A stretch of 27,969 bases of DNA from a virus (Duplodnaviria > Caudoviricetes). Below, in pieces: positions 1-27,969 of this stretch. The translations under genes and the position numbers were made by a program. Each line of letters begins with the position of its first letter. Position 1 is the first letter of the stretch. The notes under the pieces were generated by a model. The model made no database searches and was not told the origin of the DNA. It saw nothing but the letters and a program-made list of their open reading frames with translations. Where the stretch lies: IMG/VR virus record IMGVR_UViG_3300020045_003671, positions 1 through 27,969 of that record. One strand, written 5' to 3'.

Positions 1-1
1 C

Positions 2-244
2 GGTGTCGATGACCAACGTTGAATACTTTTTGATTTGGGACTCATCTGATAAAACTGCTTTACAATTGTTAGCTACAATAGTGTCTTGTCTGTTTATGGC
101 ACGGTCTGAGCCTCTATCTGTATCTAATAAAATAGGATTATTTGCAGTATTAAATACTGACGTTTTACCAACTCCAGGACTGCCATATAAAAGAATAATA
201 ACTGGTCTTTTCGGCATTGTGTCTGATTTCTTTACAATAGTCAT
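2..244 (-). CDS. AAA_24-family P-loop ATPase, Sak4-like phage recombination protein (5' part, runs off window start)
   Basis: Not in ORF track. Manual translation from ATG 244: MTIVKKSDTMPKRPVIILLYGSPGVGKTSVFNTANNPILLDTDRGSDRAINRQDTIVANN...YSTLVIDT. Walker A GSPGVGKT, LLDxDRG and Walker B-like LVIDT. Confidence 0.85.
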   Translation of the reverse strand, partial: MTIVKKSDTMPKRPVIILLYGSPGVGKTSVFNTANNPILLDTDRGSDRAINRQDTIVANNCKAVLSDESQIKKYSTLVIDT

Positions 245-255
245 GATTTTTAGTT

Positions 256-747
256 TTAATTTGTTATTAATGATAATTCTTTTCTGTATGCAAAACTTGC
301 TTCAAATTCACTTTTAAAATATCCAATATGTTTGTATTTTCCGTTTACTCTTATTTTGGCACTCCATTTTTTAGCAAACTTATTCCAACTAACACCAATA
401 AATTTAGATGATCGTTCGGTATTTTTTATTGAATGACTTACATTTTTTCTATTGGTAGTAATTTCTAAATTATCTTTATGGTTATTTAGTTTATTTTCAT
501 CTAAATGATGAATTAAGTCTTTCATACCATTTGGAATAAAGTTTTTAAATGTCATTGCAACCAAAGTATGAATTTTAAATTCTTTTCTTTTTTGGTCTTT
601 ATATAGCCAAACTCTTAAATATCCTTTTCTGTTAATAGACGGTTTTAGTTTAATTGGTGTTTTTGACATATAAGATATAATATTGCCAAATTCATCTATT
701 TTATATAGACTGTCATAATTAGGAATATCAAAATATTTTTTTCCCAT
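256..747 (-). CDS. NUMOD4-HNH-AP2 homing-type endonuclease
   Basis: NUMOD4-like YFDIPNYDSLYKIDEFGNI; HNH core IHTLVAMTF...IHHLDENKLNNHKDNLE; AP2-like SSKFIGVSWNKFAKKWSAKIRVNGKYKHIGYFKSEFEA. Start moved from 831 to ATG 747 because a separate small ORF occupies 728-850. Confidence 0.85.
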   Translation of the reverse strand: MGKKYFDIPNYDSLYKIDEFGNIISYMSKTPIKLKPSINRKGYLRVWLYKDQKRKEFKIHTLVAMTFKNFIPNGMKDLIHHLDENKLNNHKDNLEITTNRKNVSHSIKNTERSSKFIGVSWNKFAKKWSAKIRVNGKYKHIGYFKSEFEASFAYRKELSLITN

Positions 748-850
748 TGTAGTATTTATTTTGATCGTAATTACTGCATTCTTTACATACTCCATGTTCG
801 TTAAGTACGGCAAGGTTACCGCACTTAACACAATGCTTTTTAGATTTCAT
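728..850 (-). CDS. 40-aa zinc-ribbon microprotein
   Basis: Manual translation MKSKKHCVKCGNLAVLNEHGVCKECSNYDQNKYYNGKKIF. Two CxxC motifs; overlaps both neighbours in the operon. Confidence 0.65.
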   Translation of the reverse strand: MKSKKHCVKCGNLAVLNEHGVCKECSNYDQNKYYNGKKIF

Positions 851-1196
851 AGTATTTGTGAATTAACTCATGTATTTTATCCAGATTATCTAGATTGACT
901 TTGATCTCTTCGCCATCGTAAAAGAAAGTAGTTGAATATTTCATTACTGATCGGCTTGATATTGCAGTCTGGTTGTTTTCGTCAGCTTCTGGGTATTCAG
1001 TGTAAAGTTCTAAAACTGATTCAATCATATATTCATCAGGACAATGATAAAAATAATTGATTCCGATAAATTCAACAACTTCATTTAATTGAAATTCAAT
1101 TGTCTGTTTTGAATCTTCGGTGTTAAACTTATTTGTTAAATGATTAACGATTGCGTTAATTTCAATTTCTGATAATTCGATTGCTGTGATTTTCAT
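840..1196 (-). CDS. hypothetical acidic phage protein
   Basis: 118-aa ORF with A-rich start context (CTAAAAACCCAGTAATG) just downstream of a TAnnTTTG promoter. Confidence 0.75.
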   Translation of the reverse strand: MKITAIELSEIEINAIVNHLTNKFNTEDSKQTIEFQLNEVVEFIGINYFYHCPDEYMIESVLELYTEYPEADENNQTAISSRSVMKYSTTFFYDGEEIKVNLDNLDKIHELIHKYYEI

Positions 1197-1228
1197 TACT
1201 GGGTTTTTAGAATGTTTAATTTATACCT

Positions 1229-1261
1229 CAAAAATACTAAATATAGGTATGCAAATATCAA
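1229..1261 (-). promoter_or_regulatory. Bacteroidota sigma70-type promoter for the recombination-gene operon
   Basis: -7 box TATTTTTG at 1236-1229 with TTG 22 nt upstream. The downstream context GTATAAATTA matches that of the promoter at 4189. Confidence 0.6.
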
Positions 1262-1578
1262 TTAATAGTATGTTCTGCAACATGAAAAGTAAGATTCTTT
1301 AGGTATTTTCATAACACTTTCTTTCCGTGATCTTTTACCATCCAGTTGAAAGACTTTTTTGATTACCTTTATTAGTCTAACCTACCTCACATTCAAAAAC
1401 CGCATCGTGCGACGGCTTATTCTTTTACTTGACTACGAAAAATTTATCACGTCAAATGTTACAAGTGTACAGCATTGCACCCACTTTAGCCAAATAAATA
1501 TATTTTGAGGAAGTTCCGGTCTTTTGTCTGAATAAGGAGTCAGGTTGTGGAGTAAGACTTCGAGCATAACCACGCAAT

Positions 1579-1616
1579 AAAAAACAAAACCATTCCCGAA
1601 ATGAATCAGAAATGGT
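1579..1616 (-). terminator. Rho-independent terminator/attenuator
   Basis: ACCAUUUCUGA-UUCAUU-UCGGGAAUGGU followed by a U-rich tail. Confidence 0.6.
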
Positions 1617-1702
1617 ATGTTTTAAGCTGCAAGGCTCTGTATCGGTACGTTTACCGAATATTGTATGATATGAATCGACTATAATACTTCCATTACCTTG
1701 CA
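1579..1702 (-). ncRNA. candidate structured leader/small RNA ending in an intrinsic terminator
   Basis: Promoter at 1739-1708. The 5' UGCAAGG (1702-1696) pairs with CCUUGCA (1634-1628), and there is an inner hairpin at 1642-1657. An 11-bp stem at 1616-1589 has G-U pairs that work only on the minus strand and is followed by UUUGUUUUUU. Confidence 0.5.
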
Positions 1703-1707
1703 TACGT

Positions 1708-1739
1708 CAAAAGTAGTATTTACATCTGACATATGCAAA
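1708..1739 (-). promoter_or_regulatory. Bacteroidota sigma70-type promoter
   Basis: TTTG (1739-1736)-N20-TACTTTTG (1715-1708), a full consensus match. Confidence 0.65.
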
Positions 1740-1745
1740 TTTATT

Positions 1746-1907
1746 TTATTCAGATTCAATATTGCTTTTTTCTGGTTCGCTTTCTTGTTTATCACAACAT
1801 TCTTTGCACCAAATTTCTAAACCCATATGCCATAAATATTCTCCATCATCAGGAGTTTTACCGCATATGTCACAAATATAAATTCGTTGAGTTATTCTGT
1901 ATCCCAT
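1746..1907 (-). CDS. 53-aa zinc-ribbon protein
   Basis: Not in ORF track. MGYRITQRIYICDICGKTPDDGEYLWHMGLEIWCKECCDKQESEPEKSNIESE, with CDIC...CKEC. Start context TAAAAACTAAAACATG; a TATTTTTG box lies at 1945-1938. Confidence 0.75.
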   Translation of the reverse strand: MGYRITQRIYICDICGKTPDDGEYLWHMGLEIWCKECCDKQESEPEKSNIESE

Positions 1908-2002
1908 GTTTTAGTTTTTATTTGATTAATACTGAGACAAAAATAGCCATACTTAGCGAATAAATACAGCTACTTTATGTGTTGTATAACAGTTGTAAAG
2001 AA

Positions 2003-2566
2003 TTACTTTACTACTGGCTTGAAATATTTAGATTCGACTAAGCACGTACATTTACTTTCTCCAATTAAAAACAAAGTATTTAAAAATGAATTTTTTGATT
2101 TATCAACTTCATATCTATTGCCATTTATAAACTCAGGTGCATATTGATTATAGATACATTCCCAATATTCGCTTTCTACCTGTTTAACTGGCTTGCTATG
2201 TTTCTGGTGCAACGCTCGCTCTTTCCAATAATTCAATGATTTTAAATTCTCATCATTACACGAATCAAGTAAACTACATTTACTTTCAAGTACTTTATTT
2301 TTTGATCGTAGTTCTGTAATCTCAGTAACCGCATCCTCAAAGTACTTTTTAACGTCAGCTATTTGGCATTCTTGCAATTTGATTTGATCTTCGTAATCTT
2401 GCATTGTCTGAGCCGATACGGTTGAAAAGAACTGATAGTCTTTTAGCTTCTTTTTAGCCTGTTTAAGACGCAAAAAGTAGAACAGCGATAACATTGCAAA
2501 GAACATGATTAAAACTACGTCAATAAGCGTGTAAGCGTTCCAAATGTTTAAGATAAAGTTTTGCAT
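2003..2566 (-). CDS. membrane-anchored coiled-coil hypothetical protein
   Basis: N-terminal hydrophobic helix (LIDVVLIMFFAMLSLFYFL) followed by heptad-rich region; start context TAAAAACTAAAATCATG. Confidence 0.75.
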   Translation of the reverse strand: MQNFILNIWNAYTLIDVVLIMFFAMLSLFYFLRLKQAKKKLKDYQFFSTVSAQTMQDYEDQIKLQECQIADVKKYFEDAVTEITELRSKNKVLESKCSLLDSCNDENLKSLNYWKERALHQKHSKPVKQVESEYWECIYNQYAPEFINGNRYEVDKSKNSFLNTLFLIGESKCTCLVESKYFKPVVK

Positions 2567-2584
2567 GATTTTAGTTTTTAATGG

Positions 2585-2878
2585 TTATTTGAAAAATACA
2601 TTTTTAAATTCAGTCTTGCTTTCAACAAATCTTTTAAATCCGTCTTTTCTTATAAATTGTTTTCCTTCAAATTCAAGTCTTGCAGCTACTATCATCCAAG
2701 TTCTATTTACCCGATTGAAATTTGAGATTATAACATCATTTGATAAATTACCTGCAATCTTTTCTTGTAAGTTAGTAAAGCAAGCGTTTATCATTTTTGA
2801 TATACCATCAATCAGCCCTTCTTTTGTTGTATCATCTGTATTTCTTGCAATTAATAAAAGTTCATCATCTAGGAACAT
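2585..2878 (-). CDS. hypothetical phage protein
   Basis: ORF track 2585..2956. Start moved to ATG 2878 (MFLDDELLL), which has an A-rich context and follows the stop of the upstream small ORF. Confidence 0.7.
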   Translation of the reverse strand: MFLDDELLLIARNTDDTTKEGLIDGISKMINACFTNLQEKIAGNLSNDVIISNFNRVNRTWMIVAARLEFEGKQFIRKDGFKRFVESKTEFKNVFFK

Positions 2879-2882
2879 AGTT

Positions 2883-3005
2883 TTAATTTTTAGATTGTTT
2901 TTTAACTCGGTTTGATAATAAGTAAATAGCAATGATAATAATGCAATATGCTGCAAATATTAATTGAAATGGTAAGTTATCAAGGTAGGTAAATAGTTCT
3001 TTCAT
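2883..3005 (-). CDS. 40-aa single-pass membrane microprotein
   Basis: Not in ORF track. MKELFTYLDNLPFQLIFAAYCIIIIAIYLLSNRVKKQSKN. ATGA overlap with the upstream gene; hydrophobic core and basic tail. Confidence 0.6.
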   Translation of the reverse strand: MKELFTYLDNLPFQLIFAAYCIIIIAIYLLSNRVKKQSKN

Positions 3006-3217
3006 TTCAGTATGTTTTTAATTTTAATGATTATTTTCGCAATAGTCAATGATAAAGCAAACGCAATGATCAAAGCCAGAAATAAGGTTGAGTCAAAGCT
3101 GATAGCCTTAGAAACTGAATTAATAATAGTTTCAGAGAAAGGAATAAATAGCACAATTGCACAGAATCCGATTAAGGCAATCCAGAATTTTAGGGTAATT
3201 TCAGTTAGCTTTTTCAT
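3002..3217 (-). CDS. small two-helix membrane protein
   Basis: Two hydrophobic segments with Lys-rich ends; tiles the operon. Confidence 0.7.
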   Translation of the reverse strand: MKKLTEITLKFWIALIGFCAIVLFIPFSETIINSVSKAISFDSTLFLALIIAFALSLTIAKIIIKIKNILK

Positions 3218-3218
3218 G

Positions 3219-3377
3219 TCAGTATTTATTATTTTTGTTGTTTAGCATTAACTTCTTTTGATTCTCAAATTGTTTTTGTCTTTCTCGTTTATCTCGTTCT
3301 CCTGAATCAAGTCCAAAATATCCTGATGCAGGTTGATTCGGAATAAATGCCGGAATCTTATTTTTTCGCTTTTTCAT
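3219..3377 (-). CDS. 52-aa basic hypothetical protein
   Basis: Not in ORF track. MKKRKNKIPAFIPNQPASGYFGLDSGERDKRERQKQFENQKKLMLNNKNNKY. Stop lies 1 nt before the next ATG and fills the operon gap. Confidence 0.55.
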   Translation of the reverse strand: MKKRKNKIPAFIPNQPASGYFGLDSGERDKRERQKQFENQKKLMLNNKNNKY

Positions 3378-3573
3378 TTAGTTTAGAGTTTATCAGGTTA
3401 ATAATTGATTCATAAGTATCAGTCTGCATTTGTCCTCTGCCATTATAATAGCGGTTGATTGTATTAGCAGATATTTTCAACTGTCTGGCAATTTCTGCCT
3501 GAGATAATCCGATGTTTTTAGCTTCGTTGATCTTTTCAATAAAGATGGTTAATAGTGATAATTTTTCATTCAT
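3358..3573 (-). CDS. XRE/Cro-family helix-turn-helix regulator
   Basis: GLSQAEIARQLKISANTINRYYNG is a classic HTH_XRE pattern. Likely start ATG 3573 (MNEKLS), just after the upstream stop. Confidence 0.85.
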   Translation of the reverse strand: MNEKLSLLTIFIEKINEAKNIGLSQAEIARQLKISANTINRYYNGRGQMQTDTYESIINLINSKLNEKAKK

Positions 3574-3577
3574 AACT

Positions 3578-3790
3578 TTAAAGTTGATCTGTAAATTCAA
3601 ATACAGCGTTAATGTCATCCTTAATTAATGCTTTTTTAAGCAACTTAATTGTTGCATCAAGTAGGGTATTTTCAAGTTTGTTAATTTCTTCAAACTCGTT
3701 ATGTTCTTTGATTACTTCTTCGTTTCTAGCAATCTTTTTATTGATCTTGTCAATGTCATTTAAAATTAATTCTCTTGTTTCTTTTTTCAT
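3578..3790 (-). CDS. small coiled-coil hypothetical protein
   Basis: 70-aa helical, charged ORF in operon orientation. Confidence 0.7.
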   Translation of the reverse strand: MKKETRELILNDIDKINKKIARNEEVIKEHNEFEEINKLENTLLDATIKLLKKALIKDDINAVFEFTDQL

Positions 3791-3836
3791 TTTATTTCCC
3801 CGTAGCCAGATAGGACAGCGTTAAATGGTTAGTTAA

Positions 3837-4157
3837 TTATTTTGTACGTTGGTATCCTAAGCCTAAACATTTGTAACATATTCCTCCATCTGGCCCGTAT
3901 CCCACATTTCCAGAACCACCACATTTTGGACAAGTTTCAATGTCGCTTGGACGTTCTACTTTTCCGGTGCGAACCAAGTGAAAAAACATTTTATCAAAAG
4001 TCAAACGTCCCTGACTAGTACATGATTTGCCATTACCGTACCAAAGTACCGTTTTAATGCCCGATACAGGCTTTCCGTTAAGTTGATTAAATGATTTACC
4101 AACAGATGATTGAAGATACTCCATTTTATAAGCTACTTTGATTTCTTCTACTGTCAT
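3837..4157 (-). CDS. hypothetical protein with C-terminal DnaJ-type zinc finger
   Basis: CPKCGGSG...CYKCLGLG (two CxxCxGxG); first gene after the leftward promoter. Confidence 0.8.
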   Translation of the reverse strand: MTVEEIKVAYKMEYLQSSVGKSFNQLNGKPVSGIKTVLWYGNGKSCTSQGRLTFDKMFFHLVRTGKVERPSDIETCPKCGGSGNVGYGPDGGICYKCLGLGYQRTK

Positions 4158-4188
4158 GATCGTTTGTTTTAGTGATTAATTTATACAC

Positions 4189-4221
4189 CAAAGATAACTA
4201 TATTTAGTAATACAATCCAAA
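4189..4221 (-). promoter_or_regulatory. leftward early promoter
   Basis: TTTG (4221-4218)-N21-TATCTTTG (4196-4189). Confidence 0.7.
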
Positions 4222-4265
4222 TATTTATCTGACTAAATTTTGTGTTTAAGAACATACTGATTTGT

Positions 4266-4296
4266 TTTGACGGTGTGACTATATATAGTACATTTG
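4266..4296 (+). promoter_or_regulatory. rightward early promoter, divergent from the leftward one
   Basis: TTTG (4266-4269)-N19-TACATTTG (4289-4296). Confidence 0.7.
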
Positions 4297-4325
4297 AGCA
4301 TACAAAAACACTAAAAACTAAGGAA

Positions 4326-5261
4326 ATGAATGTATTAAGTTTTTTTGATGGGATATCATGTGGGCAATTGGCATTAGAACGAAGTAATATTAAAGTTCAT
4401 AATTATTATGCGTGCGAAATAAAAAAACACGCAATTCAGTGTACTAAATTTAATTTCCCAAATACTATTCAATTAGGTGATGTTAGAAATGTTCATTATA
4501 CTAAAATTGGTATTGAAATAGATATTATTCCTGGACATACTAGATTTATTGAATCGAATATAGATTTGTTTATTGGCGGTTCTCCATGCAAGGGTATTAG
4601 CCGACTAAATCAAAAACAAGAAGGATTAAAACACAAAGAAAGTATATTGTTTTGGGAATGGGTAAGGGTATTAAGAGAAATACAAATAGAAAATCCTGAT
4701 GTATTATTTTTGCTTGAAAATACACACGGTAATAAAGAAGCAACTAATATTATAACTGAAACATTAGGAGTACAGCCAATATCTATAAATAGTAAATTAG
4801 TTTCGGCACAAAATAGACCTAGATATTATTGGACTAATATTCCAGGAATAAAACAACCTTTTGATAAAAATATTACCACAAAAGATATATTTGATTATTC
4901 AGGCGAAATAGTTTCTAAAAATAGAGTAAAATGGATTGAAAATGAAAGCGGTAAAAATTCAATCAAAAAAGGATATACTAGAGTTAATCCATATCCTAAA
5001 AGTGGTTGCTTAACGGCAAATGGGCATATTAAATGGAATGAGAATTATTTATATAAAGATGGTATTTATAGATTTTTATCTAAGTCAGAATTAGAAAAGT
5101 TACAAACGGTAACTCCAGGATATTGCGACTGTTTAAATTATGATGAGGCGTATGATGTTTTAGGAGATGGTTGGACAATTGATGTAATTGCGCATATATT
5201 ATCCTTTATTCCATTTAAAAAACCGGATAGCCTAAGTAACTATCCGGTAACTAAAAACTAA
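4326..5261 (+). CDS. orphan DNA (cytosine-5)-methyltransferase
   Basis: Motif I VLSFFDGISCG, catalytic GGSPC, FLLENT, QNRPRYYW, motif X LGDGWTIDVIAHI. Start set at ATG 4326 (MNVLSFF), downstream of the promoter. No adjacent restriction gene seen. Confidence 0.92.
   Translation: MNVLSFFDGISCGQLALERSNIKVHNYYACEIKKHAIQCTKFNFPNTIQLGDVRNVHYTKIGIEIDIIPGHTRFIESNIDLFIGGSPCKGISRLNQKQEGLKHKESILFWEWVRVLREIQIENPDVLFLLENTHGNKEATNIITETLGVQPISINSKLVSAQNRPRYYWTNIPGIKQPFDKNITTKDIFDYSGEIVSKNRVKWIENESGKNSIKKGYTRVNPYPKSGCLTANGHIKWNENYLYKDGIYRFLSKSELEKLQTVTPGYCDCLNYDEAYDVLGDGWTIDVIAHILSFIPFKKPDSLSNYPVTKN
5217..5248 (-). terminator. Rho-independent terminator on the minus strand
   Basis: Perfect 9-bp inverted repeat ACCGGATAG/CTATCCGGT, extended by two U-G pairs on the minus strand; U6 tail on the minus strand only. 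Confidence 0.6.
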
Positions 5262-5282
5262 ACCTATGAAACAAAAAGAAGT
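5217..5282 (-). ncRNA. candidate antisense sRNA complementary to a shared early-gene start motif
   Basis: TATATTTG box at 5294-5287. Body UUUCAUAGGUUUAGUUUUUAGU, then terminator ACCGGAUAGUU-ACUUA-GGCUAUCCGGU-UUUUU. No minus-strand gene lies nearby. Confidence 0.45.
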
Positions 5283-5303
5283 GAAACAAATATAGTGTTT
5301 TGC

Positions 5304-5334
5304 TTTGAAATAATACGATAATTGAGTATATTTA
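5304..5334 (+). promoter_or_regulatory. near-consensus rightward promoter
   Basis: TTTG (5304-5307)-N19-TATATTTA (5327-5334), one mismatch to TAnnTTTG. Confidence 0.4.
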
Positions 5335-5355
5335 TAATCACTAAAAATTGAAATA

Positions 5356-5544
5356 ATGAAATGGACACCACAACAACTTAAAGCAATTTCAGATTCAAAA
5401 GAGAAATTAATTATTGAATCTCGGAATGGAGATACAGAAGCCGCTCACGGCAACGCTGACGACATTCTATGTAAATTATTAAACGAATTCGGATTGAATG
5501 AGATTACTGAAATTTACAACAATATTGAAAAATGGTACGCATGA
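5356..5544 (+). CDS. hypothetical phage protein
   Basis: 62-aa ORF (DTEAAHGNADDILCKLL...KWYA) with A-rich start context. Confidence 0.75.
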   Translation: MKWTPQQLKAISDSKEKLIIESRNGDTEAAHGNADDILCKLLNEFGLNEITEIYNNIEKWYA

Positions 5545-5696
5545 ACCAACTATCTAAACTACAATCAAAGTTCAGCGAAGAAATAAAACGCTATCAGATT
5601 ACAGAAGTAACGGTAATAGGCTGAACAGTAGAAATAACGGCAAAGGAGCGTATTCCGTGGGAGTTGTTTGAATCAATTAAATGCGAGTTGCTATGA
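5541..5696 (+). pseudogene. small gene interrupted by an in-frame TGA
   Basis: MNQLSKLQSKFSEEIKRYQITEVTVIG*TVEITAKERIPWELFESIKCELL*. ATGA overlaps at both ends, single internal TGA at 5622-5624. Confidence 0.5.
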
Positions 5697-5971
5697 AAGA
5701 CTATCAATCACTAATATTCAGCTATGGCATTTTAACCGTTCTTTTTGTTCTCGAGCATTATCAAGAGATTGAAAATTATGAGGAATGCAAAAAGATAATT
5801 GATACACTTGATAATATTGAAACCAGATACGGAATGAGATTACCAAGACGAATTGACGAAGAAACCAAATTGATAGTTTTGCATTCATATCGAAAGTTTA
5901 ATCTAACCGGAGTCAATGCAGAGCATAATTCAAAACACTATGCAAGTTTAATCATCGAAGGTAAACTATGA
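5693..5971 (+). CDS. hypothetical phage protein
   Basis: ORF track 5681..5971; likely start ATG 5693 (MKDYQS). Confidence 0.7.
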   Translation: MKDYQSLIFSYGILTVLFVLEHYQEIENYEECKKIIDTLDNIETRYGMRLPRRIDEETKLIVLHSYRKFNLTGVNAEHNSKHYASLIIEGKL

Positions 5972-6153
5972 AAAAGATGTCAACTTATATTTTAATCACT
6001 ATATTACTTTGCTATTGTGCCTTTGAAATAGGCTCATATTTTAAGTATCAATCTGAATTAAGGCAATTAACTAAAGACAAGTTAAGACTTGAAATTCAGC
6101 TATTAAAGATACAAATTGAACAGAACGAAATAAACCTTCAAAAAGAATATTGA
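5968..6153 (+). CDS. small membrane-anchored coiled-coil protein
   Basis: N-terminal hydrophobic helix plus Leu-rich heptads; ATGA-coupled to the upstream gene. Confidence 0.7.
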   Translation: MKKMSTYILITILLCYCAFEIGSYFKYQSELRQLTKDKLRLEIQLLKIQIEQNEINLQKEY

Positions 6154-6524
6154 TGAAAACATTTGAACAGATTGAAACTAAAAAAGAAAATCCATTAAAA
6201 TCAGGATGGTATAATACAGACAAAGGATCATTGTATTTTTTTTATAATTTACATGGTCTTAATGGATGGAGTTGTCGCGATGATAAACTATCATTAGAAT
6301 ACCCTAAGTTTTGGTATAAGGTGGTTTTTGAAAAAGTACCTAATTTATCAGGTGCAACAAAAGAGCAAAAAGAACTGATAATAAAGGAACTTACTGAGAC
6401 AACTGCTAAAGCCGTTTTAACTGTATTTGTTGCGCTTGGATTAAAGGCATTTATTGAAACAAAAGTAACCAATGACGCAACCGGTGATAGTTATATTTTA
6501 AAGTTCTATAAAACAGAAAACTAA
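6153..6524 (+). CDS. hypothetical phage protein
   Basis: ORF track 6150..6524; ATG at 6153 overlaps the upstream stop. Confidence 0.7.
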   Translation: MKTFEQIETKKENPLKSGWYNTDKGSLYFFYNLHGLNGWSCRDDKLSLEYPKFWYKVVFEKVPNLSGATKEQKELIIKELTETTAKAVLTVFVALGLKAFIETKVTNDATGDSYILKFYKTEN

Positions 6525-6609
6525 ACCTATTGATAATGAATGAAAATTTAGATAACTTTGAAGAAGAATTTATTTTTAATTGGTATAACTAAAAATAACA
6601 GGATTTAAT

Positions 6610-6712
6610 GAAATTATGGCGGAATTGGTATACGCATCCCCCGAGTGAGGAAAACAGACTTGTAATCACTATAATAAATATCTGTTTAAAGGTTCGAATC
6701 CTTTTAATTTCA
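6610..6712 (+). tRNA. non-canonical tRNA-like element (Leu-type D arm, aberrant anticodon arm, oversized extra arm)
   Basis: 7-bp acceptor stem GAAATTA/TAATTTC with discriminator A; D arm TGGCGGAATTGGTATACGC; T arm AAAGG-TTCGAAT-CCTTT; two hairpins in between; no encoded CCA. Confidence 0.6.
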
Positions 6713-6746
6713 CAAACTTAAAGTAAATAATTAATAATTAAGTTAA

Positions 6747-7370
6747 ATGTCTGGACAAAAACAATATACACTTGAAGAACTTGAAAACGATTTAAAACAA
6801 TCTCATAAAGATTTTATTCGAGAATATTTCATAAATGGATGGAATAGAGTAAAAGCTTACATGAAAGTTTACCCTGATTCAAGCTATCAGGCTGCTGCTG
6901 TATCAGCTAATGAAATCCTAAAAAATCCTAAAGCGCAACAATTCTTAAATTATATAAAAGAAGACCTAGAAAAAACTTGTTTTATCAATAAAGCAAGCAT
7001 TTTAATGGAGCTAATAAAAATTGCAAAGTCAAATATTACACACTTTCATGATGATTGGATCGAATTAACGGATTGGGAAGTAATAAAGGCCGATAATCCT
7101 GATATAATGGATTCAATTGAAAGCATTGATACTAAGACTGAAACTAAGACATATAATCGAGGCGGTGAAAATGAAATAGATGCCGAGGTCAAGTATGTCA
7201 AGATTAAACTATTCAGCAAAACAGACGCAATAAAGACCATTAACGAAATGATGGGATATAAGTCAGCTGATAAGATTGAGCATTCAGGAACAATTAAAAC
7301 CGTTGATTTATCTCAATTATCTACTGAGGAACTTATATTGAGAGCGAACGCAAGTAATAAATTGAAATAA
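6747..7370 (+). CDS. terminase small subunit
   Basis: N-terminal HTH pattern HKDFIREYFINGWNRVKAYMKVY...AAVSANEILKNPKAQ; C-terminal KIKLFSKTDAI...DKIEHSG; lies upstream of the large subunit. Confidence 0.85.
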   Translation: MSGQKQYTLEELENDLKQSHKDFIREYFINGWNRVKAYMKVYPDSSYQAAAVSANEILKNPKAQQFLNYIKEDLEKTCFINKASILMELIKIAKSNITHFHDDWIELTDWEVIKADNPDIMDSIESIDTKTETKTYNRGGENEIDAEVKYVKIKLFSKTDAIKTINEMMGYKSADKIEHSGTIKTVDLSQLSTEELILRANASNKLK

Positions 7371-7458
7371 AAATAGACTTTTTGCTTTCGATTATTAAAA
7401 GTGTTACCGAGTCAAGACAAGCGATTGTAAGCAGTAAAAACACTAACTAACTGATTTG

Positions 7459-7626
7459 ATGACTAAAACAGAAAACTATATATTTACCAAATATAATCAG
7501 TCTAAATGGCCTTATATTGGGGTTAATGAATTAATCTACGATCTTAGAAACGAATTAACCAAAGACCAGATTAAGGATGAAATTCGAGAGTTAAGAAAGT
7601 CTGGAAAGATTGAAATGGTTGGTTGA
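7459..7626 (+). CDS. small winged-helix-like protein, possibly truncated by a frameshift
   Basis: Not in ORF track. MTKTENYIFTKYNQSKWPYIGVNELIYDLRNELTKDQIKDEIRELRKSGKIEMVG. Another frame continues NGWLIKIIET* to an ATGA overlap at 7643-7646. Confidence 0.55.
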   Translation: MTKTENYIFTKYNQSKWPYIGVNELIYDLRNELTKDQIKDEIRELRKSGKIEMVG

Positions 7627-7642
7627 TTAAAATAATTGAAAC

Positions 7643-7918
7643 ATGAAAATAACGCTTCCAATATTATTTAATACAAATAGTACTCAATCTTTGCAAGATG
7701 CTGACATTGATTTTGATTTAAGGGAATGTGAAATCAGAAATATGACTTTTTACAATATTGATGCAATTGCTGATTATTTTGAAAACGACATAGAATACTC
7801 ACAAATCTATTATTGCAATACAAGTGTTTATTGCACCTTAAAAAAGAATGAAGTTGAAAGAATGATTGATGGTAAAATGAAATCAATTAGCTTTGAAGAT
7901 TTAACTAAATGGAGCTAA
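7643..7918 (+). CDS. hypothetical protein between terminase subunits
   Basis: 91-aa ORF whose stop directly abuts the large terminase ATG. Confidence 0.75.
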   Translation: MKITLPILFNTNSTQSLQDADIDFDLRECEIRNMTFYNIDAIADYFENDIEYSQIYYCNTSVYCTLKKNEVERMIDGKMKSISFEDLTKWS

Positions 7919-9340
7919 ATGACTTCTCACGAATTTGAAATCTATATAGAACTTTATAAGCGCAAGCAATACGCTCATATTCCCATAGGTATTTATCCAG
8001 ATGGGAATTACTTTTATATGACTTCAAAGCAAATATTGACGCTTGAACTATTGAACGATGAAAATACTACGGACATTGGCTATGGTGGAAGCGCTCGATC
8101 AGGCAAGTCGATCATTGAATGTACTGCTATTATTTTTGATTGCTTTTCATATCCTGATATTGCGTGGGGATTAGCACGCAAAGAACTATCGACGCTAAAA
8201 AGGACTGTTTTATTGACCTTATTCAAACAATTTGAATTTTACGGTATAGTTGATGCAAAGCAAAACAAAAGTGCTAAATTCACATATAATTACAATCAGG
8301 AATTAAATAAAATATCGTTCAATAATAAATCAGATGTTTTTTTAATTGATACAGCTTATAAACCTTCCGATCCGTTAAACACTAGATTCGGGGGTTTTGA
8401 GTTGACTAGATCAGCAATAGATGAATCAAACGAAACTGAATTATCAGTCGTTTATAAGTTATTTGAGCGTACCGGATGGAGAAACAACGATACTTACAAT
8501 TTAAAAAGAAAGCAATTTGAATGCTTTAACCCTGCTAAAAACCACGTTTACAACCGTTATTACATTCCTTTTAAAGAAGGAACTGAAAGCGATCACAAAC
8601 GATTTATTCAAGCACTTCCGGCAGATAATCCGCATCCGAGCGTAAAAGAATGGATTGAAGATTTGACAAAAACAGGAGACCAGATAACAATTCAACGTCA
8701 GATATTAGGTAACTTCGATTATGACGATGATCCTTCTGCTTTATGTGGATGGGATGCAATATGTGACATATTTACCAATGATCATGTAATCGGAGGACAA
8801 AAGTATATTTCTGCCGACTTAGCAATGCAAGGGAGGGATAAATTCATTGCAGGGTATTGGGAAGGAAATAGATGTACGGTTTCAATTGACAAAGGCAAAT
8901 CAACAGGAAAATCAATTGAATTAGACCTAAAAGAATTAAAAGATAGTAAAGGTGTTGGCAATTCAAATATAGTGGCTGATAGTGACGGGTTAGGGGCGTA
9001 TTTAGAAAGCTACATTAATAATATTAAAACCTTTCACGGAGGAAGCACCAAATGTGATAAGAAGTTTGGAAATTTAAAATCTGAATGTGGATTTAAATTG
9101 TCAGAACTTATCAATAATAGACAGATTAAAATTATCTGTTCACAGTTTCAGGAGGAAGAAATAAAAAAAGAAATATCAGCCTGTTTGAAGATTGATAATT
9201 TAGATAATGACACGTCAAAAAAGAAGTTAATCACAAAGGATAAAATGAAAGAAAGCCTAGGCCATTCGCCTGACTACTTAGATATGCTGTTGATGAAAAT
9301 GATATTTGAAGTGAAAAAAGATTTTATCGCAATTTGGTAA
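7919..9340 (+). CDS. terminase large subunit
   Basis: Walker A YGGSARSGKS, Walker B SAIDES, coupling motif CFNP, DNPH, nuclease acidic motifs SADLAMQGRD and HSPDYLD. Confidence 0.93.
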   Translation: MTSHEFEIYIELYKRKQYAHIPIGIYPDGNYFYMTSKQILTLELLNDENTTDIGYGGSARSGKSIIECTAIIFDCFSYPDIAWGLARKELSTLKRTVLLTLFKQFEFYGIVDAKQNKSAKFTYNYNQELNKISFNNKSDVFLIDTAYKPSDPLNTRFGGFELTRSAIDESNETELSVVYKLFERTGWRNNDTYNLKRKQFECFNPAKNHVYNRYYIPFKEGTESDHKRFIQALPADNPHPSVKEWIEDLTKTGDQITIQRQILGNFDYDDDPSALCGWDAICDIFTNDHVIGGQKYISADLAMQGRDKFIAGYWEGNRCTVSIDKGKSTGKSIELDLKELKDSKGVGNSNIVADSDGLGAYLESYINNIKTFHGGSTKCDKKFGNLKSECGFKLSELINNRQIKIICSQFQEEEIKKEISACLKIDNLDNDTSKKKLITKDKMKESLGHSPDYLDMLLMKMIFEVKKDFIAIW

Positions 9341-9362
9341 ACTTTATCAGATTAAAAATATT

Positions 9363-9410
9363 TTATCAAATTGATAATAATATCGAAATGATTTTATAGA
9401 TTTGTACAAA
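9363..9410 (+). promoter_or_regulatory. putative promoter for head genes with palindromic sites
   Basis: TAGATTTG at 9397-9404; palindromes TTATCAA-A-TTGATAA (9363-9377) and TTTGTACAAA (9401-9410). Confidence 0.45.
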
Positions 9411-9422
9411 CATATTTAAACT

Positions 9423-11036
9423 ATGTCAGTATTATCTTTTGAAGATATTAAAACCCTGATCAATCAAGGTAAGCCAAAATGGATTAAAGAAGCGTGCGAA
9501 CAACATGAAACTTTAAATGTCCACATTAACGGTGATGATGTTGCTGAATACTTAGCCAAAGTAGGACACTACGAAAATGAACGTCAATACCAATTAAGAA
9601 AAGAATTTGCCACATCAAACAAGCACGTATTTGAAAACTTGCTTAGGCCAATTGATAAGATATTCTCCGCCAAAGGTGGCAATAGAACATATTCGGCATC
9701 TACCAAATCAAAAGAACAACAGCTAAAGACTAAATTATCAGATATTCAATACGGTTATTCGATATCCGATTGGATTCAAAAGATACAGGCCAATAAGTTT
9801 TACTCCGATCCTAATGGATTAGTATTTTTTGAGGTTAAAGAAAAAGAAACCTATCCGACAATCAAATCGATAGAATGTATCCTGAATTATAAGGCTAATG
9901 GGAGATACATTGAATGGGTAATATTTAAACCGTTTAAGAAAACAGATGCAGCCGGAGTTCAGATTGATGCTGACTTTTATAGAGTAGTAGATGACAAGTT
10001 TGATTATCTGGTTAAAAAGCAAGGCGAAGTATTATCCATTGTTGAAGATGAAACTTATCCGGTTTTATTTAAACGATGCCCCGCCATTATCAATTCAGAT
10101 TTGATCGACTACGAACTTGAGATGAAAAAGAGTCCGGTTGATTCGGTTATTGAACTGGCAGACCATTATTTAAATACAAGTTCAGTCAAAAATATATACG
10201 AGTTTTTACATGGGTATCCTATTTTTTGGGCATACGTTCAACCGTGTAGACATTGCGATGGAACTGGTTTATATGAAGGCGCAAAGTGTACTAAATGCAA
10301 CGGAGAAGGTCACACGTTCAAAAAGGATGTTTCAGACGTTATTAAACTTAAACCTCCAACATCAAACGAAGAACCTACACTAGCACCAAACATAGCCGGA
10401 TATGTCCAACCTAATTTGGAAGTATGGAGAGAACAGCGGATCGAACTGGATTGGATTTGGGGTTTGATGCACTATTCAATGTGGGGTACAAGTACTCAGG
10501 ACAATCCAAACGGCAAAGAAAAGACCGCAACAGAATCATTTTTGAATGTTCAACCTGTCAATGATAGGCTTAATCAATTGGCTGATTCATTTGAGGACAT
10601 GGAGAAAAAAATGACTGAGTTTATCGGTTATTTCTATCTTAATGAATCGTTTAAAGGTGCAAGTATTAATTATGGTCGTAGGTTCTTGGTTGAAAGCCCT
10701 GACCAGATTTGGAATAAATACGAAAAGGCCAAGACAGCCGGAAGCCCAAAAGTAAGCCTTGATTATCTGTTGAATCAATTCTATCAGGCTGAATTTGCAA
10801 ACGATTTAGAAAGCCTTACAATCGCTCAAAAAGGCATTAAACTAGAACCGTTCGTTCATAAGACAGACGAAGAAATAAGTAGTTTAACGGAATTGGCAGT
10901 GGATGACAAAATAGCCAAATACTACTTTAACGAATGGTTTAAATCGTTGGTTTATGAAGATATTCTATTAAAAGATATTGATGCACTTAAAAAAGAATTT
11001 GAAACATTTTTAACAACAAAAAAAGATGCAAGATAA
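9423..11036 (+). CDS. portal protein with inserted DnaJ-type zinc finger
   Basis: 537 aa, immediately after the terminase; portal-like KTATE motif in a helical C-terminal region; CRHCDGTG...CTKCNGEG insertion. Confidence 0.75.
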   Translation: MSVLSFEDIKTLINQGKPKWIKEACEQHETLNVHINGDDVAEYLAKVGHYENERQYQLRKEFATSNKHVFENLLRPIDKIFSAKGGNRTYSASTKSKEQQLKTKLSDIQYGYSISDWIQKIQANKFYSDPNGLVFFEVKEKETYPTIKSIECILNYKANGRYIEWVIFKPFKKTDAAGVQIDADFYRVVDDKFDYLVKKQGEVLSIVEDETYPVLFKRCPAIINSDLIDYELEMKKSPVDSVIELADHYLNTSSVKNIYEFLHGYPIFWAYVQPCRHCDGTGLYEGAKCTKCNGEGHTFKKDVSDVIKLKPPTSNEEPTLAPNIAGYVQPNLEVWREQRIELDWIWGLMHYSMWGTSTQDNPNGKEKTATESFLNVQPVNDRLNQLADSFEDMEKKMTEFIGYFYLNESFKGASINYGRRFLVESPDQIWNKYEKAKTAGSPKVSLDYLLNQFYQAEFANDLESLTIAQKGIKLEPFVHKTDEEISSLTELAVDDKIAKYYFNEWFKSLVYEDILLKDIDALKKEFETFLTTKKDAR

Positions 11037-11247
11037 AAAACACTTGGAGTACAAGGTGATCGAATGGGACAACCCATACAAGAAAACCAAAATAATCAGG
11101 AAAGAACTAACTAAGCGAGGCTTTGTTATGATTTCCGAACGTGACGCTATTACTAACAATTTACAGACTCAGGCAACTGGTTTGTTTTACGAATTGGCAG
11201 AAAAAGACGAAACTAAAAAGGTCGGAAGACCTGCAAAAGCTGAATAA
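11026..11247 (+). CDS. small head-module hypothetical protein
   Basis: 73 aa, basic tail KKVGRPAK, coupled to the portal and scaffold genes. Confidence 0.7.
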   Translation: MQDKKHLEYKVIEWDNPYKKTKIIRKELTKRGFVMISERDAITNNLQTQATGLFYELAEKDETKKVGRPAKAE

Positions 11248-11250
11248 ATT

Positions 11251-12048
11251 ATGGCAATTACAAATTTAAATGAGTTGGCGAAGTTCGTCAAAGGTGGCGC
11301 AGAAGTTCTGCAAAAAGCAATTGAATCTAAAGAGGAAACTACTTTAGAGTTAATTGAAGGTAGCTTTGTAAGCAATGATGAACTTGAAACCCTTAAAACA
11401 ACAGTAAGGGGTGAAGGTAAAAAAGAAGGTCAAACAATCGGTTATGACTTCGCAATGAAAGATTTAAAATCTGATTTTGGATTGGAAATTGAAGGCAAAG
11501 ACCGAAAAGTAATAGCTGATGCAATTAAAAACAAATTAGTTGCTGAAAACGGCAAAGAACCTTCTGCAAAGATCAAAGAATTATCTGATTCACTTAGTAA
11601 TCTTCAAAAACAATATCAAACTGATATTGCAACAAAGGAAACAGAAGTCAATCAGTATAAATCAAAAGTAAAAGACATCAAGATCAATTCCGATCTACAA
11701 ATGTCGATGCCCGAAGGATTAGATATTATTAAACCCGATCAGTTTGCTTTATTGGCTCGCTCTAATTATGAATTTGATTATGATGAAAGCGGTCAATTGG
11801 TAGCTAAAAAAGGTGGTAATGTATTAAAGGATAAATTAGAAAAACCATTGCAAGTAAAAGAAATATTAACTGATTATGCAATTCAAAATAATTGGTTAAA
11901 GTCTGGAGGTCGTGGTGGAGGTAATCAAGGTGGTGGATCATCTGACTTTAAAACAGTCAATGATGTATTCAAGCACATGGAAACCAATAAGATCGATCCT
12001 GCAAGTCCCGAAGGCCAAAAGTTAATTGATAATTTTAAAAACTCTTAA
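11251..12048 (+). CDS. putative capsid scaffolding protein
   Basis: Charged coiled-coil protein with Gly-rich linker (GGRGGGNQGGG) before a short C-terminal domain; directly upstream of the major capsid gene. Confidence 0.7.
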   Translation: MAITNLNELAKFVKGGAEVLQKAIESKEETTLELIEGSFVSNDELETLKTTVRGEGKKEGQTIGYDFAMKDLKSDFGLEIEGKDRKVIADAIKNKLVAENGKEPSAKIKELSDSLSNLQKQYQTDIATKETEVNQYKSKVKDIKINSDLQMSMPEGLDIIKPDQFALLARSNYEFDYDESGQLVAKKGGNVLKDKLEKPLQVKEILTDYAIQNNWLKSGGRGGGNQGGGSSDFKTVNDVFKHMETNKIDPASPEGQKLIDNFKNS

Positions 12049-12058
12049 TTTATAACAA

Positions 12059-13099
12059 ATGGCAAATTACGCTGATTCATTATGGCTTGCTGCTCAATAC
12101 AAGCTAGATGAGATGATGCAAAAACCGGAGTTTAAACATAAACCTTCGGCTGCATTATCTGTATTTTTAAAGAACACAAATATGCTGATTCCGGCTTCGG
12201 CTCGTGAAGCTGCATGGAATCAAAAACCATCTGATCAAGTTCCGGTAACTATTAAGAATTTAGCAAAACACACCGTCGCTTTAGGTGCTGCTCGTGCGCA
12301 TAATCATACCGGAGATATTGGTGATTCAATTACTGTAACTCCTACTTATTCAACCTATTCGAGGGTGTTTAAGTATTCAAAGAAACAATCTGACCGCAAT
12401 GTATTTGGACTTGCTGAAATGATTGCAGCAGAAGTTCGTAGTGCTGCTATTGATCTTCATGCTGCTATTGAAACCGCATTAATGGCAAACCTAAACACTA
12501 ATAAATCTCAGGTTGTTCAATCTTTGACTCCTCAGTCAGGTGATTGGGATGCTGCTAACTTCTTATTTGGGGTACTACAAGCTGATAAAGCTCAATACTT
12601 CCAATATTTGAAAACATTTATGACAGAACAGTTCTACGGAGGTTCTTATGATGTTATTAATAACGTTCGTGCAATGGCTCAGGCTAATTACTTAGCTCAA
12701 CAGGGTCAGGGAAACGCTACCAACTTAGGTTGGCAAGTTGATGGTATGAATATGGTTGCATCCACAGAATTGGCAAATGCAGTAGGTTACGATTGGATGT
12801 CTTATATCATTCCCGAAGGAACTATCGGTATTTTGCCTTGGATTCCTACTTTAAACCGTCAGGGCGATGGTGATCCTTTCGTTATTGGTGGTCGTTATTC
12901 GACTATTGCCGATCCGCTTGGTTCAGGTCTAACCTTTGCGCTGCATGAATATGCTGTTGCTGCTGATAATAGTGCTGCTGCTGGTGAAACTCAGGATGTA
13001 AATGTAGAAGTTGAATTGTCTATCGACTTGGCTCCTATCATCGCACCAATGAGTACCGCTAACGCTTCTCCAATCTTTAAAGCTGGTCAACTTTCGTAA
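12059..13099 (+). CDS. major capsid protein
   Basis: 346 aa, Ala-rich, many GCT/GGT/CGT codons suggesting high expression; position after scaffold. Confidence 0.75.
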   Translation: MANYADSLWLAAQYKLDEMMQKPEFKHKPSAALSVFLKNTNMLIPASAREAAWNQKPSDQVPVTIKNLAKHTVALGAARAHNHTGDIGDSITVTPTYSTYSRVFKYSKKQSDRNVFGLAEMIAAEVRSAAIDLHAAIETALMANLNTNKSQVVQSLTPQSGDWDAANFLFGVLQADKAQYFQYLKTFMTEQFYGGSYDVINNVRAMAQANYLAQQGQGNATNLGWQVDGMNMVASTELANAVGYDWMSYIIPEGTIGILPWIPTLNRQGDGDPFVIGGRYSTIADPLGSGLTFALHEYAVAADNSAAAGETQDVNVEVELSIDLAPIIAPMSTANASPIFKAGQLS

Positions 13100-13101
13100 T
13101 T

Positions 13102-13521
13102 ATGAAAAAGTTTATCTTTTTGCTTGTATTCGCTATTGTAGCAATGGCAGCAAGCGCACAGATTGGAGTAGTTAAGACCACGACTGTAAAACAGTATGTA
13201 AATAGTGCAACTGCCACGTCTGACGTTGTTACGGCAACAGGACAAGGCAATGCAATTACTTTTCAGACCGTATTTACTCAGGTTGGTGGAACTACTGCCG
13301 GAACTGCAACATTAAAAGGTTCGGTAGATGGTACTTCTTATGTAACTATTACTGATGCAGCCGGATTAGCCAAAGGATTTCCAAACGACACAATGACCGT
13401 TACATCTGGTGCAATATGGGATTTTGTAGTTCAGGACTTACCTTTTAAATATTATAAAGTAGTCACTATTGGATCAGGCACAAGCACTACAACTGTTTTG
13501 ACTAAATACGTCATTAAATAA
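13102..13521 (+). CDS. signal-peptide-bearing beta-rich protein next to the capsid gene (possible decoration or exported protein)
   Basis: MKKFIFLLVFAIVAMAASA|Q Sec-type signal; Thr/Gly/Val-rich mature part (GTATLKGSVDGTSYVTI...YYKVV). Confidence 0.7.
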   Translation: MKKFIFLLVFAIVAMAASAQIGVVKTTTVKQYVNSATATSDVVTATGQGNAITFQTVFTQVGGTTAGTATLKGSVDGTSYVTITDAAGLAKGFPNDTMTVTSGAIWDFVVQDLPFKYYKVVTIGSGTSTTTVLTKYVIK

Positions 13522-14561
13522 TGTTTCAAATTAGCAAAATAAATAGCAATGTGATCGGGTTAGTTGGTTGGAGACAGTCAATTGATCCGACACATCCTGT
13601 TATTGATGTTACTAATTTATCCACTTCGTCAGGTTCTTATTTTCAAGATTTCAGCCCACTTGTTACAGTTGATAACATCAAACAGACACAGAACTATCCA
13701 GCTATTAGCGATGCACAGATAAATATTATGCTCGGTGATATGGCTAAGTCTGCAATGGTTAAGGTATTAAATCAAGTATTTCAAGATGAGGACTTAATTG
13801 AGAATAAAATCCTGTTCCCTTTTGAAATGTCATATACTAAGGATATTGAAAACGATATTTCATTTGTGGGATACGAATTACAACAACCTACCAGAATGGA
13901 ATTAGCACACATTTTAAATAATATTGTGCTTTCATTTGATGGGGTTGACTCTGTTAAAATACTTCTTTTCCATAGTTCAAAACAAGCTCCGATACTGACT
14001 AAAACTATTGCAACGTTAGCAGATCAAGATGTTGATACGGTTTTAAATTGGATGCTTTCAAAAGAATACAATGGAGGAATATTTTATATAGGCTATCTTA
14101 GATCAACATTAACAGCAAAGGCAAAAAACAGAGAATGGGATAAGGCAAATGTCAGAGCGTGTTTTAATACGCTTCGCATTGAGCCTATTATGGTTTCGGG
14201 TTGGAATAGTGAAACTCTTTTCAATATTGAGGATAGAGAATATTCAGATAAGACATTTGGATTGAACTTTAATATATCATGTTGGAAAGATTACACCAAT
14301 ACAATCATTCAGAACCGGAATAAATTTGTCAATGCTTTAGGATTACAGGTAGCTATTGATGTTTGTGATTTGATTCTAAAAAGTACTAATTCAGATCGAG
14401 TAGAACGAATTTCAAAAGCAGCAGTTTTGTATGAATTAGATGGGATTGTAAGTAGCGATATGCCTAAGATAATGGGTTTAAAAGCTCGTTTGTCGGCAGA
14501 AGTAAAACGATTAAAGTCTAATTTTATAGAAACTGCTATAATAAGTAGAGGAACATTATGA
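13521..14561 (+). CDS. putative head-tail connector/neck protein
   Basis: 346 aa, coupled to neighbours, located between capsid and tail genes; function inferred from position only. Confidence 0.55.
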   Translation: MFQISKINSNVIGLVGWRQSIDPTHPVIDVTNLSTSSGSYFQDFSPLVTVDNIKQTQNYPAISDAQINIMLGDMAKSAMVKVLNQVFQDEDLIENKILFPFEMSYTKDIENDISFVGYELQQPTRMELAHILNNIVLSFDGVDSVKILLFHSSKQAPILTKTIATLADQDVDTVLNWMLSKEYNGGIFYIGYLRSTLTAKAKNREWDKANVRACFNTLRIEPIMVSGWNSETLFNIEDREYSDKTFGLNFNISCWKDYTNTIIQNRNKFVNALGLQVAIDVCDLILKSTNSDRVERISKAAVLYELDGIVSSDMPKIMGLKARLSAEVKRLKSNFIETAIISRGTL

Positions 14562-15070
14562 GCAAAGGCATAGACATATCAATTGATCAACTGTTAGCCG
14601 ATTTTATCACTTATCTATGGGTTGGAAAAGTCCGTAGTTTCTATGGTCGTATATTTCGGAATGAACGGTTTGATATTGGTAAAATATCGCCTGAAATTTG
14701 GATAACACCGGATAACTACATTGAAGTATTGAAAGATTATAAATACGATGCTCAATGTTTTTTTGATGTGCAACCGAATGAAACTGTAAATACCTACATT
14801 CATAGTTCTGACGTTTGGCTTTGCTTTATGGTTAATTTAAAAAAGATTTATCCTTTATTGACCAGAACAGAGGCAACTGAACGAATCCAAACAGACGTTG
14901 AACAATTGTTGATTAACAGTAATTTTACGATAACTGGTATGGTTCGTGGCTATGAAGGTTTCAAAGGTTATGACTTCGGAAGTAATCCACAGGCTAAAGC
15001 TGATATGTCTCCTCATTATCTATTTCGTTTCAATTTGAAAAGTACTTATATAAATTCTAATTGTAATTAA
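14558..15070 (+). CDS. putative tail terminator/completion protein
   Basis: 170 aa immediately before the major tail gene; ATGA overlap; function inferred from position. Confidence 0.5.
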   Translation: MSKGIDISIDQLLADFITYLWVGKVRSFYGRIFRNERFDIGKISPEIWITPDNYIEVLKDYKYDAQCFFDVQPNETVNTYIHSSDVWLCFMVNLKKIYPLLTRTEATERIQTDVEQLLINSNFTITGMVRGYEGFKGYDFGSNPQAKADMSPHYLFRFNLKSTYINSNCN

Positions 15071-15081
15071 AAAAGAAAAAT

Positions 15082-15963
15082 ATGGCAACTTGCACAAGTG
15101 TATCCCCAAACGTGGGAACTTTTTATGGTTTAAAAAATAGCGGATTAGGCTCGCCTATCGGAATTATCCTGACTAAAAAGGGATACACAATGACGGCTGC
15201 TAATTTCGCTTTGCTTGCTCAGCACATTGTAGGTGTGAAAGCAAAAAATGAATTTCCGGTTAAGATCAAAGATTTTGCCGATAATTCAACTGATCCTACT
15301 TACTTTGACTTTCCGGATGAAACAAGGGAAGTAACAAGGCAAGGCAAATATCGTTTCTCTGTTTCGGCTTTGGTTAATCCATGTCTGAAAAAAGAGTTGA
15401 TGAAGTTTAGAAACTATACCGGAGAGATTTGGTTTGTGTACGACAATAACGTGATCTTAGGCACTTCAAACGACTCGGGTATAACCGTAAAAGGTTTGAC
15501 TGTTTCAATGCTGAACGTTGAAAAGATGAAAATGCCAATGGCAGACGGTTCTATTGCTCCTATGGTTAATATCGTTATTGATCTGGATGATGAAAAAGAA
15601 CTTTCATTGTATTCTTATCAAGCTGAAATGACTTGGAATGTTCGTACTTTAGACGGCTTAACTCCGGTAACTATTGATCAATTTGGCGCAGCTTCTGCAA
15701 CTTCGGTTATTGTAGATGTATTTTCTGATTGTGATGGAGGTTGTGAACTTCCAATTACCGATTTGGTAACCGCTGATTTCGCTATATCGGGAGCAGGAAC
15801 TATCACAGTAGTTGCAGAAAGTGCGACAATTGACGGTAGGTATACAATTACTACTGTTGGCGCAACTAGTGCTACTGTGATTAATTTGGTTGATCCGACA
15901 TTAGTTAGCTTAACAGCGTTTCCGGTTATTTGTACTGTTCCGGCTACTATTACAGTAACCTAA
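15082..15963 (+). CDS. putative major tail (tube) protein with Ig-like C-terminal extension
   Basis: 293 aa, Thr/Val-rich C-terminal ~95 aa (DGRYTIT...ATITVT); followed by a terminator. Confidence 0.65.
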   Translation: MATCTSVSPNVGTFYGLKNSGLGSPIGIILTKKGYTMTAANFALLAQHIVGVKAKNEFPVKIKDFADNSTDPTYFDFPDETREVTRQGKYRFSVSALVNPCLKKELMKFRNYTGEIWFVYDNNVILGTSNDSGITVKGLTVSMLNVEKMKMPMADGSIAPMVNIVIDLDDEKELSLYSYQAEMTWNVRTLDGLTPVTIDQFGAASATSVIVDVFSDCDGGCELPITDLVTADFAISGAGTITVVAESATIDGRYTITTVGATSATVINLVDPTLVSLTAFPVICTVPATITVT

Positions 15964-15984
15964 TAGTATTTCATACTTAATTTT

Positions 15985-16015
15985 AAAAGGGAGACTAAAA
16001 TAGTTTCCCTTTTTT
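15985..16015 (+). terminator. Rho-independent terminator after the major tail gene
   Basis: AAAAGGGAGACTA-AAA-TAGTTTCCCTTTT followed by a further T run. Confidence 0.8.
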
Positions 16016-16033
16016 CATTGAAAATAATTGTAA

Positions 16034-16052
16034 AATAAATTTATTAAATTTG
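16034..16052 (+). promoter_or_regulatory. putative late promoter, possibly giving a leaderless mRNA
   Basis: AATAAATTTATTAAATTTG; the TAAATTTG box ends 4 nt before ATG 16057. Confidence 0.5.
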
Positions 16053-16056
16053 GGCT

Positions 16057-16527
16057 ATGAATAGTTTACTTGACATGGCTAATAAACTTAAAAGTATTGA
16101 TCTAGAATTGATTCTTGATCATACACTTGAACCTTTATTACCTGAAATGGTGAACATGAATAAGAGTCAGATATGGGATGGTAAAACTAAAAATAATACA
16201 GACATTCATCCTTTCTATTCAGAAGATCCATTTTTCAAGTCAGCCAAACAAGCTCAGGCATACAAGAATTGGAAACAACGAATAACACCAAATACTGACC
16301 GTAATCCTGACGCTCCCAACCTTTATATTAATGGATATTATCATTCGTTAATTAAAGGCGCAATACTTGATAATATTATTGAATTAGATGCCGATGGGTT
16401 TGGGCGTGGTTTTGATTCAAAGTATAAAGATATTTACGGACTGACCGAAGAACATTTAAACATTATCAGAAATAAAGTTTTGCCACAAATGACAGAACGA
16501 ATTAGAGTTAATTTAGGAATAACTTAA
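16057..16527 (+). CDS. putative tail completion/morphogenesis protein
   Basis: 156 aa with PNLYINGYYHSLI, similar to the L-x-x-T/N-G pattern of neck/tail-completion proteins; tail module position. Confidence 0.5.
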   Translation: MNSLLDMANKLKSIDLELILDHTLEPLLPEMVNMNKSQIWDGKTKNNTDIHPFYSEDPFFKSAKQAQAYKNWKQRITPNTDRNPDAPNLYINGYYHSLIKGAILDNIIELDADGFGRGFDSKYKDIYGLTEEHLNIIRNKVLPQMTERIRVNLGIT

Positions 16528-16538
16528 AAATAAATATC

Positions 16539-16889
16539 ATGGGATGCGCTTGTACTGATAAAAAGAAATTAGACTTTAACTACGTTAGACGTTTAGCCAA
16601 TGCCGAGTCAATCACAAAACAGATTGATATTCAAATTTATTTCATAATTGGATATGATGGAAAAACAAAATACTATGACTATGAACCAACAAACGGAGGC
16701 AGAAAATTGCAAGTCGTTGAAGTTATACAATTTCAGCAACCTGAGAGCCTCAGTGTTTTACCAGATAATGAGCAGTCAGGACTTGACGCTGTTATCAAAG
16801 AAGAAATCATCAAACCTATTAAGCCAAAATCAGGAACTATTAAACGAAAGTTGGATAACAATTCAGGAGCAGTATTACCAATCGACTGA
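16539..16889 (+). CDS. hypothetical protein (MGCAC N-terminus), possible tail assembly factor
   Basis: Good start context; 3' half overlaps the next ORF in another frame. Confidence 0.6.
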   Translation: MGCACTDKKKLDFNYVRRLANAESITKQIDIQIYFIIGYDGKTKYYDYEPTNGGRKLQVVEVIQFQQPESLSVLPDNEQSGLDAVIKEEIIKPIKPKSGTIKRKLDNNSGAVLPID

Positions 16890-17292
16890 CGAAGGTAAAT
16901 TCAAATCGTTTCTTTCTGAACGGATATTTGAAGACAGTCAGGATCGGGAAATGATGATCATTGATTGCTGTTCTTTGATTATTGACTTTGAGAATAAATA
17001 CGGGGTTAAAATAGCCGATTATACCGAAGCGTTGAGTAAAATAGGTATATCAGGTAGCTTTGAGCAGATAGTTAGCCAGATCAAGCAAAAACGAATGAAA
17101 TATCGATTTCTAAAGGCTAACAAAGAAAAGCAAAACAACGAAACGGCAAAGAATGACTTTTACGACTTGATCGCAATAGCTAGTAAAACATTAGGCTATC
17201 ATATACCTAGTGATATTTTACTAATTGAGTGGTGCGGAATTTTAAACACTTTAAAACGAATGTCAGATGGCAGGGGCAATAAAAAAGACTGA
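16648..17292 (+). CDS. putative tail assembly chaperone (start uncertain, possibly TTG 16717)
   Basis: Helical protein directly before the tape measure gene and overlapping it. Confidence 0.6.
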   Translation: MDMMEKQNTMTMNQQTEAENCKSLKLYNFSNLRASVFYQIMSSQDLTLLSKKKSSNLLSQNQELLNESWITIQEQYYQSTDEGKFKSFLSERIFEDSQDREMMIIDCCSLIIDFENKYGVKIADYTEALSKIGISGSFEQIVSQIKQKRMKYRFLKANKEKQNNETAKNDFYDLIAIASKTLGYHIPSDILLIEWCGILNTLKRMSDGRGNKKD

Positions 17293-19939
17293 AATAGTTG
17301 AAGCTGACTTAGGTCAATTATCAGATGATTTACACAAAGTAGGTGAATCAATTGCTTTTATTATAAGTGAATCTGCTAAGGTAAAACCAATAACAGGATT
17401 GTCTGATTTGGCTAAAATAACTAAAGAAACTGCCGAAAATGCAAAAAATTTAGCTATTCAACAAAAGGCAGTATTAGACATTGAAACTAAAGTTGTTGCG
17501 CTGATTGAAAAAGAGGCAAAAGCAAGAGAAGCTGAATCAAAAGCAGCAATAAAATCAGCACAAGAAAAAACTCAGGCTATAATTAATGAAGAAAAAGCTA
17601 TTCAGGCTAAAATTAAGACTGATAAAGATTTATTATCACTTGAAAAACAGCAAGAACAGCAAAAGTTAAGAAATGCTAAAGCCATTAAAGCAGAAGAAGG
17701 ATCATACGATCAGCTTAATGCAACTTTAAATCAAACGATTAGAGAATATAAAGCATTATCACAAGCCGATAGGGAAAACGCTGCTATTGGTGGCGAAATG
17801 ATCAAAAATATAGCCGCCCAGGATGCACAATTAAAGCAACTTGATGCAACAATGGGAAGGAATCAGCGAAATGTAGGAAACTATAAAAATGGATTTAATG
17901 GATTGAATTTTTCTGTAATGCAAATTGGAAGAGAGTTGCCTTCTTTAGCATACGGGTTTAATGTGTTTGTAGGAGCAATATCTAATAACCTTCCAATGGT
18001 TACTGATGAAATTAAGAGAGCTAAAGATGAGCTTGAAGCATTAAGGATTAAAGGAGAAAAAGGTATTCCAATTTGGAAACAGTTAGCAGGAGCAATATTT
18101 TCATGGCAGACTGCAATGGTTGTTGGAATTACTGTTATGACTATGTATGGTCGTGAAATTGGTAGTTTTATATCTAAATTATTTAATGGTAAAGATGCTA
18201 TTGATGAAATGAGAAAAGCTCAAGAAAGTCTAAATAAAATTAAGGCAGAAGGGCGTGGAGAAGCTCAATCAGAATTAACAAGACTTAGTTTACTTTGGGG
18301 TGCATTAAAGGACGTAAATACATCAGCAGAAACAAGAAATAAAATATATAAAGAATTACAAGAAAAATATCCTAATTATTTTAAAAATATTGATGATGAA
18401 TCAATGAAAATTAGAAATGTAGAAAAAGGATATTATCAATTAAGAGATGCAATAATAGCAACGGCACAATCTAGGGTTTATGCTGAAACAATAGCAAAAA
18501 ATAAAAGCATTATCGAAACTGATTTAAAACTAAAATTGGATGAAGCAACAACCGCAGTATCAGATTATTACAATGAAAATAAAGACTTAATTAATAGGGA
18601 TACTAAATTACAACAACAAGTTCAGGGACTAGGTGCTGCAAATACTCACGCTTTAATAGTAAAACAGAGATATGATAATTTAATAAAAATTCAAAATGAT
18701 GCTAAAAAAGAGATATTGAAAAAAGAAGCTGAAAATTTTAGGCTTATGAATATGGTTGATGTTGAAGCGTTAACAAATGATTTCGGAGCGGCTAAATTAA
18801 AAGAAAAAAAGCAAAAAGAAAAAATAGGATTAACAATCGGACAACTTAAAAAAGAATTTAACGAAGAAGATAAATTAAATGAGATTAGAAAAAAAGAAGT
18901 TGATCAATTTTTTAAGGATGAACAAAAAAGGCTAAAAGATAATTCATCAAGTCAGATTGAAATAGTTCGTGAACAAATTGATCTTGAAATTATGGCACTT
19001 CAAGAGGCTTCACTTGAAAAAGTAAAGCTTGCAAAAGGAAATAAAGATGAGATTGAAAAGATTCAATATGAATTAAATCAATCAATTATTAAGATGGAAT
19101 ATGATAAACTTGATACGTTGGCTAAATCAGGTGAAATCATTGGAAAGGATTATTTGAATGTTTTAGATCGTATGCGTGGTTTAAATATTACACATAATAA
19201 AAATGAAATTAATGAAACTACTAAAACTGAGGAAGAAAAGAAGCAAATAAGACGTGAAACAATGCAAGCTACTTCGGAATTGCTTAGTCAAGGTCTAGCC
19301 TTTAGTCAGCAAATATATGCAGCACAAGCAACCAGAGCGCAAGAAACTTACGACGCTGAAATGAACGCAGCCGGAGACAGCTTAGAGGCTCAGACATTGG
19401 CTAAACGTAAATTCGAGGCAGAAGATAAGAAGATCAAACAAAAACAGGCTATTGCAAGTAAATTACAAGCCGTTTTAGATGCTTCTTTGGCTTTGGCTTT
19501 AGCGATTGCTACAACATGGAAGAATCCATTTTTAGCAGCTTTAAATATCGGAGCAGCTACTTTAGGTTTAGGAATGGCTTTGGCTACTCCTATCCCTCAA
19601 TTTGCAGAAGGAACCGATTTTGCACCAAGTTCGTTTATAGCTGGTGAAGAAGGTAGCGAGTTGATTAAAACTAAATCAGGGAAAATGATTTTAACCCCGA
19701 ATAAAGCGACTTTATTTTCTGATAATAACTTGATAGGCTCAACTGTATTTCCACACGATCAAACGCAGAGAATGTTAGCGAATATGGCATTTAATCAGGT
19801 TCGTGAAGTTGTTGATATGAGAGAAACAAATAGTACATTGTTAGATATTTCAAAAAGCGTAAAGCGCAAAGATGAAAGATTTATAGATGCAAGTGGAAGA
19901 TTAAATGTAAAAAGAGGAAATATTACTACAAAATATTAA
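17267..19939 (+). CDS. tail tape measure protein
   Basis: 890 aa Ala/Lys/Glu-rich coiled coil with GSYDQL, RNQRNVGNY, QIGRELPSLAYG...AISNNLP, hydrophobic segments and C-terminal PQFAEGT...AGEEGSELI. Confidence 0.88.
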   Translation: MAGAIKKTEIVEADLGQLSDDLHKVGESIAFIISESAKVKPITGLSDLAKITKETAENAKNLAIQQKAVLDIETKVVALIEKEAKAREAESKAAIKSAQEKTQAIINEEKAIQAKIKTDKDLLSLEKQQEQQKLRNAKAIKAEEGSYDQLNATLNQTIREYKALSQADRENAAIGGEMIKNIAAQDAQLKQLDATMGRNQRNVGNYKNGFNGLNFSVMQIGRELPSLAYGFNVFVGAISNNLPMVTDEIKRAKDELEALRIKGEKGIPIWKQLAGAIFSWQTAMVVGITVMTMYGREIGSFISKLFNGKDAIDEMRKAQESLNKIKAEGRGEAQSELTRLSLLWGALKDVNTSAETRNKIYKELQEKYPNYFKNIDDESMKIRNVEKGYYQLRDAIIATAQSRVYAETIAKNKSIIETDLKLKLDEATTAVSDYYNENKDLINRDTKLQQQVQGLGAANTHALIVKQRYDNLIKIQNDAKKEILKKEAENFRLMNMVDVEALTNDFGAAKLKEKKQKEKIGLTIGQLKKEFNEEDKLNEIRKKEVDQFFKDEQKRLKDNSSSQIEIVREQIDLEIMALQEASLEKVKLAKGNKDEIEKIQYELNQSIIKMEYDKLDTLAKSGEIIGKDYLNVLDRMRGLNITHNKNEINETTKTEEEKKQIRRETMQATSELLSQGLAFSQQIYAAQATRAQETYDAEMNAAGDSLEAQTLAKRKFEAEDKKIKQKQAIASKLQAVLDASLALALAIATTWKNPFLAALNIGAATLGLGMALATPIPQFAEGTDFAPSSFIAGEEGSELIKTKSGKMILTPNKATLFSDNNLIGSTVFPHDQTQRMLANMAFNQVREVVDMRETNSTLLDISKSVKRKDERFIDASGRLNVKRGNITTKY

Positions 19940-20585
19940 TGTAGAAATGTCCAAAGATATCCACCTGAAGTTTTTGTTTTTTTAACTAAACATCTATTTA
20001 TAGCCTTATAGCTTATACCAGTAATATTATTAGCTTCTCTTGCATTTGAAAATGTAGTAATGTATGATCCATTTAAATTAAATTGGCATATAGGCTTACT
20101 TCTATTATGATCTTTGCCAAATTTACCTAACCATACTTTGGCGGCTTTGGGTTTCCTAAAATTCTAATTGAATGTAGTGTATTCTCTGAATAAGTACACC
20201 AATCTAAATTTGAAAGTAAATTATTTAATTTATTACCGTCGTTATGATTTACGCATCGTTTATTTTCTTTATTTGGAATAAAATTAATAGATACAATTCT
20301 ATGTACTGATAATTGAGTAGGATTAGAATTCTTGCATAATCCCAATCTAAAATATCCTTTAACCTTTAATTTTATAAGTGTTACTCCTATTATATATTTT
20401 TCACTTAATCCCAATTTTACTGTTCTATCTATACTTTTAACATTACCAAAATTACTTACTTGATATAATCCTTCAAATCCAATTATATCTACCCAAATTT
20501 CAATATTATCTATACAGCATTGCAAAGCATATTCATAAAACTCTTGCCTAATTTTTCCGTTTTTATCTAATCTTTTAATTTCCAT
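19936..20585 (-). pseudogene. NUMOD4-HNH-NUMOD1 homing endonuclease with a 1-nt frameshift near 20131-20136
   Basis: ATG 20585; EIWVDIIGFEGLYQVSNFGNVKS (NUMOD4), VHRIVS...VNHNDGNKLNNLLSNLDW (HNH), TAG at 20127. A shifted frame continues WLGKFGKDHNRSKPIAQFNLNGSYITTFSNAREANNITGIS...KTSGGYLW (NUMOD1-like) to TAA 19936. The span is 650 nt, one short of a full frame. Confidence 0.8.
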
Positions 20586-20595
20586 AGTTTTTAAA

Positions 20596-20697
20596 TTAAA
20601 AACCCAATAAACAAATGGGTCAAGCACCTGAGTATTGGGTTTGCGAGTTTAGAACATAAACTCAATATCTTATTTGTAAATCTTGACCATTTACAAT
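20596..20697 (-). promoter_or_regulatory. three-hairpin 5' leader/attenuator of the HNH gene with a kissing loop
   Basis: Hairpins at 20696-20674 (loop GGUCAAG), 20663-20645 and 20642-20600 (loop contains CUUGACC, U-rich 3' end). Confidence 0.55.
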
Positions 20698-20698
20698 A

Positions 20699-20706
20699 CA
20701 AATGTA
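20699..20706 (-). promoter_or_regulatory. -7 promoter box for the HNH cassette
   Basis: TACATTTG on the minus strand immediately upstream of the leader. Confidence 0.5.
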
Positions 20707-20720
20707 CAAAATTTGTATTA

Positions 20721-20739
20721 AATAAATTTATTACTTTTG
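20721..20739 (+). promoter_or_regulatory. putative late promoter for tail-tip genes
   Basis: AATAAATTTATTACTTTTG, 17/19 identical to 16034-16052. Confidence 0.55.
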
Positions 20740-20760
20740 ATATAAATTAAATTTATTCCA

Positions 20761-21543
20761 ATGTCAATAATCGCACAATTAAATCCTTTGCGTTTTTACG
20801 CTGATAAAAGATCAAGGCAATTCGAAAATACAGAAAATCAAAATAGATTAGTAGTCTATCCGATGTATTTAGATACGGTTTTAAAATGTAAAGTACCACA
20901 ATTCAACGTTATAATCAACGAAGTACTTTCAACAGTTACAATGAAAGTATATGATTGTGATGGTGTCGAAATGGTATCTAGCATACCTTCATCATTAAGT
21001 TTTGGTACATATACTCAAATAATGTATACCGGAGGAATAATTATAAATGATCAAATAGGTAACTACGAAATAAAATTAACAATTAATGGAATTGATTATT
21101 GGTCTGATTATTTCGAATGGACAACTGATTTAGATGATAAACTTAAAATTACAGCCGAAAGTTCAAAGATTCGTTTAGGTACTTATGAATACGAATTAAT
21201 TTATACGACTTATGAATTTTATTTAGCATTAAAGCCATTAAGTTCAAATACCTATCTGAAAGAAGAGGCAAACGAGACTTTAGCAATAACCGATATTAAT
21301 TATGGAAGTTCGGCACTGTTAAGATCGTACAACGTACTTGCCAATGAGCCTATATTTATGTTTTTAAGAGCATTAAGGATACTTTCTTGTAATGGTTCAG
21401 TTGTATTCAATCATAAATTTATCGACTATCAGGCCGTTGATATTGTAACTGAAATCGAAAGCGATGTTATTAATGCTGATTTGATTAATGTTAAGATTGA
21501 ATTTAAAGTGTTGGCTGAGTCAGTTTCTGTTTATAACGGCTAA
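20761..21543 (+). CDS. putative distal tail/baseplate protein
   Basis: 260-aa beta-rich ORF, first plus-strand gene after the tape measure gene. Confidence 0.55.
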   Translation: MSIIAQLNPLRFYADKRSRQFENTENQNRLVVYPMYLDTVLKCKVPQFNVIINEVLSTVTMKVYDCDGVEMVSSIPSSLSFGTYTQIMYTGGIIINDQIGNYEIKLTINGIDYWSDYFEWTTDLDDKLKITAESSKIRLGTYEYELIYTTYEFYLALKPLSSNTYLKEEANETLAITDINYGSSALLRSYNVLANEPIFMFLRALRILSCNGSVVFNHKFIDYQAVDIVTEIESDVINADLINVKIEFKVLAESVSVYNG

Positions 21544-21587
21544 AATAAATATCAAAAGAATTATTAAATTTGTGAAAAGCAAAATAA

Positions 21588-24224
21588 ATGATTGATTACA
21601 CTTTATCTATTGACGTTTCAGGAGGCAAAAATCCTAATGGATTCTTTGAAATTGGTGTAATTCAATTAGGTGAAATGAAATCTGAGCTAATAGACGGAAA
21701 TATAAGGGTAGAAAGACGTGGTTTTGGAGACATTGAAGTCAGAAATGAGCCATATAAATACGCTAAACTAGGCAGTGACAGGTATAATCTTTACGACATT
21801 ATTAGCTCAGTTTCGCCAAGTCAGGAAATCTGGTTAAAATTTACTTCTGTTTATGAAACTTTATACGCTTACTTTGGGATAATCGACTGCAAATTAGATG
21901 ACGATCAAAAAAAGATAACCATTAAACCATATATTTTAGATCAATATACTGACTTATTAGAAAATCGTGAAACGGAGGTTAAGTTATTCGATGAAACGAA
22001 CCAGATCGTTAACGGTGACTTTAAAGAAGGCACAGACTTAAATCCAACAGGATGGACAAAATTTGCAGGGACAATACTCGAAAAGGGATTTTTTCAAGAT
22101 TCATCCTGTATTAAAATACCTATTCAATTTTTATTATCCGGTCAAAATGGAATAATTCAATCATTTTCAAATGCGTTATCAGGTAAACAAACTGCTTTTT
22201 CTTTTAATTGGGCATTGACAGGCAATAGTATATATAAAGAAAACCTAGAATTAAGAATAACATTAGAAGGCAATGTTAATGACTATAATTTGACAAGCGA
22301 AGGTAAATGGATTCCTTTTGATTCAGACCAAAGAATATTTTATAGTAATCAAACTATCGCTATTCCTGAATCATCTGCGCAATATAAAAGATTTAGTTTA
22401 GTTGGAGAAGCTTCGCCTGAATCTGGAATTATAAAAATTGTATTTTATCACTATTCAACTTGGTTTATAACAGAATCAGACATTACGAATTTAATTTTAA
22501 CAAATGTTATTGCTTCAACTTCATCAATCGAACTAAAAACAATCAAAATTCAATTGAGCGATGAGAAGTTAGTAACCAAAAACGAAGATGCAAAGGAAAT
22601 AATCTGGTCAAAGCGAAAACCAAAAGCTAATTTTTACAGTACTAAATTAAACTATCAACAGTCTTTAGATTCGTTCTTTGATGGTAATGGAAAACCTATT
22701 CAGGGTAATTTAGTAATGTCTGATGACAATGGAATAACCATAAATGATGTTATCAATTTCTTTAAAGAGCCAATAAGCAAATCGTACAAATACGAACTTT
22801 CAGCAATAACTATTTTTAAGTGTGAATATATAGCGACTAAAAAAAGACGGTTTAGAGCTATTTGTGAGTTTAGCAGGGAGGAAATATATTACACGAAAAT
22901 AAGTGATGGTAATGGTGGTTATTTGCCACCTGAAACGGATGCCGGATGGATTAATACATTCACAAACGAGCCTAGTAACAGCAATAGATATCTTTGGGTT
23001 AGAACCCCTTTTAATGGTATTGAATTGCCGTGGTCAAAAAGTGCAATTGACATTGGAGATTGGCGGACTTATTACAATACATTTGGTTATTACGACAGCG
23101 TTAAATCAGTAAAGCAATATCCGGTTTCAGTTGAAAATTCAGTTGAAATAGTTAACGCTATTGATTTAAGAGAAGTATTTACAAAAGTTTATCGGGAAAC
23201 TCATATTTCATTGCGTGGTAAAAGTGTTTATTCAAACTTTCTTTGGAATGATGCTTTATCAGTTCAGGAAATAGAAGACGTATATTTAAACAACAACACG
23301 GAAACAAACTACGCTTCAATGACCGATAGTACGTCAGACGTTGAGCCTAAAAATGAACTGAATAAGATTTTAGCCGTTCATACTTACGAATTTTCAACAG
23401 ATCCAACAACCGACAAAGAAAAAACAGTCCTAAAAATATCGTTTAATGATTTAATGTCTGATTTCTTGGCTCATTTCCCTCAATGTTATTGGTTTATTGA
23501 CACAAATAAAGATTTACATATCGAACACGTTAAATATTTTGACAGAATTAACAAAGCTAAAGATTTAACCGTTGCTCAGTATTATTATATTCGGGAATAT
23601 CAATCGTGGGAATACATCAAAGAAAAACTATTCTCTTTAGAAAACTATGAGTTTAAAAATTCAGGCAATATAGACTTTATTTCATCTAAGGTTACATTTG
23701 ATAAGATCACAACGAACAAACGCGGACAGGACACTAAAAACGACATTACAGGCAAAGTATTAAGTACTGACGTTGCTTTCTGTTTGGAAAACCGCAACTC
23801 TTTGGATAATGGCATAGTCTTAATGATTTACGACACGGTTGATGACGAAAATATTTGTCGTAAAGGTATGGGATGTAATACCAGAAACACCATCCTAAAC
23901 GGAGATTTAAGTATAGCCTCATTATTGGTTAAGTATGCCACTTATGAAGGAACTTGGCAGCAAGGACAAATAGACGGCAAAGGATTCTGGAATAATCAAG
24001 ATGGGGTTTATAAATATTACACGACTAAACATGTCAGAGAAGCCGAAGAAATAACCATTAAAGGCATTTTTTTGGATAAAATTATTTTCACTAATTTAGG
24101 GCTTGGAATCGTAGCACAACGAAAAGTTGATTATGAAAACGAAGTGACTAAATTAGTAGCTGTTTATAGATATTCTGATCCGTTCCCGATTTACGGTTCA
24201 GGCAAAGATGAACCAATAATATAA
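21588..24224 (+). CDS. large tail-tip/hub protein with a carbohydrate-binding-module-like insertion
   Basis: 878 aa; NQIVNGDFKEG...PTGW opens a CBM4/9-like segment; DLHIEH motif later; TAAATTTG box at 21565-21572 upstream. Confidence 0.6.
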   Translation: MIDYTLSIDVSGGKNPNGFFEIGVIQLGEMKSELIDGNIRVERRGFGDIEVRNEPYKYAKLGSDRYNLYDIISSVSPSQEIWLKFTSVYETLYAYFGIIDCKLDDDQKKITIKPYILDQYTDLLENRETEVKLFDETNQIVNGDFKEGTDLNPTGWTKFAGTILEKGFFQDSSCIKIPIQFLLSGQNGIIQSFSNALSGKQTAFSFNWALTGNSIYKENLELRITLEGNVNDYNLTSEGKWIPFDSDQRIFYSNQTIAIPESSAQYKRFSLVGEASPESGIIKIVFYHYSTWFITESDITNLILTNVIASTSSIELKTIKIQLSDEKLVTKNEDAKEIIWSKRKPKANFYSTKLNYQQSLDSFFDGNGKPIQGNLVMSDDNGITINDVINFFKEPISKSYKYELSAITIFKCEYIATKKRRFRAICEFSREEIYYTKISDGNGGYLPPETDAGWINTFTNEPSNSNRYLWVRTPFNGIELPWSKSAIDIGDWRTYYNTFGYYDSVKSVKQYPVSVENSVEIVNAIDLREVFTKVYRETHISLRGKSVYSNFLWNDALSVQEIEDVYLNNNTETNYASMTDSTSDVEPKNELNKILAVHTYEFSTDPTTDKEKTVLKISFNDLMSDFLAHFPQCYWFIDTNKDLHIEHVKYFDRINKAKDLTVAQYYYIREYQSWEYIKEKLFSLENYEFKNSGNIDFISSKVTFDKITTNKRGQDTKNDITGKVLSTDVAFCLENRNSLDNGIVLMIYDTVDDENICRKGMGCNTRNTILNGDLSIASLLVKYATYEGTWQQGQIDGKGFWNNQDGVYKYYTTKHVREAEEITIKGIFLDKIIFTNLGLGIVAQRKVDYENEVTKLVAVYRYSDPFPIYGSGKDEPII

Positions 24225-24229
24225 ATGAT

Positions 24230-25177
24230 ATGGCACTCAACGCACAACGAATTATAGATGCTCTGTTTTTTAATCAGGAAACAGACCCGACACCGATAAA
24301 TGAATGTTATATACTTTTAGATCATCCATCGTGGGATGAACCTAGAAAAATACTTTATCCGTTATCTGTTAGCGAATCAGGTGCCTTGCTTGGTGGTGAT
24401 TTGATTACTTCATCTGGTTGGACGTTTGTAGGTTGGACAGGGAACGAATCTATTGGATGGACACATAACACCGGAAATACAAGCGTATTGAGCAATGTTT
24501 TATCTGCTATTTCAGGTAGTACGTATCAGGTAGTATTAACTGTTTCAGGTAGAACGGCTGGTTCTTTTGTTGCTGCTTTTGGTGGTGATACTTCCCCTGC
24601 TTTAATTTCATCTGTTAATTATTCGCTAACGGCTACAAGTAACGGAAATTTAACCATTACACCTACGTCAGATTTTGACGGTACAATTTTAATTTCAATT
24701 AAAGAAGTCGTTTGGGAATTTACAGAACAGGAAATACTTGATTTATTGGGTATTGCTTCGATATATAGTCAAGCTGAAACAGATGCCTTATTAGCTGCAA
24801 AAGTTGATATTGAAGCTGGGAAATCATTATTAGCTGATACCGAAATTGCAAGGATATTAACGATAAAATCAAATCCGTATCAAATTAATATGCCAGCCGG
24901 AAACATTACAACTAAAGTAGCCGGAGCAACATTTTTACCTTTAGGATGGGCAACTATTGCGCAAAGTGGCGATTATGATGCGGTTGTTACTCATGTTTTA
25001 ACAGGTCGAAAAGTTGGATTTGTCAACGTATTTGAGATTGACGGCTCAGACGAAAGACTTTTATCTTTTGATAAAGGAACGGCATACACCGGAATAGTAG
25101 GAAATGGATTAACTATTAAATTGGAAGGTTTAGCACCTACGACATTACCTATACGAATTGAATTTATAATTGACTAA
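24230..25177 (+). CDS. tail-associated structural protein
   Basis: Beta-sandwich-like block (GWTFVGWTG...TYQVVLTVSGRTAGS...FDGTILISIKEV) plus fibre-type YSQAETDALLAAKVDIEAGKSL motif. Confidence 0.6.
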   Translation: MALNAQRIIDALFFNQETDPTPINECYILLDHPSWDEPRKILYPLSVSESGALLGGDLITSSGWTFVGWTGNESIGWTHNTGNTSVLSNVLSAISGSTYQVVLTVSGRTAGSFVAAFGGDTSPALISSVNYSLTATSNGNLTITPTSDFDGTILISIKEVVWEFTEQEILDLLGIASIYSQAETDALLAAKVDIEAGKSLLADTEIARILTIKSNPYQINMPAGNITTKVAGATFLPLGWATIAQSGDYDAVVTHVLTGRKVGFVNVFEIDGSDERLLSFDKGTAYTGIVGNGLTIKLEGLAPTTLPIRIEFIID

Positions 25178-25209
25178 TTTAAGTTTTTTATTAAAATCCT
25201 AAATAAGAA

Positions 25210-25371
25210 ATGAAAGAACTATTTTTAATTGATTCACTTTTCGATATTAAAACTGTTTTTGGCAGTTTAGAAATACTTGATAACTCAGAACCATTTAATC
25301 AAATACAAATTGTTAAGTTTGCTAAAATTGTGAATAATTACATTAAAATGACTAAAATATTAAATGACTGA
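25210..25371 (+). CDS. 53-aa hypothetical protein
   Basis: Not in ORF track. MKELFLIDSLFDIKTVFGSLEILDNSEPFNQIQIVKFAKIVNNYIKMTKILND. Fills the gap and overlaps the next start. Confidence 0.45.
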   Translation: MKELFLIDSLFDIKTVFGSLEILDNSEPFNQIQIVKFAKIVNNYIKMTKILND

Positions 25372-26044
25372 TTTAATTAAACATAATCCTTTAGTAGCTT
25401 GGTTCACTTTGGCTGATTCATTAGTTCAGCTAACTAGGGAAACTATTGATAATCCGGCAACGTTCAGAATAACCGTAAAACCTATTGATACAAACAATAT
25501 CGGACAAGGACAAAAGGCAATCGGCTATACTTTTACTGATTGGGTAGGAACACCTTATAAAATAATCGCAGTTGACACAAATACAATCGACGTAGAAGAT
25601 GTATTTCGTGTTGGCTGTCCGGTACGTGGAAAAGTTGGAATAGTTCATAAATCAGCTTATAAAGGCTTTTCAATTCACTTGCCTAGTGAATTACTTTGTC
25701 GTTTACACCAAACCGCAGCAAGCAACAATAATAAGTTCGCTATGTCAATTTTATGGCAGAATGACCCTAATGGTAGGCGAATACCTTTTACAAATATTTT
25801 ACAGCCTGAAATATCAGATTATAGGGTTGCTTTGGTTGATGAGGATGGAGTAACGTTTAATCCAATGGAAGACTACGGACAAAATCCGCAATTTGATATT
25901 TTTCAAATATTAGAAGATGGTAATTATTCTCAAGTATTTTTAGGAATGAATATAACTAGAAATGGAATTGACGGTTTAATTGACTCAGTTTTATTTTCAG
26001 GAACAGGTGAATTGATAACAGGATATATCTTAATAAAGAACTAA
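25364..26044 (+). CDS. hypothetical tail-module protein
   Basis: 226-aa ORF in the tail region, stop 2 nt before the next gene. Confidence 0.7.
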   Translation: MTDLIKHNPLVAWFTLADSLVQLTRETIDNPATFRITVKPIDTNNIGQGQKAIGYTFTDWVGTPYKIIAVDTNTIDVEDVFRVGCPVRGKVGIVHKSAYKGFSIHLPSELLCRLHQTAASNNNKFAMSILWQNDPNGRRIPFTNILQPEISDYRVALVDEDGVTFNPMEDYGQNPQFDIFQILEDGNYSQVFLGMNITRNGIDGLIDSVLFSGTGELITGYILIKN

Positions 26045-26046
26045 AT

Positions 26047-27744
26047 ATGAAAAAGTTACTTACTATATTTTTAATATTATTTGCCTTTATCATAAAAGCT
26101 CAAGATGTTTCGCCTTTACCATCAATTACGGTTAAGAAACTCATTGCACCGAATACGCCTGTGTTTTATTATAATACTTTAGATAGCGTAATGTGGGTAT
26201 TTAAAGGGGAAACTGGATGGTATCGGTTTGCGTCATTGAGAGATATTAAAATGAGATATGCTAAAAACGGATTACATTTATCGGGTGATACTGTAAAATT
26301 AGGAGGGCTACTAACAGAAGACACAACCATAGGAACAGAGGGTAATTGGGCGGATAAAGAAGGTAAATATATAAAATTTACAAACGACGGTACTTTTAAT
26401 GTGCTTGGTGATGGAATCATTGAACCATCGGACGGTAATGGGTATATATCAATAACAAAAGATGATAAGATAATTGACAATGGTAGCGGAAAGACAGCTT
26501 CACGAAATATCTATGCAGATACGTCCGATTCTGATGGAAATGTTTGGACGGCTTTTGACGAAACAAAGGTTTATTCTCCTTCCGATGGATATAATATTAA
26601 CGATGCAGATGTACGAAAGCGTATTGGAATAATAAATGACCCTGTTTCTGGTAATTTCATAGAATATTCTCTTGAATTTGGTAAGTATGTTGGCAATGTA
26701 GGCACAGATCCGTGGTTTGGTAAGATTACCGTCAGTAAGGGTTCTGATACAAATGATATTTCCTTTCCAATACCAATACCCAGTATTGGGTGGAATCAAC
26801 AAATACTACCGATTTCAGTAAATGGAAACTACGCAGATACATACGGGAATATTGACATATCAGGAATAATACCATCAACTTCAAGTACTACAGCTTGGGA
26901 TGCTGCATACAATAATCAAATAACTGCCATTAATGTTTCAGGTACTACTTTAAAGACAATAACCTTAACCCAGCTTTCAGGAGGCACAAAGACTGCTACT
27001 TTTACAGACTTAACCGGAGGCACCGGAAGTACTACATTCTCACAGGCGTATCTTAACGAAGCTGATATAACAGGCTCAACTATTACAGTAAACTATCCAA
27101 CTTCGTTTCCTCATGTTAACTATGCCTTAAATCTACGTGCGTGGTATGTAAATGAGATTGACGGCAAACAAGTACAGATTGCTCATGCCATTTACGATTT
27201 TACAAAGTCAGTTTCAGGATTCAGCTTTAAAGTTGATACTATTGCAGGGAGGTACTCATACTTTGCATCCGATACAACAATGGTATTAAATTCAGGAGAG
27301 TTTAGAACTAAAATAGTCAATGAAGTACCAACAGGATTAATTAATAGCTCAAATACGGCTTATTCACTTAAATATGTGCCAAATCTAAACACACAACAAT
27401 TATACCTTAACGGCGTTAGATTAGCTCCTACTTTAGACTATTCAATCACAGCGAATAATATAACAATGAATAGCCCACCAATTACGGGGTTCACTCTATT
27501 GGCTGATTATTCAATAGGTACAGTTATTACGAATGAATATTATAATGAAGTGCCAAGCGGAACAATTAACGGAATAAATACTATTTTTACACTATTACAT
27601 TCAGTTTCTGGAACCGACATTGAATTATTTATGAATGGAGCGAGACAACAACTAGGAATAGACTTTACGGTTTCAGGAACCGACATTACATTTTTAATCG
27701 CACCATTGACGGGTTATACATTATTAGCTGATTATAAAAATTAG
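26047..27744 (+). CDS. fibre-like protein with an N-terminal signal peptide and a duplicated C-terminal domain
   Basis: MKKLLTIFLILFAFIIKA|Q; fibre-type motifs NGLHLSGDTVKLGGLLTEDT, SVNGNYADTYGNIDI, TAWDAAY; two 64-aa C-terminal repeats. Confidence 0.7.
   Translation: MKKLLTIFLILFAFIIKAQDVSPLPSITVKKLIAPNTPVFYYNTLDSVMWVFKGETGWYRFASLRDIKMRYAKNGLHLSGDTVKLGGLLTEDTTIGTEGNWADKEGKYIKFTNDGTFNVLGDGIIEPSDGNGYISITKDDKIIDNGSGKTASRNIYADTSDSDGNVWTAFDETKVYSPSDGYNINDADVRKRIGIINDPVSGNFIEYSLEFGKYVGNVGTDPWFGKITVSKGSDTNDISFPIPIPSIGWNQQILPISVNGNYADTYGNIDISGIIPSTSSTTAWDAAYNNQITAINVSGTTLKTITLTQLSGGTKTATFTDLTGGTGSTTFSQAYLNEADITGSTITVNYPTSFPHVNYALNLRAWYVNEIDGKQVQIAHAIYDFTKSVSGFSFKVDTIAGRYSYFASDTTMVLNSGEFRTKIVNEVPTGLINSSNTAYSLKYVPNLNTQQLYLNGVRLAPTLDYSITANNITMNSPPITGFTLLADYSIGTVITNEYYNEVPSGTINGINTIFTLLHSVSGTDIELFMNGARQQLGIDFTVSGTDITFLIAPLTGYTLLADYKN
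27319..27735 (+). repeat. two 192-nt (64-aa) degenerate domain repeats, 27319-27510 and 27544-27735
   Basis: NEVPTGLINSSNTAYSL...LYLNGVRL...DYSIT...PPITGFTLLADY versus NEVPSGTINGINTIFTL...LFMNGARQ...DFTVS...APLTGYTLLADY. Confidence 0.85.
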
Positions 27745-27746
27745 AT

Positions 27747-27969
27747 ATGAAAAAGATAAAATTACTCATTTTGTTATTGTTTGTTTCGGTTATAGTATTC
27801 GGACAAACAAGGGTAGCAACAGAACAATTAAAAGTTTATACCTTACCAGTAGATGGAAAGTATTTAAAGGTTAATACTGACGGCTCAATAACTCAGGATA
27901 ACCCCAACGCAACTGATACAACTAAAGTTCCTTATATCGGAGCAACAAAGCACGTTGATTTAGATACAA
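27747..27969 (+). CDS. signal-peptide-bearing fibre-like protein (runs off window end)
   Basis: Not in ORF track. MKKIKLLILLLFVSVIVFG|QTRVATEQLKVYTLPVDGKYLKVNTDGSITQDNPNATDTTKVPYIGATKHVDLDT. The VPYxGATxxVDL motif is one I associate with phage fibre proteins. Confidence 0.7.
   Translation, partial: MKKIKLLILLLFVSVIVFGQTRVATEQLKVYTLPVDGKYLKVNTDGSITQDNPNATDTTKVPYIGATKHVDLDT

Follow-up and report, generated by a model that had tools for sequence, protein, structure and literature searches.

The window analyzed here is an entire virus record of 27,969 bases (estimated completeness, 58%) that encodes terminase small subunit, portal, tape measure, and HNH genes. A portal search matched 43 records, mostly Bacteroidota, with likeness to phages of Polaribacter, Bacteroides, and Croceibacter; the best two cultured matches carry the labels Rhodobacteraceae phage and Pseudanabaena phage. 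The host is likely a member of the Bacteroidota. Short early genes run leftward from about position 4190, and a C5 methyltransferase gene (4326 to 5261) and short genes run rightward. Promoters with a TAnnTTTG box, given as the consensus of the Bacteroidota sigma-A −7 box in PMC7366714, head both directions (4196 to 4189, leftward; 4289 to 4296, rightward).

At the end of the methyltransferase gene, the minus strand holds a predicted small RNA (sRNA) unit resembling FopS. As described in PMC11697453, FopS of Bacteroides thetaiotaomicron comprises 14 paralogous sRNAs of 65 to 70 nt that are driven by canonical promoters and join a single-stranded seed to a terminator; by pairing at the start regions of SusC-type mRNAs, they block translation of these. 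One copy is reported there from a Caudovirales phage. The features of the locus are as follows.

5287 to 5294, minus strand: −7 box TATATTTG, matching the Bacteroidota sigma-A consensus and invariant in five of five close copies
5217 to 5282, minus strand: predicted 66-nt sRNA, its 5′ end placed 5 nt past the box by analogy with FopS loci
5249 to 5282, minus strand: U-rich 34-nt seed, unpaired in the computed fold
5271 to 5264, minus strand: seed core UUUCAUAG, common to the FopS consensus and the chromosomal copies
5268 to 5266, minus strand: anti-AUG triplet CAU within the seed
5217 to 5248, minus strand: intrinsic terminator (11-pair stem at 5248 to 5222, then a U-tract)
5266 to 5295, plus strand: 9-amino-acid (aa) open reading frame (ORF) MKQKEVKQI, which mirrors the seed and lacks conservation
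5304 to 5358, plus strand: promoter (TTTG at 5304 to 5307, 19 nt, TATATTTA at 5327 to 5334) and A-rich leader to the ATG at 5356
4326 to 5261, plus strand: C5 DNA methyltransferase (PF00145), its last 15 codons overlapping the sRNA antisense

Along the minus strand the order is TATATTTG, four bases, the 34-nt unpaired stretch, the stem, and the U-tract, and the seed is the mirror image of a start region, AUG included. The original prediction had proposed a minus-strand box (5294 to 5287) and terminator (5248 to 5217) enclosing an anti-start sequence, and the sequence bears out all of these; the fold is stable (z = −3.5 for 5282 to 5212), and read on the plus strand the hairpin lacks a U-tract. 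The −33 box is indeed not evident, no TTTG lying 18 to 22 nt upstream of the TATATTTG box. The 9-aa ORF had been placed one base off, at 5267 to 5296. Two features had been overlooked: the terminator and part of the seed sit within the final methyltransferase codons, and the plus-strand promoter (5304 to 5334) stands back to back with the minus-strand box, belonging to the conserved module and to a predicted target. The methyltransferase tail looks like read-through, because homolog L001 ends earlier. A methyltransferase search found one locus, with no sRNA unit in its 300 nt downstream, and no homolog was listed for the protein encoded at 5356.

By itself the TAnnTTTG box is not above chance in the window (53 occurrences; 45.4 expected). 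The combination of box, core TTTCATAG, and terminator has a single instance in the window and none in 200 dinucleotide shuffles, the core having been picked after the family was known. Rfam scans of positions 1 to 8000 and 5150 to 5400 gave, at the unit, only subthreshold and terminator-driven matches (RsaOG, E = 0.17; trpB, E = 1), which were rejected.

The original prediction had proposed a search of related phages for the promoter, seed, and terminator, and four close relatives and three more distant phages carry the unit. A viral hairpin search gave 68 matches, five with this layout (L004, L005, L019, L027, and L045) and the rest unrelated hairpins. Across the five close phages (the window and four relatives), 124 of 142 positions of the module, from A-tract to next ATG, are invariant; the four relatives share one contig-name prefix and are thus not independent. 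Flanking genes differ on both sides of the module, and upstream ORFs stop before it or enter it in differing frames. The seed is its most variable part, the plus-strand promoter half being more conserved: the anti-AUG U is lost in two of the five copies, one of which also frameshifts the minigene, and the perfect ACTAAAAACTAA complement is missing in three, whose early genes still carry that leader.

Among portal relatives (23 loci compared; many others too short to span the region), units with another stem were found in three phages. The unit of L004/L241 (82% portal identity) follows a lysis-region gene on the same strand and has one mismatch in its box, that of L078/L243 (77%) is antisense within a run of rightward genes, and that of L256 (52%) comes after terminase. 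In two of these three phages the unit lies elsewhere in the genome. G066 (68% portal identity, terminal repeats) gave no model match at E ≤ 2 and has a similar leader motif; G068 gave weak model matches only. A blastn search of the module against cultured phages returned chance matches only, and the exact module pattern had no match among metagenome contigs; the phage has no cultured close relative. Further weaker seed-plus-hairpin units occur in related phages at L265 (G070:C1:8655-8752) and L264 (G068:C1:26589-26679), with E values of 0.05 to 0.09. Many viral contigs (L003, L006, L010, and similar loci) carry a different recurrent unit in which the same stem arms stand some 40 nt from a reverse −7 box, probably a separate sRNA-like family.

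The module could act locally or be decaying: the terminator would halt leftward read-through at a cassette border, the RNA would pair in cis and mark the plus-strand transcript for cleavage, and the module would persist as a recombination joint. All 66 nt of the predicted RNA would find their complement in the methyltransferase read-through transcript, and the swapped genes on either side, the better-conserved promoter half, the absent −33 box, and the anti-AUG lost in two of five copies all fit such a reading. We nevertheless consider it fairly unlikely: the L004 and L256 units are codirectional, after a lysis-region gene and terminase, respectively, without a convergent transcript, and neither a terminator nor a joint needs an anti-start seed common to chromosomal sRNAs.

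That seed recurs in a chromosomal family. Species genomes were searched with a pattern of start text, 8 to 30 nt, and reverse −7 box, no terminator being required, which gave at least 125 matches at no fewer than 121 loci. Among the matches listed, an antisense terminator lay within 90 nt in 64 of 85 from Bacteroidota versus 1 of 40 others, and in 4 of 85 control windows; phylum was taken from record titles, and the listed matches are interrelated, so the Fisher P value overstates the difference. The single non-Bacteroidota match with a terminator among those listed (L183) is on a short contig in a Rhizobium-labeled bin and may be mis-binned. Copies are multiple per chromosome (seven in G003), and the 14-nt core of the phage is identical in chromosomal copies. 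A phylum-wide model search was positive in at least 5 of 121 genomes (center included), a lower bound, with 33 candidates scored per genome.

A covariance model was built from 24 chromosomal sequences only (18 of the wider set and 6 FopS). Its top match in the window was 5294 to 5215 (29.2 bits; E = 0.016), followed by one at 20.7 bits; the score is modest and the calibration rough, three close phage copies having E values of 0.25 to 0.74. Stem pairing in 71 aligned matches reached 76.8%, versus 42% when shuffled; this is not strong evidence, since the alignment had been fitted and covariation is to be expected of any terminator. At L123, L175, L194, L188, L168, L146, L141, and L117, a second model match often lies about 100 to 300 nt away, suggesting that the wider family forms tandem arrays in chromosomes.

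A seed-only metagenome search returned 100 matches, of which 78 were kept after removal of 4 with short flanks and 18 duplicates. Just 1 of the 37 cases with a terminator had a long ORF (36 had a short one), and 25 of the 41 cases without a terminator were real or internal gene starts with a long ORF. An exact −7 box was unlinked to the terminator in this set (4/37 versus 4/41; in a second count, 5/36 versus 2/25), and many members therefore start elsewhere or use other promoters.

These counts bear on a further reading, in which the hairpin is there by chance and the stretch is simply the plus-strand start region of either a lost early gene or a 9-aa minigene. The start context is strong, MKQKEVKQI is intact from ATG in three of five close copies and from TTG in one, and the peptide may well be translated from read-through mRNA. 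The original prediction had itself named the start region of this ORF as a rival explanation; the ORF is not conserved in relatives or family: the start is TTG in two of the five copies, L019 is frameshifted, L004 and L243 encode unrelated peptides, and the plus-strand ORFs at the 64 chromosomal copies, among the matches listed, range from 4 to 61 aa with no common sequence. Real gene starts with such text, moreover, almost never carry an antisense terminator, as the single long ORF among 37 indicates, and we regard the minigene as highly improbable.

FopS (RF04319) offers the closest comparison. Like FopS, the unit has a −7 promoter box and an unpaired 5′ part followed by an intrinsic terminator (66 nt, 34 unpaired, against about 65 to 70 nt), and its core UUUCAUAG is identical, mirroring AUG-AAA starts; by eye, 20 of 26 aligned letters of the FopS 5′ consensus agree with the phage seed. 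Unlike FopS, it lacks the 5′ GUGUUU start, its core lies about 6 nt farther from the 5′ end, and the linker differs. The −7 box is exact and at FopS spacing, but the −33 element is absent, whereas nTTG is present in 32 of 32 FopS loci (and in 30 of 63 other chromosomal copies). FopS is multicopy per genome, whereas one copy was found in this 58%-complete record, and the best predicted targets of the unit are phage early genes, not SusC genes.

RF04319 gave no match at the unit at E ≤ 10 (Rfam gathering cutoff, 56 bits). With a short FopS motif, loci were located in 42 of 61 genomes at the Bacteroidaceae level; these score 72.7 to 78.9 bits on RF04319, and none of five wider-family loci tested on it scored. 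A hidden Markov model (HMM) from 31 FopS loci gave 1.4 bits at the unit, inside the shuffle range, and HMMs of the FopS and wider sets detect each other at 14 to 16 bits. Since it does not score on the Rfam FopS model despite the common core, the unit is a FopS-like variant rather than FopS itself. The wider FopS-like class, defined here by the core TTTCATAG, a downstream terminator, and a short unconserved opposite ORF, takes in the unit, which has all three. GibS of B. thetaiotaomicron also places an AU-rich unstructured seed over start codons (PMC7366714), and R1 is common to GibS and FopS (PMC11697453); as these sources describe it, GibS is set apart by its 145-nt length, second seed R2, and noncanonical promoter.

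The stretch from 5294 to 5217 is thus probably an sRNA gene of the FopS-like class. This reading is well supported because conservation is independent of flanking genes and frame, the chromosomal family is multicopy, and the FopS core is present; the gene of the original prediction is strengthened on these three counts, and its transcript stays a predicted one. An anti-start sRNA is not a novel kind of system, as FopS acts in this way and a phage copy is already reported (PMC11697453). In the literature searched, which included a 2026 review (PMC13750123), neither the wider class nor any phage copy put to the test was reported; the distribution figure of PMC11697453 may bear on this.

TAAAAACTAA occurs four times in the window (0.45 expected; 0 of 100 shuffles), each time 13 to 14 nt ahead of an ATG. 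The predicted targets are as follows.

4326, plus strand: methyltransferase start, 12-nt perfect match
1905 to 1920, minus strand: leader and start of early gene 1907, 11-nt match, −16.8 kcal/mol
2564 to 2580, minus strand: leader and start of early gene 2566, 11-nt match, −13.2 kcal/mol
2876 to 2893, minus strand: leader and start of early gene 2878, 7-nt perfect match in register, −16.2 kcal/mol
4155 to 4173, minus strand: first gene behind the leftward promoter (box 4196 to 4189), 7 nt in register, −15.0 kcal/mol

Perfect matches of 10 to 12 nt had been claimed for four early starts; they hold for 4326 (12 nt), 1907 (11 nt), and 2566 (11 nt), and that at 244 shrinks to 9 nt. The looser matches described at 1196, 2878, and 5356 are 7 to 8 nt perfect. 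In the comparison with shuffled controls that had been suggested, seed pairing with 18 early and middle starts averaged −13.7 kcal/mol versus −10.0 kcal/mol for shuffled seeds, with 0 of 500 as strong. The seed favors early over 20 late starts (P = 0.0013; 3 of 500 shuffles equally biased), a preference in which it ranks second of 52 family seeds. The leader motif, TAAAA, marks promoter-proximal genes: all six early starts close to a −7-like box have it, as against 3 of the remaining 12.

For a host-type comparison, 408 genes were drawn from 800 kb of sequence in two Bacteroidales genomes. The best phage starts (5356, 4326, 1907, 3377, and 2878) were equaled or beaten by 6 to 22 of the 408, and starts 244 and 1196 are ordinary (125 and 256 of the 408, respectively, pair as strongly). 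Relatives without a perfect seed match, and L242, in which no sRNA was detected, retain the same or a similar leader, which counts against specificity; its persistence in the latter argues for a general strong start independent of the sRNA. Bacteroidota ribosomes are described in PMC6847099 as using upstream adenines (−3, −6, −12, and −13) in place of Shine-Dalgarno (SD) pairing. The TAAAAA run of the early genes, at about −14 to −10, fits the A-12/A-13 enhancer of this Kozak-like signal, which would explain why early starts resemble one another; as a plus-strand cis signal, however, it does not account for a single copy being framed by a box and a terminator in antisense. The longest perfect seed complement outside the unit (14 nt; 6517 to 6530, plus strand) precedes, out of register with its ATG, an 18-codon ORF whose end resembles a longer ORF at L019.

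We put at about even the prospect that the sRNA occludes A-rich starts, with the promoter-proximal early genes of the phage as the best predicted targets. Host polymerase would transcribe from the −7 box, and termination at 5217 would yield the 66-nt RNA, whose seed could base-pair with many mRNAs over their A-rich leader and AUG, keeping ribosomes from loading. The RNA would accumulate during infection, damping early translation, and host mRNAs with the same start text would probably also be struck. Because Bacteroidota ribosomes use upstream adenines and not SD pairing (PMC6847099), strong starts would converge on one A-rich text, and a single U-rich seed could therefore cover many.

The same sRNA could be aimed at the host, in which case a captured copy of the host's FopS-like family would either titrate an RbpB-type protein or reduce exported and outer-membrane proteins; were the phage receptor one of these, superinfection exclusion could follow. 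FopS itself represses SusC-like transporters (PMC11697453), and the phage shares its 14-nt core with chromosomal copies. Signal-peptide-like N termini were found in 14 of 20 real starts that perfectly complement a phage-type seed, a BamE domain protein and a fucosidase among them, versus 112 of the 408 sampled genes, with weak enrichment in G005 (P = 0.024). Yet the pattern forces an MK start, and with ATGAAA starts (37 of 73) as the reference the excess falls short of significance (P = 0.14); G003 shows no enrichment (P = 0.72), so that results conflict between the two genomes sampled. Both the signal-peptide rule and the calling of starts are also crude, and the sampled genomes stand in for the actual host; we judge this aim unlikely. 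The one-to-many silencing in trans of the original prediction gains from early-start pairing that beats shuffled seeds, with either own early genes or host mRNAs as its possible targets.

Extending the preferred reading of early-gene occlusion, it is possible, though doubtful, that an anti-start-codon sRNA of the host was recruited by a group of Bacteroidota phages to slow their own early translation genome-wide, with the seed retuned to the shared early leader, and that FopS is one branch of a larger class, present in chromosomes and phages, that uses the SD-less A-rich start as one address for many mRNAs. FopS has been described as conserved within Bacteroidaceae; the same design was found here in Prolixibacteraceae, Marinilabiliaceae, Weeksellaceae, and a phage group, and the forms outside Bacteroidaceae that were tested, five loci, escape the Rfam model. 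Should the early starts of the phage itself be what its copy represses, this would be an RNA-only, protein-free early-to-late switch; if it represses host envelope genes, it would be a 66-nt device for superinfection exclusion or host takeover.

Elsewhere in the window, a tRNA-like segment (6610 to 6712, plus strand) scores 40.4 bits, above the Rfam tRNA cutoff, with no ARAGORN call; it is over-long for a normal tRNA and lies directly ahead of the terminase small subunit gene. Four relatives have an intact 51-codon gene that is interrupted here by an internal stop (5541 to 5696, plus strand). The minus-strand region from 1330 to 1700 is mostly without genes, carries minus-strand terminators at 1616 to 1589 and 1413 to 1399, and may hold more noncoding RNAs.
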